Source of the DNA: an uncultured Ruminococcus sp.
GTDB lineage: Bacteria; Bacillota; Clostridia; CAKSNL01; HGM11501
Direction of reading: 5' to 3'
Length of the DNA stretch: 64,000 nucleotides
NCBI GenBank assembly: GCA_964466295.1
Contig: CAYXRC010000003.1
Span: 407-64,406 of the forward strand
Shown here: piece after piece, positions 1-64,000 of the stretch
Position numbering within the stretch: the first letter of the stretch is position 1
Layout of the letters: each line of letters opens with the position of its first letter
The notes under the pieces: generated by a model
Told to the model about the DNA's origin: nothing
Database searches by the model: none
What the model saw: the letters and a program-made list of their open reading frames with translations, nothing else
Program-made: the position numbers and the translations under genes

Positions 1-57
1 TTCAAAGGTCAAGGTGGCTTTGACCTTTGACTTGTATAATGGGTACCAAGAAAGGGG

Positions 58-405
58 GTGCTCACTGTGAAGGAACGGCTGACAACATATGAACGACGAG
101 AAGGCATCAGGTTGTTGTTGGTTAAAGAAAAGTCAACGACAACTAAAATCTTAATGGATAAGTATGGCGTTAGCAAACAGACAATATTGAATGATATTGT
201 GTTCCTGAGCAGTGTGATGCCTATTGAAACCCGTCCCGGAAATTGCGGCGGTATCTTTCTTAAAATGGAATACGATTCACCGAAATCATATTTAACCAAT
301 GACGAAGAAAGTTTGTTATTGAGATTGCTTGATGATTTAAGCGAAAATGATAAAAGAATGTTGATAAATGTTATCAACAAATTTTCAAAACCGTCAGAAA
401 GTTAA
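58..405 (+). CDS. Small HTH DNA-binding protein of the integrative element
   Basis: 115-aa ORF with an HTH-like stretch (TTKILMDKYGVSKQTILNDIVFL). The GTG at 67 has better spacing to the AAAGGGGG SD than the GTG at 58. TGTATAAT extended -10 at about 33-40. Confidence 0.5.
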   Translation: MLTVKERLTTYERREGIRLLLVKEKSTTTKILMDKYGVSKQTILNDIVFLSSVMPIETRPGNCGGIFLKMEYDSPKSYLTNDEESLLLRLLDDLSENDKRMLINVINKFSKPSES

Positions 406-798
406 TGAGTGAATTTAAAGCTATTCCAGACATTTTGGACTTCCCCGCACTTCCCCGAAGCAGGGGGGACTTCCAAAGATGAAGTGAATTCATCTATTGC
501 TCCTTGACAACTGAATAGCACCTTTTTAATCGTAAGACTGTATGGGCGGTAAAAGTCGCCAGCACATTAGTTGATACGCCAAGACTGCTATTTTCTTGCA
601 CGAGCGAAGAATATCAGACTATAAACCGATTGATTGGCAAATCGGGATGCGATGAAACATACAGTTAGTAATTGATACTTGTGTACGCACCCGGCGGAGA
701 ACCCGGCGGAGCTGAAATGCTATGTACGCCGTGCCAACGGCTGTTAAAGAGGGGCGTTATAAAAATTAACTACCTATTTAATAGACGGAGGTGTTATT

Positions 799-1014
799 AT
801 GTCGGAAAAGAAAAAAAGAAGCGAATATATGAAAATGTTTAAGGCTTATCCCGAACTACTTCGCATTGAGCAGTTATGTGAAATATTAGGCGGCATAAGC
901 ACCAAGACAGGATACAAACTGCTAAAGGATGGTAAAATATCCAGTATGAAAGTCGGAAGAGAATATCGTGTTACTAAAGTTGATTTAGTAAATTATTTAT
1001 TGAAAACAAACTGA
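799..1014 (+). CDS. Excisionase-family (MerR-like HTH_17) DNA-binding protein
   Basis: 71 aa. LLRIEQLCEILGGISTKTGYKLLKDGKISSMKVGREYRV matches the excisionase/HTH_17 pattern. GGAGG SD; lies immediately upstream of the integrase. Confidence 0.7.
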   Translation: MSEKKKRSEYMKMFKAYPELLRIEQLCEILGGISTKTGYKLLKDGKISSMKVGREYRVTKVDLVNYLLKTN

Positions 1015-1119
1015 ATTTTTTGACAGAACATCATCTCATTGATATAATTATTATCGTCAATGGATGGTGTTTAATTTTTTTCCATAAAGGGAGGTAAATA
1101 TTTTCAGGAGGTAAACACC

Positions 1120-2424
1120 ATGATTAAACAAACAAAAATAGGTTTAGAAATAGATGTAAAAGCCTATTTGAAAGAAGTCAAAGGCTTTTACTATGTTATT
1201 CTGGTTTACAAAAATGCAGCAGGCAAAAGAAAGGATAAAAGTTTCCCAACTAAATTGCCTGTTCGTGGTAATAAGACAAAGGCAAAGAATATGTCCGAGC
1301 AAATTCTTATGGATTTTGAAATACCGGATGAAGATTTGTTTGTAGCAACGCTTGTCGATGATACATCTGCAGAAATGAAAAAAACTATATCTATAGAAAT
1401 TTCTGAGGATGCACTTGATAAAATCACTTTGACAGACTTGACAAAAGAACAAATCGAAAATTTACTCTTTGCTGATTATTTAAAACTTTATTTGCCATAC
1501 ACTCGTAAAAGAAAGAAACCAATAGAAGATACTACATATGCCAGTTATGAAGGTAACATCAAAAGTCCTGTTGGTCCATATTTCAAAGAACAAGGTATAA
1601 AACTTAAAGATTTAGATGCAAGAGATATACAGGAATTCTATGATATTCAACTTCAGAGGGTAACTGCTAATACGGTTATTCATTATCATGCAATAATAAG
1701 GCTTGCTCTTACTTTCGCAAGAAAAAACGGTTGGATATCGGAAAACCCTATAGACGAAGTTGATAAACCCGAGAAAAATCATTATGTAGGAAAATTTTAT
1801 AGTGCGGATGAATTATCAAAGGTTTTCAAGCTGACTAAAGACACAAATCTTGAGGTTCCTGTTTTGATGGGCGGATTTTATGGTTTAAGACGCAGTGAAT
1901 GTGTTGGTTTAAGATGGAGTGCTATTGATTTAACAAATAATGTATTCTACATAAATCATACAGTAACTACACCAAGAGTAAACGGCAAATTAAAGATTGT
2001 AGCAAAAGACAGAGCAAAGACAAAATCAAGTTTGCGTGCTTTGCCGCTTGATATGGCTGTTAAAGAAAGGCTGCTTGTGATTAAAGAGCGCCAGGAGATG
2101 TATCGGAAGAAGTTTAAGCGTTCTTATAACAAAGAATGGCTTGACTACGTAATGGTAGATGAGCTTGGCGGATTGATTATGCCTAACTATGTCACATCGG
2201 CTTTTAAGAGACTTTTAACTAAAAACGATTTGCGTCCTATACGCTTTCACGATCTCAGACATACAAGTGCATCGCTTTTGCTCAATAACGGAGTTCAATT
2301 AAAGGATATTCAAATGTGGTTAGGACATAGTGACTTTGCTACAACTGCAAACATATATGCTCATTTGGATGCAAGTTCAAAGACTGCATCACTTGCAGCG
2401 ATTGCAGGGGTTGTAAGCATATGA
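1120..2424 (+). CDS. int: Tyrosine site-specific recombinase/integrase
   Basis: 434 aa. C-terminal catalytic signature GLRRSE...HDLRHTSASLLL...GHSDFATTANIYAH (R, HxxR, Y). N-terminal arm-binding-like domain. Adjacent to a tRNA gene. Confidence 0.9.
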   Translation: MIKQTKIGLEIDVKAYLKEVKGFYYVILVYKNAAGKRKDKSFPTKLPVRGNKTKAKNMSEQILMDFEIPDEDLFVATLVDDTSAEMKKTISIEISEDALDKITLTDLTKEQIENLLFADYLKLYLPYTRKRKKPIEDTTYASYEGNIKSPVGPYFKEQGIKLKDLDARDIQEFYDIQLQRVTANTVIHYHAIIRLALTFARKNGWISENPIDEVDKPEKNHYVGKFYSADELSKVFKLTKDTNLEVPVLMGGFYGLRRSECVGLRWSAIDLTNNVFYINHTVTTPRVNGKLKIVAKDRAKTKSSLRALPLDMAVKERLLVIKERQEMYRKKFKRSYNKEWLDYVMVDELGGLIMPNYVTSAFKRLLTKNDLRPIRFHDLRHTSASLLLNNGVQLKDIQMWLGHSDFATTANIYAHLDASSKTASLAAIAGVVSI

Positions 2425-2485
2425 GAGTTTCCAAAAAGTTTCCAAAGAAAAAGCGAGGCTTCTGTTAATACAAAAACCTCGCCGA

Positions 2486-2576
2486 TGGCGGAGAAGGTGG
2501 GATTCGAACCCACGGACGGGATTAACCGTCAAACGATTTCGAGTCGTTCTCGTTATGACCGCTTCGATACTTCTCC
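2486..2576 (-). tRNA. tRNA-Ser(CGA), class II, CCA encoded
   Basis: Hand fold: acceptor GGAGAAG/CTTCTCC, anticodon stem AACGA/TCGTT, loop CTCGAAA, long variable arm GACGG/CCGTC, T loop GTGGG-TTCGAAT-CCCAC, G-CCA 3' end. Confidence 0.85.
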
Positions 2577-2744
2577 GGATGTATTTCAACAGCCCGCAAA
2601 TTTTAAAGATTTACACCAAAATCAAGGGTTGCAGATTTTTGGAAACTTTTTTTGGAAACTGCTAAAAACTTTGATATTCAATTTTATTAAAAACCCAGTG
2701 TTTATGCGGGTTTGAGGTAGTCCGCACTTCCACTAACTTCACTT

Positions 2745-2786
2745 GATTTCGAGTCAGTCCCGTTATGACCACTTCGATACCACTCC
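2745..2786 (-). pseudogene. tRNA-Ser(CGA) 5'-half fragment (acceptor 5' strand, D arm, anticodon loop); no 3' half
   Basis: Aligns with 2535-2576 through the CTCGAAATC of the anticodon loop, then diverges. Its anticodon-stem 5' strand (ACTGA) has no partner and there is no T arm or acceptor 3' strand. Confidence 0.6.
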
Positions 2787-2948
2787 AGATATGAAATTGT
2801 TTTATATGTCAGCCCTGACAAATTTGACAAACTGATAATTAAGGCAAAAACATGGGCAAAACAAGCAAAAATCAGTTAAAAATAAAATTACAGAAACCGC
2901 ATAAAATCAAGGGTTTCAGGCTATAAGAGTTCCGTTAGGCGTAGAAGC

Positions 2949-2988
2949 TTTCGAGTGCGCCCCGTTATGACCGCTTCGATACTTCTCC
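2949..2988 (-). pseudogene. Second tRNA-Ser(CGA) 5'-half fragment
   Basis: The 28-nt D-arm/acceptor portion is identical to 2549-2576 and the anticodon loop CTCGAAA is conserved. The stem strand differs (GCGCA) and no 3' half follows. Confidence 0.6.
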
Positions 2989-3392
2989 GTGTATATTTAA
3001 ATATGCTTTTTCTTTGTGTAATTTTAACCTTAAAAATTCCAAAAAAAAGCAAAAGAAAATGTGTTAAAATAGGATCCGAATAAATCTTCGTATAAAGCAG
3101 AAATTTCCCACAGATCCTTTTTCATAATTTTCTATTTTACGTCACTTGAATTATTCTACCATAAAATAATCATTATGTCAATACATAAATATAATTGCTT
3201 ATAACTACAATGTGCTTATACCGTTGGGTCTTGGCAACATTATACGCGGCATATTTATTTAAGCCGCTTTTTTCTTTGGTTAATTTATTTATAGAAATTA
3301 TAAAAAATAAAGAAACTTTTTCCGTATTACTGATAGACAAAACAAAAAAAATCTGCTATTATATAAGCATATTGTTTTTTGGAGAGAATGTC

Positions 3393-3863
3393 ATGAAATC
3401 AGTAGAGCTTTTTACAGACGGTGCCTGCAGCGGAAATCCGGGACGCGGCGGTTACGGAGTTATTTTAAAATACGGCAAAAATACAAAGGAGCTGTCCGAG
3501 GGCTTTCTGCTTACCACTAACAACCGCATGGAGCTTACGGCGGTTATTGTCGGATTAAAGGCTTTAAAAGAGCCTTGTACTGTTGAACTTTACAGCGACT
3601 CAAAATATATTACCGACGCATTAAATAAGGGCTGGCTTGACTCCTGGCAAAGTCGCGGATGGAAAAAGGCTGACAAAAGCCCCGTTCAAAACGCTGATTT
3701 ATGGAAAAGCCTTCTCCCCCTTTTACAAATCCACAGCGTCACCTGGCACTGGATTAAAGGACATGACGGACATCCCGAAAACGAGCGGTGCGATTTTTTG
3801 GCAAGAGCTGCATGCAATAAAGAACATCTATCCGAGGATATAGCTTACTTAAAAGAAAAATAG
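3393..3863 (+). CDS. rnhA: Ribonuclease HI
   Basis: MKSVELFTDGACSGNPGRGGYG...NNRMEL...DSKY...HDGHPENERCD is a canonical RNase H1 pattern. The internal ATG at 3393 is preceded by GGAGAG, and the upstream 66 codons of the tracked ORF look non-coding. Confidence 0.85.
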   Translation: MKSVELFTDGACSGNPGRGGYGVILKYGKNTKELSEGFLLTTNNRMELTAVIVGLKALKEPCTVELYSDSKYITDALNKGWLDSWQSRGWKKADKSPVQNADLWKSLLPLLQIHSVTWHWIKGHDGHPENERCDFLARAACNKEHLSEDIAYLKEK

Positions 3864-3891
3864 ATGCTTAAAATAAAAAGGAGCGAAGAAC

Positions 3892-5823
3892 ATGGGACTT
3901 ACATTAACGGAAAAAATATTAAAAGACCATATTGTTGACGGCAAATTTGAAAAGGGTGCTGAAATCGGCATAAAAATCGATCAGACTCTTACTCAGGACG
4001 CAACAGGCACAATGGCATATCTTGAATTCGAGGCTATGGGCGTACCGAGAGTAAAAACCGAAAGAAGCGTTGCATATATAGACCACAACACTCTTCAAAG
4101 CGGTTTTGAAAACGCCGATGACCACAGATTTATAGGCTCTGTGGCAAAAAAGCACGGCATATATTTTTCAAGACCCGGCAACGGAATATGCCATCAGGTA
4201 CATCTTGAGCGCTTCGGCATACCGGGAAAAACCCTTATCGGCTCTGACAGTCACACCCCCACGGGCGGAGGGCTCGGCATGATAGCTATCGGCGCCGGCG
4301 GTCTTGACGTTGCGGTTGCTATGGGAGGCGGTGCTTACTATATCACCTATCCCAAGGTAGTAAACGTTGTACTTAAAGGAAAGCTTTCGCCCTGGTGCGC
4401 CGCAAAGGACGTTATCCTTGAGGTTTTAAGGCGTCTTTCCGTAAAGGGCGGAGTCGGCAAGGTTATTGAGTACACCGGTGAGGGCGTAAAGACTCTTTCG
4501 GTACCCGAGCGTGCGACAATAACAAACATGGGCGCCGAGCTTGGCGCAACAACCTCTATTTTCCCGTCAGACGAAATAACAAGAGCGTTTTTAAAGGCTC
4601 AAAAGCGTGAAGAGGACTGGCGCGAGCTTAAGGCTGATTCCGACGCTGTTTACGATGAAACGGTAATCATAGACCTTTCGGAGATTGAACCGGCGGCGGC
4701 CTGCCCCCATTCTCCCGACAATGTTAAAAAGCTCTCGGAAATCGGTGAAATAAAAATCGACCAGGTTTGTATCGGCTCCTGCACAAACAGCTCATATACC
4801 GACATGATGAAGGTCGCCTATATACTTAAAGGAAAAACGGTGCATCCCGACGTTTCGCTGGCAATTGCTCCCGGCTCAAAGCAAGTGCTTAACATGCTTG
4901 CCGAAAACGGAGCACTTTCGGACATGATAAACGCCGGAGCGAGAATTTTGGAAAGCGCCTGCGGACCCTGCATAGGCATGGGACAGTCGCCCAATTCCAA
5001 GGGCGTATCACTTCGTACCTTTAACAGAAACTTCGAGGGGCGCTCCGGCACCAAGGACGCGTCGGTATATCTTGTATCCCCCGAGGTTGCAGCCGTTTCC
5101 GCAATTGCCGGTGTGCTTACGGATCCACGTACTTTGGGCGATATGCCTGAAATTAAAATGCCCGAAGAATTTTTAATAAATGACAATATGGTTGCTCCTC
5201 CGGCTCCGGAAAACGAGGCGGACTCGGTTGAAATTCTTATGGGACCCAATATAAAGCCCTATCCCGAAACAAAGCCCTTGTCGGACGAGATTTCCTGCAA
5301 ATGCTCCCTTAAGGTCGGTGATAATATAACGACGGATCACATTATGCCGGCAGGCGCAAAAATTCTTCCCTTAAGGTCAAATATTCCCGCAATTTCCAAT
5401 TTCTGCTTTACCGCCTGTGATGAAGCTTTCCCCGAAAGGGCAAAAGCTCTTAAGGAAAGTATTATAGTCGGCGGCGTAAACTACGGTCAGGGCTCGTCGA
5501 GAGAGCATGCAGCCCTTGCTCCTTTATATCTCGGGGTAAAAGCTGTAATAGTAAAGTCCTTTGCAAGAATACACCGTTCAAACCTTATAAATGCAGGTAT
5601 TCTTCCCTGTACCTTCAAAAACGAGGCGGATTATGATAAGATAAACGAGGGCGACGAGCTTTATTTATCAGACCTTTTGACTTTTGTAAAGGAAGGCGGA
5701 GAGCTTTCACTTAAAAACAAAACGACAGGCGATGTGATACCGCTTTCATTGGAGTTAAGCGATCGTGCAAAGGAAATAATTCTTGCCGGCGGACTTTTAA
5801 ATTATACAAAAGCAAACTTTTAA
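3892..5823 (+). CDS. Aconitate hydratase (short ~640-aa bacterial type)
   Basis: Aconitase-family motifs GSDSHT, CIGSCTNSS, CGPCIGMG, and a swivel domain with GSSREHA. Confidence 0.9.
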   Translation: MGLTLTEKILKDHIVDGKFEKGAEIGIKIDQTLTQDATGTMAYLEFEAMGVPRVKTERSVAYIDHNTLQSGFENADDHRFIGSVAKKHGIYFSRPGNGICHQVHLERFGIPGKTLIGSDSHTPTGGGLGMIAIGAGGLDVAVAMGGGAYYITYPKVVNVVLKGKLSPWCAAKDVILEVLRRLSVKGGVGKVIEYTGEGVKTLSVPERATITNMGAELGATTSIFPSDEITRAFLKAQKREEDWRELKADSDAVYDETVIIDLSEIEPAAACPHSPDNVKKLSEIGEIKIDQVCIGSCTNSSYTDMMKVAYILKGKTVHPDVSLAIAPGSKQVLNMLAENGALSDMINAGARILESACGPCIGMGQSPNSKGVSLRTFNRNFEGRSGTKDASVYLVSPEVAAVSAIAGVLTDPRTLGDMPEIKMPEEFLINDNMVAPPAPENEADSVEILMGPNIKPYPETKPLSDEISCKCSLKVGDNITTDHIMPAGAKILPLRSNIPAISNFCFTACDEAFPERAKALKESIIVGGVNYGQGSSREHAALAPLYLGVKAVIVKSFARIHRSNLINAGILPCTFKNEADYDKINEGDELYLSDLLTFVKEGGELSLKNKTTGDVIPLSLELSDRAKEIILAGGLLNYTKANF

Positions 5824-5838
5824 TTTCGGAGGATTAAT

Positions 5839-7053
5839 ATGGACAAAATAATTATGAAAACGCCTCTTGTCGAAATGGACGGAGATGAAATGACAAGAGT
5901 GCTCTGGAAAATGATAAAGGAGCATCTTATTCTTCCATATGTGGATTTAAAGACAGAATATTACGATCTCGGTCTTGAGCACAGGAACGAAACGGACGAT
6001 AAGGTAACCGTTGACTCTGCCGAGGCGACGAAAAAGTACGGCGTTGCGGTAAAGTGCGCCACTATTACTCCCAATGCCGCAAGAATGACTGAATATAATT
6101 TAAAGGAAATGTGGAAATCTCCCAACGGCACTATAAGAGCTATACTTGACGGCACCGTTTTCCGCACTCCCATTACGGTAAGCGGAATCACGCCCTATAT
6201 TCCCACTTGGACAAAGCCCATAACTATCGCCCGTCACGCATACGGGGACGTTTATAAAAACACCGAAATGCAAATTGCCGAGGGCTCGGAATGTTACCTT
6301 GTATCTTTTGACAAGGACGGAAACGAAACGAGAGAGAAAATCCATTCATTCAAGGACTCGGCAGGCATAATACAGGGTATTCACAATACCGATAAATCCA
6401 TAGAAAGCTTTGCAAGAAGCTGCTTTAACTTTGCTCTTGACTCTAAAAAGGATTTGTGGTTTGCAACAAAGGATACGATTTCTAAAAAATACGACCACAG
6501 ATTTAAAGATATTTTCGCCGAGATATTCGAAAAGGATTACAAGAAAAAGTTTGAAGAAGCTAAAATTGAGTATTTTTACACCCTTATTGACGACGTTGTC
6601 GCAAGAGTTATAAGGTCTGAGGGCGGTTACATCTGGGCATGCAAAAATTACGACGGCGACGTAATGAGCGATATGGTGGCAACCGCTTACGGAAGCCTTG
6701 CCATGATGACCTCGGTATTGGTTTCTCCCTCCGGAGTATATGAATACGAGGCGGCTCACGGAACAGTTCAGCGTCATTACTACAAATACTTAAAGGGCGA
6801 GGCAACGTCAACAAACTCCGTTGCGACAATCTTTGCTTGGACCGGCGCTTTAAGAAAGCGCGGCGAGCTTGACAAAACTCCCGCCCTTTCGGAATTTGCC
6901 GATAAGCTTGAAAAGGCAACCTTAGACACAATTGAAAGCGGATTTATGACAGGCGATCTTGCCGCTATATGGAAAGGCAATGTTCCTGCCGTAAAGCTCG
7001 AATCTGAGGAATTTATTGTAAAGGTTCAAAATACTTTAGAAAAGCTTTTATAA
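5839..7053 (+). CDS. icd: NADP-dependent isocitrate dehydrogenase (eukaryote-like ~400-aa subfamily)
   Basis: [13 protein letters not shown]...KCATITPN...IARHAYGD...DGDVMSD match the IDH1/2-type family. Follows aconitase by 15 nt. Confidence 0.9.
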
Positions 7054-7058
7054 AATAT

Positions 7059-7095
7059 AAAAAATGCCGCAAAGGTTTCCTTTGCGGCATTTTTA
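7059..7095. terminator. Bidirectional intrinsic terminator between icd and the ArsC-family gene
   Basis: Perfect 12-bp stem ATGCCGCAAAGG-TTT-CCTTTGCGGCAT flanked by A5 and T4-5. Confidence 0.85.
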
Positions 7096-7108
7096 TAGGT
7101 ATAAAGCA

Positions 7109-7459
7109 TTAAAGCTTGTCGGTCCAATCCTTTTCCTTAAATCCTACAAGCACAAAATCGTCGCTTACAAGAATCGGTCTTTTCACAAGCATTCCGTCAG
7201 AAGCAAGGAGCTTAAGCTGTTCGTCCTCGGTCATTTCAGAAAGTCTATCCTTAAGATTCATAGACTTATAAGCTTGTCCGCAGGTATTAAAAAACTTCTT
7301 AAGAGGCAGACCGCTTTTTTCGTGCCAATTTTTAAGCTCGTCAAAGCCGGGCTTGCTTTCTTTAATATCTCGGATTTCATACTCCTCATTGTGTTCGTCC
7401 AGCCACTTTTTCGCCTTCTGACAGGTGGTACATTTGGGGTAACAGATAAATTTTAACAT
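7109..7459 (-). CDS. ArsC/Spx-family thioredoxin-fold protein
   Basis: MLKFICYPKCTTCQKAKKWL...LVKRPIL pattern of the ArsC/Spx/YffB family. Start moved to the second ATG (GGAG plus 9 nt). Confidence 0.8.
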   Translation of the reverse strand: MLKFICYPKCTTCQKAKKWLDEHNEEYEIRDIKESKPGFDELKNWHEKSGLPLKKFFNTCGQAYKSMNLKDRLSEMTEDEQLKLLASDGMLVKRPILVSDDFVLVGFKEKDWTDKL

Positions 7460-7580
7460 ATAAAACATCTCCTTTTTATTTAAGGCTTTTTATTTAAACT
7501 CCGAAAGTCCTATACCACTTTGTCCGAGAAAAAAGGAATTTTCCGTAAAATCCTAAATACAAAAATTCATGCCGGAAAAT

Positions 7581-7609
7581 AAAAAAGCGCCTGAAACAGG
7601 CGCTTTTTC
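7581..7609. terminator. Intrinsic terminator downstream of the tRNA-Leu/tRNA-Ala pair
   Basis: AGCGCCTG-AAA-CAGGCGCT stem flanked by A6 and T5. Confidence 0.8.
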
Positions 7610-7615
7610 CTCAGT

Positions 7616-7691
7616 TGGTGGAGATATGGGGATTCGAACCCCAGACCTGTTACATGCGAAGCAACCGCTCTCCCAACTGAGCTATACCCCC
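7616..7691 (-). tRNA. tRNA-Ala(CGC)
   Basis: Hand fold: acceptor GGGGGTA with a G3:U70 wobble, anticodon loop TTCGCAT, T loop TGGGG-TTCGAAT-CCCCA, ACCA end. Confidence 0.85.
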
Positions 7692-7696
7692 GAAAT

Positions 7697-7785
7697 TGGT
7701 GCCCGAGACCGGAATCGAACCGGTACGACTTTTAACGGTCGCAGGATTTTAAGTCCTGTGCGTCTGCCAGTTCCGCCACTCGGGC
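7697..7785 (-). tRNA. tRNA-Leu(TAA), class II
   Basis: Acceptor GCCCGAG/CTCGGGC, anticodon stem CAGGA/TCCTG with loop CTTAAAA, long variable arm, GGTTCGATTCC T arm, CCA encoded. Confidence 0.85.
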
Positions 7786-8148
7786 TAACAACAAGATATA
7801 GAATACCACACTTTTTCTGTTTTGTCAATAGTTTTTATTGTCACATAACGACAAAAATTGAAAATTTAAAATAATTTTACCATTATATAGTGTAGACTTA
7901 TAAACCTTTGCCGTAATTTTTGCCTGCCCTGCCGCTTACCTGCCTCATCATACTATCCCTTTGACGGTTCATTTTACTTTTTATTAAAAAAAGAGCAAAA
8001 GGAAGCTTTTCTTGATGTGTATAAATTTTTACTTTGTCTCCTGCCTTTTATATAAAATATGCCTCATTTCCGTTTGGTACCTTGGCTTTAATTATTATTG
8101 TGCCGATTTACTCCTTTTATTCTGTCCTTTGCCGCCGCAATATTTTGC

Positions 8149-8189
8149 TTGACAAATATGTATATTCTGTATATACTGTATATATACAG
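8149..8189 (+). promoter_or_regulatory. Promoter (TTGACA-17-TATACT) with overlapping CTGTATATA repeat/palindrome, candidate YtrA-type operator
   Basis: TTGACA at 8149-8154 and TATACT at 8172-8177. CTGTATATA occurs at 8167-8175 and 8176-8184, with the inverted TATATACAG at 8181-8189. Confidence 0.6.
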
Positions 8190-8210
8190 TAATCGAAAGG
8201 AGGAAGCGAT

Positions 8211-8588
8211 TTGAAGATTTTTATTGATAATAAAAGCGGTTTACCGATATACGACCAGATTTATACGCAGATAAAAAATCAGATTATTGACGGAAGCTTA
8301 AAGGAAGACGAAGCTCTGCCCTCCATCCGCTCCCTTGCCAAGGATTTAAGGATAAGCGTCATTACCACGAAAAGGGCTTACGAAGAGCTTGAAAAGGAAG
8401 GCTTTATTTACACTGTTTCGGCAAAGGGCTGTTTTGTCGCCGCAAAAAACATTGAGCTTATTAAAGAAGAAAATCTAAAAAAATTGGAATATCATATAGG
8501 AGAAGCCTTAAAGCTTGCTCCTCTTTGCGGTATCAGTAAAGAGGAGCTTAAAAAAATAATAGATTATGAAACGGAGGAATTAATATGA
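8211..8588 (+). CDS. GntR-family transcriptional regulator (short YtrA-like subfamily)
   Basis: 125 aa. PIYDQIYTQIKNQIIDGSLKEDEALPSIRSLAKDLRISVITTKRAYEELEKEGFI is a GntR wHTH. TTG start after GGAGGAAG. Overlaps the downstream ABC gene by 4 nt. Confidence 0.85.
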   Translation: MKIFIDNKSGLPIYDQIYTQIKNQIIDGSLKEDEALPSIRSLAKDLRISVITTKRAYEELEKEGFIYTVSAKGCFVAAKNIELIKEENLKKLEYHIGEALKLAPLCGISKEELKKIIDYETEELI

Positions 8589-9418
8589 ATGCCTTAGAGA
8601 TAAAAAACCTTACCAAGCATTATAAAGATTTTACTCTTGACAATATAAGCCTTACTCTTCCCGGCGGCTGTATTTTAGGGCTTATCGGTGAAAACGGAGC
8701 CGGAAAAACAACTGCCGTAAAGCTTATGACGGGGATGATTAAAAAAGACGGCGGTCTTATAAGCGTACTCGGAAGGGATGAAAATTCGATTATAAAGGAG
8801 GATATAGGAATCGTCACCGACGATATAGGAATAAGCGGCTGTCTTTCAGCCTTAAAGCTTGAAAAAATCTTAAAAAGGATTTATAAGAACTGGGACTCAG
8901 GTATCTTTCACAACCTTTTAGCGAAGCTTTCGGTTCCCGATAACAAAATATTTTCAGAGCTTTCGCTTGGCACTAAAAAGAAGCTCGCCATTGCCGCCGC
9001 ACTGTCCCATAACGCAAAGCTTTTAATATTTGACGAGGCTACAAGCGGTCTTGACCCGATTGTAAGAGATGAAGTGACGGATATTTTATCTGATTTTACA
9101 AGAAGCGAAGAACACTCCGTTCTTATTTCCTCACATATTGTAAGCGATCTTGAAAAAATATGCGATTATATAGCTTTTATACATAAGGGCAGGCTTTTGC
9201 TTTTTGAAGAAAAAGACAGACTTTATGAAAAGTATGCTTTAATAAGGTGCGGTATAGACGAGCTTTCTTTAATTGATTCCTCATCTGTTATAGGCAAAAG
9301 AGTAAATAATTACGGCGCCGAAGCAATTATCCTTAAGGATAAAGCTCCAATCGGCTTAGATTTAAGCCCAATAGACATAGAAAAGCTTTTTATTTTTATG
9401 GTAAAGGAGATTGATTAA
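8585..9418 (+). CDS. ABC transporter ATP-binding protein
   Basis: Walker A GENGAGKTT, signature LSLGTKKKL, Walker B LLIFDEATSGLD. Confidence 0.9.
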   Translation: MNALEIKNLTKHYKDFTLDNISLTLPGGCILGLIGENGAGKTTAVKLMTGMIKKDGGLISVLGRDENSIIKEDIGIVTDDIGISGCLSALKLEKILKRIYKNWDSGIFHNLLAKLSVPDNKIFSELSLGTKKKLAIAAALSHNAKLLIFDEATSGLDPIVRDEVTDILSDFTRSEEHSVLISSHIVSDLEKICDYIAFIHKGRLLLFEEKDRLYEKYALIRCGIDELSLIDSSSVIGKRVNNYGAEAIILKDKAPIGLDLSPIDIEKLFIFMVKEID

Positions 9419-9421
9419 TTT

Positions 9422-10021
9422 ATGAAGGGTCTTATCTTAAAGGATTTTTACGTTTTTTCAAAATACTTAAGGTCGTCCGTTTTAGTTACATTGATTTTTG
9501 CTCTCATTTTTCTTCAGTCGGGAAGCCTATTCTATCTCGCTCTTCCCTGCATCATATTCGGCTCTTTTCCCGTAACCTTTTTAAGATACGACGAATTTGA
9601 GCACTGGTGCTCTTATGCTTTAACCTTTCCCGTATCCCGAAGTGAATATGTTTCGGCGAAATATATAGATTCCATTATATACGGGATTATTTGCTCATTC
9701 GTGCTTTCTGTTTTGGGCTTTTTTAAAATGAATTTATCCTTAAAATATTTTCAAGACATATTATCCTACTGTCTTATATTGTCTTTTCTTCCGTTTTCAA
9801 TCACAATGCCGCCTGTCTTAAAATTCGGCGCACAAAGATCACGTATTATATACTTTATCATGGTAGGCGTCTTTTCCGCTTTAAGTACCGCTTTCGAGCT
9901 TGCAAACGGTTTTTTACGCTTTCCCGTCTTCGGCAGTGCCGCAATTTTTACAGCTCTTTTATTAATTTTTGTTTCATCATGGTTTATATCGGTAATTATT
10001 TATAAAAACAAAGAGCTTTAA
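9422..10021 (+). CDS. ABC-2-type integral membrane protein (permease partner)
   Basis: 199 aa with about 6 hydrophobic spans, directly after the ATPase in a ytrA-like operon. No specific motif recognised. Confidence 0.6.
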   Translation: MKGLILKDFYVFSKYLRSSVLVTLIFALIFLQSGSLFYLALPCIIFGSFPVTFLRYDEFEHWCSYALTFPVSRSEYVSAKYIDSIIYGIICSFVLSVLGFFKMNLSLKYFQDILSYCLILSFLPFSITMPPVLKFGAQRSRIIYFIMVGVFSALSTAFELANGFLRFPVFGSAAIFTALLLIFVSSWFISVIIYKNKEL

Positions 10022-10066
10022 AAAAAGGACCTTTCAGAGAAAATTTTCTCTGAAAGGTCCTTTTTT
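10021..10066. terminator. Bidirectional intrinsic terminator
   Basis: Perfect 34-nt palindrome GGACCTTTCAGAGAAAA/TTTTCTCTGAAAGGTCC flanked by A6 and T6. Confidence 0.9.
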
Positions 10067-10093
10067 AATTACCCTTTGGATAGCCGAATATAT

Positions 10094-11374
10094 TTATACC
10101 GCCGCAAAGCCTTTCTCAAGATCGGCTATAATATCGTCAATATGCTCTGTTCCGATTGAAAGACGAATCGTTGCAGGCGTTATACCCTGATCTATGAGTT
10201 CGCTTTCCGAAAGCTGAGAATGAGTCGTGGTTGCCGGATGGATAACAAGGGACTTAACATCCGCAACATTGGCAAGAAGAGAGAATATTTCAAGGTTATC
10301 AATGAAGCGGTGAGCCTCCGCCTGTCCTCCTTTAATTTCAAAGGTAAATATAGACGCACCTCCGTTAGGGAAATATTTCTCATAAAGAGCATGATCCGGA
10401 TGATCCGGAAGTGAGGGATGATTTACCTTGGAAACCTTCGGGTGATTTACCAGATATTCGATAACCTTCTTAGTGTTTTCGGCATGACGTTCAAGCCTAA
10501 GCGAGAGCGTTTCTGTGCCCTGAAGAAGCAAAAATGCCGCAAAAGGAGAAATTGTCGCTCCCTCGTCCCTGAGAAGTATTGCCCGAATATATGTTACAAA
10601 TGCCGCCGAACCTACCGCATCAGCAAAGGATATTCCGTGATAGCTCGGATTAGGCGCCGCTATCGGAGCGTAATTTCCGCTTGCCTTCCAGTCAAATTTA
10701 CCGGAATCTACAATAATTCCGCCGAGAGTTGTTCCGTGTCCGCCTATGAATTTAGTTGCAGAATGTACGACTATATCTGCGCCGTGTTCTATGGGACGAA
10801 TAAGATACGGCGTTCCGAAGGTATTGTCCACAACTACGGGAAGTCCGTGTTTATGCGCTATTTCGGATATTGCGTCTATGTCGGGAATATCGCTGTTGGG
10901 ATTGCCCAGGGTTTCTAAATATACTGCCTTTGTGTTGTCCTTTATTGCTCCCTCAAGCTCGGAAAGATTGTGAGCGTCAACAAATGTGGTTTCTATTCCG
11001 AACTGCGAAAGAGTATGCCTTAAAAGATTATATGTACCGCCGTAAATGGTTTTCTGCGCCACTATGTGATCTCCTGCCTGCGCCAAGGCCTGGATTGTAT
11101 ATGTTATCGCCGCCGCTCCGGAGGCTACCGCAAGGGCTGCAATTCCGCCCTCCAAAGCCGCTATTCTCTTTTCAAAAACGTCCTGGGTGGAATTTGTAAG
11201 TCTGCCGTAAATATTGCCCGGATCCTTTAAGCCGAATCTGTCCGCTGCATGGGCGGAATTTTTAAAAACATACGAAGTTGTTGCATAAATGGGAACCGCT
11301 CTCGCATCCGTTGCGGGATCCGGCTGTTCCTGACCTACATGAAGCTGAAGTGTTTCAAATTTATAATTACTCAT
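10094..11374 (-). CDS. metY: O-acetylhomoserine (thiol)-lyase / OAH sulfhydrylase, PLP-dependent
   Basis: 426 aa. N-terminus FETLQLHVGQEQPDPATDARAVPIY and the PLP-lysine context HSATKFIGGHG are typical of MetY/MetZ-family Cys/Met-metabolism enzymes. Confidence 0.9.
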   Translation of the reverse strand: MSNYKFETLQLHVGQEQPDPATDARAVPIYATTSYVFKNSAHAADRFGLKDPGNIYGRLTNSTQDVFEKRIAALEGGIAALAVASGAAAITYTIQALAQAGDHIVAQKTIYGGTYNLLRHTLSQFGIETTFVDAHNLSELEGAIKDNTKAVYLETLGNPNSDIPDIDAISEIAHKHGLPVVVDNTFGTPYLIRPIEHGADIVVHSATKFIGGHGTTLGGIIVDSGKFDWKASGNYAPIAAPNPSYHGISFADAVGSAAFVTYIRAILLRDEGATISPFAAFLLLQGTETLSLRLERHAENTKKVIEYLVNHPKVSKVNHPSLPDHPDHALYEKYFPNGGASIFTFEIKGGQAEAHRFIDNLEIFSLLANVADVKSLVIHPATTTHSQLSESELIDQGITPATIRLSIGTEHIDDIIADLEKGFAAV

Positions 11375-11555
11375 TTTATTTACCTCTTTCTTAATTTTTT
11401 ATATAAGTTTTATATTTGTAATTAGCCCAAGCCGTCACATTCGGCCGTTCCTGAAATTTGCCCTTAAAAGAAGCTCAAAGTATTTAGTCATGAAAAACCT
11501 CCGTCTAAAATTATAACCGGAAAACTCCGACGGAATTTCCCGGTTAAAAGCAATG

Positions 11556-11578
11556 CTTAAAAAGGCGGCAACCGCCTT
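11556..11578 (-). terminator. Intrinsic terminator inside the metY leader (candidate attenuator)
   Basis: RNA AAGGCGG-UUG-CCGCCUU followed by UUU, starting 8 nt after the leader-ORF stop codon. Confidence 0.65.
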
Positions 11579-11586
11579 GGTTTGCT

Positions 11587-11685
11587 CTAATCTAAGGAAT
11601 ACATCGGGAAAAAGATACAGAAAAATTTCACCATGCATACACACATACACATTATCATATATCTACCGTTACACATGTTTTTCAT
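11587..11685 (-). CDS. 32-codon Met/Cys-rich leader ORF (MKNMCNGRYMIMCMCVCMVKFFCIFFPMYSLD)
   Basis: Hand translation. GGGAGG SD 8 nt before the ATG; 7 Met and 5 Cys in 32 codons. Sits between the promoter and the terminator upstream of metY. Below the ORF-track size cut-off. Confidence 0.5.
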   Translation of the reverse strand: MKNMCNGRYMIMCMCVCMVKFFCIFFPMYSLD

Positions 11686-11711
11686 AGTGTCTTCCTCCCG
11701 TTCTTTTATCA

Positions 11712-11761
11712 CCTACTTAGTAGGTTGGTATTATATTACCATACTTTACTTATCTTGTCAA
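11712..11761 (-). promoter_or_regulatory. metY promoter (TTGACA-17-TAATAT with TGn extension) plus CCTACT-T-AGTAGG palindrome at the predicted +1
   Basis: -35 at 11756-11761, -10 at 11733-11738, palindrome at 11712-11724. Confidence 0.65.
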
Positions 11762-11789
11762 TAGGTTTTTTTAATTTTTTTATAAAAAA

Positions 11790-11826
11790 ATAACCTCCGA
11801 AAAATCTTTGATTTTTCGGAGGTTAT
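11790..11826. terminator. Strong hairpin terminator ending the feo operon
   Basis: 16-bp stem ATAACCTCCGAAAAAT/ATTTTTCGGAGGTTAT with a 5-nt loop. The A7 on the + strand gives a U-run for the - strand transcript. Confidence 0.85.
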
Positions 11827-11838
11827 TTAAAAGGGATT

Positions 11839-12024
11839 TTATTTACTCTTTTTTGATTTTTCTTTGCACATTTCCTTCATGGCACAGCCTGTACAGCCGC
11901 AGCCGCACGAGGTCTTTCCTCTCCTTTCATTTCTTAAAAGAGAGCAGGCGGCCGCCGTCAGAAGAGCAAGCAGTAAAATGCTTAAAATGATTGTCGAAAA
12001 ATATTTTATTAACCAATCCGTAAT
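11839..12024 (-). CDS. FeoB-associated Cys-rich small membrane protein (start codon uncertain, possibly ATT)
   Basis: Hand translation: ...TDWLIKYFSTIILSILLLALLTAAACSLLRNERRGKTSCGCGCTGCAMKEMCKEKSKKSK, i.e. one TM span plus a CGCGCxGC tail. AAGGAGG lies just after the feoB stop. There is no in-frame ATG or GTG near the SD. Confidence 0.45.
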   Translation of the reverse strand: MTDWLIKYFSTIILSILLLALLTAAACSLLRNERRGKTSCGCGCTGCAMKEMCKEKSKKSK

Positions 12025-12037
12025 AACCCCTCCTTTA

Positions 12038-14530
12038 TTATTTGCATAAAGAATTTTTCTTGGGCGTTACCGACGGTCTGAAAAGCATATATATCATAAA
12101 CGCCAGTACCGCAAGAGCAAATACTAATCCTGCCCCATTGGCATTATTCGTTAAAAGCATACCGAATTGATTTATCATAAGCGCCGCCGCATATGCGAAC
12201 GCACACTGGTATCCTATGGCAAACCATGTCCATTTTGCGCTGTTCATTTCCCTCTTTATGGCACCGATAGCGGCAAAGCAGGGTGCACACAGAAGATTAA
12301 ATACCAAAAACGAATATGCGCTCACCGGAGTAAAGGCGCCGGAAAGGTTTTCATATAAGGTGCCTGTTCCGCTATAGAGTATTCCCATCGTCCCGACAAT
12401 ATTTTCCTTAGCAATAAGCCCTGTTATCGACGCCACCGCCGCCTGCCAGTTTCCCCAGCCGAGAGGCGTAAATAGCCATGCTATCATATTTCCTATGCCT
12501 GCCAGTATACTTTTATCAATTTGCTCTTCGGAAAGCATGGTAAAGTGTCCGTCCACAAAGCCGAAATACGTTGTAAACCAAACGACAACCGTGGAAAGCA
12601 TAATAATTGTTCCTGCTTTTTTAATAAACGACCATCCGCGCTCCCACATACTGCGCAGAACATTTATAAAAGTAGGCATATGGTAGCTGGGAAGCTCCAT
12701 AACAAAGGGAGCCGGATCTCCTTTAAACATCTTAGTCTTTTTAAGAATAATACCTGATATTATAATTGCCGCCATACCGATAAAATACGCCGATGTGGCA
12801 ACCCATGCCGAGCCATTGAATACGGCTCCGGCTATCATTGCAATAAAAGGTACCTTTGCCCCACAGGGGATAAAAGTGGTGGTAATAATCGTCATTTTAC
12901 GATCCCGGTCGTTTTCAATAGTCCGTGACGCCATGATGCCCGGAACTCCGCATCCTGTTCCTATAAGCATAGGAATAAACGATTTCCCCGAAAGACCGAA
13001 TTTCTTAAATACTCTGTCAAGCACGAATGCAATACGGGACATATAGCCGCACGCTTCCAAAAATGCCAGCATAAAAAACAGAACAAGCATCTGAGGCACA
13101 AATCCCAATACCGCTCCGACTCCGGCGACAATTCCGTCTAATATAAGCCCTTTGAGCCAGTCGGCGCAGTTTATTTTGTCAAGCCCTGTTTCTATGAGTA
13201 CCGGGATACCGCTTATCCAGATACCGTAATCTTCAGGAGCAGGTTCCATAAAGCTAAAATCTTTATATACCTCAACAGCGTCCAGCAATTCTTCATAGGT
13301 TGCCGACACCTCTTCCTCCGCCATAGTTTCCTCATCCGTAACAAAATAGGTACCGCCGCAGAGTCCTTTTACGCTTTCTGCAAATTCATAGAGTGCGGCT
13401 TCTGCGCTTTCTTTGTTAAAGTCAATATCCTCATTATCCAGCGCTTCTTTTACATTGTCTGTATTAATCCCATTTCCCTCCGCAAACTCAATATAGCCTT
13501 TAACGGTATTTTCCGCGGCATCAAATTCATCTTTTGCTTCATTGTAAGAAGCTGATCCGATACCAAGAAAATGCCATCCGTCGCCAAACAGCCCGTCGTT
13601 TGCCCAATCGGTAGCCGTCAGACCGAAAGAAACCATTGATATGTAATATACAAGGAACATTATAACCGCAAAAATCGGCAGTCCAAGCCATCTGTTTGTT
13701 ACAATTTTGTCTATTTTATCAGACAGGGTAAGGTTCCCCAAATTTTTCTTTTTGTAACAGCCTTTTAAAACCTCGGATATATAAATATATCTTTCGTTTG
13801 TAATTATGCTCTCCGAATCGTCGGAAAGCTCTTCCTCTGCTGCCTGAATATCCTTTTCTATATGCGACATTATATCCTTCGGTATGCTAAGGGATTCTGT
13901 CGCCTTTTCATCTCGCTCGAAAATCTTTATAGCATACCATCTTTGCTTCTCCTCCGGCATATCATGAAGCACAGACTCCTCAATATGAGCCAGTGCATGC
14001 TCCACAGTTCCGGAAAAATTGTGCATAGGTACGGTTTTTCCGTTTTCTGCGGCTTCAATTGCCGCTTTTGCGGCTTCGGAAACTCCCGTCCCCTTTAATG
14101 CGGAAATTTCAACTATTTTAAGACCAAGCCTTTCGGATAGCTCCGATATATTGATTTTATCGCCGTTCTTTTTTACAATATCCATCATATTGATTGCTGC
14201 GACAACAGGAATGCCAAGCTCTGTAAGCTGTGTTGTAAGATAAAGGTTACGCTCAAGATTTGTTCCGTCAATAATGTTTAATATCACGTCCGGACGCTCA
14301 TTTATAAGATAATTTCTTGCGACTACCTCCTCTAATGTATAAGGAGAGAGCGAGTAAATTCCGGGGAGATCCGTAACCGTAACTCCTTCGTGTTTTTTAA
14401 GCTTCCCTTCCTTTTTTTCAACCGTAACTCCCGGCCAGTTTCCGACAAACTGATTTGAGCCTGTCAGTGCATTAAACAGTGTTGTTTTACCGCAGTTTGG
14501 ATTTCCGGCAAGTGCAATTTTAATATTCAT
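12038..14530 (-). CDS. feoB: Ferrous iron transporter FeoB (830 aa, with an enlarged extracytoplasmic loop)
   Basis: N-terminal G domain GNPNCGKTTLFNALTG...DLPGIYSL...NMMD, followed by a polytopic membrane domain with the gate motif region LEACGYMSRIAFVLD. Confidence 0.95.
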   Translation of the reverse strand: MNIKIALAGNPNCGKTTLFNALTGSNQFVGNWPGVTVEKKEGKLKKHEGVTVTDLPGIYSLSPYTLEEVVARNYLINERPDVILNIIDGTNLERNLYLTTQLTELGIPVVAAINMMDIVKKNGDKINISELSERLGLKIVEISALKGTGVSEAAKAAIEAAENGKTVPMHNFSGTVEHALAHIEESVLHDMPEEKQRWYAIKIFERDEKATESLSIPKDIMSHIEKDIQAAEEELSDDSESIITNERYIYISEVLKGCYKKKNLGNLTLSDKIDKIVTNRWLGLPIFAVIMFLVYYISMVSFGLTATDWANDGLFGDGWHFLGIGSASYNEAKDEFDAAENTVKGYIEFAEGNGINTDNVKEALDNEDIDFNKESAEAALYEFAESVKGLCGGTYFVTDEETMAEEEVSATYEELLDAVEVYKDFSFMEPAPEDYGIWISGIPVLIETGLDKINCADWLKGLILDGIVAGVGAVLGFVPQMLVLFFMLAFLEACGYMSRIAFVLDRVFKKFGLSGKSFIPMLIGTGCGVPGIMASRTIENDRDRKMTIITTTFIPCGAKVPFIAMIAGAVFNGSAWVATSAYFIGMAAIIISGIILKKTKMFKGDPAPFVMELPSYHMPTFINVLRSMWERGWSFIKKAGTIIMLSTVVVWFTTYFGFVDGHFTMLSEEQIDKSILAGIGNMIAWLFTPLGWGNWQAAVASITGLIAKENIVGTMGILYSGTGTLYENLSGAFTPVSAYSFLVFNLLCAPCFAAIGAIKREMNSAKWTWFAIGYQCAFAYAAALMINQFGMLLTNNANGAGLVFALAVLAFMIYMLFRPSVTPKKNSLCK

Positions 14531-14579
14531 CCAAAATCCCCTTCTTTTATATTAGTTTAGACTAACTCATATTTAAAAT

Positions 14580-14801
14580 TTATTCTATCTCTATTATTTC
14601 TGCGTCGGCCTTACGAAGCGAAAGCTCGTATCCTCGGACTGTTATTTCAATAGGATCTCCTAATGGTGCGACCTTGCGTATATAAATATCCGTGCCCTTC
14701 GTGATTCCCATATCCATAATCCTTCGTTTAACAGCCCCCTCTCCGTTTATCTTTACCACCCTGACCGTATCGCCGATTTTTGCCTGTCTTAATGTATTCA
14801 T
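14580..14801 (-). CDS. feoA: FeoA-family protein
   Basis: 73 aa. L..A..G....V..I.G.....RR..DMG...G pattern of the FeoA SH3-like domain. Confidence 0.85.
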   Translation of the reverse strand: MNTLRQAKIGDTVRVVKINGEGAVKRRIMDMGITKGTDIYIRKVAPLGDPIEITVRGYELSLRKADAEIIEIE

Positions 14802-14858
14802 TCATACACCACTCTCCTTAATTTTTAATAATTTTTTTTAATCCGTACTTTTAAGGAT

Positions 14859-15071
14859 TTACACCATAATCTTACGTGCCATTTCCTCGCTTACGGCTAT
14901 ACGCGCTTCCTTTACATTTACAATTACATTACCGTTTAAGGCATTTATTACCTTAACTCTTCCCCCGACCGCAAATCCTAAATTTTCAAGATGCTTTTTA
15001 ATTTCAGGATTTCCTCCTATCTTTTTTATAACATTATCTTCACCGGCTAAAGCCATTGACAGCGGCATCAT
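14859..15071 (-). CDS. feoA: FeoA-family protein (second copy)
   Basis: 70 aa. LENLGFAVGGRVKVI...NVIVNVKEARIAVSEEMARKI is FeoA-like. First gene of the feoA-feoA-feoB operon. Confidence 0.8.
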   Translation of the reverse strand: MMPLSMALAGEDNVIKKIGGNPEIKKHLENLGFAVGGRVKVINALNGNVIVNVKEARIAVSEEMARKIMV

Positions 15072-15118
15072 ATTTATCCTCCATTCTTTAAGAATATTTC
15101 ATATATCCCAGAAAAGTA

Positions 15119-15161
15119 GTTAGTATTCACTAACCTATGCCAGTTAGTTTAACATAACTAA
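15119..15161. promoter_or_regulatory. Two TTAGT/ACTAA inverted repeats (candidate DtxR/MntR-family operators) over the feo promoter
   Basis: GTTAGT-ATTC-ACTAAC at 15119-15134 and TTAGTT-TAACAT-AACTAA at 15144-15161. The second overlaps the spacer and -10 of a - strand TTGACA(15172-15177)-17-TAAACT promoter. Confidence 0.55.
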
Positions 15162-15203
15162 TCGGTTTTGTCAAGACATTATTTGGATTTTTTTATCATC
15201 AGT

Positions 15204-15232
15204 TTGACATTATCCTTAATTGGTGATATAAT
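15204..15232 (+). promoter_or_regulatory. Consensus sigma-A-type promoter of the DtxR-family regulator gene
   Basis: TTGACA (15204-15209), 17 nt, TATAAT (15227-15232), with TGA immediately upstream of the -10. Confidence 0.7.
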
Positions 15233-15288
15233 TATTAAAAACCTTTAGCGAAATGTCCGAAATCAATACTTTTACGGAGTAAACTGCC

Positions 15289-15657
15289 ATGAAAATAATG
15301 GAATCTGCTGAAAATTATCTTGAAGCCATTTTAATGATAGGTCTAAAAAAGGGTCATGTACGCAGCATAGACATAGCTAATCAACTTAATTTCTCAAAAG
15401 CCAGCGTATCTGTTGCAATGAAGCATTTTCGGGAGGAAGGCTATATTTCAATGGATTCCGACGGAGAGATTACACTTACCCCAAGCGGCAAACAAATAGC
15501 AGAGCGTGTATACGAACGGCACCGGATAATTGCAAAAGCTTTAATTGCTCTGGGTGTCGATGAGGATACTGCATATAAAGACAGCTGCAAAATCGAACAC
15601 GATATAAGTGATGAGAGCTTTGAGAAAATAAAAGAGCACCTGGCAAAGCACCTATAA
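15289..15657 (+). CDS. DtxR/MntR-family metal-dependent transcriptional regulator (no SH3 domain)
   Basis: 122 aa. ENYLEAILMI....G.VRSIDIANQLNFSKASVSVAMKHFREEGYI plus a dimerisation helix with metal-ligand-like residues. Divergent from the feo operon. Confidence 0.85.
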   Translation: MKIMESAENYLEAILMIGLKKGHVRSIDIANQLNFSKASVSVAMKHFREEGYISMDSDGEITLTPSGKQIAERVYERHRIIAKALIALGVDEDTAYKDSCKIEHDISDESFEKIKEHLAKHL

Positions 15658-15659
15658 TA

Positions 15660-15712
15660 TATATTTAAAAATAAAAGCCTGCCCCGGCACGAAAATTGTC
15701 AAGGCAGGCTTT
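15660..15712 (+). repeat. 53-nt terminator-containing direct repeat, copy A
   Basis: TATATTTAAAAATAAAAGCCTGCCCCGGCACGAAAATTGTCAAGGCAGGCTTT. By hand alignment, 51/53 identical to 18627-18679. Contains the stem AAAGCCTGCC/GGCAGGCTTT. Confidence 0.85.
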
Positions 15713-15721
15713 ATAGTATTC

Positions 15722-15798
15722 ATAGCGAATAGATTTTCTTTCTGTGTGGTTTTTTTGTGGTAATTAAACTATAACACAAAAAATCTTCTATTCGCTAT
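15722..15798. repeat. 77-nt imperfect inverted repeat (long hairpin) upstream of the GH3 promoter
   Basis: Outer arms ATAGCGAATAGA (15722-15733) and TCTATTCGCTAT (15787-15798). Inner arms TTTTTGTG and CACAAAAA. Confidence 0.7.
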
Positions 15799-15861
15799 AC
15801 TTTTATTAAATGTGTAACATATCTATTCTACAACAAAAGTCGAAAATATAGGTATAAACAG

Positions 15862-15890
15862 TTGACGATAAGCATCAATTATGGTATAAT
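15862..15890 (+). promoter_or_regulatory. GH3 gene promoter
   Basis: TTGACG (15862-15867), 17 nt, TATAAT (15885-15890), with a TGg extension. Confidence 0.65.
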
Positions 15891-15932
15891 TTTATAATAA
15901 AAAATGCTATATTGAGTATGAGGTGATATGAA

Positions 15933-18635
15933 ATGAAAAGCTTAGTCAAAACAGATAGTTTACCCGAAAAGCCTTATAAGCCTCTTGCTGATTTTGCTCG
16001 CAAGGTATCAGCGGAGGGTTGTGTCTTGCTTAAAAATCAGGGCGGCTTACTTCCCCTTCATAAAAAAGATACAATTTCTCTTTTTGGCAGAAGTCAGATA
16101 AATTATTATAAAAGCGGAATTGGCTCAGGCGGACTTGTAAGAGTGGATTATGTGGTTAACATTCTTGAGGGCATCAGAAAAAATAACAAGCTCTCTCTTA
16201 ACGAGGACCTTGTTGACGTATATGAAAAATGGATTGAGAAAAATCCTTTTGAGTACGGTCAGGACTGGGCACAGGTGCCTTGGTGTCAGACGGAAATGGT
16301 ACCTGACGAGAAAACGGTCATTTCTGCAAGAGAAAAATCGGAGGTTGCTGTTATAGTTATTGGCAGAACTGCAGGTGAAAACAGAGATAATAGTGCAAAT
16401 AAAGGAAGCTGGTTCCTCACCGATGAGGAAGAAGCTATGATTGCTATTGTGTCAAAGCACTTTGATAAGACAATTGCTCTTCTTAACGTAGGAAATATCA
16501 TTGATATGGAGTGGGTTGAGAAGTATAATATTAAGTCTGTTATGTATGTGTGGCAGGGCGGACAGGAAGGAGGAAATGCGGTAGCGGATTTGCTTTGTGG
16601 CGATGTTACGCCATGCGGTAAGTTGACAGATACTATAGCTCCTATATCAGATTATCCAGGGATAGAAAACTTCGGCAATGAGGATTTTAATATCTATAGC
16701 GAGGATATATATGTTGGTTACAGATATTTTGAAACTTTTGCAAAGGAAAAGGTTCTTTATCCCTTTGGATTTGGTCTTTCCTATACTAAGTTTAAGTATG
16801 AACTTATAAATGTTTGTGAGAAAAACGGCGTTATAAGTATAGATGTTGAAATCAGCAATATAGGGAATTATAAAGGACGTGAAATTGTTCAGGTATATTA
16901 TGAAGCCCCTCAGGGTCTTTTGGGAAAGCCTGCAAGACAACTTTGTTCATTTGGAAAAACGAAGGAACTTATGGCAGGAGAAAGTCAGCTGCTTCATATG
17001 GAAATACCGGTAAGTGAAATGAGTTCCTACGACAATAGTGGCGTAACAGAAAATAAGTCATGCTATGTTTTAGAGGCTGGGGAATATAATATCTATTTAG
17101 GTGCTTGTGTAAGATGTGCAGAGAAAATATTTACATACAATGTAGATAAAACAATTGTTACAAGAAGATGCACAGAGGCACTTGCCCCTGTTAAGGATTT
17201 TAAAATTATGCACCCTGTTGTAAAAGATGGAAAATTAGAACTTACATACAAGCCTGTTACTAAAAGAACGGTTGATTACTGCAAGAGAATAAAGGAATGT
17301 ATTCCCGAAGAAATTGAAAATACAGGAGATAAAGGGATAAAGTTAATTGATGTAAAAGAGAAGAAAAATACAATGGAAGAGTTTGTTGCACAGCTTTCAG
17401 ATACAGACCTTATGTGCCTTGCAAAAGGAGAGGGAATGTGTTCTCCAAAAGTTCGTGCAGGAAGTGCAGGTGCAATAGGCGGTGTAACAGAGAGCCTTGC
17501 AAGGTTTGGTATTCCTATTATAGCTCTTCATGACGGACCTTCAGGAATAAGATTAGATAGCGGTGAGCATGCTACAAGTCTTCCTAACGGTACAGCTATT
17601 GCATGTACCTGGGACACTGAGCTTGCGGAGGAACTTTATTCATTGCTCAGCGTTGAACTCTCAATATATAAAATCGACTCCATATTAGGGCCGGGAATAA
17701 ACATTCATAGAGTACCCCTTAACGGAAGGAACTTTGAATATCTTTCAGAAGACCCATATCTTACAGGCAAGGTCGGTGCAGCCCTTGTAAGAGGTGTTGC
17801 TGCATACGGAAATTCTGCCACGGTTAAACACTTTGCGGCTAATTCACAGGAGTTCCGCAGAAGTAATGTAGATTCAGTAATGAGTGAACGTGCAGCAAGA
17901 GAAATTTATCTGAAAGGGTTTGAGATTGCAGTTAAAGAAGGACTTGCAACATCAATTATGACATCGTATAATCCTATAAACGGTATATGGAGCGCAAACA
18001 ACTATGACTTAAATACCATTATACTTCGAGATGAGTGGGGTTATAGTGGGTTTGTTATGACAGATTGGTGGCCTACTATGTCGAAAGAAAATACGGAATA
18101 CAAAAACCTTAAGAATATGGTTGAAGCACAGAATGATGTTTATATGGTTACTCCTGACGCCCTGAATCATAAAGACAACCTTGAAGATGCTCTTAAAAAC
18201 GGAGAGATAACAAGAAGTCAGCTTCAGAGAAATGCTATAAACGTGCTTAATTATATTGCAAATTCCCATGCCCTTGAAAGGTTTGTGAAGTTTGGTGGTA
18301 AGCTTTATAAATCTCTTGCCGACAATATAGATGAATTAACAAAGATAGGAGAAATTGATAACCCGGATAGCGATAATGATTATGTTGTTCATACAGAACA
18401 TCCGGGAAATCATCTGTTTGTCATTGAGTATTTATCCGATGAGCCGGTTACTTCTCAAATGACAATAAGTATAAAGCTTAACTCATACAGCGCTGCAGCA
18501 ATAACGGTCAACGGTACAAATGGTGAAAAAAAGCTTATATACAGAGATATTTCCGCAGTAACTAAGGATTTTAATGTTTTAGCTTCATATCCAAAGGATT
18601 TACTTAAAATTACAAAGATAGAAGTTTATATTTAA
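15933..18635 (+). CDS. Glycoside hydrolase family 3 (beta-glucosidase/xylosidase-like) with permuted domain order
   Basis: 900 aa. A GH3 C-terminal-type domain (LLKNQGGLLPL...VIGR...) and an Fn3-like domain come first. The GH3 catalytic N-type domain (HDGPSGIR...KHFAANSQE...GFVMTDWW) comes last. Confidence 0.9.
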   Translation: MKSLVKTDSLPEKPYKPLADFARKVSAEGCVLLKNQGGLLPLHKKDTISLFGRSQINYYKSGIGSGGLVRVDYVVNILEGIRKNNKLSLNEDLVDVYEKWIEKNPFEYGQDWAQVPWCQTEMVPDEKTVISAREKSEVAVIVIGRTAGENRDNSANKGSWFLTDEEEAMIAIVSKHFDKTIALLNVGNIIDMEWVEKYNIKSVMYVWQGGQEGGNAVADLLCGDVTPCGKLTDTIAPISDYPGIENFGNEDFNIYSEDIYVGYRYFETFAKEKVLYPFGFGLSYTKFKYELINVCEKNGVISIDVEISNIGNYKGREIVQVYYEAPQGLLGKPARQLCSFGKTKELMAGESQLLHMEIPVSEMSSYDNSGVTENKSCYVLEAGEYNIYLGACVRCAEKIFTYNVDKTIVTRRCTEALAPVKDFKIMHPVVKDGKLELTYKPVTKRTVDYCKRIKECIPEEIENTGDKGIKLIDVKEKKNTMEEFVAQLSDTDLMCLAKGEGMCSPKVRAGSAGAIGGVTESLARFGIPIIALHDGPSGIRLDSGEHATSLPNGTAIACTWDTELAEELYSLLSVELSIYKIDSILGPGINIHRVPLNGRNFEYLSEDPYLTGKVGAALVRGVAAYGNSATVKHFAANSQEFRRSNVDSVMSERAAREIYLKGFEIAVKEGLATSIMTSYNPINGIWSANNYDLNTIILRDEWGYSGFVMTDWWPTMSKENTEYKNLKNMVEAQNDVYMVTPDALNHKDNLEDALKNGEITRSQLQRNAINVLNYIANSHALERFVKFGGKLYKSLADNIDELTKIGEIDNPDSDNDYVVHTEHPGNHLFVIEYLSDEPVTSQMTISIKLNSYSAAAITVNGTNGEKKLIYRDISAVTKDFNVLASYPKDLLKITKIEVYI

Positions 18636-18679
18636 AAATAAAAGCCTGCCCCGGCACGAAACTTGCCAAGGCAGGCTTT
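18627..18679. terminator. 53-nt repeat copy B; bidirectional terminator between GH3 and the ZIP gene
   Basis: Same stem as copy A, followed by T6. The A-run on the other side serves the convergent - strand operon. Confidence 0.85.
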
Positions 18680-18703
18680 TTTATTTAACTCCCAATGCGA
18701 AAG

Positions 18704-19480
18704 TTATCCCAGTGCTACGTCCAAAATCATCATAAGACCAAAGCCCAGGGCGAAAAGGAGCGTGCCAATATTTGAATGACTTCCCTTTGACATTTCAGGC
18801 ACCAATTCCTCCACTACCACATATATCATTGCGCCGGCAGCAAAGCTTAAAAGATACGGAAGTGCAGGCACAATAAAGCCCGACGCCAAAATCGTTAAAA
18901 ACGCACCTGCCGGCTCGACTATCCCTGATAAAACTCCGCCCAAAAAAGCCTTTGATTTTTTTACTCCCTGCGCCGTAAGGGGCATGGAAATAATCGCCCC
19001 TTCCGGAAAGTTTTGAATTGCAATTCCGATTGAAAGAGCCAGCGCCCCGGCGGCGGTAATTTTTACATTTCCCTCAAGAAAGCCGGCGTAAACGACTCCG
19101 ACCGCCATTCCCTCAGGGATATTGTGAAGCGTTACCGCCAAAAGCATCATAGTCGATCTTTGCAGTTTACTTTTAGGACCCTCTGTTTCTCCGCTTCCAA
19201 TATGAAAATGCGGAATTATATGGTCAAGCAAAAGCAAAAAAAGTATACCCGCCCAAAAGCCCAATACCGCAGGCAAAAAGGACCATACGCCCATATATTC
19301 CGCCTGCTCGATGGACGGTATAAGAAGGCTCCAGACAGACGCGGCTACCATTACTCCGCCGGCAAAGCCGGTAAGAGCACGTTCAAGCTTATCATTCAGT
19401 CCCTTTTTCATGAATAATACGCACGACGCTCCCAAGGCCGTACCTAAAAACGGAATCAATATTCCCAGTGCAACACTCAT
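18704..19480 (-). CDS. ZIP-family divalent metal transporter (ZupT-like)
   Basis: 258 aa. HNIPEGMAVG and QNFPEGAI motifs, with a His-rich loop HFHIGSGETEG. Confidence 0.9.
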   Translation of the reverse strand: MSVALGILIPFLGTALGASCVLFMKKGLNDKLERALTGFAGGVMVAASVWSLLIPSIEQAEYMGVWSFLPAVLGFWAGILFLLLLDHIIPHFHIGSGETEGPKSKLQRSTMMLLAVTLHNIPEGMAVGVVYAGFLEGNVKITAAGALALSIGIAIQNFPEGAIISMPLTAQGVKKSKAFLGGVLSGIVEPAGAFLTILASGFIVPALPYLLSFAAGAMIYVVVEELVPEMSKGSHSNIGTLLFALGFGLMMILDVALG

Positions 19481-19500
19481 TTTATCACCTCAAATTAATT

Positions 19501-20349
19501 TTATGCTTTTTTTCCTTCTTTAGAGTCCGCTATGCTCCAAGCAGTTACGGCTCCTACCACCAACAATGTGCCCAAAAGTGCGAACTTGCCCGGCGTTTCC
19601 CCGTCAAACAGCATAACCCATACAGGATTTAAAAGCGGCTCAATCGCACCTATCAGAGAGCAGGCAAAAGGCGAGCATTTGCCAACCGCAAGACAAAAAA
19701 GTACATACGGAATTCCAAGCTGAAATATTCCCAAAACCGTCATAAGAAATAAATCGGATAAAGTTACGGCAGACGGATATATAAAAAACATAATGCATCC
19801 GAAAAGAGCGGTAACAAGATGCCCCAAAAGCATACCGCTCATACGCTCATTTTCCTCCACCCTGGCAAATACCATATACACTACGGCAAGGCTGACTCCG
19901 GCGCATATAGCGACAAAATTGCCCAAGAGCTTTTCCCCCTTAACCGAATCTGCAAAGAAAAGCGCCATACCCAAAAGAGTGACTAACGCCGCCGCCATAT
20001 CCTTAGATTTAATCCTCTCTTTATATATTAAAGCAGTGAAAACCAGTAAAAATATAGGTTCGGTAAACTGAAGCACAATTGCGTTTGCCGCAAAGGTCAA
20101 TTTATTTGCCAGTACAAAGAAGATAAAGGTCAGCGCCGTAAAAATGCTCCCTGTTACGACTTTTTTGTTTACCTTAAACTTTATTTTCCGCACAAGCATA
20201 AAGAGCGCCATACACAAAGCGGCAAAAAGGCTTCTTACTCCGGCTATCACAAAAGGACTACAGGAGGTCATTTTTATAAGTATTCCGCCTATGCTCCAAA
20301 GCACGGCGCACACAATCATCTCTAATGCGCCACGAGTTTTTTCATTCAT
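19501..20349 (-). CDS. EamA/DMT-superfamily transporter
   Basis: 282 aa with about 10 TM spans and a duplicated EamA-like architecture. Confidence 0.8.
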   Translation of the reverse strand: MNEKTRGALEMIVCAVLWSIGGILIKMTSCSPFVIAGVRSLFAALCMALFMLVRKIKFKVNKKVVTGSIFTALTFIFFVLANKLTFAANAIVLQFTEPIFLLVFTALIYKERIKSKDMAAALVTLLGMALFFADSVKGEKLLGNFVAICAGVSLAVVYMVFARVEENERMSGMLLGHLVTALFGCIMFFIYPSAVTLSDLFLMTVLGIFQLGIPYVLFCLAVGKCSPFACSLIGAIEPLLNPVWVMLFDGETPGKFALLGTLLVVGAVTAWSIADSKEGKKA

Positions 20350-21323
20350 TCCTCATTCATTCTTTCCAATTTATATTTTTTGTCATAGTCTTTTAATTTC
20401 ACATTATCGGAAACTATAATGCGTCCGTCGTCGGTTATCAAAAGCATTTCAAAGTCACGGCGCTTGCGGTAAAGCTTTTTTGCTCCTTCCTCACCCGATA
20501 CATAAAAAGCAGTGGACAGCGCATCTGAAAGAAAGCCGTCTTCAGAAATAACCGTAACGCTTGCTATTTTACTTTCTGCAGGATACCCTGATTTAGGGTC
20601 AATAATATGCGAATATTTTTTCCCGTCCTTTTCAAAATATCTTTCGTATCCTCCGGAGGTTGAAAGGCAGACGTTATCGCACAAAATAACCGCCGCCGTT
20701 CCCTCTCCGTCAGGACTTTTTACTGCAACTAAAGCCTTTTTACCGTAAATTAATACTGTTCCTCCGACGCTTATTAAAGCCTGTCTTACCTTATCCCTAT
20801 CAAGGATACTCTTTATCCTGTCGGCGGCATAGCCCTTGGCAACCGCTCCGAAATCTACAGGTATATTTTCATTTTCCAATCTTTCATATCCGCATTTTAA
20901 CAAGGTGCTCTCTATCTCTTGCTTTTCAGGCACTCTTTTGTCATCGGTGGTAAAGCCCCAAAGCTTAAGCACCGGATAAATAGTTATGTCAAAGGCACCT
21001 TCCGTTTCACTGCTTATAAGACATGAACGGTCTATAAGGTCTTTTATTTCCTCGTTTTTTATTCCACTTTCATTATATAATGAAAGCGCACCTATTCCGT
21101 TTACGTTAAGCTCAAAGTCCAGTCTTTCTATTTCTTTTTCTATTTCTTTTTCTATTTCCTCCAACGCCTTTTTTGCGTTGCGGTCTTTTATATTGCACTC
21201 AATAACGGTATCCATGGCGAACATCTTATTTGTTTCCTCTTTTTGACCTAAGAAAACCGCTAAAATGGCCGCAAGGAAAAATATGACGGAAAAAATTAAA
21301 GCCTTATTTTTCATCACGCCCAC
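20346..21323 (-). CDS. apbE: FAD:protein FMN transferase (ApbE family) lipoprotein-like
   Basis: FAMDTV...AFDIT...GAVAKGYAAD...SLGGTV-like...STSGGYERYF...HIIDPKSGYP are typical ApbE motifs. Confidence 0.9.
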   Translation of the reverse strand: MGVMKNKALIFSVIFFLAAILAVFLGQKEETNKMFAMDTVIECNIKDRNAKKALEEIEKEIEKEIERLDFELNVNGIGALSLYNESGIKNEEIKDLIDRSCLISSETEGAFDITIYPVLKLWGFTTDDKRVPEKQEIESTLLKCGYERLENENIPVDFGAVAKGYAADRIKSILDRDKVRQALISVGGTVLIYGKKALVAVKSPDGEGTAAVILCDNVCLSTSGGYERYFEKDGKKYSHIIDPKSGYPAESKIASVTVISEDGFLSDALSTAFYVSGEEGAKKLYRKRRDFEMLLITDDGRIIVSDNVKLKDYDKKYKLERMNEE

Positions 21324-22078
21324 CGCCTTATAAAAGACTCGTAAAGCAGGGCAAAAATTTCACGGACATAGTATGTGGGTGCAAGAAAAGCGATAGTGTC
21401 AGCCGAAACGGCAAAGCTTTCTATGCCTATTCTTTCGGCTATCATATTGGCGCGGTACTCATGAAATCCGTTGGTCACAATTCCGATTTTTTCATAAAGA
21501 CCGTTTTCTTTTATAATTCTGTCCGAAAACACAAGATTTTCGTATGTTGACTCAGACTTATCTTCAATATATATCCTGTCTTTATCTATCCCTTTATTAA
21601 CAAGATAATTATACATACATAAGGCTTCGCTTATCGCCTCGTCTCTTCCCTGTCCCCCGGAAACAACGCATGCGGATTTTGGATTATCCTCCAAATATCC
21701 AAAAGCGGTGTCAAGCCTTTCCTTAAGCATAAGGCTCGGAGCTTCTCCTTTTACCTGACAGCCCAAAACAACAAGGGTGAGATTTTTCTCCTGTGTCTTT
21801 TTGGCTCCGCCGATAACCGTTATGCCAAAGCTTATAAATATAAGCGTAAAAACGACGAAGCACACTGCCGCAAGGGAAAACAGAGCCGCAAACGCCCTGC
21901 TCTTGAAATTCTTTTTAATAAATGCATTTATTTCACCGAATCTATTTATATAAATAATCGAAAGAAGAGCCAAGCTCATTCCGAAAATATTTCCGGCATT
22001 TAAAATTCCTGCTACCGCAAGCGGCGCGGCAAAAACTAAAAATATCAGGCAAAACAAAGCCGTCAAAATTTTTTTCAT
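21314..22078 (-). CDS. YdcF/ElyC/SanA-family (DUF218) membrane-anchored protein
   Basis: N-terminal TM spans followed by LVVLGCQV...SGGQG..EAISEA..M..YL...GI...I..EDKS.ST.EN, the DUF218 pattern. Confidence 0.8.
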   Translation of the reverse strand: MKKILTALFCLIFLVFAAPLAVAGILNAGNIFGMSLALLSIIYINRFGEINAFIKKNFKSRAFAALFSLAAVCFVVFTLIFISFGITVIGGAKKTQEKNLTLVVLGCQVKGEAPSLMLKERLDTAFGYLEDNPKSACVVSGGQGRDEAISEALCMYNYLVNKGIDKDRIYIEDKSESTYENLVFSDRIIKENGLYEKIGIVTNGFHEYRANMIAERIGIESFAVSADTIAFLAPTYYVREIFALLYESFIRRWA

Positions 22079-22423
22079 TTAAAAGTTTGCTCCGTTCCAG
22101 CCCCAGTTATAGCATTCCTCGTATTTTATGTATATTCTGTCGGGCTGTATCGAAAGCTCGCTTTCATAAATTTCGGTTATCCTTTTTGTCAGGGCGTCAT
22201 AATCCTCTTTTTTAGCCGAGCCGAAAATTTTAACCTCGATAAACGCCGTATCGGCGCTGTCGGAGCCGGCAAAATACATTTTTATGTTGTCGTTAAACGA
22301 AAGCATTAAGTATCTCTCACTTTTTCCCGGAATAAGCTCTATCGCCTCTCCCAAAAGTGATTTTAATTTTTCTCTTTTTTCCTCTGTTATGGTTTTTGTT
22401 GTAACTGTTCCTATATAAGGCAT
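22079..22423 (-). CDS. Tautomerase-superfamily (MIF/PptA-like) protein with N-terminal Pro-1
   Basis: 114 aa starting MP(Y)I, with a beta-alpha-beta-like pattern. First gene of a 5-gene overlapping operon. Confidence 0.55.
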   Translation of the reverse strand: MPYIGTVTTKTITEEKREKLKSLLGEAIELIPGKSERYLMLSFNDNIKMYFAGSDSADTAFIEVKIFGSAKKEDYDALTKRITEIYESELSIQPDRIYIKYEECYNWGWNGANF

Positions 22424-22473
22424 TTATTATCTACTCCTTTTTAATTTATATTTTTAGGGCTTGAGTTAAGTAA

Positions 22474-22642
22474 GGGGAAAACAATGAATAATAGAACCTG
22501 CTATTTTATACCTTAAAAATTCACTTTTTTCCTTAAACATTTACATTAGAATATGCAGGAATACTGGATTTTCTCGCACCCGATAGTATATGTAAATATT
22601 ATAAATCGGCAAACTAATGTTTTAAATTGTATGGACTTGACA
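22474..22642. repeat. Island intergenic module, copy 1
   Basis: ...AACAATGAATAATAGAACC...GAATACTGGATTTTCTCGCACCCGATAGTATATGTAAATATTATAAATCGGCAAACTAATGTTTTAAATTGTATGGACTTGACA is near-identical to 27434-27520 and similar to 25380-25443. Confidence 0.8.
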
Positions 22643-22676
22643 CGAGCACGACAGAACCGTCCCCTCGTGTCTTCAT

Positions 22677-23405
22677 CTATCCTATAAAGTGGTTTTTATA
22701 ATTAATGAACACTGTTTTAATCTTATGTAATTTATTGATATCATCAAATGGGTATTCTCTTAAACTCTCTAATACAGCATCATTTAATTCTAATGCCATA
22801 TTTTTAACACTGGCGTTTTTTATTAAATCAAAATAACTGTAATTTCTGTCATTAGAACAACTAGCTAATACATAAGGTAAAACCTTAATTAAATAAAAAT
22901 AGTTGGAAGTATCTGCATCCTCAAAATTAAACTTGTCTATATTCCATTCGCACAATGCCACATCATTACAAAATTTGTCCTTGTTCCTTTTTAGTACTCT
23001 GTTAGTCTTCAGTTCAACGATATACTCTATCCAAAACAGAGCAACGCAATATTCTATGTCTATCTCATCATTGTAACAAAAGGAATGAATATTAGGCATT
23101 ATTGTCTGCTCGTTGATATGACAAAGCTCATGATATAATGTACCCACTATTGAATTGAAGTTGTCATTACATTTTAAGACTTCAATATCGAATGTTGATA
23201 GCAAATCATATAATCTTTTTGATAAAAGAATAGTATTAGAATCCACCATTCTTCCATCACTCGATCCTGGTAATGAGTCGACAATTTCAATTTTTTTCAA
23301 GGATGAAAGATTAAAACCTTGTGCAAAAGTTGCAATTACATATTCATAGACATGACTTAAGAATACTTCATAGTTTTTATTGAATTCACAAACAAATACT
23401 GGCAT
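22677..23405 (-). CDS. HExxH-motif protein (putative zinc metallopeptidase-like), partner gene of cassette A
   Basis: 242 aa. The only recognisable motif is GTLYHELCHINEQ (H92-E-L-C-H96). AGGAG SD. Lies 60 nt downstream of zinc-ribbon nuclease 1. AT-rich. Confidence 0.6.
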   Translation of the reverse strand: MPVFVCEFNKNYEVFLSHVYEYVIATFAQGFNLSSLKKIEIVDSLPGSSDGRMVDSNTILLSKRLYDLLSTFDIEVLKCNDNFNSIVGTLYHELCHINEQTIMPNIHSFCYNDEIDIEYCVALFWIEYIVELKTNRVLKRNKDKFCNDVALCEWNIDKFNFEDADTSNYFYLIKVLPYVLASCSNDRNYSYFDLIKNASVKNMALELNDAVLESLREYPFDDINKLHKIKTVFINYKNHFIG

Positions 23406-23465
23406 AGCTGAATTCTCCTAAATCTTTGGATCATATTACCCCGAAGTGGTATTTTGAACAAATTT

Positions 23466-25139
23466 TCATCGGTCCTTTTGCTTTTTATTTTTTCTGCATA
23501 TAGGGCATCCATTGCCTTTATTTCTATTTTTTATTGTTGCTTGCCATTCGTGTCCTTTGCTACACTTCCACCATATTTTTTTGCTACTGTTAGGCATTAC
23601 ATCTTCAGGTGTTAATCCGTTGTTTTTTTCATAGTTCCATTCTTTCGCCAAAGAAGGATTAACAGTTTGCAAGTCATTATAGCCTTTTGAAACTTTTTTA
23701 CCCGAACAATATGGGCATCCACGCCCAGTATTTCTACTTATTATAATTGCTTGCCACTCGTGTCCTTTTGCGCATTTCCACCATACCTTTTTATTGCTAT
23801 TTGCTGCAAAATGTTCTGGTTTCAAATTGCCATTCTTTTCATAATTCCATTCTTTTGCCACTTGAGGGTTAGAAAACAAAAGAGAATTCGCTTTTTCTGT
23901 GTACTCACGCAAATTATCTATAGCAATAGTATCTCTTTCAAGATTGACATCAACACTTGTTCCAACTATTTCACATAATACTTCTTTTAATATTTTTGAC
24001 AAATCTTTTTGATTCTCTTGAACAATATAGTCTATAGAACTCCCATGTAAAGATGGTAACCCTTCTCTTATTCTATATAATTCTATCCCATCTTTTACAC
24101 ACTTTTGATTTTTATCTAAATCTTTTTTTGTTTTATTTTCATGCCAAAAACCACCATCATATTCTATAGCAATCTTTTTAGACGGAATATAAATATCTAA
24201 TTCATAGCCATTTTTTCTATACAAATGCACTGCGTCTAAACCGTATTTTTCAAGATAGTACATAATCGCATATTCGGGAAAAGAAGTGTTACGTTCTGAA
24301 TTACAAATGGGGCATCCGCGTCCATTATTTCTATTGGATATTTTTGCTTGCCATTCATGTCCTTTGTTACATTTCCACCACACAGTTATATTGCTGTTTG
24401 CCATGATATTTTCTGGTTTAAGCTCACCGTTTTTTTCATAATTCCATTCTTTCGCCAAATTCGGATTAACCGTTTTCAAATCATTTTCACCGGTAATCAC
24501 ATATCGTTCTGCACAATATGGGCACCCATTTCCACCATTTCTATTTGCTATCGCTGCTTGCCATTCATGACCTTTTCTACACTTCCACCATACCTTCTTA
24601 TTGCTATTAGGTAATACATCCGCAGGTATTATTCCATTATTCTTCTCATAGTTCCATTCTTTAGCTAAAATCGGATTAACCGTTTGTAAATCGTTATATC
24701 CACGTAAAACTTTTTTGCTTGAACAATACGAACATCCACGTCCTCTATTTCTGTCTGCAATCGTTGCTTGCCACTCATGACCTTTACTGCACTTCCACCA
24801 AACTTTTTTATTACTATTAGGCGCAACATCTGCTGGTGTTAATCCGTTATTTTTTTCAAAATTCCATTCTTTCGCCAAATTCGGATTAACCGTTTGTAAA
24901 TCATTTACGCCTTTAACAGCATATCGCCCAGAACAATAAGGACATCCATTCTCCTTATTTCTATTGTCTATTATTGCTTGCCATTCGTGTCCTTGACTGC
25001 ACTTCCACCATGTTTTTTTATGGCTACCAATAGTTAGTATTTCAGGGTTAAAATTTAATTCATTATTTTTTTCCCAGTTCCATTCAGCCATAAGTTGAAC
25101 ATTATCGCTCACATATCTTTTTTCTTTCTTTTCTGCCAT
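23466..25139 (-). CDS. Multi-zinc-ribbon (DUF4379-like repeats, 4+2) protein with a central Vsr/DUF559-like PD-(D/E)xK nuclease core
   Basis: Six repeats of K(V)WWKCxKGHEWQAxIxxRNxGxGCPYC. Central ELDIYIPSKKIAIEYDGGFWH...LYRIRE. The ATG at 25139 is preferred over the tracked TTG (AAGGAG plus 9 nt). Confidence 0.75.
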   Translation of the reverse strand: MAEKKEKRYVSDNVQLMAEWNWEKNNELNFNPEILTIGSHKKTWWKCSQGHEWQAIIDNRNKENGCPYCSGRYAVKGVNDLQTVNPNLAKEWNFEKNNGLTPADVAPNSNKKVWWKCSKGHEWQATIADRNRGRGCSYCSSKKVLRGYNDLQTVNPILAKEWNYEKNNGIIPADVLPNSNKKVWWKCRKGHEWQAAIANRNGGNGCPYCAERYVITGENDLKTVNPNLAKEWNYEKNGELKPENIMANSNITVWWKCNKGHEWQAKISNRNNGRGCPICNSERNTSFPEYAIMYYLEKYGLDAVHLYRKNGYELDIYIPSKKIAIEYDGGFWHENKTKKDLDKNQKCVKDGIELYRIREGLPSLHGSSIDYIVQENQKDLSKILKEVLCEIVGTSVDVNLERDTIAIDNLREYTEKANSLLFSNPQVAKEWNYEKNGNLKPEHFAANSNKKVWWKCAKGHEWQAIIISRNTGRGCPYCSGKKVSKGYNDLQTVNPSLAKEWNYEKNNGLTPEDVMPNSSKKIWWKCSKGHEWQATIKNRNKGNGCPICRKNKKQKDR

Positions 25140-25210
25140 AATACTCAACTCCTTTTAATTTCATTTTTCAACACTATTTGGCATCATTCTGCATCATTCG
25201 ACAGGATTTT

Positions 25211-25443
25211 TACTCGTGTCAAGACAGGAGAACAGTGAATAATAAGAACCATCACGAAATATAACGAAATCAAAGATTTCTATATTTCTGAGAACCTTGT
25301 TATGCTAAAGCATAATAGGATCTACTAACTTCCCCCTTTTTTTCAACTGATTTTTCCTTTAACAAAATCCATTAAACCCCGCGAGAATACCGGATTTTCT
25401 CGCTCCCGACTATTTATGTAAATATCATAAATCGGCAAACTAC
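25211..25443. repeat. Island intergenic module, copy 2 (with a ~70-nt internal insertion)
   Basis: TACTCGTGTCAAGACAGGAGAACAGTGAATAATAAGAACC ... CGCGAGAATACCGGATTTTCTCGCTCCCGACTATTTATGTAAATATCATAAATCGGCAAACTA. Confidence 0.8.
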
Positions 25444-25525
25444 CATATTTAATTATATTGATTTGCACAAGCAAAAACATAATAGAATAACCTACCATGT
25501 TTGCAAAAAAATACGTTTTTTGAAG

Positions 25526-27271
25526 TTATACGGCTCCTAAATCAGGTTTATCAACAAACAAAATCTCTTGTTTTCCTTTTATGCCATCTGATTCAAATAA
25601 AACTATTTCATTTTCTCCTTTTTTTAATACCGAAGCGGGAACATACAAGGTTTTCTGCGGTCCTTTGTCCCAATATCTGCCAAGATTAAAACCATTTATC
25701 ATTACAAAACCTTTAGTAAAATTGTCTGTATTTAAGAATGTATCGCATGGAACATCAACTTCAAACACTCCTCTATAAAACGCAGATGGTTCTTCCGCTA
25801 CATCTTTGGAATACAAAACATGGTCTATATTCTCCATAGGCAATGGATACACATCCCAGTTGAAATGAATTTTTCCATTTAGCATACATCTGCCGGCTAT
25901 ACCTTTTTTACGACTCATTTTAGGTCCAAAATTTGTTCTGCCCATATTTTCACAAAGAACTGTGAGCACATCACCCTGCTTTGCTGTAATGTCGATTTTT
26001 AATTCTTCATCGTTTATGTAAACAATTCCAACAAGATTTTTATTAATATAAATTTGTGCTCTGTCGCCAAGACTTTCAAACTTTAATTCTGCACCATTAT
26101 AATCACGATTTAATCTTGTCCGGTACGCAATATATCCATACCCCTGTCCGTAACTTTCCATACATTTGGGTACTTCTGAATGTATTGGAGAAGAAAGTCT
26201 TTCTAGATTATCAAAAATACCTCCTACTTCCGTAAGCTCTACCTTTCCGTATTCTTTTTTAGGTCTGTTCGGCGGAACTTCCGGGAGAGCTCCGTCAATA
26301 TATTTTTTCACCACATCACGGACTGCATAATATTTAGGAGTAACATCTCCACATTCAGATAATAGTGCATCATAATCATAACTTGTCACATCAGGAGCAA
26401 ACTTTTCATAATGATTTGCTCCGCTTGTAAATCCAAAATTTGTTCCACCTATGAACATATACATATTGAGGCTTCCCTTTTTAAGCATATCTTCTACAAC
26501 TTCTGCATACTTTTCTGCAGATGTGCAATGGTGTTTTTCATCTCCCCAGGCATCAAACCAACCACACCACATTTCCATACACATTTTAGGCGCATCGGGA
26601 AAAAGTTCATCATGAGCCATAAAGTTTTCTTCAACACGACTTCCGAAATTAAGCGTAGCAAAGCAACCTTCTACCATTCCGTCTAAAAGGCTTTCTTTTG
26701 AACTGCCATCTGAAGTAAAAAGCGGAATGTCTATTCCCTGTTCCCGGTAAAAATCAAACAAATACTTAAGATATTCTTTATCGTCACCATAGTAACCATA
26801 TTCGTTTTCACACTGCATCATTATAACAGGTCCACCGTTTGTACAAAGATACGGTCTTACCTCGTCAAATAGATTCTTAAGATAATTGCTGAAACACTTT
26901 ATATAATACGGATTGGAACAACGTATTTCCATTTTTTCATTTTCCTGTATCCACCAGGGCAATCCGCCGAATTCCCATTCTGCGCAGATATATGGTCCCG
27001 GGCGTACGATAACCATAAGTCCCTCTTCACCTGCTTTTTTGATAAAATCTGATATATTAAGATTGCCTGAAAAATCAAATTCTCCTTGCTTCTTTTCATG
27101 CATATTCCATGCGCAGTATGTTTCAACACAGTTACAGCCCAAGGCTTTCATTTTTTTGAAAATATCAGTCCATGTGTCAGACATATTACGGAAATAATGT
27201 ACAGCACCTGATATTATCTTTATAGGTTGCCCATCCCTATAAAACTGATTACCTTTAATCTCAAAAACCAT
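25526..27271 (-). CDS. Glycoside hydrolase family 35 beta-galactosidase
   Basis: 581 aa. GAVHYFR...TYCAWNMHE...RPGPYICAEWEFGGLPWW...QCENEYG is the canonical GH35 N-terminal catalytic pattern. Confidence 0.9.
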   Translation of the reverse strand: MVFEIKGNQFYRDGQPIKIISGAVHYFRNMSDTWTDIFKKMKALGCNCVETYCAWNMHEKKQGEFDFSGNLNISDFIKKAGEEGLMVIVRPGPYICAEWEFGGLPWWIQENEKMEIRCSNPYYIKCFSNYLKNLFDEVRPYLCTNGGPVIMMQCENEYGYYGDDKEYLKYLFDFYREQGIDIPLFTSDGSSKESLLDGMVEGCFATLNFGSRVEENFMAHDELFPDAPKMCMEMWCGWFDAWGDEKHHCTSAEKYAEVVEDMLKKGSLNMYMFIGGTNFGFTSGANHYEKFAPDVTSYDYDALLSECGDVTPKYYAVRDVVKKYIDGALPEVPPNRPKKEYGKVELTEVGGIFDNLERLSSPIHSEVPKCMESYGQGYGYIAYRTRLNRDYNGAELKFESLGDRAQIYINKNLVGIVYINDEELKIDITAKQGDVLTVLCENMGRTNFGPKMSRKKGIAGRCMLNGKIHFNWDVYPLPMENIDHVLYSKDVAEEPSAFYRGVFEVDVPCDTFLNTDNFTKGFVMINGFNLGRYWDKGPQKTLYVPASVLKKGENEIVLFESDGIKGKQEILFVDKPDLGAV

Positions 27272-27338
27272 AATTTTCTCTCCTATCTTAAATCATCTAT
27301 CATTTCAAATATTAAAATTTAACATAACTCACTCTTGG

Positions 27339-27520
27339 CTCGTGTCAAGTCAGGAAAACAGTGAATAATAAGACCTACTAACTTTTCCCTATTTTTTCAA
27401 CTGTTTTTCCTTTAACACTTTTCCTTAGAACCCGCGAGAATACTGGATTTTCTCGCATCCGATAGTATATGTAAATATCAAAATCGGCAAACTAATGTTT
27501 TAAATTGTATGGACTTGACA
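27339..27520. repeat. Island intergenic module, copy 3
   Basis: CTCGTGTCAAGTCAGGAAAACAGTGAATAATAAGACC ... CGCGAGAATACTGGATTTTCTCGCATCCGATAGTATATGTAAATATCAAAATCGGCAAACTAATGTTTTAAATTGTATGGACTTGACA. Confidence 0.8.
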
Positions 27521-27574
27521 AAAGTAAAGTCCTCCTATGTTTTCACTCGTGTACCCATATATTTCTCTTACTCA

Positions 27575-28342
27575 TTACATCTTCCCTCTTAACACGCTTT
27601 CTTTCAACAAAGCGGTGGGGTTATACCTATTAATCAATGTATCTAATAAAATTCTGTTTCCGTCAGACATTTTGGGACTAATTAATACTTCCATTTTATT
27701 AAAGCATCCATCATCTATTTTCAAATCAAAATAGTTTATTGGGAGTGTCACATTTCCAGCAAGCACTTCTTCATAAAAGTTGTTTCCATTATTCCAAGCA
27801 TTTGGCTTAATAAACCATAGTAAGTAACGCCATTCTTTTTGAAACTCCCAATACTTACTTTTATATTTTCCAAAAGGAGAAATCACTAAGCTTTTTTCAT
27901 CTTCTCCTAAAATTTTAGGTTCAAGGAGATTCAAATCATATGTATAATTCATTTTAACAAGAATACTTAATTTTTTATGTTCTGTAGTATATATTCCTTT
28001 TTGACGTAATTCTGATATTGGGATTAGTACATCATAATCAATTAATTCTCCAGTTTCTTTTACTGTTGCTTGTTCTGGATAACGTTTAAAAGGGTTTTTA
28101 GGCAATCCAATTCGCACACCACTTTCCATTGATGCATACATTTTCCACATAGGAATACTCTCTGTTGCTTCATCAGTCCAAGAACTAGCAAAAAATATTC
28201 TGCCAAAATTTTTCACATCACTTGACATGTTTTCTTGCAAATCATCCATTTTATCAAGAGGATTTAATCTAATTGTACGATTTCTTAAAATCAATGCCAA
28301 TTTATCAAGTGTTGTGTAATGATATAAAAATTCTTCTGCCAT
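27575..28342 (-). CDS. DUF2971-family protein, partner gene of cassette B
   Basis: 255 aa. The N-terminus FLYHYTTLDKLALILRNRTIRLNPLDKMDDLQE matches the DUF2971 signature (YHYT..L..IL....l.......NDp.E). Starts 12 nt after zinc-ribbon nuclease 2. Confidence 0.7.
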   Translation of the reverse strand: MAEEFLYHYTTLDKLALILRNRTIRLNPLDKMDDLQENMSSDVKNFGRIFFASSWTDEATESIPMWKMYASMESGVRIGLPKNPFKRYPEQATVKETGELIDYDVLIPISELRQKGIYTTEHKKLSILVKMNYTYDLNLLEPKILGEDEKSLVISPFGKYKSKYWEFQKEWRYLLWFIKPNAWNNGNNFYEEVLAGNVTLPINYFDLKIDDGCFNKMEVLISPKMSDGNRILLDTLINRYNPTALLKESVLRGKM

Positions 28343-28354
28343 AGTTCCCCCTTT

Positions 28355-30448
28355 TTATTTTTGCTTACTTCGCTTTTCTCTATAGCACTCCGGACACCCA
28401 CGCCCTTTGTTTCTGTTGATCACCATCGCTTGCCATTCATGACCTTGGCTACACTTCCACCATACTTTTTTATTACTGTTAGGCATTACGTCAGCAGGTG
28501 TTAATCCGTTATTCTTTTCATAATTCCATTCCTTTGCTAATGTTGGGTTAACTGTTTGCAAATCATTATATCCTTTTAAAACTTTTTTACCTGCACAATA
28601 TGGACATCCAGTTCCGTTATTCCTACTATATAACACTGCTTGCCATTCGTGGCCATTACTGCATTTCCACCATACTTTTTCCTTACTGTTGGGCATTACG
28701 TCAGCAGGTGTTAATCCGTTATTCTTTTCATAATTCCATTCCTTTGCTAAAGTCGGATTAACTGTTTGCAAATCATTATATCCTTTTAAAACTTTTTGAC
28801 CAGCACAATATGGGCATCCGTTTCCGTTGCTTCTATTAGATACGGTTGTTAACCATTCGTGACCTTTACTGCACTTCCACCATACTTTTTTGCTACTGTT
28901 AGGCATTACATCTTCCGGTGTTAATCCGTGGTTTTTTTCATAGTTCCATTCTTTCGCCAAAGTTGGATTAACTGTTTGTATATCATTTTTTCCTTTAGTA
29001 GCACATCGTCCTGAACAGTATGGGCATCCATTCCCTCTATTTCTACTATCAATCGTTGCTTGCCATTCGTGGTCTTTGACGCACCTCCACCATACTTTTT
29101 TCCCGCTATTCGTCGTGAAATGTTCTGGCTTCAAATTACCATTCTTTTCATAATTCCATTCTTTTGCTACTTCTGGATTGGAAAACAAAAGAGATTTTTC
29201 CTTTTCCGTATGTTCCCGTAAATTTTCTATAGCAATTGCATCTCTTTCTAACTCAACATCAACATTTCTACCAATTATTTCATTTAACACTTCTTCAAGT
29301 TTTTTTGATAAATCTTTATGATTCTTTAGAACAACAAAATCTATAGAACTATCATTTAGAGGTGCCAATCCCTCTCTTATCCTATAAAGTTTAATTCCAT
29401 ATTTTTTACACTTTTGATTTTTTTCCAAATCCTTTTTAATTTTGCTTTTATGCCAAAAGTATCCATCATATTCAATGGCAATTCTTTTTGATGGAATGTA
29501 AATATCTAATTCAAACCCTTTCTCTTTATAAGAATGTATTGTTTCTAATCCATATTTTTCAAGGTAATATAATAGCACATATTCAGGGAAAGAGGTGTTT
29601 TGTTCAGAATTACAAACCGGACATCCACTCCCATTAGTTCTGCTCCTTATCTCTGCTTGCCACTCGTGTCCTTTATTGCACTTCCACCAAACCTTTTGTC
29701 CGCTTTTCGCAGTAAATTGTTCTGGCTTTAAATTGCCATTCTTTTCATAATTCCATTCTTGCACTAAAGTGGGATTAACAGTTTGCAAATCATTATCACC
29801 TTTTAAAGCTTTTAGACCTGTACAATACGGACATCCATTTCCGTTATCTCTGTTATTTATCGTTGCTTGCCATTCATGACCTTTACTGCACTTCCACCAC
29901 ACTTTTTGACCACTATTCGCAGTAAAGTTTACAGGTTTTGAATCGCCATTTTTTTCATAATTCCACTCTTTTGCTAAAGTTGGATTAACTGTTTGTAAAT
30001 CATTGTCGCCTTTTAATACTTTGTTTCCCGAACAATATGGACATCCGCTTCCGGAATTTCTGCTACCTATTGTCGCTTGCCACTCGTGTCCATTGCTACA
30101 TTTCCACCATACTTTCTTACCGCTATTAGGCGTTACTTCCGCAGGTGTTAATCCATTATTTTTGTTATAATTCCATTCTTTTGCCAAAGCAGGATTAACT
30201 GTTTGCAAATCATTTTGACCTTTAACAGCAAATCTACCCGAACAATACGGACATCCAATCCCGCCTTTTCTACTATTTATCGTAGCTTGCCATTCGTGAC
30301 CTTTAATACACTTCCACCATACTTTTTTACCACTTCCAAGCGTTAACGTTTCAGGTTCAAAATTCAATTTGTTATTCTTGTCCCAGTTCCATTCATCCAT
30401 AAGTTGAGCATTATCGCTCACATATCTTTTTTCTTTCTTTTCTGCCAT
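28355..30448 (-). CDS. Multi-zinc-ribbon (4+4 repeats) protein with a central Vsr/DUF559-like nuclease core; paralog of 23466-25139
   Basis: Eight WWKC..GHEWQ....R..G.GCPYC repeats with a 70-aa period. Central ELDIYIPSKRIAIEYDGYFWH...LYRIRE. The 5' UTR and first ~35 codons are nearly identical to the paralog. Confidence 0.75.
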   Translation of the reverse strand: MAEKKEKRYVSDNAQLMDEWNWDKNNKLNFEPETLTLGSGKKVWWKCIKGHEWQATINSRKGGIGCPYCSGRFAVKGQNDLQTVNPALAKEWNYNKNNGLTPAEVTPNSGKKVWWKCSNGHEWQATIGSRNSGSGCPYCSGNKVLKGDNDLQTVNPTLAKEWNYEKNGDSKPVNFTANSGQKVWWKCSKGHEWQATINNRDNGNGCPYCTGLKALKGDNDLQTVNPTLVQEWNYEKNGNLKPEQFTAKSGQKVWWKCNKGHEWQAEIRSRTNGSGCPVCNSEQNTSFPEYVLLYYLEKYGLETIHSYKEKGFELDIYIPSKRIAIEYDGYFWHKSKIKKDLEKNQKCKKYGIKLYRIREGLAPLNDSSIDFVVLKNHKDLSKKLEEVLNEIIGRNVDVELERDAIAIENLREHTEKEKSLLFSNPEVAKEWNYEKNGNLKPEHFTTNSGKKVWWRCVKDHEWQATIDSRNRGNGCPYCSGRCATKGKNDIQTVNPTLAKEWNYEKNHGLTPEDVMPNSSKKVWWKCSKGHEWLTTVSNRSNGNGCPYCAGQKVLKGYNDLQTVNPTLAKEWNYEKNNGLTPADVMPNSKEKVWWKCSNGHEWQAVLYSRNNGTGCPYCAGKKVLKGYNDLQTVNPTLAKEWNYEKNNGLTPADVMPNSNKKVWWKCSQGHEWQAMVINRNKGRGCPECYREKRSKQK

Positions 30449-30544
30449 AATACTCAACTCCTTTTAATTTCATTTTTCAACGCTATTTGGCATCATTCAA
30501 ACTTATTCGACACAATTCTTACTCGTGTCAAGTTAGGAAAAAAT

Positions 30545-30922
30545 CTATTTTTTAAATTTATTTATCCAGCTTAAAATTTCATCATATTTCATATCCCCTG
30601 AAGCAACGGACAAACCTAAATCAACAACATCTGCATTTGAGCAATTCATTTTTATACCCTCTGCTTCTAAGAAAGTCAACATAACATATACACCGATTCT
30701 TTTATTCCCGTCAACAAATGCATGATTAGATATTAACGAATATCCAAGGCTCGCCGCTTTTTCCTCTTTTGTTTTATAAAGCTCTTCTCCGCCAAATGTG
30801 GCATAAGCATTATTAAGAGCACTTTCTAAAAGGCCAACATCTCTCACACCAACATCACCGCCTGTTTCCTCAGCAATCAGTTGGTGCAGGAGCAAAACCT
30901 TTTCTTTGTTTAATTTTATCAT
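30545..30922 (-). CDS. doc: Doc (death-on-curing) Fic-fold toxin
   Basis: 125 aa with the HAFVDGNKRIG Fic/Doc motif. Overlaps the upstream antitoxin gene by 4 nt. Confidence 0.9.
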   Translation of the reverse strand: MIKLNKEKVLLLHQLIAEETGGDVGVRDVGLLESALNNAYATFGGEELYKTKEEKAASLGYSLISNHAFVDGNKRIGVYVMLTFLEAEGIKMNCSNADVVDLGLSVASGDMKYDEILSWINKFKK

Positions 30923-31161
30923 TTTGCCAGCTCCTCAAACGCAGGCTTGAAACGATTCATAATCCTTTTTGCTGCTACATCAATTTTTTCATCATCAGTA
31001 ATATCAAAGTATGAATCAGACTCTAAATCAATGAGCAGAAATTTCGGTTTATTATTTTTAAATATAACCGCCTGACCGTTATTTTCTGCTACCTTGGCAA
31101 CCTTTGAAAAATTTTGATTTGCTTCTGTCATAGTTGTGATTGTATCAGTATTTATATTCAT
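30919..31161 (-). CDS. phd: Phd/YefM-family antitoxin
   Basis: 80 aa. TEANQNFSKVAKVAENNGQAVIFKNNKPKFLLIDLE matches the Phd/YefM N-terminal fold pattern. Translationally coupled to doc. Confidence 0.8.
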   Translation of the reverse strand: MNINTDTITTMTEANQNFSKVAKVAENNGQAVIFKNNKPKFLLIDLESDSYFDITDDEKIDVAAKRIMNRFKPAFEELAK

Positions 31162-31192
31162 AATCGCCTCCTATTATTTATACAATAAATAT

Positions 31193-31235
31193 ATCCTATA
31201 TTTTATATTATATGCAAATTGTAGGATGTTGTCAA
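31193..31235 (-). promoter_or_regulatory. Consensus promoter of phd-doc with a flanking ATCCTA/TAGGAT inverted repeat (candidate autoregulatory operator)
   Basis: On the - strand: TTGACA (31230-31235), 17 nt, TATAAT (31207-31212). Inverted-repeat arms at 31193-31198 and 31222-31227. Confidence 0.7.
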
Positions 31236-31459
31236 CCTATTATTTCCGACAGCTTTCCCTTAAAACTCCCAAACGATTTGGATGCGGCTGATTTTTAATG
31301 AATAATTAATAATGAATGATGAATAATTTAAATTTTAAAATCTTCCTGCGATTTTCTTTTAATTCAAATGCGAAGCATTTATTCCTTTATTCATTTTCAC
31401 TATTCATTGAGTTTTCTATGCAAACTCATTATACCACACAGAAGGCTCTTTTTCAACAC

Positions 31460-31496
31460 AAAAAAAGCGGAGGCTTTATAAGCCTCCGCTTTTTAT
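31460..31496. terminator. Intrinsic terminator at the end of the pur-fhs operon
   Basis: AGCGGAGGCT-loop-AGCCTCCGCT stem flanked by A7 and T5. Confidence 0.85.
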
Positions 31497-31498
31497 TT

Positions 31499-33172
31499 TT
31501 AGAACAATCCTGTTATCCTGCCTTCATCATCAACGTCGATATTCTCTGCCGCAGGCTTTTTCGGAAGTCCCGGCATTGACAAGATATCGCCGGTCATTAC
31601 CACGATAAATCCTGCTCCGGCAGATACTTTTACGGTTTTAACCGTTACCTTGAAATTATCCGGCGCTCCCAAAAGCTTCGGATCGTCTGAAAAGCTATAC
31701 TGAGTTTTTGATATGCATACGGGAAGGTCAGAAAATCCAAGCTCTGTCAGCCGTTCTATTTCTTTTTTTGCCTTTGCCGACAAGATTATTCCGTCGCCTC
31801 CGTATACTTTTTTAACAACCTTTTCTATTTTCTCCTCGATTGAATCCGTACTTTCGTAGGCAAACTTAAAATTGCCCTTATCTTCGCAAAGCCTTACAAC
31901 CTCTTCTGCCAGTGCTTTTCCTCCGTTTCCGCCCTCCGCCCATGCGTTGGACACAACGGAGTTAACGCCCAATTCTTTGCATTTTGAAACGATAAATTCG
32001 GTTTCCTTTTCCGTATCCGTGGGGAATTTATTCACCGCAACCACCGCCGGAAGTCCGTAAACCTCGGTTATATTGGAAACGTGACGCAAAAGATTGGGAA
32101 TACCTCTCTCCAAGGCTTCGATATTTTCGTCCGCAAGCTCATTTTTCGCCATACCGCCGTGCATTTTAAGAGCACGCACGGTAGCCACAATAACTACCGC
32201 GTCCGGCTTAAGCCCTGCAACACGGCACTTTATGTCCAAAAACTTCTCGGCGCCGAGATCCGCCCCGAAGCCTGCCTCCGTCACGGTATAGTCGGCGGAT
32301 TTAAGAGCCATCCTTGTAGCAAGTATAGAGTTACAGCCATGGGCAATATTAGCGAAGGGACCGCCGTGGCAGAATGCCGGAGTCTTTTCTAAGGTCTGGA
32401 CAAGATTCGGCTTTAACGCGTCTTTTAAAAGCGCCGTCATTGCGCCCTGGGCGTTTATATCGCCGCAGGTTACAGGCTCGTCGTTGTAATTATAGCCTAT
32501 AACTATCCGTGAAAGCCGTTTCTTTAAGTCCGCTATGGAATCTGACAGGCAAAGCACCGCCATTATCTCGCTTGCCGCAGTAATGTCGAAGCCATCCTCT
32601 CTCGGAACTCCGTTTGCCTTGCCGCCCATCCCGTCAACAATATATCTGAGCTGACGGTCGTTCATATCAACACAGCGCTTCCAGGTTATCCTTCTCACGT
32701 CAATTCCAAGAGCGTTACCCTGCTGAATATGATTGTCTATCATTGCCGCCAAGAGGTTGTTCGCCGCACTGATTGCGTGAAAGTCCCCGGTAAAATGAAG
32801 GTTTATATCCTCCATGGGAACGACCTGGGCATAGCCGCCGCCTGCGGCTCCCCCCTTAACGCCGAACACGGGTCCTAATGAAGGCTCTCTTATAGCGACG
32901 TTCGCTCTCTTTCCGATTTTATTAAGTCCGTCGGCAAGCCCTATCGTTGTAGTTGTTTTTCCCTCGCCTGCCGGAGTAGGATTTATTGCGGTTACAAGTA
33001 TCAGCTTACCTTCCGGTCTATCGGAATCGGAAATAAACGAAAGGTCTATTTTAGCTTTATTATTTCCGTACTGCTCTACATATTTATCCGGGATTCCGGC
33101 TTTTTCGGCTATTTTTTTAATGTGCTCTGCCTTGCACTCATTAGCAATTTCCAAATCTGATTTATAACCCAC
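31499..33172 (-). CDS. fhs: Formate-tetrahydrofolate ligase
   Basis: KSDLEIANE...[14 protein letters not shown]...is canonical Fhs. The GTG at 33172 (AAGGGGGA SD plus 8 nt) is preferred over the tracked ATG, which overlaps purL. Confidence 0.9.
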
Positions 33173-33185
33173 AAAAATTTCCCCC

Positions 33186-36100
33186 TTACTTAAAATAACG
33201 TACTGCCGCTTCAAACATTCTTATATTATACTCTCCCGGGACGTTTTTGTAAAGGTTTTCTCCGATTCTTTCACTGTGTCCCATCTTTCCGAATACTCTG
33301 CCGTCCGGAGAAGTAATACCCTCTATGGCGCACACCGACCCGTTCGGATTGTACATTATATCCTCGGTTGCGTTTTTATCCAAATCCACATACTGAGTGG
33401 CAATCTGACCGTTTTCGGCAAGCTTTTTGATTAAAGCCTCATCCGCTAAGAATCGTCCCTCGCCGTGTGAAATCGGCACGGAATAAATTTTATCGGTGTC
33501 CGCAAGAGAAAGCCACGGAGATTTTTTAGAAACAACCTTAGTTCTGACTATCTTTGATCTGTGACGGGCTATGCTGTTATAGGTCAGTGTGGGACAGGAC
33601 TCGTCTGTGTCAATAATCCTTCCGTAGGGCACCAGTCCCAGCTTTATAAGCGCCTGAAAGCCGTTGCATATACCGCACATAAGTCCTTCTCTATTATCTA
33701 AAAGCTCAGAAACAGCTTCCTTAACCGCCGCATTTCTGAAAAATGCCGTAATGAACTTTCCGCTTCCCTCGGGCTCGTCACCTCCGGAAAAGCCACCGGG
33801 GATAAATATCATCTGAGAAGAGGATATTTCCTTTGAAACCTCCTCCACGCTTTTCTTTATAAGCTCAGGCGTCAAGTTCTTTATAACGATTATCTTCGCC
33901 TCAGCGCCGGCTTCCTCCACCGCCTTTGCGGATTCGTATTCGCAGTTAGTTCCGGGAAATACCGGAATAAGCACCTTTGGACGGGCGGTTTTTACACTGC
34001 ATGTTACGCTCTGTCCTAATGTTTCACTTAAGGTTACAGCATAAGGCGTCGGATTTTTCTTATTGCAGGGATATACGCTCTCAAGCTTAGCTTCTGAAAT
34101 TTCCAAAAGCTTTGAAACCTCTACACTCTCGCCGTTAAAGGAGATAAGTCCGTCATCGGTTACCTCGCCTATTATATTTTCAGTGAGGTTTTCACCCTCT
34201 AAAATGAACGAGCCGTAGGAAAGACCGAAAAGCTCATCCATGGTAATATTGTAAAGCTTTGCGCCGAAGCCGTTTCCGAAGCACATTTTCATTAAGGCCT
34301 CCGATACTCCGCCCATACCCGGAGTATAAGCGGAAACTGCCTTGCCGCTTTTTAACAGGTCTGTAACTAAGGAAATTACTCTCTTCATATCCTCGCTATC
34401 GGGAAGAGAATTTTTATACTTGGGGCGTATAAGCGCAAGCTTGTTTCCTGCCTTTTTAAATTCGGGTGAAACGACCTCTGAAGCCTTTCCAACGGTAACC
34501 GCAAAGGATACTAAGGTAGGCGGAACATCCATATTTTCAAAGCTTCCGCTCATGGAGTCCTTTCCTCCTATTGAAGCGGCATGAAAGTCCTTCTGTGCCT
34601 TAAGCGCTCCTAAAAGCGCCGCTAAAGGCATTCCCCATCTTTCGGGATCCTTTCCCGGTCTGGGGAAATATTCCTGGAATGTAAGGTATACATCACGAAG
34701 CTGTGCTCCTGAAGCAATAAGCTTGCATATAGATTCCGTAACTGCAAGATATGCGCCGTGATACGGGCTTTTTTCAGAAACGAAAGGATTAAATCCGAAC
34801 GCCATAAAAGAGCAGTCGTCCGTTTTTCCCTTTTCGGTAGAAATTTTCTGCACCATTGCCTGAGCGGGAGTAAGCTGATATTTTCCGCCGTAGGGCATCA
34901 AGACGGTGCCGGCACCGATTGTGGAATCAAAGCACTCGGAAAGCCCCCTCTTAGAGCAGGAATTTAAGTCGTCCGCCGTCTTTTTCATGTTTTCCGTAAA
35001 GCCTCCTTTAACAGGCCTTACCTCGGTATCTGCGGCTTTAACATGAATATCCGTATGCTTTAAGGCTCCGTTGGAATTTAGAAATTTTCTGCTTAAATCC
35101 ACTATTTTTTTGCCCTTAAAGTTCATTACAAGCCTGTCAGTATCGGTAACCTCGGCTACTACCGTGGCGTTTATATTTTCCTCCTCCGAAAGCTTCAAGA
35201 ACTCGTCAATGTCGTTTTTGTCGACTACAACCGCCATTCTTTCCTGGGACTCGCTTATGGCAAGCTCTGTTCCAGTAAGACCCTCATACTTTTTGGGTAC
35301 TCTGTCAAGGTTAATTTCAAGTCCGTCAGCAAGCTCACCGATGGCGACAGATACGCCTCCGGCTCCGAAATCGTTACAGCGCTTAATCATCCGCGACGCT
35401 TTTTCGTTTCGGAAAAGTCTTTGAATTTTTCTCTCCTCCGGAGCGTTGCCCTTCTGAACCTCTGCTCCGCAGGTTTCCAAGGATTTTTCAGTGTGTGATT
35501 TACTCGACCCCGTAGCGCCGCCGCAGCCGTCACGACCCGTAGCACCGCCTAAAAGTATTACTGCGTCGCCTGCCACGGGCCGCTCACGCCTTACATTTTT
35601 TTCGGGCGCAGCCGCTATTACGGCTCCGATTTCCATTCTTTTAGCCGCATAGCCGTCATGATAGATTTCGTCCACTATGCCCGTCGCAAGACCTATCTGA
35701 TTTCCGTATGACGAATAGCCTGCCGCCGCTCCGGTAACGATTTTTCTTTGAGGAAGCTTGCCCTTTACGGTATCCTCAACCTTTTTTAAGGGGTCTGCCG
35801 CCCCGGTAACTCTCATAGCGCCGTAAACATAGCTTCTTCCCGAAAGGGGATCTCTTATTGCGCCGCCGATACAGGTTGCCGCTCCTCCGAAGGGCTCGAT
35901 TTCAGTGGGATGGTTATGGGTTTCGTTTTTGAATAACAAAAGCCACGGCTCTTTTTTACCGTCTACCGTAACGTCGATTTTTACGGTACACGCATTTATC
36001 TCCTCCGATTCGTCAAGCTTTTCAAGCTCGCCTTTTTTCTTAAGATATTTTGCCGCAATTGTCGCCATATCCATAAGGCATACGGGCTTTTTAACTTGGA

Positions 36101-36878
36101 GCTCTTCTCTTAATTTAAGGTACTCTTTATATTCTTCCTCCAAAAACTTATCTTCAAACTCTACGCTGTCGATATTGGTAAGAAACGTCGTATGACGGCA
36201 GTGATCAGACCAATAGGTGTCTATCATTCTGATTTCGGTCATTGTCGGATCGCGCTGTTCTTTTTCAAAATAGTCACGGCAGAATAAAAGGTCGTCCTTA
36301 TCCATTGCCAGCGACAGTTTTTTTATCATTTCCTCTAACTGTATATCGGAAAATTTTGTAAAGCCCTCTATCGTTTCCACATCACCCGGGTCGGTATAAG
36401 GTACAGAGAGCGTTTCCGGCTTTTCTAAAGAAGCCTCTCTCGACTCAACCGGGTTAATTACATATTTTTTTATTGTGTCTATATCGTCAGTGCTTATATT
36501 GCCGTAAAGAACATAGACCTTTGCGCTTTTTATTAAAGGGCGCTCGCCTTGTGAAATCATCTGGATACACTGTGCGGCAGAATCCGCTCTCTGGTCAAAC
36601 TGTCCCGGAAGATATTCAACCGCAAACACATAAGCTCCCTCATTTTTGAGCGCCTCTAAATCAATTTCGTCATAAAGGTCGTCAAGCTGAGGCTCGGAAA
36701 AAACCGTACGCTTGGCATAGTCAAAAATCTCTCTGTCAATATTTTCCGCATCATACCGATTTATTATCCTTACTCGCTTAAGTTCCTTTATGCCCAGAAG
36801 CGTTACAGCGTCGTCGTAAAGAGCCTTAGCTTCATGCTCAAGCCCCTTCTTTTTTTCAGAGTATACTCTTTCTACCAA
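33186..36878 (-). CDS. purL: Phosphoribosylformylglycinamidine synthase, single-chain large type
   Basis: 1230 aa. FGAM synthetase core ([26 protein letters not shown]) and a C-terminal glutaminase domain (GICNGFQAL...HGEGRF). Confidence 0.95.
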
Positions 36879-38149
36879 GTAAAGTCCCCCTTTGCCTCAA
36901 GCGCTTTTTTTCCGATATCTTTTCTGTAATATGCGTTTTTAAAATTAATCAAGGAAACAAGACCGTAGGCTTTTTCCACGGCATCTTTTAAGGTTTCTCC
37001 GGTCTTTACCGCTCCTAAAACTCTGCCGCCGTCGGTTATAAGCTTACCGCCTTCCTCTTTTGCTCCCGCAAAAATTATGCTATCCTCTTCCTTTTCGGGA
37101 AAGCTTATTTCAAAGCCCTTTTCGTACTTTTCAGGATAGCCTTCCGACGCCATAATTACACAGCAGGCGCTTTCGTTTTTAAATTCAACCTCCGTGTCCT
37201 CAAGCCTTTCTTCGGTGACCGCCAGCATAATCTCTAAAAGGTCTGACTTTAATAAAGGAAGCACAACCTGAGTTTCGGGATCTCCGAAACGGCAGTTATA
37301 TTCAATTACCTTAGGTCCGTCCTTAGTCAGCATAAGTCCGAAATAGAGGCACCCCTTAAATGTACGGTTTTCCTTATTCATAGCGTTTACGGTCGGCATA
37401 AAGATTTTTTCCATGCACTCTTTCTCAAGCTCTTTAGTATAGTAGGGATTGGGTGCGACCGTGCCCATGCCGCCGGTGTTAAGTCCGCTATCGTTATCCT
37501 TTGCCCTTTTATGGTCCATTGAGGAAACCATAGGCTTTAAGCATTTGCCGTCTGTAAACGCAAGCACCGACACTTCAGGTCCCTCTAAAAATTCTTCAAT
37601 TACTATATTTTCTCCGCTTTTACCGAAGATTTTATCCTCCATAAGGGATTTTACCGCATTTTTTGCCTCATCCTTAGTCTTGGCTATAATTACTCCCTTG
37701 CCTAATGCAAGTCCGTCAGCCTTTATAACCGTAGGAACAGGCGCTGTATCAAGATAAGAAAGCGCCTCTTTCATGTCTGAAAATACCTCATATTTCGCAG
37801 TGGGAATAGAGTATTTTTTCATGAGGTTTTTTGAAAATACCTTGCTTCCCTCTATCTCGGCCGCACTTTTTCTCGGTCCGAAGCAAGCAATACCTTCTTT
37901 TTCAAGCGCATCTACCGTTCCCAATACCAAAGGGTCGTCCGGAGCAACAATAGCATAATCTATTTTTTCTTTCTTGGCAAATTCAACTATTTTTTCCGTT
38001 TCCTTTGCGCCGATAGGCACCAAAACGGCGTCCTTTGCCATACCGCCGTTGCCCGGCAATGCGTAAATAATCTCCGCTTTCTTATTCTGCTTTATTTTTT
38101 TAATTATGGCGTGCTCTCTGCCGCCCTGACCTATAACCATTATCCGCAT
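36872..38149 (-). CDS. purD: Phosphoribosylamine-glycine ligase
   Basis: MVIGQGGREHAI...ATP-grasp...NCRFGDPETQ. Confidence 0.95.
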   Translation of the reverse strand: MRIMVIGQGGREHAIIKKIKQNKKAEIIYALPGNGGMAKDAVLVPIGAKETEKIVEFAKKEKIDYAIVAPDDPLVLGTVDALEKEGIACFGPRKSAAEIEGSKVFSKNLMKKYSIPTAKYEVFSDMKEALSYLDTAPVPTVIKADGLALGKGVIIAKTKDEAKNAVKSLMEDKIFGKSGENIVIEEFLEGPEVSVLAFTDGKCLKPMVSSMDHKRAKDNDSGLNTGGMGTVAPNPYYTKELEKECMEKIFMPTVNAMNKENRTFKGCLYFGLMLTKDGPKVIEYNCRFGDPETQVVLPLLKSDLLEIMLAVTEERLEDTEVEFKNESACCVIMASEGYPEKYEKGFEISFPEKEEDSIIFAGAKEEGGKLITDGGRVLGAVKTGETLKDAVEKAYGLVSLINFKNAYYRKDIGKKALEAKGDFTW

Positions 38150-38167
38150 AGGATTTCATCCTTTCTT

Positions 38168-39352
38168 TTAATGATGGAAAAGTCTTATGCCTGTAAACGC
38201 CATTACCATACCGTATTTATCACAGCAGGATATTACCGCGTCATCTCTTATAGAGCCGCCCGGCTCGGCAACGTATTTTACGCCGCTTCTTTTCGCCCTC
38301 TGGATATTATCGTCAAATGGGAAGAATGCATCGGAGCCCAGCGCAACATTATCAACCTTATCGAGAAATTCTCTCGCTTCCTTTTCCGTAAGAGGCTCGG
38401 GTCTTCTTTCAAAATATCTCTGCCATACTCCGTCTTTTGTTACGTCCTCTTCGTTTTTATTTATATATCCGTCGATTGCGTTATCTCTGTCCGCCCGTTT
38501 TATATCCTTTTTAAAGGGAAGCGAAAGCACCTTTTCATGCTGACGCAAAAACCATGTATCAGCCTTGGTACCGGCAAGACGGGTGCAGTGAATACGGGAC
38601 TGCTGACCTGCTCCCACTCCTATCGCCTGCCCTCCGTAGGCATAGCAAACGGAATTTGACTGAGTATATTTAAGCGTAATAAGTGAAATAAGAAGGTCAA
38701 TAGCGGCAGACTCGGGAAGGTCTTTATTCTTTGTTACTATATTGTCTAAAAGCGCTCTTGTAATCTTAAAATTATTTCTGCCCTGACGGAAGGTGATACC
38801 GAAAACCTGCTTTTCCTCGACTTGGTCGGGCACATAATTTTCATCTATTTTAACTATGTTATAATTCCCGGAGCGCTTTGTTTTTAATATTTCAAGTGCC
38901 TCTTCGTCATAATCGGGGGCAATTACTCCGTCTGATACCTCTTTTTTTATAAGCTTTGCTGTTGCTACGTCGCATTTATCGGAAAGCGCTACCCAATCTC
39001 CGAAAGAGCAAAGACGGTCGGTTCCTCTTGCTCTTGCATAAGCCGAAGCTAAAAGCGATGAATCAACGTCGTCCTCATCATCCACGAAGCACATTTTTTT
39101 GAGTGTATCGGTAAGCTTAATTCCCACTGCCGCAGACGTCGGACTTACATGCTTAAAGGAGGAAGCCGCAGGAAGTCCCGTTGCCTCCTTAAGCTCTGAC
39201 ACAAGCTGCCAGCTGTTTAATGCGTCTAAAAAATTTATATATCCGGGTCTTCCGGAAAGTATTTCAATCGGAAGCTCGCCGCCGTTTTTCATATATATTT
39301 TCGACGGCTTCTGGTTGGGATTGCAGCCGTACTTTAATTCAAATTCCTTCAT
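38168..39352 (-). CDS. purH: AICAR formyltransferase (PurH transformylase domain only, no MGS-like IMP cyclohydrolase domain)
   Basis: 394 aa. LKYGCNPNQ...SFKHVSPTSAAVG...GGSIRD motifs of the AICARFT domain. No N-terminal IMPCH domain. Confidence 0.85.
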   Translation of the reverse strand: MKEFELKYGCNPNQKPSKIYMKNGGELPIEILSGRPGYINFLDALNSWQLVSELKEATGLPAASSFKHVSPTSAAVGIKLTDTLKKMCFVDDEDDVDSSLLASAYARARGTDRLCSFGDWVALSDKCDVATAKLIKKEVSDGVIAPDYDEEALEILKTKRSGNYNIVKIDENYVPDQVEEKQVFGITFRQGRNNFKITRALLDNIVTKNKDLPESAAIDLLISLITLKYTQSNSVCYAYGGQAIGVGAGQQSRIHCTRLAGTKADTWFLRQHEKVLSLPFKKDIKRADRDNAIDGYINKNEEDVTKDGVWQRYFERRPEPLTEKEAREFLDKVDNVALGSDAFFPFDDNIQRAKRSGVKYVAEPGGSIRDDAVISCCDKYGMVMAFTGIRLFHH

Positions 39353-39364
39353 TAAATTGACTCC

Positions 39365-40084
39365 TTATTTATTTTTGTTTATCATACGTGACTCGGTATC
39401 TCCCGAGGAAAGGTCAATATACCTTACGTAAAGCGATATTTTATTGTCGCTGTCAAGGCTTGCCCAAAGCTTTTCGGCAAAAACATCTATGTCGTTTTCG
39501 GTCGCGAAACGACGGGGCTCTCCGGAAAATGTGGGAAGCGGATTCCCGTCGGAATCGTATGTATGAATAAAGTGTCCGAGTCCGGCTTTTGACGGATATG
39601 AGAAAGTATATCTCGCCGAATCAGAGCCCTCTTTATCAATACTTTTTAATATGCTCATCTCGTAAGTAAAATCCCCGTCGGAAAACTCTGCTGCCGCACT
39701 GATTCTCGGCGTGAAATTAGGCTCGTCCGGCTCAAAGGTACGGGTTTTTAAAATATCGGAAAAGCCGACTCCGCTTGCGTACCCGTCATATACGGTATCC
39801 GTCTGGTCGCCGTTTGTAACGATAAGCTTGTTTTCAAAAACAGCTACGGCTCTGTATATAATAAGCGACGGATCGGTTACCTTTGATTCGTCAAAGGGCT
39901 TTGTATAAACATCTGTTCCCTGCTCTTCAAAAACTCTGTTTCTGCTGTTTTCGCTTCTTCCCATTATAAAATATGCCGCCGCCGCCTTTTTCCCGTCGGG
40001 AGTCTTTCCTATTGCAATTCCGCGTCCGGCATAGGAGTTGGATTTAAGCATATCATATATAGAATTTATTTTATAATTATCCAT
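39365..40084 (-). CDS. purO: Archaeal-type IMP cyclohydrolase (PurO-like)
   Basis: 239 aa. YAGRGIAIGKTPDGKKAAAAYFIMGRSENSRNRVF...TNGDQTD resembles the PurO family. Sits exactly where the missing PurH cyclohydrolase function is needed. Confidence 0.7.
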   Translation of the reverse strand: MDNYKINSIYDMLKSNSYAGRGIAIGKTPDGKKAAAAYFIMGRSENSRNRVFEEQGTDVYTKPFDESKVTDPSLIIYRAVAVFENKLIVTNGDQTDTVYDGYASGVGFSDILKTRTFEPDEPNFTPRISAAAEFSDGDFTYEMSILKSIDKEGSDSARYTFSYPSKAGLGHFIHTYDSDGNPLPTFSGEPRRFATENDIDVFAEKLWASLDSDNKISLYVRYIDLSSGDTESRMINKNK

Positions 40085-40098
40085 AAAGCTACCCTTTC

Positions 40099-40689
40099 TT
40101 ATTTAAGACTTTTACACACCATTTCAGCCGCCTGTGGAAGTATCTTCCATTCTGCCAGGCGCATTACCCTTTTCTGCAGGGTTTCAGGCGTATCCGAATC
40201 CTCTATTTTCACGGCCTTCTGCAATATAATCTTGCCCCCGTCGGGTATTTCGTTTACAAAATGAACGGTTGCTCCCGTTACCTTTACTCCGTAAGCAAGC
40301 GCCGCCTCGTGTACCTTAAGACCGTAAAAGCCCTCTCCACAGAAGGACGGAATAAGCGAAGGATGGACATTTATTATACGCCCTTCAAAGTGCTTTATAA
40401 AATCTGCACTTAATATTGACATAAATCCGGCTAAAATAATTAAGTCGATTTTTTCCTTTTCAAGCTTATTTAATATTTCTCCTTCAAAGCGCTTTCCAAG
40501 GGTCTTTTTATCTGCAACGAAGGTTTCAATACCGGCTTTCCCGGCTCTTTCCAAAGCATACGCTTTTTCGTTGCTGGAAATTACAAGGCTTATTTTTCCG
40601 CTTTTTAGCTCGCCCCTGTTTTCCGCCCGAATAAGCGCCGCAAGGTTTGTTCCTCCGCCTGATACCAAAACGGCTATTTTCTTTCTCAT
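40099..40689 (-). CDS. purN: Phosphoribosylglycinamide formyltransferase
   Basis: [13 protein letters not shown]...INVHPSLIP...GATVHFV. Confidence 0.9.
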
Positions 40690-41720
40690 AATATCACCTT
40701 GTCGCCGGATTTTACTATCTCGCCGAGAATATATGCGTCCTCGCCGGAATCTTTCAATATTTTTACCGCCTCGTCCTTATCCTCGGGCGCAACTACAACG
40801 CTCATGCCTACGCCCATATTAAAGGTATTAAACATATCTCGCTCGGGGATATTTCCTTCCTTTGCAATAAGATTAAATATCGGAGGAATTTTTATCGCCT
40901 GCTTGTCTATCCTTGCTCCAAGACCGTCAGGAATACTTCTGGGAATATTTTCATAAAATCCTCCGCCGGTTATATGGGATATACCCTTTACCTTAATCCT
41001 TTCGGTAAGTGCCAATATGGGCTTTACGTATATCCTTGTAGGCTCCAATAATGCCTCGCCCAAAGATTTTCCCATAAGAGAATCCCGTTTCGACGTAAGG
41101 TCGGCATTTTCCACGTCAAACACCTTTCTTACAAGGGAAAATCCGTTTGAATGTACTCCGGAGGACGGAAGAGCGATAACAACGTCGCCCTCCTTCATTG
41201 TCTTATTATCTATAACCTTATCCCTGTCCACAATTCCAACGGCAAAGCCGGCAAGATCGTACTCGTTTTCCGGATAAAAGCCCGGCATCTCCGCCGTTTC
41301 ACCGCCGATAAGAGCCGCTCCCGACATCTTGCAGCCGTCGCATACTCCCTTTACTATGTCGGCAATACGCTCGGGCACATTTTTGCCGCAGGCGATATAA
41401 TCAAGGAAAAACAACGGCTTCGCGCCGGAGCATATTATATCGTTAACGCACATTGCCACGCAGTCTATACCAACGCTGTCATGCTTATCCATTAAAAATG
41501 CGATTTTAAGCTTTGTGCCTACTCCGTCTGTTCCGCTTACCAAGACGGGGTGCTTGATTCCTGAAAGGTCAAGCTCAAAAAGCCCTCCGAATCCGCCTAT
41601 ATCGGAAAGCGCCCCTTTTGTAAGCGTGCCCCTTATATGCTTTTTCATCAACTCAACAGCCTTGTATCCGGCAGTAATATCTACACCGGCCTCTTTATAG
41701 CTTTCGCTGTAACTTTTCAT
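40686..41720 (-). CDS. purM: Phosphoribosylformylglycinamidine cyclo-ligase (AIR synthetase)
   Basis: YKEAGVDI...[10 protein letters not shown]...DLAGFAVG...HITGGG. Confidence 0.95.
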
Positions 41721-41723
41721 TTT

Positions 41724-43157
41724 TTAATCCTCTCTTTCGGATATTTTTCTTTCAAATCTGTCCTTTTTTGTTTCTTTAGGCACATCGGCAGGATACTCTG
41801 TTCCGAAACAGCCTGTGCAAAATCCGTTACAGCCGGAGCCCTGTGCTATTTTAAGAACGTTATCAACGCTTAAATACCCCAAGGTATCCACTCCGATTTT
41901 CTCCGCTATTTCCGAAAGAGTATGATTGCAGGCAATAAGCGTATCCTTTGAGTCAATATCCGTTCCGTAATAGCATGCGTTTACAAAGGGCGGAGATGAA
42001 ATTCTCATATGCACCTCTTTGGCTCCCGCATCTCTTATAAGCTTAACAATTCTCGCACTTGTAGTTCCCCGGACAATAGAATCGTCTATCAATACCACCC
42101 TTTTTCCGGCGACCGTTTCCTTTACGGGATTAAGCTTTATTCTGACCTTATTTTCACGGCTTTTCTGACCGGGAGAAATAAAGGTACGCCCGATATATTT
42201 ATTTTTAATAAAGCCTATTCCGTAAGGGATTCCCGACTGACGGGAAAAGCCTATGGCCGCATCTATGCCCGAGTCCGGAACACCTATTACAATATCCGCC
42301 TGCACGGGATGCTCAAGCGCCAAAAACGCCCCCGCCCTAAGACGTGCCGAATGGACAGAGCAGCCGTCCATCACAGAGTCCGGACGTGCGAAATAAATAT
42401 ATTCAAAAATGCATGTGGACTGCCTTACCTCATTGCAGTGATCCTTAATGCTTGTGACTCCGTCCTTTTTAAATACAACAATTTCTCCCGGGAGCACATC
42501 CCTTAAAAAAGTCGCCCCCACTGCGTCTAAAGCTACGCTTTCTGACGCAACCACATATCCCCCGTCGTCGGTCGTTCCGATACAAAGGGGTCTGAAGCCG
42601 TTGGGATCTCTTACGGCAATAAGCTTAGACGGCGACATTATAACCAAAGAGTACGCTCCCTTAATTATACCCATCGCCTTGTTTACAGCCTCCTCAATGC
42701 TTTTGGAGGTAAGCCGTTCTTTAGTGATAATATAGCTGATTACCTCGGTATCGCTCGTGGTGTGGAAAATAGATCCCCCAAGCTCCAGCATACTGCGAAG
42801 CTCGTAGGAGTTGGTAAGATTTCCGTTATGGGCAAGTGCCATTCTTCCCTTGATATGATTTACCACAATGGGCTGAGCGTTTAATCTGCCGTCGGTGCCT
42901 GTGGTGCCGTACCTCACGTGTCCCACCGCCATGTTGCCGTCGCCAAGCCTGTCAAGTATATCTGCGGTAAAAACGTCGTTTACCAATCCCACGTCTTTAT
43001 AGCTTTGAAAAACCCCGTCGTCGTTTACTACAATTCCGGCGCTTTCCTGTCCCCTGTGCTGAAGAGCAAAAAGACCGTAATAAGCGTCCTTTGCCACATC
43101 TGTTTTTTCACCTTTATATATTCCGAAGACTCCGCACTCTTCTCTTAAGCCGCTCAT
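41724..43157 (-). CDS. purF: Amidophosphoribosyltransferase
   Basis: N-terminal ECGVFGI (Cys-1 after processing), PRTase motif VVLIDDSIVRGTT, and C-terminal Cys ligands for a 4Fe-4S cluster. Confidence 0.95.
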   Translation of the reverse strand: MSGLREECGVFGIYKGEKTDVAKDAYYGLFALQHRGQESAGIVVNDDGVFQSYKDVGLVNDVFTADILDRLGDGNMAVGHVRYGTTGTDGRLNAQPIVVNHIKGRMALAHNGNLTNSYELRSMLELGGSIFHTTSDTEVISYIITKERLTSKSIEEAVNKAMGIIKGAYSLVIMSPSKLIAVRDPNGFRPLCIGTTDDGGYVVASESVALDAVGATFLRDVLPGEIVVFKKDGVTSIKDHCNEVRQSTCIFEYIYFARPDSVMDGCSVHSARLRAGAFLALEHPVQADIVIGVPDSGIDAAIGFSRQSGIPYGIGFIKNKYIGRTFISPGQKSRENKVRIKLNPVKETVAGKRVVLIDDSIVRGTTSARIVKLIRDAGAKEVHMRISSPPFVNACYYGTDIDSKDTLIACNHTLSEIAEKIGVDTLGYLSVDNVLKIAQGSGCNGFCTGCFGTEYPADVPKETKKDRFERKISERED

Positions 43158-43870
43158 TAATTACCTCCGAAAATTCTCTTCATCATTTCGCTGTATGCTT
43201 CCTCGACATTGCCAAGATCCCTTCTGAATCTGTCCTTATCCAGCTTTTCATGAGTTTCAGAATCCCAAAATCTGCAGGTATCCGGCGATATTTCGTCAGC
43301 TAAAATAATCTTTCCGTCCAAAGTCTTGCCGAACTCAATTTTAAAATCAATAAGATCTATATTTATTTTCTTAAAGAAATCTTTAAGAAATGCGTTAATC
43401 TTAAAGGCATATTCGGATATTTCGGAAAGCTCCTCTTTTGTCGCCCAGCCGCAGGCTACTATATGATAATCGTTTACCATGGGATCGCCCAGTGCGTCGT
43501 CCTTATAGCAGAATTCTAACGTGGGGCAAAGAAGCTCCTTCCCCTCGGGAACGCCGAATCTCTTTGAAAAAGAGCCTGCCGCAACATTTCTCACGATGAC
43601 CTCAAGAGGAACAATGGAAACCTTTTTAACCAGCGTTTCACGGTCGTTTAATTCCTCTACAAAGTGAGTGGGAACTCCGGCTTTTTCAAGCTCGCCCATA
43701 AGATAGTTAGACATCTTGTTGTTTACAACGCCCTTGCCGGCGATTGTGCCCTTCTTAAGTCCGTTAAACGCCGTTGCGTCGTCCTTATAAGACACTATGC
43801 AATAATTGTCATCCTCTGTCGCAAATACCTTTTTTGCTTTTCCTTCGTAAAGCATTTCCTTTTTTTCCAT
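43157..43870 (-). CDS. purC: SAICAR synthase
   Basis: [10 protein letters not shown]...LEVIVRN..AGS...[12 protein letters not shown]. Confidence 0.95.
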
Positions 43871-43882
43871 GATAAGTCCTCC

Positions 43883-44377
43883 TTAATTATTTAAACGGTC
43901 AGATATGTTTTTATCTTTTTCAATAACCTTTTCCCTGTCGTTTCTCCGTTTTTCCATAAGTTTTTCGTAAAGCTCTTTGTCGCCTAAAGCAATAATCTCA
44001 GCCGCAAGAAGAGCCGCATTTACTCCTGCGTCCACTCCCACCGACGCAACCGGAATTCCCGGAGGCATCATAACCGTTGAAAGCAAAGCGTCCATCCCGT
44101 CAAAGCACGAGGATTTGCACGGGATTCCTATTACCGGCAAAAGCGTGTTTGCCGCAATTGCTCCGGCAAGATGCGCCGCCATGCCGGCAACCGCAATAAT
44201 TACCCCAAATCCGTTGTCAGAGGCTTCTTCGGCAAACCTTTTTGCCTCATTTGGAGTTCTGTGTGCGGAATATACATGCGCCTCGTAAGGCACTCCAAGC
44301 TCTTTTAAGATATCCGCCGCTTTCTTAACAACTGGCAGATCGCTGTCGCTTCCCATAACTATTCCGACTTTTTTCAT
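43883..44377 (-). CDS. purE: PurE (N5-CAIR mutase-type signature SAHRTP)
   Basis: VGIVMGSDSD...VYSAHRTP...AGMAAHLAG. Confidence 0.95.
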   Translation of the reverse strand: MKKVGIVMGSDSDLPVVKKAADILKELGVPYEAHVYSAHRTPNEAKRFAEEASDNGFGVIIAVAGMAAHLAGAIAANTLLPVIGIPCKSSCFDGMDALLSTVMMPPGIPVASVGVDAGVNAALLAAEIIALGDKELYEKLMEKRRNDREKVIEKDKNISDRLNN

Positions 44378-44406
44378 ACGTAATCCATCCTTTCATTTAA
44401 CTGAAA

Positions 44407-44448
44407 CAAAAAGGCGCACTTACCTCCCACTAAAGAAGTAAATGCGCC
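44407..44448 (-). terminator. Expression-platform terminator of the ZTP riboswitch
   Basis: RNA GGCGCAUUUAC...GUAAGUGCGCC followed by UUUUU. Its 5' arm overlaps the CUGGGCGC 3' end of the aptamer. Confidence 0.75.
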
Positions 44449-44525
44449 CAGACGGTCGGCTTTAAAACTCCCTAAAAGCTTCTTTGTGGTGCTCCACTTA
44501 TCCGTCAGTCACTTAAAGGGGCTTA
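44443..44525 (-). ncRNA. ZTP (pfl-motif) riboswitch
   Basis: RNA GUGACUGACGGAUAAGUGGAGCACCAC...(linker)...GCCGACCGUCUGGGCG carries the conserved GACUGACGG, GUGG/CCAC and CCGACCGUCUGGGCG elements of ZTP aptamers. Located upstream of purE. Confidence 0.8.
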
Positions 44526-44538
44526 TTTAGCTTAATAT

Positions 44539-44567
44539 ATTTTAACATATCCGACCATTTGTGTCAA
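44539..44567 (-). promoter_or_regulatory. pur operon promoter
   Basis: On the - strand: TTGACA (44562-44567), 17 nt, TAAAAT (44539-44544). Confidence 0.7.
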
Positions 44568-44582
44568 GGCTTTTTACCCCAC

Positions 44583-45320
44583 TTAATTTAAGTTTATGTA
44601 AAAAACCTTTTCCTCCTCAATCTCTACTATTCCTACTCCGACTTCCTCTCCGGCATTTGAAAATTTATATATTTCTCCTATCCTTCCCTCCCCGGATATT
44701 TTTTCTTTTCCCATGTAAGAAAAGCCCATATCGTAAAGAATATCTATATAATCCTCCGCACTGTCAATTTCAGGATCCCTTGACGCAATATCCGTTACGG
44801 AATATATATAGGTTCCGCCGTCGGACTTTATATGCTCAATGGAGTAAAGCTCCCCGTAATCGGGAATGTTTGTACCCTCATAAAAGCTTAAATTATCGGT
44901 ATCATGATATATTAAAACGGAGTTTTTCTCGCCGTCCCATGTAACCTTATAGCCGAAGCCCTCCGAAACATATCTTGCAGGGACAAGCACTCTCCCGTCT
45001 TTTATTATGGGCGATGAGTCCATAGTAACCTTTTTGCCGCTGTAGTCAGCCTTTTTTTCTCCGACCGTAAGCTCTACGGTCTTTCCGAGCTTTACCCCCA
45101 TAGCCGTTTTAGATTCATCGTCCCATGTGACATAAGCGCCCATCGCCTCGAAAATTGCCCTGACAGGCACCATGGTACGCCCGTCGATTATTTCGGGTGG
45201 AACATCAAAATCCACTTTTGTACCGCTGACAAAAACCTTTATTTCGTCTTCGGCAAAAGACGCAGTGCAAAAAATACCTGTCAACAAAAATATGACTGCA
45301 AATACTGCTAATTTTTTCAT
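44583..45320 (-). CDS. Secreted protein with copper-amine-oxidase N-terminal-like (stalk) domain
   Basis: Signal peptide MKKLAVFAVIFLLTGIFCTASFA. Repeats DGRTMVPVRAIFEAMGAYVTWD and DGRVLVPARYVSEGFGYKVTWD. Confidence 0.8.
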   Translation of the reverse strand: MKKLAVFAVIFLLTGIFCTASFAEDEIKVFVSGTKVDFDVPPEIIDGRTMVPVRAIFEAMGAYVTWDDESKTAMGVKLGKTVELTVGEKKADYSGKKVTMDSSPIIKDGRVLVPARYVSEGFGYKVTWDGEKNSVLIYHDTDNLSFYEGTNIPDYGELYSIEHIKSDGGTYIYSVTDIASRDPEIDSAEDYIDILYDMGFSYMGKEKISGEGRIGEIYKFSNAGEEVGVGIVEIEEEKVFYINLN

Positions 45321-45433
45321 CTGTCGGCTCTCCTTAAAAAAATACCCTTAAAAGGATCTTATTCCTTTTAAGGGTATTATAATACAAAATAATTTATTTT
45401 TCAACTAAATATATGAAATTTTAAAAAAATCCT

Positions 45434-46210
45434 TCATTTTATCGCATTAATTCCGATAACAATAACGCCGATTATTATAAGCACTATTCCCGTTATGCGG
45501 TTAAGCGTCTTGGTATCTGCCTTATTTGCAAATTTTGCGGCAATTTGAGCCCATATAAACGTAAATAAAACGCAAAGCGCCAGTACGGTTATATCGGGAA
45601 TTCCGCCCATAACAAAGTGACTTAACGCTCCCGTCAGAGCCGTAAACGTCATGATAAATACGCTCGTTCCCACAGCGCATTTTAGCTCATATCCCAAAAC
45701 GGAGGTCAGTATAAGAAGCATCATCATACCTCCGCCGGCGCCGACAAAGCCGCATATAAAGCCTATTAAGGTTCCGCAAAAAGCAGACTGTATCATTCTT
45801 TTTTTAAAAGCTACTCCTGCCATCGCTTCTTTAGTAGTCATAACGGGACGCACAACAAATTTAATTCCCAAAAGAAGCGTCATGAAAACCGAAAAATTTC
45901 CCATTGCATGATTGGGAATAAGCCTTGCTATATAGCTCCCGACAACCGTAAATATAAGTACAAATGCCATCATTATAACGCCGTTTTTTACATCAAGATT
46001 TCCGTTTTTCTTATATGTATAGGCGCTGACGGCGCTTGCCAAAACATCGCTTAAAAGAGCAATTCCGACTGCGTCGTATGCCGGAAGTCCCAATAAAGTT
46101 ATAAGAATGGGACTTATAACCGCCGCCGCACTCATACCGGCAAAGCCCGTGCCTATTCCGGCGCCGGCGCCGGCTATGAGGCAGACAATTATTTTTATAA
46201 ATAAATCCAT
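45434..46210 (-). CDS. TauE/SafE-family sulfite-exporter-like membrane protein
   Basis: 258 aa with about 8 TM spans and the Gly-rich GAGAGIGTGFAGMSAA / GFVGAGGGMMM pattern of the TauE family. Confidence 0.8.
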   Translation of the reverse strand: MDLFIKIIVCLIAGAGAGIGTGFAGMSAAAVISPILITLLGLPAYDAVGIALLSDVLASAVSAYTYKKNGNLDVKNGVIMMAFVLIFTVVGSYIARLIPNHAMGNFSVFMTLLLGIKFVVRPVMTTKEAMAGVAFKKRMIQSAFCGTLIGFICGFVGAGGGMMMLLILTSVLGYELKCAVGTSVFIMTFTALTGALSHFVMGGIPDITVLALCVLFTFIWAQIAAKFANKADTKTLNRITGIVLIIIGVIVIGINAIK

Positions 46211-46297
46211 GCTCAGCCTAAAATCCCTTTCTCTTTGCTAACTAAATATACTAAAGTTTCAGGTTTGACATTTATGTAAGAAGGTCTTAATTAAGCC

Positions 46298-48190
46298 TTA
46301 TTCAAGCATCAAGCCGCAGACCATCTCTCCTATTTCAGAAGGATTGTCCAGCGAAAGTCCGCTTATTAGTCTTGCCTGGGCATAAAGAATCTTGGAATAT
46401 TTTGAAAGCTTATCCTTATCAGAATTAAATAACTCCGAAAGCTTATCCTTGATGGGATGGCTTGCGTTAATTTCAAGCACGATTTCAGCCTTAATGCGGT
46501 TTTCCTCACTTGAGGACTTATTAAGCGCCTTTTCCATCTCAACAGAAAGCATACCCTCGTTAGAAAGACATACCGGATGCTTATCCAATTTATTTGTCAG
46601 GCGCACATCTTTAACCTCTCCGCCAAGACTTTCCTTGATAAAGGAAAGCATATCCTTTGCCTTTTCGTTCTCTGCCTTAAGGCTCTCTTTTTCTTCGTCT
46701 GTTGAAAGGTCAAGCTCATCCTTGCACACGTTCAAAAATTCTTTTTCCTCATAAGTGTTAAGCATCTGAAGCGCAAACTCATCCACATCCTCTGTAAGAT
46801 ACAAAACCTCGTAGCCGTGGGCAATAACCGATTCAACCTGAGGAAGCAGCGAAATCTTCTCTAAGCTATCTCCGGAAGCGTAATAAATCTTTTTCTGGTC
46901 CTCTCTCATGCGCTCTGTATATTCTTTAAGTGTTACAAGCTTTCCCTCTTTTGAAGACTTAAACATGATAAGGTCCTTAAGCAAGTCCTTTTTCATGCCG
47001 TAATCGCTATATATTCCCCATTTAAGCTGAGAGCCGAAGGCGTTATAGAACTTTTCGTAGCTTTCTCTGTCATTTTTCTGCATATTTAAAAGCTCTGACG
47101 AAATTTTCTTTTCCAGCGCTTTTGCTATCGCCTTAAGCTGACGGTCGTGCTGAAGCATTTCACGGGAAATATTAAGAGATAAATCGGCGCTGTCTACCAA
47201 TCCTCTTACAAAGCTGAAGCAATCCGGTATAAGATCCTTGCACTTATCCATAATAAGCACGCCGCTTGAGTAAAGCTTAAGTCCCTTTTCATAGTCCCTG
47301 CTATAATAATTATAAGGCGCATGGGCGGGGATAAATAAAAGCGCTGTGTAATCGGCCGTACCCTCGGTTTTCTGGCGTATTACCTTAAGCGGAGCCTCAT
47401 AATCCATAAACTTATCCCGGTAAAATTCGTCATATTCTTCGTCCTTTACCTCTGAAGGGTCCTTTTTCCATATGGGCACCATGCCGTTTAAGGTTTCATC
47501 CTCGGTTATTTTTTCATATTCGTCCTTACTTCCCTCTTTAAGCCTTTCATGCTCTGTCAGCATTTTGATGGGGTAGCGTATGTAATCGCTGTACTTTTTT
47601 ATAAGCTCCTTAATTTCGTATTCCTCAAGATATTGCCCGTATTTTTCCTCCTCGGTATCGTCTTTAAGGTGAAGCGTAATCACAGTGCCGGGCGTTTTCT
47701 TATCGCAAGGCTCAATCGTATAGCCGTCGGCTCCGGAAGAGGTCCATGAGTACGCCTCGTCGCTTCCGTAGGATAAGCTCTCTACGGTAATTTTATCGCT
47801 TACCATAAATGCCGAATAAAATCCGACTCCGAACTGACCTATAATATCAACCTTATCCTTGTTTTCCGAATCGGGATCGTTTTTAAAGTCGTAAGAGCCG
47901 CTCTTCGCAATTGTACCTAAGTTATTTTCAAGCTCGTCCTTCGTCATACCGCAGCCGTTGTCCGAGATAGTTAACGTTCTCTTTTCCTTGTTTGGCGTTA
48001 TCCTTATTTCGTACTCGTCTTTTCCTAAAGTTACAGAGCTATCCGTAAGCGAACGGAAATAAAGCTTGTCAATAGCGTCGCTTGCGTTTGATATTATTTC
48101 ACGAAGGAAAATTTCCTTATGGGTATAGATTGAATTAATCATCATATCCAAAAGCTTTTTAGATTCGGTTTTAAATTGTTTCTTTGTCAT
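46298..48190 (-). CDS. htpG: Molecular chaperone HtpG (Hsp90)
   Basis: FKTESKKLLDMMINSIYTHKEIFLREIISNASDAIDKLYF...GQFGVGFYSAFMV. Confidence 0.95.
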   Translation of the reverse strand: MTKKQFKTESKKLLDMMINSIYTHKEIFLREIISNASDAIDKLYFRSLTDSSVTLGKDEYEIRITPNKEKRTLTISDNGCGMTKDELENNLGTIAKSGSYDFKNDPDSENKDKVDIIGQFGVGFYSAFMVSDKITVESLSYGSDEAYSWTSSGADGYTIEPCDKKTPGTVITLHLKDDTEEEKYGQYLEEYEIKELIKKYSDYIRYPIKMLTEHERLKEGSKDEYEKITEDETLNGMVPIWKKDPSEVKDEEYDEFYRDKFMDYEAPLKVIRQKTEGTADYTALLFIPAHAPYNYYSRDYEKGLKLYSSGVLIMDKCKDLIPDCFSFVRGLVDSADLSLNISREMLQHDRQLKAIAKALEKKISSELLNMQKNDRESYEKFYNAFGSQLKWGIYSDYGMKKDLLKDLIMFKSSKEGKLVTLKEYTERMREDQKKIYYASGDSLEKISLLPQVESVIAHGYEVLYLTEDVDEFALQMLNTYEEKEFLNVCKDELDLSTDEEKESLKAENEKAKDMLSFIKESLGGEVKDVRLTNKLDKHPVCLSNEGMLSVEMEKALNKSSSEENRIKAEIVLEINASHPIKDKLSELFNSDKDKLSKYSKILYAQARLISGLSLDNPSEIGEMVCGLMLE

Positions 48191-48214
48191 AAAATATCTC
48201 TTCTTTCTAATTTA

Positions 48215-48643
48215 TTATCCTTTTTCAGCCACAAAATTCATAAGCTTTGTGTAAAGTCTTACAAACTCCGAGGAATCCTCTTCCCCGAGCTCTTTGAAAA
48301 AACTTGCGATAAAATTCACTATCTCATCGTTTTTACCGTTGAAAAACTCTATACCCTTAGGCTGGAGCTTAACAATAGTCTGCCTGCTGTCTAAGCTGTC
48401 AGGTATCCTTATGATATAGCCCTTATCCTCAAGCTGATTTAATAAAACCGCCATTCTTGCGGTGCTTACGATAAATTCATCGCTCAAATCCTTCGGGTGG
48501 GCGCTTCCTCCATGAAGCTTTAAATAGCTTAAAATACATATCTCATGCTTTATCTTTCTCGACACCTCTTTATCGAATTTTACATAGGGCAGGCTTCGGC
48601 GGACGTTTATAAACTGTCCGGCAAGGTCGTAAAATCTGTCCAT
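48215..48643 (-). CDS. MarR-family transcriptional regulator
   Basis: 142 aa. wHTH region ILSYLKLHGGSAHPKDLSDEFIVSTARMAVLLNQLEDKGYIIRIPDSLDSRQ. Confidence 0.85.
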   Translation of the reverse strand: MDRFYDLAGQFINVRRSLPYVKFDKEVSRKIKHEICILSYLKLHGGSAHPKDLSDEFIVSTARMAVLLNQLEDKGYIIRIPDSLDSRQTIVKLQPKGIEFFNGKNDEIVNFIASFFKELGEEDSSEFVRLYTKLMNFVAEKG

Positions 48644-48745
48644 CTCTTTTTCTCCTAATTTTTATAGCTATTTTTATTAGCAATTTTATTATAGCACTCC
48701 TGCTTTAGTTTGTCAATTAAAAATGTTAATTTTTCCTTTACATTG

Positions 48746-49495
48746 TTATCTATTTAAAATTTTCCGTACCGCATTAACATCAAGCAAATTTACGGTTTCA
48801 AAATTTCCCTTGTAAAACACTCCCCAATTGTTAAATACGCACGGAAGCGCCTTTGCTTTTTCAAGAGTATCAACCTTTATAAGTGAAAAGTCTATATTGT
48901 TATCAGTAAGGTAATTTTTTATTTCCTCCGTTTTCTTAAAAATATAAGGACACTGCATGCTGTAATATATGGTAAGACATTCGTTATCTATATGCTGCCT
49001 TTTTGACTTTTCGGTAAACTTAGGATAAGTTCCGTCAAAGGAAAGCGCAAAAAGCTTGTAGCCGTCCTCGGTAATGTCCGCTGTTTCAAACCCGAATTTT
49101 TCGGCAAAGCTCTGATTGGAGAGCCAGTTTTTCTGCTTAACTGCCCCAAGCATGCATATACCGGACTTCCCATTTTCCTTAGCGTCGCTGATGCAGTAAT
49201 TCATAAGGGCTTTCCCGTATCCTTTACCTTTTGCTTCTCCGTTTACCCACAGGCAGTATATGTAATAATAATTGCTTCCCGTAACAGGTGTCCACGCCTT
49301 GTCCAGCGGCGCATACTCAATAAAACAGCATTCACTGCCTTTAAGCTTTCTGAATACATGTCCTTCTTTTATTCTTTCTCTAAGCCATTCCCTTTTCGCT
49401 TCCACTCCCGGATGAGGCTTCTTTTTTCTGATAATACAGCACAAATGCTCGAAGTCTATATTTTCCTCGGTTAAATTAATAAACTCTGCTTCCAT
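48746..49495 (-). CDS. GNAT N-acetyltransferase with YoaP-like C-terminal domain
   Basis: GNAT motif A region KGKGYGKALMNYCI. The C-terminal CPYI...KALPCVFNNWGVFYKG resembles the YoaP domain. Confidence 0.7.
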   Translation of the reverse strand: MEAEFINLTEENIDFEHLCCIIRKKKPHPGVEAKREWLRERIKEGHVFRKLKGSECCFIEYAPLDKAWTPVTGSNYYYIYCLWVNGEAKGKGYGKALMNYCISDAKENGKSGICMLGAVKQKNWLSNQSFAEKFGFETADITEDGYKLFALSFDGTYPKFTEKSKRQHIDNECLTIYYSMQCPYIFKKTEEIKNYLTDNNIDFSLIKVDTLEKAKALPCVFNNWGVFYKGNFETVNLLDVNAVRKILNR

Positions 49496-49668
49496 AAGCT
49501 AACTCCCCTCTTGATGTTCTATAAAAAGTATATTATATAAGGAGGGTAAAATCAAGTTTTTCGAGCGCATGCAGCAGAAATATCTGAAAAAAGTCGGCAC
49601 CGCCAGACCGTGTGACTGATTTTTCTGCAAAAGAAAAATCGGAACGGAGCATAAGTCCGTTCCGACGT

Positions 49669-49755
49669 GGTGCCGGTGGCGGGACTTGAACCCGCACGGT
49701 ATTGCTACCAATGGATTTTGAGTCCACCTCGTCTGCCAATTCCAACACACCGGCG
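49669..49755 (-). tRNA. tRNA-Leu(CAA), class II
   Basis: Acceptor GCCGGTG/CACCGGC, anticodon loop CTCAAAA, long variable arm, GGTTCAAGTCC T arm, CCA encoded. A terminator hairpin TCGGAACGG...CCGTTCCGA lies just downstream (49637-49666). Confidence 0.85.
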
Positions 49756-49919
49756 TAAAATCAATTATACAACATTATACAAAAAAATGCAAGTGTTTTT
49801 TTATAAAAATTTTATTTAATATCTAAACATTTCAAAAAAAGCAGTCTAAAGCAACGCTTCAGACTGCTTTTTAACTTTTATGAACGCAAAGATTTACGCA
49901 TATTTAACAATCTTTGCTA

Positions 49920-50456
49920 TCAAGAGTCCATATCAACACTGCTTTCTTTAATATCTCCTGTCTCCGCATCAATTTTATAACTGAATTCCTTATTTCCCGA
50001 ACGGAAAACAATATCATAACAGTTATCCTCTTTATCGTACGAGTTTTTTACCGTAAGCACCGAGCCACCGACATCAGCATCTATTATAGCAATGGCCAGT
50101 GCATCCTCATGAGAAAACGCCTGCTTTGATGTGCCGGTGTTTTCATTGTCATCCGACTCGTTCGCCGATGGTCCGTCCGCCCGCGGAGCAGATATTGGAT
50201 CTTCAGTAATAACCGAAATTACATCACCGTTTTTTGCGCTGACCTTACCCTCGTACTTTCCGAGCTCTGTTTCAAATTCTATTTCATAAACCATAGAATC
50301 CTCATCGTACTCGCATTCCGTTATAACCGCTCCGGGACTGTAATCTTTTATTGCCTTTATTGCTTCCTTTTCCGATATTTTCTTTCCCGAATTTTCTCCG
50401 CAGCCTGTTAAAACTATAGCGATAGAAATAAGCGCAAGTATTGCTTTCTTCTTCAT
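49920..50456 (-). CDS. Lipoprotein with PepSY-like domains
   Basis: Lipobox LTGC after the signal peptide. Two repeated segments resemble PepSY (…YEIEFETELGKYEGKVSAKNGDV; …YDIVFRSGNKEFSYKIDAETGDI). Confidence 0.65.
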   Translation of the reverse strand: MKKKAILALISIAIVLTGCGENSGKKISEKEAIKAIKDYSPGAVITECEYDEDSMVYEIEFETELGKYEGKVSAKNGDVISVITEDPISAPRADGPSANESDDNENTGTSKQAFSHEDALAIAIIDADVGGSVLTVKNSYDKEDNCYDIVFRSGNKEFSYKIDAETGDIKESSVDMDS

Positions 50457-50570
50457 CCAGAAAGTCCCTCCTTAAAAAAATATAGCTTTATTATACACGT
50501 TTTTTCACTATAAAGCAATATCTTTATTAATTTTTTTGTCGGCAAAATTCGAGCCCGCCTTGTTTTTTTT

Positions 50571-50609
50571 TGCAAAATCAAGGCGGCAGAAGTAATTGTC
50601 CGCCGCCTT
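50571..50609 (-). terminator. Terminator after the SLH surface-protein gene
   Basis: AAGGCGGC-14 nt-GCCGCCTT stem. The - strand RNA continues GAUUUUGC. Confidence 0.6.
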
Positions 50610-50614
50610 TAATA

Positions 50615-53600
50615 CTATTTTGTCAAAATGTTTATAAATCTCATTATCATTTCCGCCGCTTCTGCACGGGTTGTATTGTCACCGGGATTAATCGTGCGAT
50701 CGGTTTTTCCCTTAATTACTCCCATATTAACCGCCCACGTCATTGCCTTAAGCGCAAATTCCGAAATATTTCCGGCATCTTCAAAAGAAAGACTGCGCTC
50801 GTTTTCTTTTTCCTCCTCGCCCCGCTTTGTTTTTATATACCGGTAAAGCATAGCCGCCGTCTGCTCCCTGGTAATTTTCTCATCCTTTCCGAATACGGTA
50901 TCGCTAAGTCCCGAAATGATGTTTTCGCTTGCCGCCCATCTTACCGCCTCTGCGTACCATTCATCCGGGTTAACATCCTCAAAGGAAATCGCATAATTTA
51001 CAGAAGGCTTGTTTTCCATTCTCCAAAGAACGGTTATAAACATTGCTCTTGTCATGCTGATGTCCGGCTCAAAGCCTTTGTCTGTTCCCTGCATTATATT
51101 ATTTTCATAAGCGAATTTGACCGCTTCGTAATGCCAGTCGGAGGATTTCACATCCCCGTAGGTATTTTCGCTGAACAAAGGCTTTTTTTCGTCCTCCTTT
51201 TTTGTTTCATCGGCATTTTCTACACTCTCCTTTACCGTTTCGTCATTTTTCTTTGTAGGCGATCCGGAAGATGAGCTCCCATGTGAATATTCGTTTTTCT
51301 CCTTAGTGTAATTGTCCGTATAATGGAATACTATTATATCCTTGTCCGATAGCTTTTGCGAATCGATTCCTTTATTCGGATATTTGCCGTTTAACAAATA
51401 CATCCATCCGGAAAGACTGCCGTTGTCAAATTCAGAAAGCCCCTTGATTTCGCTTATATAATCCCCCTCGTTTGTGTAGGGAATGCCGCTTATGCCAAGA
51501 GCCTTTTTGACTGCGTCAATGACAAAGCTTCCTTTACCAAGAGTTATTTTCGTTTTGGGTATCCATGTTTCAAGATTTCCCTTGCTTTTTGTATGAATAT
51601 CGGCGCTATCTTCAGGCTCTCCATGTTTTTCATCTCCCAAAAGGGTAAAATACACCGTTATTTTCCCCGATGCACTAACGCCTCCGCCACCGGATGTATT
51701 TTCAGACACGTTTATTATCTGCGACGCCGTTTTTATGTTCTCCGCCGCTTCCTTGCCGGTGTATGTTACTATAACTTGAGTATCTGTAATTTCAAGCTCC
51801 CGGTTAGGCGAATAAGAATAGTCTTTAGTTTCCTTTCGGCTACCGTTTTCATATACTGCCTCGACAACCATTCCGCTTGGGCTGAAGGTTTCGCCCTCCT
51901 TGTATGTGGTTTTATCGGGTGCCTTTTTTATTTCAATACCGACTACCTTCGGAGCCTTTACGCTTACGGGAATATATTCTGTCATTCCCCTATACGAAAC
52001 CGTCACCTTATCGGTGTCTAAGGTTAAAATTTCCGGAGAAATTTCATAATTAAGCGCAATCTGCGCCGTTTCATCCTCATAATTTGCCGTAACCACAAGA
52101 CCTTCGGTATCAAATTTGTCACCTTCATAATACTCGGTCTTTACTCCGTCGGTTTTAAGAGTAACAGAGGTGAGCGGGGAAGCTGTTATAGTTACCGGAA
52201 TTGTTATATCAGGCAGCTTTCCTAAATATCCTATCTTTGCATCTGCGTTTATATTTGCTCCCTTTCCGCTCTCATATGTTATTAAGCGATGATTTCCGTA
52301 AGGATCTCCCCATCCGCTTACGTAGATAAAGCCCCCGGAAAGAACAAAGGTATCGTAAGGGTAATCCTCGGGTATTACCAGATCGCCGCTTTTTACGTAT
52401 TTTATAACGCCCCATTCATTTTTTTCAGTCATAATATTTGAAACCGTATTTGCAGAAGCACTGTTTGCAAAATTATATTGTGCAGAGGACGCACCGATAA
52501 CCTGCCCCTCATAGCCGGTTACGTCTTCATACAAAGCAACGGCATTCATGTTGTATACCCCGGCAAGCTTGTTTGCCGGGTGGTACAGCTTATCAAACAC
52601 TACGCTTACCTTATCCCCCGGATGCACGCCCTCGCCGTTATTTACGGTTACATCGACTTTCTTTGCCGTGATAACCTGAAACTCTTCCTTGCCGTCCTTT
52701 TCAAGCTTTACAATATTTCTACCCTCGGTCAAAGGCACGGTTACGCTTCCGTCGGCGTTTCCCATTATTTCTTCAAAGCCGTTATATGATATTTTCTCAG
52801 TCACATAAGGGTTTAGAGCATATACCTTAACGCCCTCGGTTTTTGGCGTAAAGGTATATTTGCCATATTCTCCGGTAAAGTAAATGACATCATGCTCACT
52901 GTCGATTTTATCTCCCGAAAGCTTCATTTCCGGTTTATTTTTTCCCTCATTTAAGGTCATCCCGGTGTTTATTTCGCTGTCGCCCGAATCAACCGTTACA
53001 ACAAACACGCCTGTATTTTCGGGATAAACTGCGCCGTAAAACTCATCGCCTGACCCGAAATTTAAGGTCATTGCGTCATATGTAACCAAAACTATTGCAG
53101 TGCCCTTTTCTCTTGCCGTCAAAAGTCCGTCCTCACCGACCGTGACTATATCCGAGGGATTTCCTTTTTCGTCAATCACTTCATAGCGGTAATCCGGCTC
53201 AATAAAATAATTGTTAAATGTCGAATTTACTGCCTCCCAGTTACGAAGCGAAACAATCTGATAATTATCGCCTTTTGAAAGCTTCAAATATCCTTCCGCA
53301 TTGATATTTAAATAAATATCCGCAACGTTGTATCCGTTGTTAGATGAAGAATCCCTGTCAACAGTAGTTTTTGTCTTCCCCTCGGGCTTTAACATTTCCT
53401 CTGTTATGTTAAGAGCAAAATCCGCCGTCTTTTTGAATGTTCCCCCGTATGTAACATATTCATCTCCGCTTACACGGTAGTTATACGTTCCGTTATCTGC
53501 AAGGTCAAAATAGTATTTGGAAAACTCTCCGTCGGATATTATAAGAGAAGGCTCCGCCTCAGTAAATTTCACAAAATGCGTTTTTCCTTTAGAACCTAAA

Positions 53601-54385
53601 AACAGCGAAGCGTCAGACGGCACCGTAATGCAGGCGTCCGGATAAGCCTTAACCGTTACAACGCTGACCGGCGCAGTTATTGCGGTTACTGCTTCTCCGT
53701 TTACTTCCTTTTCCTTTTCAGCGGAAACCGTATAGGTGCCGGGAGAATCAAATGCCAGCGAGGCTTTTCCGTCTTTATCCGTAAAAAGCGCTTTTCTTTC
53801 GCCGTTAACGGTAATTTCAGCGCCCTCACAGGGTGAAAATACGGTTTTATAATTTTCGTCGTAGCCTGCCTGACTTAAGATGAGCGTTACCTCTTCATTC
53901 ACATATACTTCATATGCCGGACGGTCAAAGGACGTGTAGCTCTCAGTGTCGGGATAGCTGTTTTTAAATATGCAAGCATCTATATAATCCCCGTTTTCGA
54001 CCACGTGAGAAAGCCCCATTACCTCCTCGGCTCCGCCGTTTACCTGATAGCCGAAATTACCGCTTTCATTGCCCCAGAATTTTGTTACATAAGGCCCCCA
54101 TGCCCCTTCGGCTGAGGAATATCCTAAATCACTGCCTCCTTCATAAAAGGCATCGTGAAGCGCTTTGAATACGTCGTCAAGACAGTAGCTTTCTTTGCCG
54201 GAAAGCTCTACCTTAGCATGCTCAAGAAGCCGGCCGTCTTTGTCGGAAAGTATTTTTCCGCCTTCCGATACGTTCACAAACACGCTTACCGCATCTATGC
54301 CGTTATCCGCCGACACCTGCACGACCGTTAAGCTTAATACCATTAGGATACTAAGCATCAGTGATAAAAATCTTTTCTTTGTCAT
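50615..54385 (-). CDS. 1256-aa cell-surface protein: signal peptide, two DUF4430-like (transcobalamin-beta-like) domains, Ig-like repeats, three C-terminal SLH domains
   Basis: Signal peptide MTKKRFLSLMLSILMVLSLTVVQVSA. DUF4430-like FGYQVNGG...ENGDYID and GWMYLLNGKYPNKGIDSQKLSDKDIIVFHY. Big_3-like repeats (YYEGDKFDTEGLVVTANYED / YKEGETFSPSGMVVEAVYEN). SLH repeats W(H)YEAV..A...I..G......F.P....TR. Confidence 0.85.
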   Translation of the reverse strand: MTKKRFLSLMLSILMVLSLTVVQVSADNGIDAVSVFVNVSEGGKILSDKDGRLLEHAKVELSGKESYCLDDVFKALHDAFYEGGSDLGYSSAEGAWGPYVTKFWGNESGNFGYQVNGGAEEVMGLSHVVENGDYIDACIFKNSYPDTESYTSFDRPAYEVYVNEEVTLILSQAGYDENYKTVFSPCEGAEITVNGERKALFTDKDGKASLAFDSPGTYTVSAEKEKEVNGEAVTAITAPVSVVTVKAYPDACITVPSDASLFLGSKGKTHFVKFTEAEPSLIISDGEFSKYYFDLADNGTYNYRVSGDEYVTYGGTFKKTADFALNITEEMLKPEGKTKTTVDRDSSSNNGYNVADIYLNINAEGYLKLSKGDNYQIVSLRNWEAVNSTFNNYFIEPDYRYEVIDEKGNPSDIVTVGEDGLLTAREKGTAIVLVTYDAMTLNFGSGDEFYGAVYPENTGVFVVTVDSGDSEINTGMTLNEGKNKPEMKLSGDKIDSEHDVIYFTGEYGKYTFTPKTEGVKVYALNPYVTEKISYNGFEEIMGNADGSVTVPLTEGRNIVKLEKDGKEEFQVITAKKVDVTVNNGEGVHPGDKVSVVFDKLYHPANKLAGVYNMNAVALYEDVTGYEGQVIGASSAQYNFANSASANTVSNIMTEKNEWGVIKYVKSGDLVIPEDYPYDTFVLSGGFIYVSGWGDPYGNHRLITYESGKGANINADAKIGYLGKLPDITIPVTITASPLTSVTLKTDGVKTEYYEGDKFDTEGLVVTANYEDETAQIALNYEISPEILTLDTDKVTVSYRGMTEYIPVSVKAPKVVGIEIKKAPDKTTYKEGETFSPSGMVVEAVYENGSRKETKDYSYSPNRELEITDTQVIVTYTGKEAAENIKTASQIINVSENTSGGGGVSASGKITVYFTLLGDEKHGEPEDSADIHTKSKGNLETWIPKTKITLGKGSFVIDAVKKALGISGIPYTNEGDYISEIKGLSEFDNGSLSGWMYLLNGKYPNKGIDSQKLSDKDIIVFHYTDNYTKEKNEYSHGSSSSGSPTKKNDETVKESVENADETKKEDEKKPLFSENTYGDVKSSDWHYEAVKFAYENNIMQGTDKGFEPDISMTRAMFITVLWRMENKPSVNYAISFEDVNPDEWYAEAVRWAASENIISGLSDTVFGKDEKITREQTAAMLYRYIKTKRGEEEKENERSLSFEDAGNISEFALKAMTWAVNMGVIKGKTDRTINPGDNTTRAEAAEMIMRFINILTK

Positions 54386-54411
54386 TTCTCATATTCCTTT
54401 CTTTCGTTTTT

Positions 54412-54449
54412 TATATAAAAAACCGCGGCAGCTATAAAGCTGCCGCGGC
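54412..54449 (-). terminator. Leader terminator immediately upstream of the SLH-protein RBS (riboswitch expression platform)
   Basis: RNA CCGCGGCAGC-UUUAUA-GCUGCCGCGG followed by U6. An upstream GCGCGGG...CCGCGG segment can pair alternatively with its 5' arm. Confidence 0.8.
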
Positions 54450-54629
54450 AGAGTTTTCCCGCGCCCTTTGAGCAATTTCGGTATGCAAAAATAAGCCCTT
54501 TTAAAATAAGTGCGTTAAAAGAGCGTAGCCGAAAAATACCGCTTCTTTATATGCTCTTAAACATATATTTTGCAAAGCGGCAACAAAGCAGGTCTTTTGA
54601 CTTAACGCCTTATGAAAAAATTCGCACTT

Positions 54630-54775
54630 TTATAGTCCTGCCTTCTCAGTTTCCCAATGACTGACTTTCGTCAACGGACTAAAAAGCTTCGGCGTATACA
54701 GCGACTGGTATCGTCCCGGATTCTCACCGGATTCCCTTTTCACCGTGCGTGCCTTTTTATGCGGCATGCACGACA
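54630..54775 (-). ncRNA. Cobalamin (B12) riboswitch aptamer
   Basis: RNA GGUGAAAAGGGAAUCCGGUGAGAAUCCGGGACGAUACCAGUCGCUGUA ... AGUCAGUCAUUGGGAAACUGAGAAGGCAGGAC matches the conserved GGUG..AA.GGGAA...GGUG..AAUCC....C.G...C.GC..CUGUA and GGGAAGGC-type elements. Confidence 0.7.
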
Positions 54776-54795
54776 CTTTGTGCATCAATATGGAA

Positions 54796-54824
54796 ATTAT
54801 ATCACAAAAGTCTTTCCAAATCAA
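54796..54824 (-). promoter_or_regulatory. Promoter driving the B12 riboswitch leader
   Basis: On the - strand: TTGATT (54819-54824), 17 nt, TATAAT (54796-54801), with a TGa extension. Confidence 0.65.
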
Positions 54825-54889
54825 TATACAAAACAAACAAAATCCAATCATCTTCCCCAATGTAACTCATCCTCATTTATCAATATTGA

Positions 54890-55372
54890 TTATGAAACGA
54901 GCGCCATACCCAGCGAAAAATAAAGGCAATAAGAATAGAGCAGAATATACCACCCTATAAAAAGCGCCGTGTTTTTTCCTTTTGCACAGGAAAACCTTAT
55001 AAGTAAAATCGCAATAAATATGCATAATGCACTTATAAAGGCAGATATAATACAAAGCGAGAATCTAAAAAGAAAAATGTTATAAAAAAGGCTTAGAGAA
55101 AAAAGTATCAGTGAAAGCAAAACCGCCGCCTTTCTTTCTTTTGCTTTTATATGGTATATGCGGTAGAAAAGCAGCCCGAAAAAAAGATAAGATAAAATAC
55201 TGACAATTTCAAAAAGGAAAAACGGTATACTTTTAGGTACGGCTGTTCCTTCCTTTACCCCGCCGCTTATCACAAAGGAAAAAAGTCCCATAGAGAGAAA
55301 AAGCAGCATAGAGATTATTTTAGATGAAAAATCCCTTAAATTTAAAACCTTGAAAGCGGACATATAATACAC
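54890..55372 (-). CDS. Hypothetical polytopic membrane protein
   Basis: 160-aa ORF with about 5 hydrophobic spans, AT-rich, no motif recognised. Confidence 0.4.
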   Translation of the reverse strand: MYYMSAFKVLNLRDFSSKIISMLLFLSMGLFSFVISGGVKEGTAVPKSIPFFLFEIVSILSYLFFGLLFYRIYHIKAKERKAAVLLSLILFSLSLFYNIFLFRFSLCIISAFISALCIFIAILLIRFSCAKGKNTALFIGWYILLYSYCLYFSLGMALVS

Positions 55373-55423
55373 TCCTTAACTAAAGGTAGTATATTATATG
55401 CCCGCTTTATAAAAGTATTAACA

Positions 55424-55861
55424 TTATTTAAGATTACTTCTCGATTCCTTTATGGTTTCAACTAAGGTTTCAAACTTCTGCTGCATGTTTGCAAGCATTT
55501 CGTCACAGTACTGCACGGTCTGATCCCTTGTTTCCTGAGCGCTTGCCTTTGCGGAATCTATCATATTAGTAGCGCGTTCATATGCCTTTTTGGTAATTTC
55601 ATGCTCCTGTACCATCTGAATTGTCTTTTCTTCGGCTGATTTTATAATTCCCTCCGCCTCCTGCTGCGCTTCGGAAATTATCTTTTTGCGCTCCTCCTTC
55701 ATCCAGCGAGCCTGCTTAAGCTCTTCCGGAAGCTGAAGTCTTATATCCTCTATATCCGCCAAAAGATCCTCCTTGTCCATGAGGCTGCGGTTTATGAACG
55801 GAATGTTCATAGCCTTGTCAATTTTCTCTTCCAGCTTATCTATTATTTCAAGTATCTCCAT
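55424..55861 (-). CDS. Conserved coiled-coil protein (V-ATPase subunit-H-like / DivIVA-like helical protein)
   Basis: 145 aa, highly charged heptad-rich sequence, GGAG SD. Downstream of coaD on the same strand. Confidence 0.55.
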   Translation of the reverse strand: MEILEIIDKLEEKIDKAMNIPFINRSLMDKEDLLADIEDIRLQLPEELKQARWMKEERKKIISEAQQEAEGIIKSAEEKTIQMVQEHEITKKAYERATNMIDSAKASAQETRDQTVQYCDEMLANMQQKFETLVETIKESRSNLK

Positions 55862-55888
55862 TTTAATGTGATCCTCCTTTGTTTATAT

Positions 55889-56374
55889 TTATTTTTTATT
55901 TAATTTTTTATATATGTCAGGCGTTATCTCTTCGGGAACAAGCTCGTTAAGCGGAGCGCCGTAGCTTGCCACCTCTTTTACAATGCTTGAGCTTAAGTAA
56001 GAGTATTTTCCGTTTGTCATCATAAAAAGCGTTTCAATATCCGGAGCAAGCTTTTTATTTATAAGGGCCATCTGAAACTCATACTCAAAATCAGTCACTG
56101 CTCTTAAGCCCTTTACAATAGCACATGCCTTTTTCTCCCTTGCATAATCCACCAAAAGACCGCTGAAGCTATCCACCTTTATATTTTTAATATCGCTTGT
56201 AACACGGCGTATAAGCTCCTCTCTCTCGGGAACCGTGAAAAGGGGATGCTGCTTTTCGCTGTTGGCAAGTATACTTACGTAAACAAGGTCGAAAATTTCA
56301 GCAGACCTTTTTATTATGTCAATATGTCCTAAGGTCACCGGATCAAAGCTTCCGGGAACTATGGCGATTCTCAA
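55889..56374 (-). CDS. coaD: Phosphopantetheine adenylyltransferase
   Basis: [19 protein letters not shown]...SSSIVKEV. Confidence 0.95.
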
Positions 56375-56913
56375 TTCTGTTCAACTCCCATAAGATAAGA
56401 AAGGTTAACCCGTCCGTATCGCTTTTTCTTTATTACTAAGTAGTCACAAGGGATGTCCGGAGCGTTTTTTTCTTCATACTCCAAAACAATTATCCCTCCG
56501 GGTGAAAGCCTTTTTTTCGCATGTGTCAAAAACTCACCGTAAAGCCCCGATGCATACGGCGGATCAACAAATATTATGTCAAACTTCTCTCCGTCTTTTT
56601 TTATGTAGGAAACAGCGTCGGTAAAAAGCACCTCGCCTTTATCGGAAAGTCTTGCTTTTTCAAGATTTTTTCTGCACACCCCTAAAGCGTCCTTGTCATT
56701 TTCGCAAAAAACCGCCTTAGACGCTCCTCTGCTTAACGCCTCAATTCCGAGGGCGCCGCTTCCCGAAAAAGCGTCAAGCACCTTAGCACCGTAAAGCCTT
56801 TCGGTCAACGATGAGAACAGCGCTTCCTTAACTCTGTCAGCCGTCGGGCGTGTTCTTAGACCGTCTAAAGTGTTAAGCTTAAGACCTCTCGCACTTCCGG
56901 CAATAATCCTCAC
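56371..56913 (-). CDS. rsmD: 16S rRNA (guanine966-N2)-methyltransferase RsmD
   Basis: [13 protein letters not shown]....[11 protein letters not shown]...[19 protein letters not shown]...FVDPPY. Confidence 0.9.
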
Positions 56914-57018
56914 TTTTGTTTCCTCCGAGCATAACTTGACTTATATTCTTTTTTATTATAAAACAATATATAAAAAAAAGCAAGAGGAAATTTTCCTCTT
57001 GCAGTTATTTTTTGTTCT

Positions 57019-58545
57019 TTATGCCGGAATCAAAAGTCTCATGCCGGAATTAAGTATTTCCTCCCCGGTCATATCGTTGGCGAAAAGTATTTTATCCACC
57101 GTGGTTTTGTATCTCTTTGCAATATTCCACAAAGTATCTCCGCTTTTTACAAAATATATGATAACCGAAGGTCTTTCGTCCGCTAAGGGCTCTCCCACGG
57201 AAAGTGCCGTTACAGATGAAAAAGAATCGGTGTTTTTCCTTAAGGTTACCTCTACATCAAGTATACACCTTAAGTCAATTTTCGCCTGATTTATAAAATT
57301 GTAATCGCAGTGCGATACTTTAACATCGGAATATACAAAAAATTCTCCCATGGGACAGTCTGATACCGAAGAAAAATCCATATCCTTGGTAAAGGAAAAT
57401 ATTTCATTGCCCGAAATATAGCTTATTACGACGCTGAGCGTTCCTGATACGGTTATTTTCCCGTCGCGGCATACGGCGCTTTCCGATGATATGTAAGCGT
57501 AGACCGGACATACCTTATCCATGGGAGGCATATCTATGGGAAGCTCCGCCCCCTCCTTTACCGTAACCGAGTCCACTTTTCTTTCAATTATCTCTGAATT
57601 TTTGCACTCCGATACTAAAAGTTCAGACTTAAGTCCGGGTACATAAGCGTCCGTTACAGCGTTTTCAGACACATTTCCGAAGGCAATAAGCGACAGTGTT
57701 ATATTGCATGTAAAGGAGACCTGTCTCTGTTCTTTTTCGGAGCCCGAATCGCCGAAGGAGGAAAAATCTCCTATGGACAGTGAAATATCTGAATCCATAT
57801 CGTCGGTGAGTCCCTGCACGTCAGCTATCTGAGTAAAAGGGATACTGTGCTCCATATATTCTATTTCTCCGTCCTCGGCGGTATACAGGTGAAATACTGA
57901 CACATTCCCCTTTACCACTGCTTTTCCCGTGACAAGCTTAATTGATGAGTCTGATATTTTTGCCCGGCAGAGCAAAAGCTCCCCTACAGCATGTTTTGAT
58001 TCCGGAACCTCCAGTATATCGGATACGGTGAAGCTTTCAGAGGCGTATGCGCCCAAAGAGCTTGAGCAGATATTTTCCCTTTTAACTTCAACGTTAGGCG
58101 CCGATATATCTGAGCAAAGAGGCACCGGAAGATCGGAATACGATATAAACGAGATTGAGATAACGCCTTTTAAGGAAAGCTTTCTTGAATTAATCAAACT
58201 GCATTCTGTATGCACAAGGCTTATTTTAAGCTGAGGCTTATCCTCGGGCATTACTCCGTTCGCCTCCTGGATGTGGTTAAATGGGAATTTTGCCGTCAGG
58301 GACTTTACGCCCTCTCCTCCCTCGGGGCGGTAAAGCACAGTAAACTGAGCTGTTCCGGTAAATATAACGCGTCCTTTTTGCAGTTCTATCTTGTCCGCCG
58401 AGCAGCGTCCGTCAGTCAAAAGAATTTCTGAAATGTCCGGCTTTGAGTCGGGGACTATTGCATCCCCCTCGGAAAGCACCTCCACATTAAACTCGGAGGA
58501 AGGATAGCTTGTGCTTATAACTTTTTTACTTATTTCAGCTTCCAT
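57019..58545 (-). CDS. DUF3794 (SPOCS) repeat protein with C-terminal LysM domain
   Basis: C-terminal LysM YFVKSGDTLWNIAKRYKTTVDKILFANDM....G..LLIP. Repeated beta-rich DUF3794-like segments. ATG at 58545 preferred (AAAGGAAG SD). Confidence 0.75.
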   Translation of the reverse strand: MEAEISKKVISTSYPSSEFNVEVLSEGDAIVPDSKPDISEILLTDGRCSADKIELQKGRVIFTGTAQFTVLYRPEGGEGVKSLTAKFPFNHIQEANGVMPEDKPQLKISLVHTECSLINSRKLSLKGVISISFISYSDLPVPLCSDISAPNVEVKRENICSSSLGAYASESFTVSDILEVPESKHAVGELLLCRAKISDSSIKLVTGKAVVKGNVSVFHLYTAEDGEIEYMEHSIPFTQIADVQGLTDDMDSDISLSIGDFSSFGDSGSEKEQRQVSFTCNITLSLIAFGNVSENAVTDAYVPGLKSELLVSECKNSEIIERKVDSVTVKEGAELPIDMPPMDKVCPVYAYISSESAVCRDGKITVSGTLSVVISYISGNEIFSFTKDMDFSSVSDCPMGEFFVYSDVKVSHCDYNFINQAKIDLRCILDVEVTLRKNTDSFSSVTALSVGEPLADERPSVIIYFVKSGDTLWNIAKRYKTTVDKILFANDMTGEEILNSGMRLLIPA

Positions 58546-58685
58546 TAAAATTCTTCCTTTCACTAATAGGATATATTTAAATATATTTAATCTTCCGTAT
58601 AAGTATTACTTTTTTTTGACCATACTTTACAAGTCGGGAAAAATAGCTTATAATATAATTATTAATTAACGACAGGAGAAGGAAT

Positions 58686-59861
58686 ATGAAAATCGCTGTA
58701 ATAGGCGCAGGCTTTGCCGGGCTTGTGGCGGCGTCCTTGCTTAAAAAAAGGGGCATAGACTTCGTTCTTTACGAAAGAGAAAAAAGAGCCGGCAGAAAGC
58801 TTCTTGCCACGGGCAACGGGCGGTGCAATATAACAAACGAAAATATTGATATAAAAAGGTATCACGGCAATAAGAAGTTCATTTCGTCCGTTATAGAAAA
58901 ATACGGCAAGGATGCCCTTTTAGATTATTTTAAAAGCATAGGCTTAAGCTTTACCAAAGAGGGCGACAGGATTTATCCTTCAAGTCTCCAGGCCTCGTCT
59001 GTTTTAGACCTTTTAAGGCTTGCCGAGGGAGAAAGCGAAAGGTGCTCTGCCGCCGCAGAAAAAATCATTCCTCATAAAAACTGTCTGGGCGTAGTGGCAG
59101 GAGGTCACGAGGAAAAATTCGACAAGGTTATAGTATGTACCGGCGGAGCGGCTTCTCCCAAGCTTTCCGGCGGAGGGGATTATTCGCTTTTGACAAATCT
59201 CGGACACAGGCTCACCCCCCTTTCCCCCTCAATCGTACAGTTAAAGTGCGCCGGCACAAAGCCCTTAGAGGGAATAAAGGTTTTAGGGAATATTACTGTC
59301 GGTGACAGAAGCGAAACGGGAGAGATACTTTTTACCTCCTACGGGCTTTCCGGTCCTCCCGTCATGCAGCTTTCCCGGGACGCAAAGGGCAAAAAAGTAA
59401 AAATCGACCTTGCGCCGGACTTTAGCTTTTCCGAAATATTGTCCTTGCTTAAGCAAAAGCGCTCTTTATCATACATTACCCTTGAAAATCTTTTCACGGG
59501 ATTTTTAAATAAAAAGGTGGGCATGCAGATATTAAAGCGTGCCGGGACGCTTCCCTTTTCCCGTCAGGCGTCAGAGCTTTCAGAAAGAGAGCTTAAGACT
59601 GCCGCCTCATTGGTTAAAAATTTTAATTTTGACATTACGGATACCGCCGGATTTGAAAACGCTCAAGTTACCGCCGGAGGAATAGATTTGGCAGACTTTG
59701 ACGAAAACACCATGGAATCAAAGCTTGTTAAAGGAGTTTACGCCGCCGGAGAAATCCTTGACGCAGACGGCGACTGCGGCGGCTTTAACCTTCAATGGGC
59801 ATTTTCCTCCGCTTATCTTGCCGCCATATCGGCAAGCCGTGACTTTAAGGATACATTATGA
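58686..59861 (+). CDS. HI0933/BaiN-family FAD-dependent flavoprotein
   Basis: MKIAVIGAGFAGLVAA...ATGNGRCNITN...GGAASP...AGEILDADGDCGGFNLQWA. Confidence 0.85.
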   Translation: MKIAVIGAGFAGLVAASLLKKRGIDFVLYEREKRAGRKLLATGNGRCNITNENIDIKRYHGNKKFISSVIEKYGKDALLDYFKSIGLSFTKEGDRIYPSSLQASSVLDLLRLAEGESERCSAAAEKIIPHKNCLGVVAGGHEEKFDKVIVCTGGAASPKLSGGGDYSLLTNLGHRLTPLSPSIVQLKCAGTKPLEGIKVLGNITVGDRSETGEILFTSYGLSGPPVMQLSRDAKGKKVKIDLAPDFSFSEILSLLKQKRSLSYITLENLFTGFLNKKVGMQILKRAGTLPFSRQASELSERELKTAASLVKNFNFDITDTAGFENAQVTAGGIDLADFDENTMESKLVKGVYAAGEILDADGDCGGFNLQWAFSSAYLAAISASRDFKDTL

Positions 59862-61405
59862 TAAGAATTGATAATATAAAATTAAGTCTTGACTCAGACA
59901 CAGAGGATTTAAAAAGAAAGGTTCAAAAAATTCTCGGGAAAAAAACGGAAGAATTTTACGTATACAAAAAGGCTGTTGACGCAAGGCATAAAAACGACGT
60001 TCATTTTGTGTATTCCGTTGCGGTTAAGGTGCAAAATGAAGAAAAAGCGGCTCTTAAAACAAAGAACGCTAAGATATTTGACGACCGCCTCTATGAATAT
60101 CCTTGTCTTAAAAAGCCCGTGCCTCAAAGACCCGTTATCGTCGGCAGCGGCCCTGCCGGGACCTTTGCCGCCTTAAGCTTAGCCCATGCAGGAGCAAGAC
60201 CTATTATACTTGAACGCGGAAAAAAGGTAAATGAAAGAGCCCTTGACGCAGAGCTCTTTTTCTCAGGTGGGGCTTTAAATGAGGAATCCAACGTCCAGTT
60301 TGGAGAAGGCGGAGCCGGCACATTTTCCGACGGCAAGCTAAATACCGGTACCGGCTCCTTATATATAAGAAAAATTCTTTCCGAATATGTAAGATTCGGA
60401 GCGCCGGAACGCATTTTGTGGGAGGCAAAGCCTCATATCGGAACGGATATACTGAAAAAAGTGGCTGAAAATATACGCTCCGAGGTTGAAGCTCTCGGCG
60501 GAGAATACCTTTTTTCAGACAGGCTTAATTCGCTTTTAATAAAAAACGGTCAGGTTAAAGCCGCATGTGCCAACGAAACCATAGAAACGGACGCTGTTAT
60601 TTTGGCAATCGGTCACAGCGCAAGAGATACCTTTAAGGCGCTTTTCTCCCTCGGTGCGGCAATGGCGCAGAAGCCCTTCTCGGTAGGCATGAGAATCGAG
60701 CATCTTCAGGAGGAAATAAATAAAGCCCAATACGGTAAATTTTCGGGGCATAAAAATCTGCCTCCTGCTGACTATAAATTCGGGGACGACTGTTACACCT
60801 TCTGCATGTGTCCCGGAGGATATGTAGTTGCCTCATCCAGCGAAAACAAGGCCATTGTCACAAACGGAATGAGCTATTCGGATCGGGGCGGAATAAATGC
60901 AAACAGTGCTCTTTTGGTAAATGTGGACGAGCGTGATTTCGGAAACGGAATATTTGACGGCGTTAACTATCAGCGAAAGCTCGAACAAGCCGCCTATTCC
61001 CTAAGCGGAAGCTTTTTCGCTCCCTGCCAGACCTTTAATGATTTTGAAAAAGGCTTTGTGACAAAACATTTCGGCTCTGTAAAGCCCACATATATGCCGG
61101 GCGTCTGCCCTGAAAATATTCATAGCTTTATGCCGGAGCGCATATGCGACAAGATAATCTCGGGAATAAAAAATATCGACCTTCGTCTTTCGGGATTTGC
61201 TTCGCCCGATGCTGTGCTGACGGCTCCCGAAACCAGAAGCTCTTCGCCCGTAAGGATTTTAAGGGATCCCGTCACATTAGAATCTGTTAACATAAAGGGA
61301 CTTTATCCCTGCGGAGAGGGCGCAGGCTATGCCGGCGGAATAATGTCTGCGGCGTCTGACGGCTTAAGGTGCGCCGAAAAATTAATTGAAAAATACAATG
61401 GATAG
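59858..61405 (+). CDS. FAD-dependent oxidoreductase (COG2509-like)
   Basis: VIVGSGPAGTFAAL...EGGAGTFSDGKL...CPGG.VV...YPCGEGAGYAGGI. 4-nt overlap with the upstream gene. Confidence 0.8.
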   Translation: MIRIDNIKLSLDSDTEDLKRKVQKILGKKTEEFYVYKKAVDARHKNDVHFVYSVAVKVQNEEKAALKTKNAKIFDDRLYEYPCLKKPVPQRPVIVGSGPAGTFAALSLAHAGARPIILERGKKVNERALDAELFFSGGALNEESNVQFGEGGAGTFSDGKLNTGTGSLYIRKILSEYVRFGAPERILWEAKPHIGTDILKKVAENIRSEVEALGGEYLFSDRLNSLLIKNGQVKAACANETIETDAVILAIGHSARDTFKALFSLGAAMAQKPFSVGMRIEHLQEEINKAQYGKFSGHKNLPPADYKFGDDCYTFCMCPGGYVVASSSENKAIVTNGMSYSDRGGINANSALLVNVDERDFGNGIFDGVNYQRKLEQAAYSLSGSFFAPCQTFNDFEKGFVTKHFGSVKPTYMPGVCPENIHSFMPERICDKIISGIKNIDLRLSGFASPDAVLTAPETRSSSPVRILRDPVTLESVNIKGLYPCGEGAGYAGGIMSAASDGLRCAEKLIEKYNG

Positions 61406-61416
61406 GAAGGATTTAT

Positions 61417-61950
61417 ATGACAGACATTGAAAAAAGTGCATACGAAGCGGTAAAGGAGCTTATTTTCCCCGCCCAAGGCGGCGAAATACTTATTGTCGGC
61501 TGCTCTACCAGCGAGGTTAGAGGCAAAAAAATCGGTACTGCGTCTGACGAAGATGTGGCGGCGGAAATATACAGGGGCATAAAAAAGGCCGCCGATGAAA
61601 AAAATGTATATATAGCCGCCCAGTGCTGCGAGCACTTAAACAGGGCTGTTATCTTAGAGAAGGAAAAGGCTCTCCAAAAGGGGTATGAGCCGGTTAATGT
61701 AAGACCTGTAAAAAAGGCCGGTGGGTCGTTTGCAGCCTTTTGTTTTAATCATTTTGCTTCTCCTTGCGCAGTAGAATATATAAAAGCAGATTTCGGCATA
61801 GACATAGGTCTTACCATGATAGGCATGCATCTTAAAAATGTTGCCGTGCCTTTTCGTACCAAAACCGACAAAATAGGCGAAGCTAAAATAGTATGCGCCA
61901 GAACAAGACCTAAATATATAGGCGGAGAACGAGCCGTCTATATTGATTAA
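61417..61950 (+). CDS. TIGR01440/DUF436-family protein
   Basis: 177 aa. ILIVGCSTSEV.G..IG...AAQCCEHLNRA...MIGMHLK pattern. Confidence 0.75.
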   Translation: MTDIEKSAYEAVKELIFPAQGGEILIVGCSTSEVRGKKIGTASDEDVAAEIYRGIKKAADEKNVYIAAQCCEHLNRAVILEKEKALQKGYEPVNVRPVKKAGGSFAAFCFNHFASPCAVEYIKADFGIDIGLTMIGMHLKNVAVPFRTKTDKIGEAKIVCARTRPKYIGGERAVYID

Positions 61951-61984
61951 AGTTTCTGCCGTTTAATATAAGGACATATCTATT

Positions 61985-62299
61985 ATGAAAAAAAAGGATA
62001 TTATTCTTATTTTATCTTTAGCAATTATATTTTGTCTTTTAATTTTAATGAATTCTTTGAGGAAAGACGGGCAAACCGTTGAAATAACAGCAGACGGCGA
62101 AAGCTATGGCACTTATCTATTAAAAAAAGACTCAGAGATAGACATAATGGGCACGAACACTTTAATAATAAAGGATAACGAAGCTTATATGAAAAGTGCA
62201 GACTGCCCCGATAAGCTGTGCGTCAAAAGCAGGGCAATCAAGAAAAAAGGAGAGCAGATAATCTGCCTTCCAAACAAAGTAATTATAAGCATAAGGTGA
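61985..62299 (+). CDS. NusG domain II (DUF1312)-containing membrane-anchored protein
   Basis: N-terminal TM span, then CPDKLCVKSRAIKKKGEQIICLPNKVIISI. Confidence 0.7.
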   Translation: MKKKDIILILSLAIIFCLLILMNSLRKDGQTVEITADGESYGTYLLKKDSEIDIMGTNTLIIKDNEAYMKSADCPDKLCVKSRAIKKKGEQIICLPNKVIISIR

Positions 62300-62302
62300 A
62301 TT

Positions 62303-62788
62303 ATGAAGATTGCAAAAAAAACCGCATACATAGGAGTGCTTAGCGCCGTAGCTATTTTGCTGGGCTATCTTGAAGGCATGATACCTCTTCCCGTTTCTGT
62401 TCCGGGCGTTAAAATAGGGCTTTCAAATATATGCGTTATGACTGCTCTTTATACTTTAGGAGGGCTTTATGCTCTTACAGTTTCCCTTATTAAGGCTTTG
62501 GTTTGCGGTATGCTTTTCTGGGGTGCCCAGGGCGCCCTATTCGCTGTTTTCGGAAGTATTTTTTCTCTCGGCGCTATGACGCTTTTAAAAAAATACGGCA
62601 GTTTTTCCCCGGTCGGAGTCAGCGCCCTCGGAGCTGTGTTTCACAATTTAGGTCAGCTTTTGGCTCTTTTTATATTTTCCGGAAGCTTTTCGTTCTTTTA
62701 TTACATAAGCTTTTTAGGACTTTCCGCACTTATTATGGGTACTCTTACCGGAATTATTTCCAAGGAGGTTATAAAAAGGTTAAAATAG
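62303..62788 (+). CDS. Gx transporter family protein (heptaprenyl diphosphate synthase component I-like)
   Basis: 161 aa with 5 TM spans and PGVKIGLSNI near the N-terminus. Typically paired with the NusG-II protein. Confidence 0.65.
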   Translation: MKIAKKTAYIGVLSAVAILLGYLEGMIPLPVSVPGVKIGLSNICVMTALYTLGGLYALTVSLIKALVCGMLFWGAQGALFAVFGSIFSLGAMTLLKKYGSFSPVGVSALGAVFHNLGQLLALFIFSGSFSFFYYISFLGLSALIMGTLTGIISKEVIKRLK

Positions 62789-62896
62789 ACCTCCCGATTT
62801 TTATCATTCAAAAAGAATAAAATTATTGCTTTTTTATGAATTTGGTAGTATAATTATTAAGATAATTATAAAATTTTACGACAGGGGATTTATAAT

Positions 62897-64000
62897 ATGG
62901 AAAAACTCGTAATAACGGGACCTACTCGCCTTGCCGGCACCGTAAACATCAGCGGCGCAAAAAATTCAGTTCTTGCCATACTTTCCGGGACGCTTTTGGT
63001 AAACGGAGTATGCAGGATTGAAAATATACCCGATATAAGCGATGTTGACGTTATCATAGATATAATAAAAAGCCTCGGAGCAAAAATAACAAGACCGGAC
63101 TCTCATTCAATTACCGTGGACTCTACCAAAATCACCTCTACCGCTCCGGATTATGAGCTTGTACGCAGAATCAGAGGGTCGTACTATCTTATCGGCTCAC
63201 TTTTAAGCAGATTTCACCGTGCCGAAATAGCTATGCCCGGAGGGTGTAATTTCGGAACTCGTCCAATAGACCAGCACATAAAGGGATTTAAAGCCTTAGG
63301 CGCCGAAATAGACGATTCAAGAGGTGTTATAAAAGCGCAGGCAGACCGCCTTACCGGATCAAATATATATCTTGACAAGGTAAGCGTCGGTGCGACGATA
63401 AATATAATGCTCGCTTCCTGCCTTGCCGAAGGTATCACCGTGATTGAAAACGCCGCAAGAGAGCCTCATATCGTGGATATGGCGAACTTCTTAAACGCCA
63501 TGGGCGCAAATATAAAAGGCGCCGGAACAAATACTGTTAAAATAAAGGGCGTAAAAGAGATGCGCGGCGGCTCATATCAGATTATTCCCGACCAGATTGA
63601 AGCCGGCACCTTTATGATTGCCGCGGCGGCAACAGGAGGAGATGTTTTGGTAAAAAACGTAATTCCAAAGCATATGGAGTCGCTTACCGCCAAGCTTATC
63701 GAGGTCGGAGCAGAGGTGACCGAGCTTGACGATGCCATAAGAGTAAAGGGACCTTGTAAGCTTAAGTGCACAAATGTTCTTACTATGCCTTATCCCGGCT
63801 TTCCCACAGACCTTCAGCCCCAGATGGTCGCTCTTTTAACTAAAGCGGAGGGCGTCAGCGTAATGGTCGAGGGCGTATGGGACAACCGCTTTCAGTATAC
63901 CGACGAGCTTATAAGAATGGGCGCCAGAATAAATGCCGCCGGTAAAATGGCGACTATTGAGGCGGTACCCGAGCTTTTCGGCGCTCCGGTAAAAGCAACT
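62897..64000 (+). CDS. murA: UDP-N-acetylglucosamine 1-carboxyvinyltransferase (3'-truncated by the window end)
   Basis: Hand translation from the ATG at 62897: MEKLVITGPTRLAGTVNISGAKNSVLAILSGTLLVNGVCRIENIPDISDV..., open to the window end. Absent from the ORF track because there is no stop. Confidence 0.9.
   Translation, partial: MEKLVITGPTRLAGTVNISGAKNSVLAILSGTLLVNGVCRIENIPDISDVDVIIDIIKSLGAKITRPDSHSITVDSTKITSTAPDYELVRRIRGSYYLIGSLLSRFHRAEIAMPGGCNFGTRPIDQHIKGFKALGAEIDDSRGVIKAQADRLTGSNIYLDKVSVGATINIMLASCLAEGITVIENAAREPHIVDMANFLNAMGANIKGAGTNTVKIKGVKEMRGGSYQIIPDQIEAGTFMIAAAATGGDVLVKNVIPKHMESLTAKLIEVGAEVTELDDAIRVKGPCKLKCTNVLTMPYPGFPTDLQPQMVALLTKAEGVSVMVEGVWDNRFQYTDELIRMGARINAAGKMATIEAVPELFGAPVKAT

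Follow-up and report, generated by a model that had tools for sequence, protein, structure and literature searches.

A metY leader with two upstream ORFs and a candidate operator: a probable layered, ribosome-read control region for sulfur amino acids

Control of amino acid biosynthesis by leader-peptide attenuation is classically known from the trp, his, leu, thr, phe and ilv operons of Proteobacteria and Actinobacteria. The textbook regulators of methionine genes are SAM riboswitches, T-boxes and protein repressors, S-box or T-box control being the norm in Clostridia, and to our knowledge methionine is the only major biosynthetic pathway for which leader-peptide attenuation has not been described. 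The His leader of bacilli is also a leader-peptide attenuator (PMC2965389). In mycobacteria, ribosomes stalled on short poly-Cys ORFs unmask a ribosome-binding site (10.1101/834739). In the current study we analysed a 64-kb window (the whole stretch of DNA under study, 64,000 nucleotides) from an uncultured Ruminococcus sp., in which metY is preceded by a long leader. We propose, with a probability of roughly 0.6, that ribosomes read this leader, which would control metY in several layers in response to sulfur amino acids. A sequence-only reading of the same DNA had suggested a ribosome-mediated Met/Cys attenuator in place of an S-box or T-box. Our results support this idea, except that the terminator it named is the wrong one and that it overlooked a second upstream ORF (uORF2) and a palindromic operator candidate. 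As these two elements lie alongside the Met/Cys-rich leader ORF (uORF1), the leader is described here as a multi-layer control region and not as a single attenuator.

Promoter and leader of metY

The putative target gene of the leader, metY (10094..11374, minus strand), encodes O-acetylhomoserine sulfhydrylase (TIGR01326, 639 bits). Ahead of it on the same strand lies a sigma-70-type promoter (11733..11761), with TTGACA at 11761-11756, a 17-nt spacer, TAATAT at 11738-11733 and the TG of an extended -10 element. This promoter matches 10 of the 12 consensus positions and is the top site of the region in our promoter scan, which returned promoter-like sites at chance level overall (6 against 6.0 expected). 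The likely transcription start is near 11726, from where the leader runs for ~350 nt to the metY ATG at 11374. Both the near-consensus promoter and the length of the leader had been read correctly from the letters, as had the identity of MetY. Between the terminator described below (hairpin B) and metY, no promoter passed the scan criteria; by eye, this interval holds only AT-rich near-matches with spacers of 11-12 nt, and a second promoter there was rejected.

The whole window was searched against Rfam, and at the gathering threshold no match was obtained for the metY leader region. At E<=10, the interval 11300-11900 gave sub-threshold matches only, none of them to a SAM riboswitch or T-box. 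The strongest of these sit on the feoB-side terminator (11788-11828), and weak matches to His_leader and Phe_leader were dismissed because of this location. Rfam searches of 40 related metY loci found no riboswitch, no T-box and no leader family. The leader is therefore not matched by the covariance models of the SAM riboswitches (S-box, SAM-II to SAM-VI, S-MK) or the T-box, and the earlier impression that neither has a recognisable signature here holds in Rfam searches of the window and of the 40 related metY loci. Like S-box riboswitches and Met T-boxes, which form leaders ahead of metY, metNIQ and sulfur-assimilation genes in Firmicutes, the elements described below precede genes of this kind, and part of the uORF2 family appears to have a terminator/antiterminator switch as its output. 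Unlike them, these elements have no aptamer or T-box fold in Rfam searches, and the proposed sensor is the translating ribosome rather than a ligand- or tRNA-binding RNA.

uORF1, its hairpins and the related modules

Together with its Shine-Dalgarno sequence, uORF1 spans 11587..11699 (minus strand). GGGAGG at 11699-11694 is followed after 8 nt by the ATG at 11685, and the frame ends in TAG at 11589-11587. The translation (11685-11587) is MKNMCNGRYMIMCMCVCMVKFFCIFFPMYSLD*, with 7 Met and 5 Cys in 32 codons, and the candidate sensor run M-I-M-C-M-C-V-C-M occupies codons 10-18 (11658-11632); these features are as the sequence-only reading described them. The ORF list also holds a GTG-extended version of 41 aa. 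Chance is a poor explanation of the Met run, as only two segments with at least four Met per 10 residues occur in the six frames of the 64-kb window, and uORF1 is one of them.

The sequence-only reading had proposed looking for a Met/Cys-rich uORF plus terminator in relatives, and such an arrangement does recur. In eight other loci, a Met-rich ORF with 5-6 Met per 12 residues stands in the equivalent position with respect to a terminator and uORF2, although the uORF1 and uORF2 loci are phylogenetically non-independent and horizontal transfer of the metY cassette seems to occur (82-92% identity across phyla), so that all locus counts given here exceed the number of independent events. The nine loci share one layout, in which a Shine-Dalgarno sequence, the Met-rich ORF (MxMxM, enriched in Cys too), a strong hairpin with a U-run and uORF2 follow one another; the uORF1 stop lies 118-146 nt ahead of the uORF2 Met codon, and the modules precede both metY and metQ. 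All nine contain in-frame AUG-NNN-AUG repeats with a period of 6, a strong Shine-Dalgarno sequence 6-10 nt ahead of a start codon in frame with these repeats, and a frame that stays open exactly up to the 5' strand of the antiterminator described below. The Met/Cys run, the length of the ORF and its position are conserved, whereas the peptide sequence and its hydrophobicity vary (L069 and L161 are polar). A caution that the Met run might merely reflect a TG/TA-rich low-complexity stretch does not account for it, because in the relatives the intervening codons vary between in-frame ATGs that recur at every second codon.

The regularity of the repeats raises the question of whether they are read as RNA. 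TRAP binds triplet repeats with 2-3-nt spacers, and the similar AUG-NNN-AUG array, with its in-frame AUG at every second codon in 9/9 modules, might serve a TRAP-like methionine-sensing RNA-binding protein, translation being irrelevant. We regard this as highly unlikely, as the strong Shine-Dalgarno sequence with a start in frame with the repeats and the frame open exactly to the antiterminator are also present in 9/9 modules, Cys codons are enriched along with Met, and the loci show no link to a candidate binding protein. Nor is there much to recommend uORF1 as an independent small gene, encoding a hydrophobic membrane peptide or type I toxin, with metY transcribed separately. The uORF1 peptide is indeed hydrophobic (YMIMCMCVCMVKFFCIFFPMY), with a promoter ahead and hairpins behind, and folding predicts that pairing within the mRNA hides its Shine-Dalgarno sequence, a feature shared with many type I toxin mRNAs. 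This explanation is barely credible, however, given that neither the peptide sequence nor its hydrophobicity is conserved across the nine modules, that the module always stands ahead of uORF2 and a Met gene, that no promoter between the terminator and metY passed the scan, and that neither Pfam nor NCBIfam holds a family matched by the uORF peptides. A type I toxin or small membrane protein would be expected to be a conserved hydrophobic peptide independent of its neighbours, and uORF1 is not.

Two hairpins lie between uORF1 and uORF2. Hairpin A (AAGGCGG-UUG-CCGCCUU followed by UUU; 11556..11578, minus strand; stem -10.1 kcal/mol) is the terminator named in the sequence-only reading, and its sequence is present as read; the role of conserved terminator belongs, in our models, to hairpin B (UAACCGGGAAAUUCC-GUC-GGAGUUUUCCGGUUA; 11505..11546, minus strand; 15 pairs, -20.6 kcal/mol). 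The arms of hairpin B span 11546-11514. Its U-tract is interrupted in the window (UAAUUUUAG), and its equivalents have clean U-runs in 8/8 related modules. A predicted intrinsic terminator, as found in attenuators, is thus present between uORF1 and metY in the form of hairpin B.

No convincing antiterminator helix had been recognised by eye. One is nevertheless predicted, it has the classical geometry and it co-evolves across loci. Its 5' strand (11582..11611, minus strand) comprises UUUCCCG at 11611-11605, in uORF1 codons 25-27, and AGAGCAA at 11588-11582, overlapping the stop. Its 3' strand (11536..11553, minus strand) comprises UUGCUUU at 11553-11547 and CGGGAAA at 11542-11536, the latter within the 5' arm of the terminator, and the 3'-strand block UUGCUUUUAACCGGG is kept in L064, L140 and L196. 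For the window, the predicted stalled-state fold is a nested antiterminator of -21.2 kcal/mol. Over the nine modules, native antiterminator duplexes have a mean of -15.7 kcal/mol and mismatched ones a mean of -12.2 kcal/mol (permutation p=0.002); the window duplex taken alone is not significant against shuffles (p=0.10). The 5' strand begins 20-38 nt past the last Met of the run, its end falling between -5 and +9 nt of the stop. In 9/9 modules the predicted antiterminator and terminator exclude each other, and a ribosome at the stop would cover the antiterminator 5' strand, which one stalled in the sensor run would leave free.

Hairpin A is nested inside the predicted antiterminator, in its apical loop, and would therefore form in both states. 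That it is nonetheless the regulated terminator, 8 nt past the uORF1 stop, is improbable. Its GC-rich 7-bp stem, the U residues behind it and its position adjoining the stop codon are what one would look for in a terminator; it is not conserved, however, the related modules all having a terminator of the hairpin-B type, it has no competing alternative structure, and the terminator scan did not call it on the minus strand. Hairpin A may be a pause hairpin or a weak terminator, and with its five U residues it could cause constitutive termination. Small, non-homologous hairpins are also found in other loci, at the uORF1 stop or close to it.

From its sequence, uORF1 looks like a ribosome-read Met attenuator. 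It has the Shine-Dalgarno sequence and start of an attenuator leader ORF and the enrichment in regulating codons, which is kept in relatives. As in the classical attenuators, a short, apparently translated frame enriched in end-product codons stands ahead of an intrinsic terminator, and a ribosome terminating on this frame could cover the antiterminator's 5' strand. Unlike them, uORF1 would be specific for methionine and cysteine together, for which we found no described case, its sensor codons alternate (MxMxM) instead of standing in tandem, and it occurs in Clostridia, coupled in series to the unrelated uORF2. When Met and Cys are plentiful, the ribosome would reach the uORF1 stop and cover the antiterminator 5' strand (11611-11582); hairpin B (11546-11514) would then form and transcription would stop. 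When Met-tRNA or Cys-tRNA is scarce, the ribosome would stall in M-I-M-C-M-C-V-C-M, at least 37 nt upstream, and the 3' end of uORF1 would pair with the 5' flank and arm of hairpin B, allowing RNA polymerase to read through.

uORF2 and its family

The second ORF lies closer to metY, and it is far more common among the loci and better conserved than uORF1. With its Shine-Dalgarno sequence, uORF2 spans 11435..11502 (minus strand), GGAGG being at 11502-11498, ATG at 11491 and TGA at 11437-11435. Its 18 codons (11491-11435) encode the peptide MTKYFELLLRANFRNGRM*, with a CGA-AUG dicodon at 11443-11438. The peptide belongs to a family with the consensus F-x-x-L-[LVI]-R-x-N-F-R-x-G-R-M, which is present in at least 154 loci; the motif occurs in 37 of 80 metY loci. 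A metagenome scan was run with a degenerate DNA pattern, and 120/120 of the matches listed look like genuine uORF2 copies, a selection biased by the pattern used and counted from the matches listed. Carriers include genomes and MAGs of Faecalibacterium, Anaerotruncus, Oscillospiraceae, Lachnospiraceae and Treponema. The genes that follow uORF2 copies encode MetY, MetQ, MetN, cystine-type and sulfate-binding proteins and an MtaA-like methyltransferase, and some copies of uORF2 lie within operons, away from any promoter, between metI and metQ. One candidate sensor is thus spread over several loci of one pathway, as expected of a sensor ORF. In the literature searched we found no prior description of the uORF2 peptide motif, of Met leader or arrest peptides or of Met 'ribulons'. 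The family is large, apparently undescribed, and present in many gut and rumen anaerobes at loci that lack a SAM riboswitch or T-box.

Conservation of uORF2 is at the level of the protein. The N, R, G, R and M of the motif are invariant and their synonymous codons vary freely; at one Arg position CGC, CGT, AGG, CGA, AGA and CGG are all used. Since Arg is encoded now by CGN and now by AGR codons, with third positions varying freely, an RNA-only, riboswitch-like basis for the conservation was rejected. The CGAAUG of the window lies in a potential local hairpin (GCCG-AAUGUGA-CGGC), which was set aside as well because other loci inspected by eye do not have it. Met is codon 18 in 100 of 112 distinct copies, and a Shine-Dalgarno sequence precedes 103 of 113 copies (both among the matches listed). 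The codon before this Met is CGA in 34 of 37 cases, CGA accounting for 2.5% of Arg codons in the window and 5.6% in the loci. Of the CGA codons in uORF2 tails, 32 of 35 are followed by Cys or Met, compared to 4.6% in ordinary genes, and Cys makes up 13.8% of the tail residues. A sister family carries M-M-C-C codons in place of the NFRxG block, directly before an invariant CGA-AUG that is followed by the same antiterminator; the Met/Cys codons at the same spot suggest that starvation is sensed there.

The structures downstream of uORF2 differ with the length of the tail. In the long-tail class, 85.5% of cells in an antiterminator helix are paired, compared to 25-54% in slid controls; 6 of its 12 pairs are compensatory, and 0/500 shuffles reached the observed score. 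In the short-tail class, pairing of the Shine-Dalgarno sequence with the N-F-R-x-G codons gives -12.6 kcal/mol for native and -10.7 kcal/mol for mismatched combinations (p=2e-4). An intrinsic terminator follows uORF2 in 0/24 no-tail and 2/60 short-tail loci, and a general terminator output was rejected for these two classes; the uORF2 of the window has no tail and no terminator after it. Masking of the Shine-Dalgarno sequence by uORF2 is unsupported in the window, where the predicted pairing of uORF2 codons 6-9 (GCUUCUUUU, 11474-11466) with the metY Shine-Dalgarno region (AAGAAAGAGGU; 11382..11392, minus strand) is weak, at -9.7 kcal/mol against -9.3 kcal/mol for shuffled cores. Rho-dependent control was also considered; the stretches that follow uORF2 are rich in A and poor in G, and C is only modestly more frequent than G (0.23 against 0.16).

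From these conservation patterns, gene associations and covariation, we infer that uORF2 senses methionine through a single codon. While CGA occupies the P site and the tunnel contains the conserved nascent chain, decoding of the AUG at codon 18 would become limiting when charged tRNA-Met falls, and the ribosome would dwell at this codon; the Cys codons that follow the Met in many relatives would act in the same way. In long-tail relatives, the stall would preserve the antiterminator encoded by the tail, and in short-tail relatives it would keep the uORF2 codons off the Shine-Dalgarno sequence of the next gene. In both, the gene would be switched on under starvation. Family members with a clear predicted output include the Anaerotruncus colihominis DSM 17241 and Faecalibacterium loci.

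Several properties of uORF2 recall arrest peptides (TnaC, SpeFL, SecM, MifM, ErmCL). Residues near the peptidyl-transferase centre are conserved whatever the nucleotide sequence, synonymous codons being free, the short, fixed length fits the exit tunnel, and the ORF lies directly upstream of the gene that would be regulated. Unlike arrest peptides, uORF2 has no consistent stop or Pro end, and it would respond to how much charged tRNA is available and not to a ligand, force or drug. It shows no sequence similarity to any of them, and neither Pfam nor NCBIfam gave a match. The possibility that uORF2 encodes a metabolite-sensing peptide of the TnaC/SpeFL type nevertheless deserves consideration; the nascent chain and the ribosome would then jointly bind SAM, methionine, homocysteine or a precursor, and this ligand would set the stall. 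The ~10 residues conserved over the 14 positions nearest the peptidyl-transferase centre and the fixed length of 18 codons are hallmarks of ligand-dependent arrest peptides, and a tRNA-charging sensor in series (uORF1) would be more sensible if uORF2 sensed another signal. We find it rather unlikely on account of its direction, as a stall at CGA/AUG is predicted to switch the gene on in both output classes, which is the wrong way round for Met/SAM feedback on biosynthesis and uptake genes. In addition, the sister family has Met/Cys codons where the conserved peptide stood, and the uORF2 peptide is not always stop-terminated, unlike TnaC and SpeFL, which stall at termination.

The charged-tRNA reading of uORF2 also has to explain the peptide, since a plain hungry-codon model by itself leaves ~10 strongly conserved nascent-peptide residues unexplained. 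At somewhat less than even odds, uORF2 and its sister family may represent a new class of bacterial sensor, in which a 17-residue nascent peptide and CGA-AUG or CGA-UGY together form a single-codon gauge of tRNA charging, a 'methionine ribulon'. There is a parallel in yeast, where inhibitory CGA codon pairs leave A sites empty with the mRNA there in an undecodable conformation, and a higher tRNA concentration partly rescues elongation (10.1101/755652). By analogy, the CGA of uORF2 directly precedes a specific codon whose decoding would be impaired. The differences are that uORF2 is bacterial, that its partner codons are AUG and UGY and not CGA or CCG, and that the pair appears to be selected as a regulatory device, the P-site effect having been demonstrated in yeast only. 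A second parallel is the mycobacterial 'Cys ribulon' (10.1101/834739), which resembles uORF2 in that the sensor is spread over several sulfur-metabolism loci. Its ORFs are leaderless and carry Cys runs, whereas uORF2 has a Shine-Dalgarno sequence and an invariant Met codon 18 after a conserved peptide and CGA; moreover, some uORF2 members appear to drive a terminator/antiterminator switch, and the taxa differ.

If the new-class reading were true, the output of the sensor would be a terminator/antiterminator switch in some members and the unmasking of a Shine-Dalgarno sequence in others. The 'methionine ribulon' would then take the place of SAM riboswitches and T-boxes in Clostridia of the gut and rumen, and metY cassettes would have carried it into Treponema and further phyla. 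No earlier case would exist in bacteria in which the effect of a P-site CGA on A-site decoding serves regulation. More broadly, if the inferences made here hold, abundant gut and rumen anaerobes would sense sulfur amino acids via translating ribosomes, and a conserved nascent peptide with a rare preceding codon would be able to make a single sensor codon regulatory, which matters for understanding how decoding is tuned by codon pairs and nascent chains. Hundreds of short ORFs that are unannotated or labelled 'hypothetical protein' would gain a function, improving genome annotation and regulon reconstruction for the carrier organisms, and the uORF element could provide a compact Met/Cys-responsive part for the engineering of anaerobes.

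A palindromic operator candidate

A further layer of control may act on the promoter. The palindrome CCTAY-N7-RTAGG is present in 66 of 150 loci, at 1.30 per kb against a background of 0.023 per kb. This corresponds to a ~56-fold enrichment upstream of these genes, and the palindrome often lies over the -35 box. The candidate operator sequence is CCTATTGACAnnGTAGG. In the window, a degenerate member of the family (ACCTATTGACAAGATAAGT; 11748..11766, minus strand) overlaps the -35 box, with one mismatch in the right half, and probably provides operator half-sites. A probable repressor operator, with CCTAY-N-RTAGG palindromes at the -35 box and at +1, would add a transcriptional layer to the two ORFs.

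It could be argued that a transcription factor on this palindrome does essentially all of the regulation and that the uORFs are minor. The strong enrichment, the frequent overlap with the -35 box and several metY loci with the palindrome and no uORF are in favour of this argument. We nevertheless hold it to be very improbable, as uORF2 is conserved at the protein level even inside operons without a nearby promoter and co-varies with the structures downstream; the operator and uORF layers are, besides, mutually compatible. Within the layered control region that we prefer, a perfect palindrome, CCTAC-TAA-GTAGG (11712..11724, minus strand), lies at about +1 to +15 and would be either a second operator or a 5'-terminal hairpin of the RNA. 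Similar elements are found in L140, L190, L196 and L164.

The metY leader and its uORF1 module

On the evidence of sequence, from which all of its function is inferred, the leader of metY is a real feature and probably a form of ribosome-mediated attenuation. It lies on the minus strand, downstream of feoB, a FeoB-associated Cys-rich small ORF and a strong terminator (11828-11788), and begins with a sigma-70-type promoter, TTGACA-17 nt-TAATAT with an extended -10 TG (11761-11756 and 11738-11733), which at 10 of 12 matches is the top-scoring promoter-like site of the region. The Shine-Dalgarno sequence GGGAGG (11699-11694), 8 nt before the ATG at 11685, precedes the 32-codon uORF1, MKNMCNGRYMIMCMCVCMVKFFCIFFPMYSLD (11685-11587, TAG at 11589-11587), with 7 Met and 5 Cys; hairpin A, AAGGCGG-UUG-CCGCCUU followed by U residues (11578-11556), and metY itself (TIGR01326, 639 bits) lie downstream. 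The promoter, uORF1 with its Shine-Dalgarno sequence, and hairpin A read exactly as in the sequence-only reading. Such Met density is rare, as only two segments in six frames of the whole window hold at least 4 Met per 10 residues.

No riboswitch, T-box or leader family of Rfam was found in the window leader, at the gathering threshold or at E<=10, in agreement with the reported lack of an S-box or T-box signature; of 40 related metY loci scanned, none (0/40) carried a SAM riboswitch or T-box ahead of the gene. Elsewhere in the window, on the minus strand, Rfam detected a cobalamin riboswitch (54570-54795, 67.8 bits) and a ZMP/ZTP riboswitch (44439-44522, 57 bits); this genome thus employs riboswitches, but not to control metY. 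A pemK RNA motif is also present (669-725, plus strand, 43.7 bits).

A second hairpin, hairpin B, UAACCGGGAAAUUCC-GUC-GGAGUUUUCCGGUUA (11546-11514, minus strand, 15 bp, -20.6 kcal/mol), is much stronger than hairpin A and has UAAUUUUAG directly 3'. Upstream regions of related loci were compared, and among the 154 collected loci that bear the second leader ORF, uORF2, a Met-rich upstream ORF is present in nine: the window and eight others, namely L001, L064 and L069 ahead of metY, L140, L190 and L196 ahead of metQ, and L155 and L161. In all nine modules a Shine-Dalgarno sequence precedes an MxMxM run, frequently MCM and likewise enriched in Cys; the ORF continues for 16-23 codons (7 in L155) and is followed by a strong U-run hairpin and then by uORF2, whose Met codon lies 118-146 nt downstream of the uORF1 stop. 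The hairpins of the relatives are homologous to hairpin B and not to hairpin A, which had been taken for the terminator and appears instead at the tip of a predicted antiterminator.

The hairpin-B-type terminator is complementary, in its 5' flank and 5' arm, to the final 25-35 nt of uORF1, and the differences between loci are compensatory: GCUUUCUGUUA-AAG-AUAAGCGAUG with CAUUGCUUAU-AACCGAAAGUC in L064, GGUUCUC-CA-UUAAAAG with CUUUUAA-CC-GGGAAUC in L196, and UUUCCCG...AGAGCAA with UUGCUUU...CGGGAAA in the window. The mean duplex energy is -15.7 kcal/mol for native pairs against -12.2 kcal/mol for mismatched locus pairs (permutation p=0.002). In keeping with classical attenuator geometry, the antiterminator 5' strand starts 20-38 nt past the final Met of the run, and its end lies between -5 and +9 nt of the stop codon. 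When the window RNA is folded between a point 16 nt beyond codon 18 and the terminator loop, exactly this antiterminator is predicted, with hairpin A nested at its tip (-21.2 kcal/mol), and the UUUUUCCCG segment is alternatively predicted to pair with the Shine-Dalgarno region of uORF1 (-16.5 kcal/mol), resembling the 1:2 pairing of the trp leader. Taken alone, the window antiterminator is not significant (p=0.10); its support comes from the family and not from the window itself. The proposal of a Met/Cys attenuator is partly supported, by the module family and by the lack of a riboswitch; the conserved terminator, however, is hairpin B, and uORF2 had been missed. A further locus, L164, keeps a hairpin-B-type stem (AACCGAGAGACUUCAUCGGAGUCUUCCGGUU) and a 5' palindrome about 130 nt upstream of uORF2, with a uORF1 that has no Met run (MRSPFQEQPLVLPDFRLK...) and with the U-run gone; it looks like a decaying attenuator.

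uORF2, a conserved second leader ORF

The leader had been described with a single ORF; uORF1 is real, but uORF2, hairpin B and the palindromes considered below were absent from that description. uORF2, MTKYFELLLRANFRNGRM followed by a stop codon, occupies 11491-11435 (minus strand) and has its own GGAGG. Scanning species-representative genomes with the MetY protein gave 80 loci (L001-L080; MAGs and isolates), in which MetY is 81-92% identical across Clostridia, Treponema, Fibrobacter, Selenomonadaceae, Eggerthellaceae and Mycoplasmatota labels and is often accompanied by the same leader; this suggests that the metY cassette is mobile and has spread horizontally with its regulator, or that some contigs are mis-binned. 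One of these loci, in a Clostridia MAG from goat rumen (L005), also carries a Gut-1 RNA (RF01706, 58.5 bits; 2619-2694, plus strand) about 100 nt upstream of the metY/uORF2 promoter.

BLAST of the window leader against the 80 loci gave matches in two blocks, one around the promoter and the other at uORF2. uORF2 is kept as a peptide, the motif [LIV]-R-x-N-[FY]-R-x-G-R-M occurring in 37/80 metY loci. Within these 37 the Asn codon is AAT in 23 and AAC in 14, one Arg position uses CGC 14, CGT 13, AGG 4, CGA 3, AGA 2 and CGG 1 times, and Gly uses all four codons; this synonymous spread indicates selection at the protein level. The Arg codon directly before the Met is CGA in 34/37, CGA being the rarest Arg codon (2.5% in the window, 5.6% across loci).

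A degenerate DNA pattern of the uORF2 core matched at least 120 loci in metagenome contigs, and all the matches listed appear to be genuine: each has an ATG 8-10 codons ahead of the core and shares the N-terminal pattern. Among 112-113 distinct copies, a Shine-Dalgarno sequence is present in 103, the start codon is ATG in 106, and the Met is at codon 18 in 100 (range 17-21). The next gene is MetY in most of the matches listed; in at least 29 loci it is another, encoding a MetQ/NlpA-type lipoprotein, MetN, a cystine-type or sulfate substrate-binding protein, an MtaA/CmuA-like methyltransferase or a TcdA/ThiF-like protein. In several loci uORF2 lies inside an operon, 14-27 nt after metI and ahead of metQ. 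The methionine and sulfur genes downstream, together with these intra-operon sites, point to uORF2 as a locally acting leader of a methionine/sulfur regulon.

The Met is followed by a stop codon or by a tail. Tails are 13.8% Cys, with Cys present in 52/57 short tails, and 32/35 of their CGA codons have Cys or Met next, against 4.6% in ordinary genes. Some long tails end in a second or third CGA-ATG (L048, L055, L074, L093 and relatives), with endings such as ...VRMCTRM (Faecalibacterium loci) and ...LWGRM (a type common in the human gut).

Searches of Pfam and NCBIfam gave no family for uORF2 peptides, which occur in public databases only as unnamed or 'hypothetical protein' entries, one of them on at least 1000 contigs. 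Full-text literature searches found nothing relevant on the uORF2 motif, Met-codon leader peptides, Met-linked arrest peptides or Met 'ribulons'. A survey of 2010 stated that, until its own His example from bacilli, its authors were aware of no leader-peptide systems beyond the Proteobacteria and Actinobacteria (PMC2965389). uORF2 is an unusual, widespread second component and may merit a class of its own.

Proposed mechanism of uORF2

Two wirings are predicted. In the long-tail class (at least 10 codons after the Met; for example loci labelled Faecalibacterium, Dysosmobacter and Anaerotruncus), codons 3-6 past the Met (C-UCC-CGG-GCU) are predicted to pair with the 5' arm of a downstream U-run hairpin. 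In a 19-sequence alignment 85.5% of cells in this helix are paired, against 25-54% with slid partners, 6/12 pairs show compensatory changes, and its covariation score was reached by 0/500 shuffles. Translation through the tail would break this antiterminator, and a ribosome held at CGA/AUG would leave it mostly intact; where long tails end in CGA-ATG, sensor dicodons would flank its 5' strand on both sides. Loci with short or absent tails have essentially no terminators; there the uORF2 core is the main predicted partner of the next gene's Shine-Dalgarno region (AAUUUCCGUUUCGG with CGAAAGGAAAU), with complementarity over at least 14 nt in L172. Across 51 representatives, native pairs reach -12.6 kcal/mol against -10.7 kcal/mol for mismatched ones (p=2e-4). 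A ribosome stalled at codons 17/18 would cover the core codons and free the Shine-Dalgarno sequence. Since in both wirings a stall means on, and the genes serve biosynthesis or uptake, the stall would report starvation.

Whether the site senses charged tRNA or a bound metabolite is addressed by nine metY loci without the canonical uORF2 motif (L017, L018, L027, L049, L054, L056, L057, L066 and L078). Within about 330 nt upstream of metY these carry leader ORFs of a sister family, such as ...ATG-ATG-TGT-TGT-CGA-ATG-nnn-nnC-TCC-CGG-GCA... (for example MIRNFTLTQSTMMWCRMLNSRACPMAG), with an invariant CGA-AUG at codons 14-18 directly after a Met/Cys/Trp run, and they share the CUCCCGGGC:GCCCGGGAG antiterminator and terminator with the long-tail class. 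Ordinary Met/Cys/Trp sensor codons here replace NFRxG, and no other observation argues as strongly that the supply of Met/Cys-tRNA, and not a bound metabolite, is what the site senses.

CGA is probably read via an inosine-adenosine wobble pair. We propose that a P-site CGA and the conserved nascent chain jointly slow decoding of the next AUG (or UGY) and would make it strongly dependent on charged-tRNA concentration. The strong conservation of the peptide is more than a hungry codon alone explains. Mycobacterial poly-Cys short ORFs provide a precedent for the output logic (10.1101/834739). In the window, the pairing between uORF2 and the Shine-Dalgarno sequence of metY stays at the level of shuffled sequences, and the 60-nt spacer is rich in A and U and lacks structure; an action through Rho, RNase protection, or a vestigial role beside uORF1 are possible there.

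A probable palindromic operator and neighbouring features

The leader start also carries a perfect palindrome, CCTAC-TAA-GTAGG, at about +1 (11724-11712, minus strand); a degenerate copy spans the -35 box (11766-11748, minus strand). The 17-bp form CCTAY-N7-RTAGG is present in 66/150 upstream regions, typically as CCTATTGACAnnGTAGG across the -35 box; its density there is 1.30 per kb, about 56-fold that of the rest of the loci (0.023 per kb). It usually overlaps the -35 TTGACA of metY, metN and MtaA-like gene promoters (for example in L146, L100, L099 and L117), and several metY loci that lack uORFs show no recognisable element besides it. CCTAY-N7-RTAGG is probably the operator of a methionine/sulfur transcription factor, and its reader is likely to be a dimer.

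Promoter-like sites in the metY-leader region are at chance level in number. One on the plus strand, TTATCA-17 nt-TATTAT with a TG (11706-11734), overlaps the leader start and faces the bidirectional terminator (11788-11828), and could yield a divergent transcript of about 95 nt. The ORF after feoB (11839-12024, minus strand) matches the FeoB-associated Cys-rich membrane protein family (PF12669, 35.2 bits) and is missing from the automatic ORF list; no ATG, GTG or TTG start follows its AAGGAGGGG ribosome-binding site, and the only plausible start would be ATT at 12024-12022 or some coupling to the feoB stop codon (12040-12038).

Follow-up and report, generated by a model that had tools for sequence, protein, structure and literature searches.

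Two pairs of genes on the minus strand of a 64,000-nucleotide stretch of DNA from an uncultured Ruminococcus sp. (the whole stretch is termed here the window) begin with the same large zinc-ribbon nuclease gene and end with different partner genes. The question raised by this locus is whether the pairs represent an undescribed anti-phage system, as a sequence-only reading had proposed, or a selfish element of the homing-endonuclease type, which the same reading had named as the alternative. The four open reading frames and the spacing between large gene and partner (60 nt in cassette A, 12 nt in cassette B) were confirmed, and both pairs were intact (Table 1). Likewise, the region was AT-rich (GC 0.32-0.37 against 0.39-0.51 nearby) and adjoined a Phd/Doc pair, the Doc gene of which matched Fic/DOC (E 1.2e-16) and the Phd gene of which had a match under the Pfam cutoff. 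Public names were found for none of the four cassette proteins. No terminator was predicted between large gene and partner in a promoter and terminator consensus scan, the counts of which were near the shuffled expectation. Neither cassette in the window was adjacent to a tRNA gene. Two features of the layout had not been placed by the earlier reading: a GH35 β-galactosidase gene separates the cassettes, and a repeat of approximately 190 nt, here called U, bounds them.

Table 1. Features of the cassette region, numbered from the first nucleotide of the window.
Feature	Position	Strand	Description
Large gene A	23466..25139	-	557 aa; 4 DUF4379 modules, predicted central EDxHD/Vsr-like PD-(D/E)xK core, 2 modules
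Nuclease core of large gene A	about nt 23880-24314	-	E289, D315, E326, D328, H333, D340
Partner A	22677..23405	-	242 aa; stand-alone HExxH protein; putative zincin-like metallopeptidase fold
Large gene B	28355..30448	-	697 aa; 4 zinc-ribbon modules, predicted nuclease core as in A, 4 modules
Nuclease core of large gene B	about nt 29189-29623	-	
Partner B	27575..28342	-	255 aa; DUF2971 protein; ADP-ribosyltransferase-like family
Leader of gene A	25140..25232	-	Begins with CTTGACACGAG (-35-like TTGACA); spans 5'UTR and SD
Leader of gene B	30449..30544	-	CTTGACACGAG box and 5'UTR as in leader of A
U1 boundary repeat	22458..22646	-	Downstream of cassette A, upstream of MIF-like gene
U2 boundary repeat	25312..25476	-	Between β-galactosidase gene and cassette A; long variant with insertion of ~75 nt before the leader
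U3 boundary repeat	27337..27533	-	Downstream of cassette B, upstream of β-galactosidase gene
GH35 β-galactosidase gene	25526..27271	-	Resident; between the two variable slots; context only
Phd-like/Doc toxin-antitoxin pair	30545..31161	-	Upstream flank; context only

The large proteins contained DUF4379 stretches, six in protein A (E 8.6e-128) and eight in protein B (E 5e-177), encoded by tandem units of 210 nt (70 aa) that were detected by TRF. Both proteins had a weak central match to REase_MTES_1575/Vsr, with weak matches to PF18741 and to TIGR00632 vsr (NCBIfam, E ~0.007), and the sole PADLOC match was a weak "HEase" assignment for protein A (E 0.0024). An AlphaFold model of the core (pLDDT 84) was most similar in Foldseek to the homing endonuclease I-Bth0305I (3r3p; E 8.8e-4, probability 1.0, TM 0.69), followed by Vsr (1vsr) and the DUF559-type structure 3hrl (probability 0.99 each), and the core is thus predicted to share this fold. 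The residues E289 (in PEY), D315 (ELD), E326 and D328 (EYDG), H333 (WH) and D340 showed little or no variation among 17 homologues and both window proteins. Mapped by hand, the core residues appear to correspond to Vsr E25, D51, H64, H69 and D97, with an extra acidic residue at the position of Vsr F62. When the core alignment was run as a sequence profile against the PDB, the nuclease stayed unmatched and only DUF4379 modules in mitoribosomal proteins were returned; DUF4379 proteins in solved structures are components of the mitoribosome.

The two partners were unrelated to each other. Partner A had no significant Pfam or PADLOC match and no sequence match in the PDB, and a profile search found nothing meaningful. 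Residues H92, E93, H96, E99, E127 and E131 were invariant, and the model (pLDDT 92) gave weak fold matches to the M1 aminopeptidase family (probability 0.91, TM 0.35) and to phage CobT/VWA-associated proteins (probability 0.96-0.97). The family is a rare orphan, its fold putatively that of a zincin-like metallopeptidase. Partner B contained PF11185 (DUF2971; E 1.4e-8, 36.4 bits against a cutoff of 22) and weakly matched PDC-S31 in PADLOC (E 2.6e-6). Both families also occurred without the nuclease: HExxH homologues next to either a Type ISP restriction enzyme or a protein of 647 aa, and DUF2971 homologues in SIR2/RVT/Macro islands and on plasmids, those at 43-48% identity standing alone. Partner B was 30% identical (E 5e-22) to solitary DUF2971 genes of lactococcal dairy plasmids and is itself not stand-alone, being coupled to the nuclease gene. 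The lactococcal homologue has 260 aa against the 316 aa of the antiphage protein Aristaios, its sameness with which is unconfirmed.

Proteins A and B were collinear and 73% identical (401/552; 77.5% at the DNA level), and the near-identity of their 5' ends had been taken as a sign that they are recent paralogs. Indeed, DNA identity between the two fell from 0.88 in the first 200 nt to 0.64-0.82 further on. The N-terminus MAEKK..Y..DN..LM.EWNWEKN, however, was conserved across the entire family, and four other species had the leader of approximately 90 nt at 92-94% identity; the 5' similarity was therefore rejected as a mark of recent duplication or of gene conversion, and the claim of recent paralogy left unsupported. 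Consistent with this result, the core of A was more similar to copies in other species (80-84% identity) than to B (71%). Module number also varied within gene B, a 96%-identical allele elsewhere being shorter by exactly one 70-aa unit.

The U element ended in 11-bp terminal inverted repeats (CTCGTGTCAAG...CTTGACACGAG) and contained a promoter-like box. The leader of gene A and the 3' end of U were one and the same sequence, and the first ~70 nt of U1 were also present 3' of the HExxH gene in two relatives (L001 and L003). Rfam searches, run on the whole window, on seven survey loci and, with a permissive threshold, on the cassette region, left the U element and the conserved leaders unmatched. 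A long conserved stretch upstream of the genes in relatives was resolved, by Rfam on the seven survey loci, to tRNA genes and their flanks.

Comparison among strains indicated that both slots of the locus are polymorphic. Strain L095 lacked the whole cassette block, the Phd/Doc pair being joined directly to the MIF-like gene, and strains L097 and L098 carried different cargo in both slots. Homology of L097 and L098 to the window ran to 30492, into the leader of gene B, and then gave way to different cargo. The segment U3, β-galactosidase gene and U2 was kept at 97% in strains with different cargo. The breakpoints at the locus fell in the U and leader repeats.

Relatives of the large protein numbered at least 448 in gut Clostridia, and the best 80 loci were surveyed, of which 71 were evaluable for partners and 56 for tRNA genes. 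A co-oriented partner began within 100 nt downstream in 43 of the 71, from more than 15 unrelated families including DUF2513, DUF5677, AbiTii, a GajA/AriA-like ATPase and a PDC-S45 trypsin-like protein; the remaining 28 large genes had no tight partner. A conserved nuclease with an exchangeable downstream gene, as proposed from the window, is thus real and widespread. Adjacency to the particular partner families of the window was rare, the HExxH family occurring beside the nuclease in 1 of the 80 loci (and in L001-L004) and DUF2971 in none of them. By sequence match, several of the partner families correspond to established or candidate defence genes (DUF2971/PDC-S31, AbiTii, PDC-S45 trypsin-like, GajA/AriA-like ATPase). 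At several loci the partner overlapped the stop codon of the large gene by 4-44 nt, and a given partner family was met again beside the nuclease in other species and at other tRNAs. The 161-aa cores gave a neighbour-joining tree that was scattered or unresolved and so uninformative on co-inheritance with partner or tRNA type. In pairwise DNA comparison, the C-terminal zinc-ribbon array was co-inherited with the partner (85-93% identity, whereas the remainder of the gene reached 72-77%). The enrichment near defence genes that a defence role would lead one to expect was not borne out: the 141 flanking proteins were mostly housekeeping, and approximately 10 had defence-type matches, among them PDC-S01 (one), AbiU2 (two) and MADS (three).

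In 33 of the 56 evaluable loci the nuclease gene lay 109-501 nt 3' of a co-oriented tRNA or tmRNA gene (searched up to 700 nt upstream), whereas the density of tRNA genes in other parts of these loci would predict approximately 0.5. More than seven tRNA types and tmRNA were occupied, and the same leaders began right after the CCA of different tRNAs. The loci L021 and L022, from different species, shared 2,518 bp at 99.9% identity with sharp ends, the unit lying at tRNA-Tyr in L021 and at a displaced copy of a tRNA-Leu 3' end in L022. Direct repeats of 32-340 nt bracketed the units in L033, L054, L067, L090 and L040, and included the tRNA 3' end in L067 (65 nt), L090 (32 nt) and L033 (134 nt), a feature not applicable to the window cassettes. 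An iterative search from one integrase and two resolvases, of limited sensitivity, found one recombinase-like ORF across the 80 loci, and this lay outside the unit.

Three other genomes carried at least two copies of the nuclease gene, as does the window, and pseudogenised copies were present. Presence/absence polymorphism, multiple copies, decay and horizontal spread of the nuclease together constitute the distribution of a selfish gene. Viral contigs yielded at least 333 relatives, at most three per contig. The phage relatives were free-standing and situated at classic homing endonuclease gene (HEG) sites: ORF50 of phage Lietuvens, in which zinc ribbons are followed by a C-terminal core, lies between helicase and primase, and a T5-like "endonuclease" relative lies upstream of nrdD.

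These data fit better with the homing-endonuclease-like role that had been offered as the alternative, given the I-Bth0305I fold, the phage HEG sites, the tRNA 3' ends, the recent transfer of a 2.5-kb unit between species and the strain polymorphism. The best explanation, the chances of which are put at about even, is a mini mobile element of the homing-endonuclease type, anchored by the nuclease and carrying passenger genes. The unit, devoid of a recombinase, would run from a leader with its promoter through the large nuclease gene and, in most cases, a single passenger gene to a short trailer. The large protein would be a free-standing homing-endonuclease-type enzyme with an EDxHD/Vsr-like core set within arrays of 70-aa treble-clef zinc ribbons, in which module number changes fast and whose most likely role is the reading of a long DNA target. 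The nuclease is presumed to cut or nick a conserved site, and recombination repair would then copy the unit in. In most relatives the target would comprise the 3' end of a tRNA or tmRNA gene together with its flank, and in this lineage it would be the U repeat; insertion would leave the unit bracketed by direct repeats of the target. The downstream gene would be co-transcribed cargo, often an autonomous single-gene protein of Abi or defence type, which may act against phage; here the cargo would be the DUF2971 ADP-ribosyltransferase-like and the HExxH metallopeptidase-like proteins. It is proposed that the cargo benefits the host and so helps the unit to persist. Observation covers the protein domains and core fold, movement of the unit, its placement by tRNA ends, the bracketing repeats, the occurrence of the partner families apart from the nuclease and the variation among strains; the driving of insertion by the nuclease, its cut site and the phage defence by the cargo are inferred. 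A more far-reaching version, judged rather unlikely as a whole, is that of an undescribed class of recombinase-less elements driven by a nuclease with a reshuffled zinc-ribbon array as programmable DNA reader, which would home to tRNA/tmRNA 3' flanks or a boundary repeat, duplicate the target and shuttle single-gene immune genes between gut Clostridia, the C-terminal array co-evolving with the cargo.

Several observations sit uneasily with the nuclease-anchored element. The nuclease domain is central here and C-terminal in the published phage HEGs, and the stop-codon overlaps and the co-inheritance of the C-terminal array could mean joint action of nuclease and partner. In addition, the range of partner folds (ADP-ribosyltransferase, proteases, ATPase, membrane-like) resembles the swappable effectors of modular defence. 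Hence the pairs might constitute a genuine two-gene anti-phage system, in which the nuclease senses or cuts invading nucleic acid, the variable partner serves as effector or co-factor, and the units ride on small islands by tRNA genes. Such a system would be consistent with the tight co-oriented partners, the recurrence of one partner family across tRNAs and species, the predicted absence of a terminator between the genes, and the transfer of the unit as a pair with C-terminal array and partner inherited as one block. It is nevertheless considered unlikely: each of the two partner families of the window is also found where the nuclease is absent, and Aristaios shows DUF2971 acting as a single gene; more than a third of the evaluable nucleases have no tight partner; and the nuclease matches no PADLOC model apart from the weak one for A. 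The flanks are housekeeping, homing endonucleases supply both the closest fold and the phage relatives, and the exact placement at tRNA CCA ends is unexplained by defence alone. The proposal of a defence system is partly supported, by the widespread pairing of the nuclease with exchangeable downstream genes and by the defence-type character of several partner families.

Classical homing proceeds without target duplication, yet the units are bracketed by direct repeats, a pattern that would equally suit the action in trans of an integrase or ordinary homologous recombination. Accordingly, the units might be cis-mobilisable mini-islands, moved by a tyrosine integrase in trans or by homologous recombination between repeated flanks such as tRNA ends and U copies, with the nuclease as mere cargo, for instance a restriction-like or repair nuclease. 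The inclusion of the last 23-32 nt of the tRNA in the repeats of L067 and L090 and the tRNA-Leu end copy in L022, which are att-like scars of the classic kind, would agree with such a mechanism, as would an integrase beside tRNA-Ser in the window (1120-2424); the breakpoints in U and leader repeats fit plain recombination. This reading is quite improbable, however, as no gene other than the nuclease is shared by all units, the repeats range from 32 to ~340 nt of mostly non-conserved downstream flank with no fixed att core, occupation of more than seven tRNA types and tmRNA would be unusual for a single integrase, and a recombinase-like ORF was near 1 of 80 loci. Finally, the tight operon adjoining Phd/Doc and the resemblance of DUF2971 to DarT-type toxins might suggest an addiction or toxin-immunity pair that stabilises the locus, with a nuclease toxin neutralised by its partner or the reverse. 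A single conserved nuclease cannot be neutralised by every one of more than 15 unrelated partner folds, many of the nucleases stand without a partner, and the partners are sized like typical enzymes; with partners this diverse the toxin-antitoxin reading was rejected as extremely improbable.

If the nuclease drives insertion, small immune genes would be exchanged between bacteria without integrases, transposases or plasmids, and some of the tiny variable islets beside tRNA genes would be accounted for. The large protein represents a natural predicted nuclease fused to a tandem zinc-ribbon array that varies unit by unit; should every 70-aa module recognise a few base pairs, the protein would provide a new modular scaffold for DNA recognition, of biotechnological interest. 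The survey also yields over 15 candidate defence genes of compact size, of which many have no known domain and each is flagged by a common neighbour, and the "unrecognised HEG outgroup" described in 2025 (PMC12350094) gains a chromosomal biology that can be tested.

Like tRNA-targeted islands, the units of relatives are found at tRNA/tmRNA 3' ends and have direct repeats that take in the tRNA end, and, like the cassettes of integron-like arrays, the short cassettes at this locus are spaced by a repeated element. They differ from both in that no integrase was found in or near the units (80 loci), repeat length is variable and U has no attC features. With Aristaios, a validated single-gene antiphage system with DUF2971 that acts alone, and with PDC-S31, partner B has the PF11185 domain in common; unlike Aristaios, it is coupled behind a nuclease gene, and its defence activity is putative. 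A parallel is also offered by SegB of phages T4 and T6, a free-standing HEG, frequently tRNA-associated, that drives duplication or amplification of adjacent segments with immunity-related genes (PMC13096335). SegB is phage-borne, amplifies anti-defence loci and is of another nuclease family, whereas the elements described here are bacterial with defence-like cargo. SegB belongs to the GIY-YIG family.

Among the closest published proteins are those that combine CapR/DUF4379-like arrays with an EDxHD/Vsr nuclease, form a large outgroup of HEGs with thousands of unannotated relatives, and are found in phage group I and II introns, with CapR/DUF4379/DUF723 arrays of 3-5 modules of ~60 aa followed by a C-terminal nuclease (PMC12350094). 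The window proteins have both domain types, and the phage relative Lietuvens ORF50 has the C-terminal layout as well. In contrast, the window proteins carry arrays on both sides of the nuclease (four modules, core, then two or four) and are free-standing in bacterial chromosomes. Cargo, tRNA-end placement, flanking arrays and the free-standing chromosomal state are not part of that description (PMC12350094). The closest fold to the modelled core is that of I-Bth0305I and the EDxHD family (PMC3239194; PDB 3R3P), with which E, D, acidic-x-D, H and D are shared and the members of which occur in introns, in inteins and as free-standing genes (PMC3239194). The bipartite design, DNA-binding modules joined to a Vsr-like nuclease, would also be the same if the modules bind DNA. 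Unlike that family, the proteins of this study have 6-8 treble-clef zinc ribbons in place of NUMOD or HTH modules and a central rather than C-terminal nuclease, and their genes are chromosomal, lie beside tRNA genes in relatives and are accompanied by a passenger gene.

The four open reading frames of cassettes A and B were verified on the minus strand, the large gene and its partner being 60 nt apart in A and 12 nt apart in B. The large proteins of 557 aa (A) and 697 aa (B) contained six and eight DUF4379 treble-clef zinc-ribbon stretches, encoded as 210-nt tandem units and arranged as four ribbons, a central nuclease segment with weak REase_MTES_1575 and Vsr matches, and two (A) or four (B) further ribbons. 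The HExxH partner of A and the DUF2971 partner of B were unrelated. As the sequence-only reading had described, the block was AT-rich and adjoined a Phd-like/Doc pair. That reading had overlooked two features, the GH35 beta-galactosidase gene that separates the cassettes and a repeat of approximately 190 nt, designated U, with three copies at the cassette borders.

Proteins A and B were 73% identical (77.5% in DNA), and the DNA likeness began approximately 90 nt 5′ of the ATG, at the CTTGACACGAG box. Their near-identical 5′ ends had been taken as the mark of recent paralogs, a claim left without support by the conservation of leader and N-terminus beyond the window. The N-terminus MAEKK(EK)xYxxDNAxLMAEWNWEKN was kept family-wide, the 90-nt leader was 92-94% identical in four other species, and the first 200 nt of A and B had an identity of just 0.88. 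The core of A was 80-84% identical to copies from other species versus 71% to B. Given this and the family-wide 5′ conservation, the two large genes were probably acquired separately.

Alignment of 17 core homologues showed E-L-D, I-E-Y-D-G, W-H, D and K-N to be invariant or nearly so. Among PDB entries, the core as modelled by AlphaFold (pLDDT 84) was matched best by the homing endonuclease I-Bth0305I, in its catalytic domain (prob 1.0, TM 0.69), followed by Vsr and a DUF559-type nuclease. Precisely these residues define the EDxHD family, among them an additional acidic one located two positions ahead of the equivalent of Vsr H64 (PMC3239194); we infer that the EDxHD residues of the large protein map to E289, D315, E326/D328, H333 and D340. 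Phage intron endonucleases described in 2025 combine three to five CapR/DUF4379-like domains of ~60 aa with an EDxHD/Vsr-like domain, and are described as a large outgroup that had gone unrecognised, with unannotated relatives in the thousands (PMC12350094). Phages commonly carried relatives, with matches in 239 GenBank phage records and at least 333 relatives on IMG/VR contigs, at most three per contig. A homologue in Sporosarcina phage Lietuvens, with zinc ribbons followed by the core, lay between helicase and primase, and in a T5-like phage an annotated 'endonuclease' relative was directly upstream of nrdD. Both neighbourhoods are typical positions of free-standing homing endonuclease genes. 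The only solved structures with DUF4379 modules were kinetoplastid mitoribosome or assembly-factor proteins, including mt-SAF33 and mS66 (PDB 6sga_Fd, 7ane_at, 6yxx_E2). The module can thus sit in RNA-protein complexes, and by this analogy the ribbon arrays may bind RNA rather than DNA.

Scanning one genome per species yielded at least 448 relatives, of which the best 80 were surveyed in detail; these loci were all in gut MAGs of Oscillospiraceae, Acutalibacteraceae, Christensenellaceae or other Clostridia. The relatives' large genes encoded 414 to 798 aa, with ribbons on the N- and C-terminal sides of the core numbering from 1+3 to 4+5, and an allele 96% identical to B was shorter by exactly one 70-aa unit. 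A tight partner (co-oriented, at least 100 aa, within 100 nt, some overlapping the stop codon) was present in 43 of 71 evaluable loci; the next gene was on the opposite strand in 11 and loose in 14, and three apparent 'partners' were split-off pieces of the large gene itself, which marks these large genes as pseudogenes. Partners fell into more than 15 unrelated clusters, so the constant nuclease with an exchangeable partner, proposed from two examples, is a real pattern. Clusters included DUF2513 (7 loci), DUF5677, AbiTii, trypsin-like PDC-S45, one further HExxH and an AAA_15/21 ATPase matching GajA/AriA; those of 236, 241, 121, 140, 268 and 221 aa had no significant Pfam match, and none of the survey clusters was DUF2971. 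Large genes in L026, L068 and L016 were pseudogenes or an N-terminally truncated copy, which fits a cycle of invasion and then decay.

Our preferred reading, to which we give an even chance, is that the cassettes are nuclease-anchored mini mobile elements carrying cargo, often of a defence type. A co-oriented tRNA or tmRNA gene ended 109-501 nt upstream of the start codon in 33 of the 56 loci with enough upstream DNA, against approximately 0.5 expected by arithmetic from the density of other tRNAs in the same loci. Two further loci had too little upstream DNA; in L058, a locus so limited, the distance was 76 nt. The RNA types were Pro (17), Leu (8), Ser (5), tmRNA (2) and Tyr, Met and Trp (1 each), and one leader sequence started directly after the CCA of different tRNAs. 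A goat MAG with the unit at tRNA-Tyr (L021) and a water-deer MAG with it at tRNA-Leu (L022) had 2,518 bp in common at 99.9% with sharp ends, comprising leader, large gene, DUF2513 partner and a 119-nt trailer. The left end abutted ...CACCA exactly; in L022 the abutting sequence is a 25-nt duplicate of the tRNA-Leu 3′ end, displaced from the gene itself. There, ~135 nt separated the real tRNA-Leu from this degenerate copy directly before the unit, and may have been left behind when an earlier element integrated at this tRNA. Two trailer types were common to units with different partners, one ending in a tRNA-Pro 3′-end copy. In five loci (L089, L086, L066, L092, L044), the first ~90 nt after the tRNA/tmRNA held an inverted copy (~9-17 nt) of that tRNA's T-arm/3′ end, 40-60 nt past the tRNA and just beyond the terminator hairpin. 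The inverted copy could belong to a target site or be a scar of the att kind.

Direct repeats of 32 to ~340 nt, often beginning within a tRNA 3′ end, bracketed units in L033, L054, L067, L090 and L040; the L054 unit consisted of the nuclease only. An iterative search of the 80 loci, seeded with three sequences only, returned a single recombinase-like open reading frame, outside the unit. That the units are cis-mobilisable islets whose movement has another cause, the nuclease itself being cargo, is a doubtful alternative to the nuclease-anchored reading.

At the window locus, other strains were located by exact-protein look-ups. In L095, Phd-Doc was joined straight to the MIF-like gene (window 30527/22475 junction) and the entire 8-kb cassette block was absent. 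L097 and L098, with flanks 97-98% identical to the window, retained the beta-galactosidase gene and the U3 and U2 copies; slot 1 held a 475-aa protein without Pfam or PADLOC matches and a PIN-domain protein, a pair that may be another uncharacterised two-gene module, and slot 2 an acyltransferase (Acyl_transf_3). Breakpoints were within the leader and the U repeats. U (a ~270-nt variant also occurred) carried terminal inverted repeats of 11 bp, CTCGTGTCAAG...CTTGACACGAG, and its promoter-like 3′ end was also the initial stretch of both large-gene leaders. It had no Rfam match and was rare in metagenomes (7 matches). U bounded short gene cassettes in several contigs: in one (L180), four co-oriented copies separated ORFan cassettes and a gene of the GIY-YIG/DUF4357 type, and in another, LysR and YitT genes were flanked by two copies. 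L059, from another species, combined the window's leader with a U trailer, and in L001 and L003 the cassette, set in other surroundings, had brought along the first ~115 nt past the HExxH stop, with the start of U. Within this lineage, the part played elsewhere by the tRNA end and flank seems to fall to U, which may represent either a recombination boundary or an element of the MITE type.

A true two-gene defence system of nuclease and partner is an unlikely alternative, though a better one than the islets. In same-partner locus pairs, the C-terminal array, partner and trailer were 85-93% identical, whereas the N-terminal array and core were just 72-77% identical, with the breakpoint near the core end; cassette A showed the same split against L001-L004. 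This joint inheritance counts against the cargo view. The C-terminal array and partner (or partner DNA) may work together, or the block may reflect simple linkage together with recombination inside the repeats.

Against a defence pair, both partner families can exist without the nuclease, as homologues in nuclease-free contexts indicate. Partner B gave weak PADLOC PDC-S31 matches. DUF2971 has been classed as an ADP-ribosyltransferase-like family near DarT and makes up the sole domain of Aristaios, whose abortive-infection activity as a single gene has been validated. Homologues of partner B at 43-48% identity were in dense defence islands (SIR2, RVT, Macro, NUDIX, SLFN-helicase, NERD) lacking the zinc-ribbon nuclease. 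A stand-alone homologue occurred on lactococcal plasmids (30% identity, E 5e-22); its identity with Aristaios was not demonstrable at 260 aa. Partner A had no family match, and its model (pLDDT 92) weakly resembled gluzincins and putative phage metallopeptidases. The family was tiny (26 clusters at 90% identity, 118 at 50%, among 1.84 billion representative proteins), with full-length members of ~225-270 aa. Homologues at 90% identity followed the nuclease at the same 60-nt spacing, with varied downstream contexts. At 59% identity the gene followed a Type ISP restriction-modification enzyme at 34 nt, adjoined by helicase, resolvase and integrase, and at 48% it preceded by 10 nt a 647-aa protein lacking Pfam matches, near resolvase, ParB and Phd/ParE; these contexts suggest that the HExxH family serves mobile or defence loci more broadly as an accessory. 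The enrichment near known defence genes expected of a defence system was not borne out, flanking genes being mostly housekeeping with few defence matches; upstream neighbours in the window subgroup encoded glycerate kinase, SDR, YeiH-like and DUF4364 proteins. That nuclease and partner form an addiction pair is very improbable.

Coordinates of the features in the window and in loci (L-numbers) from other genomes
Feature	Position	Strand	Remark
pemK RNA motif	669-725	+	
Small HTH/excisionase-like ORF	799-1014	+	
Tyrosine integrase, 434 aa	1120-2424	+	left window edge
tRNA-Ser	2486-2576	-	adjoins integrase
U copies	22458-22646; 25312-25476; 27337-27533		
ZMP/ZTP riboswitch	44439-44522	-	above Rfam gathering score
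Cobalamin riboswitch	54570-54795	-	above Rfam gathering score
U-bounded spans, other contigs	L180:1659-5787; L184:389-2963; L097:8147-11624		
GIY-YIG + DUF4357 protein, 300 aa	L180:4686-5588		U-bounded cassette
Slot 1	L097:6176-8115 (same in L098)		
Slot 2	L097:10432-11400 (same in L098)		
tRNA-Leu, spacer and 3′-end copy	L022:8994-9152		
Non-nuclease HExxH contexts	L007:816-4799; L005:2116-4830		Type ISP; 647-aa protein
Split or truncated large genes	L026:1697-3582; L068:145-1728; L016:10052-11050		

Together, the integrase, the excisionase-like frame, the pemK RNA motif and tRNA-Ser have the look of a classical integrated element that has no relation to the cassettes. The cassette components belong to known kinds. 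What is new is how they live in chromosomes, the central position of the nuclease, the placement at tRNA ends with flanking repeats of variable length, and the swapping of cargo; literature searches found no paper that describes these features.
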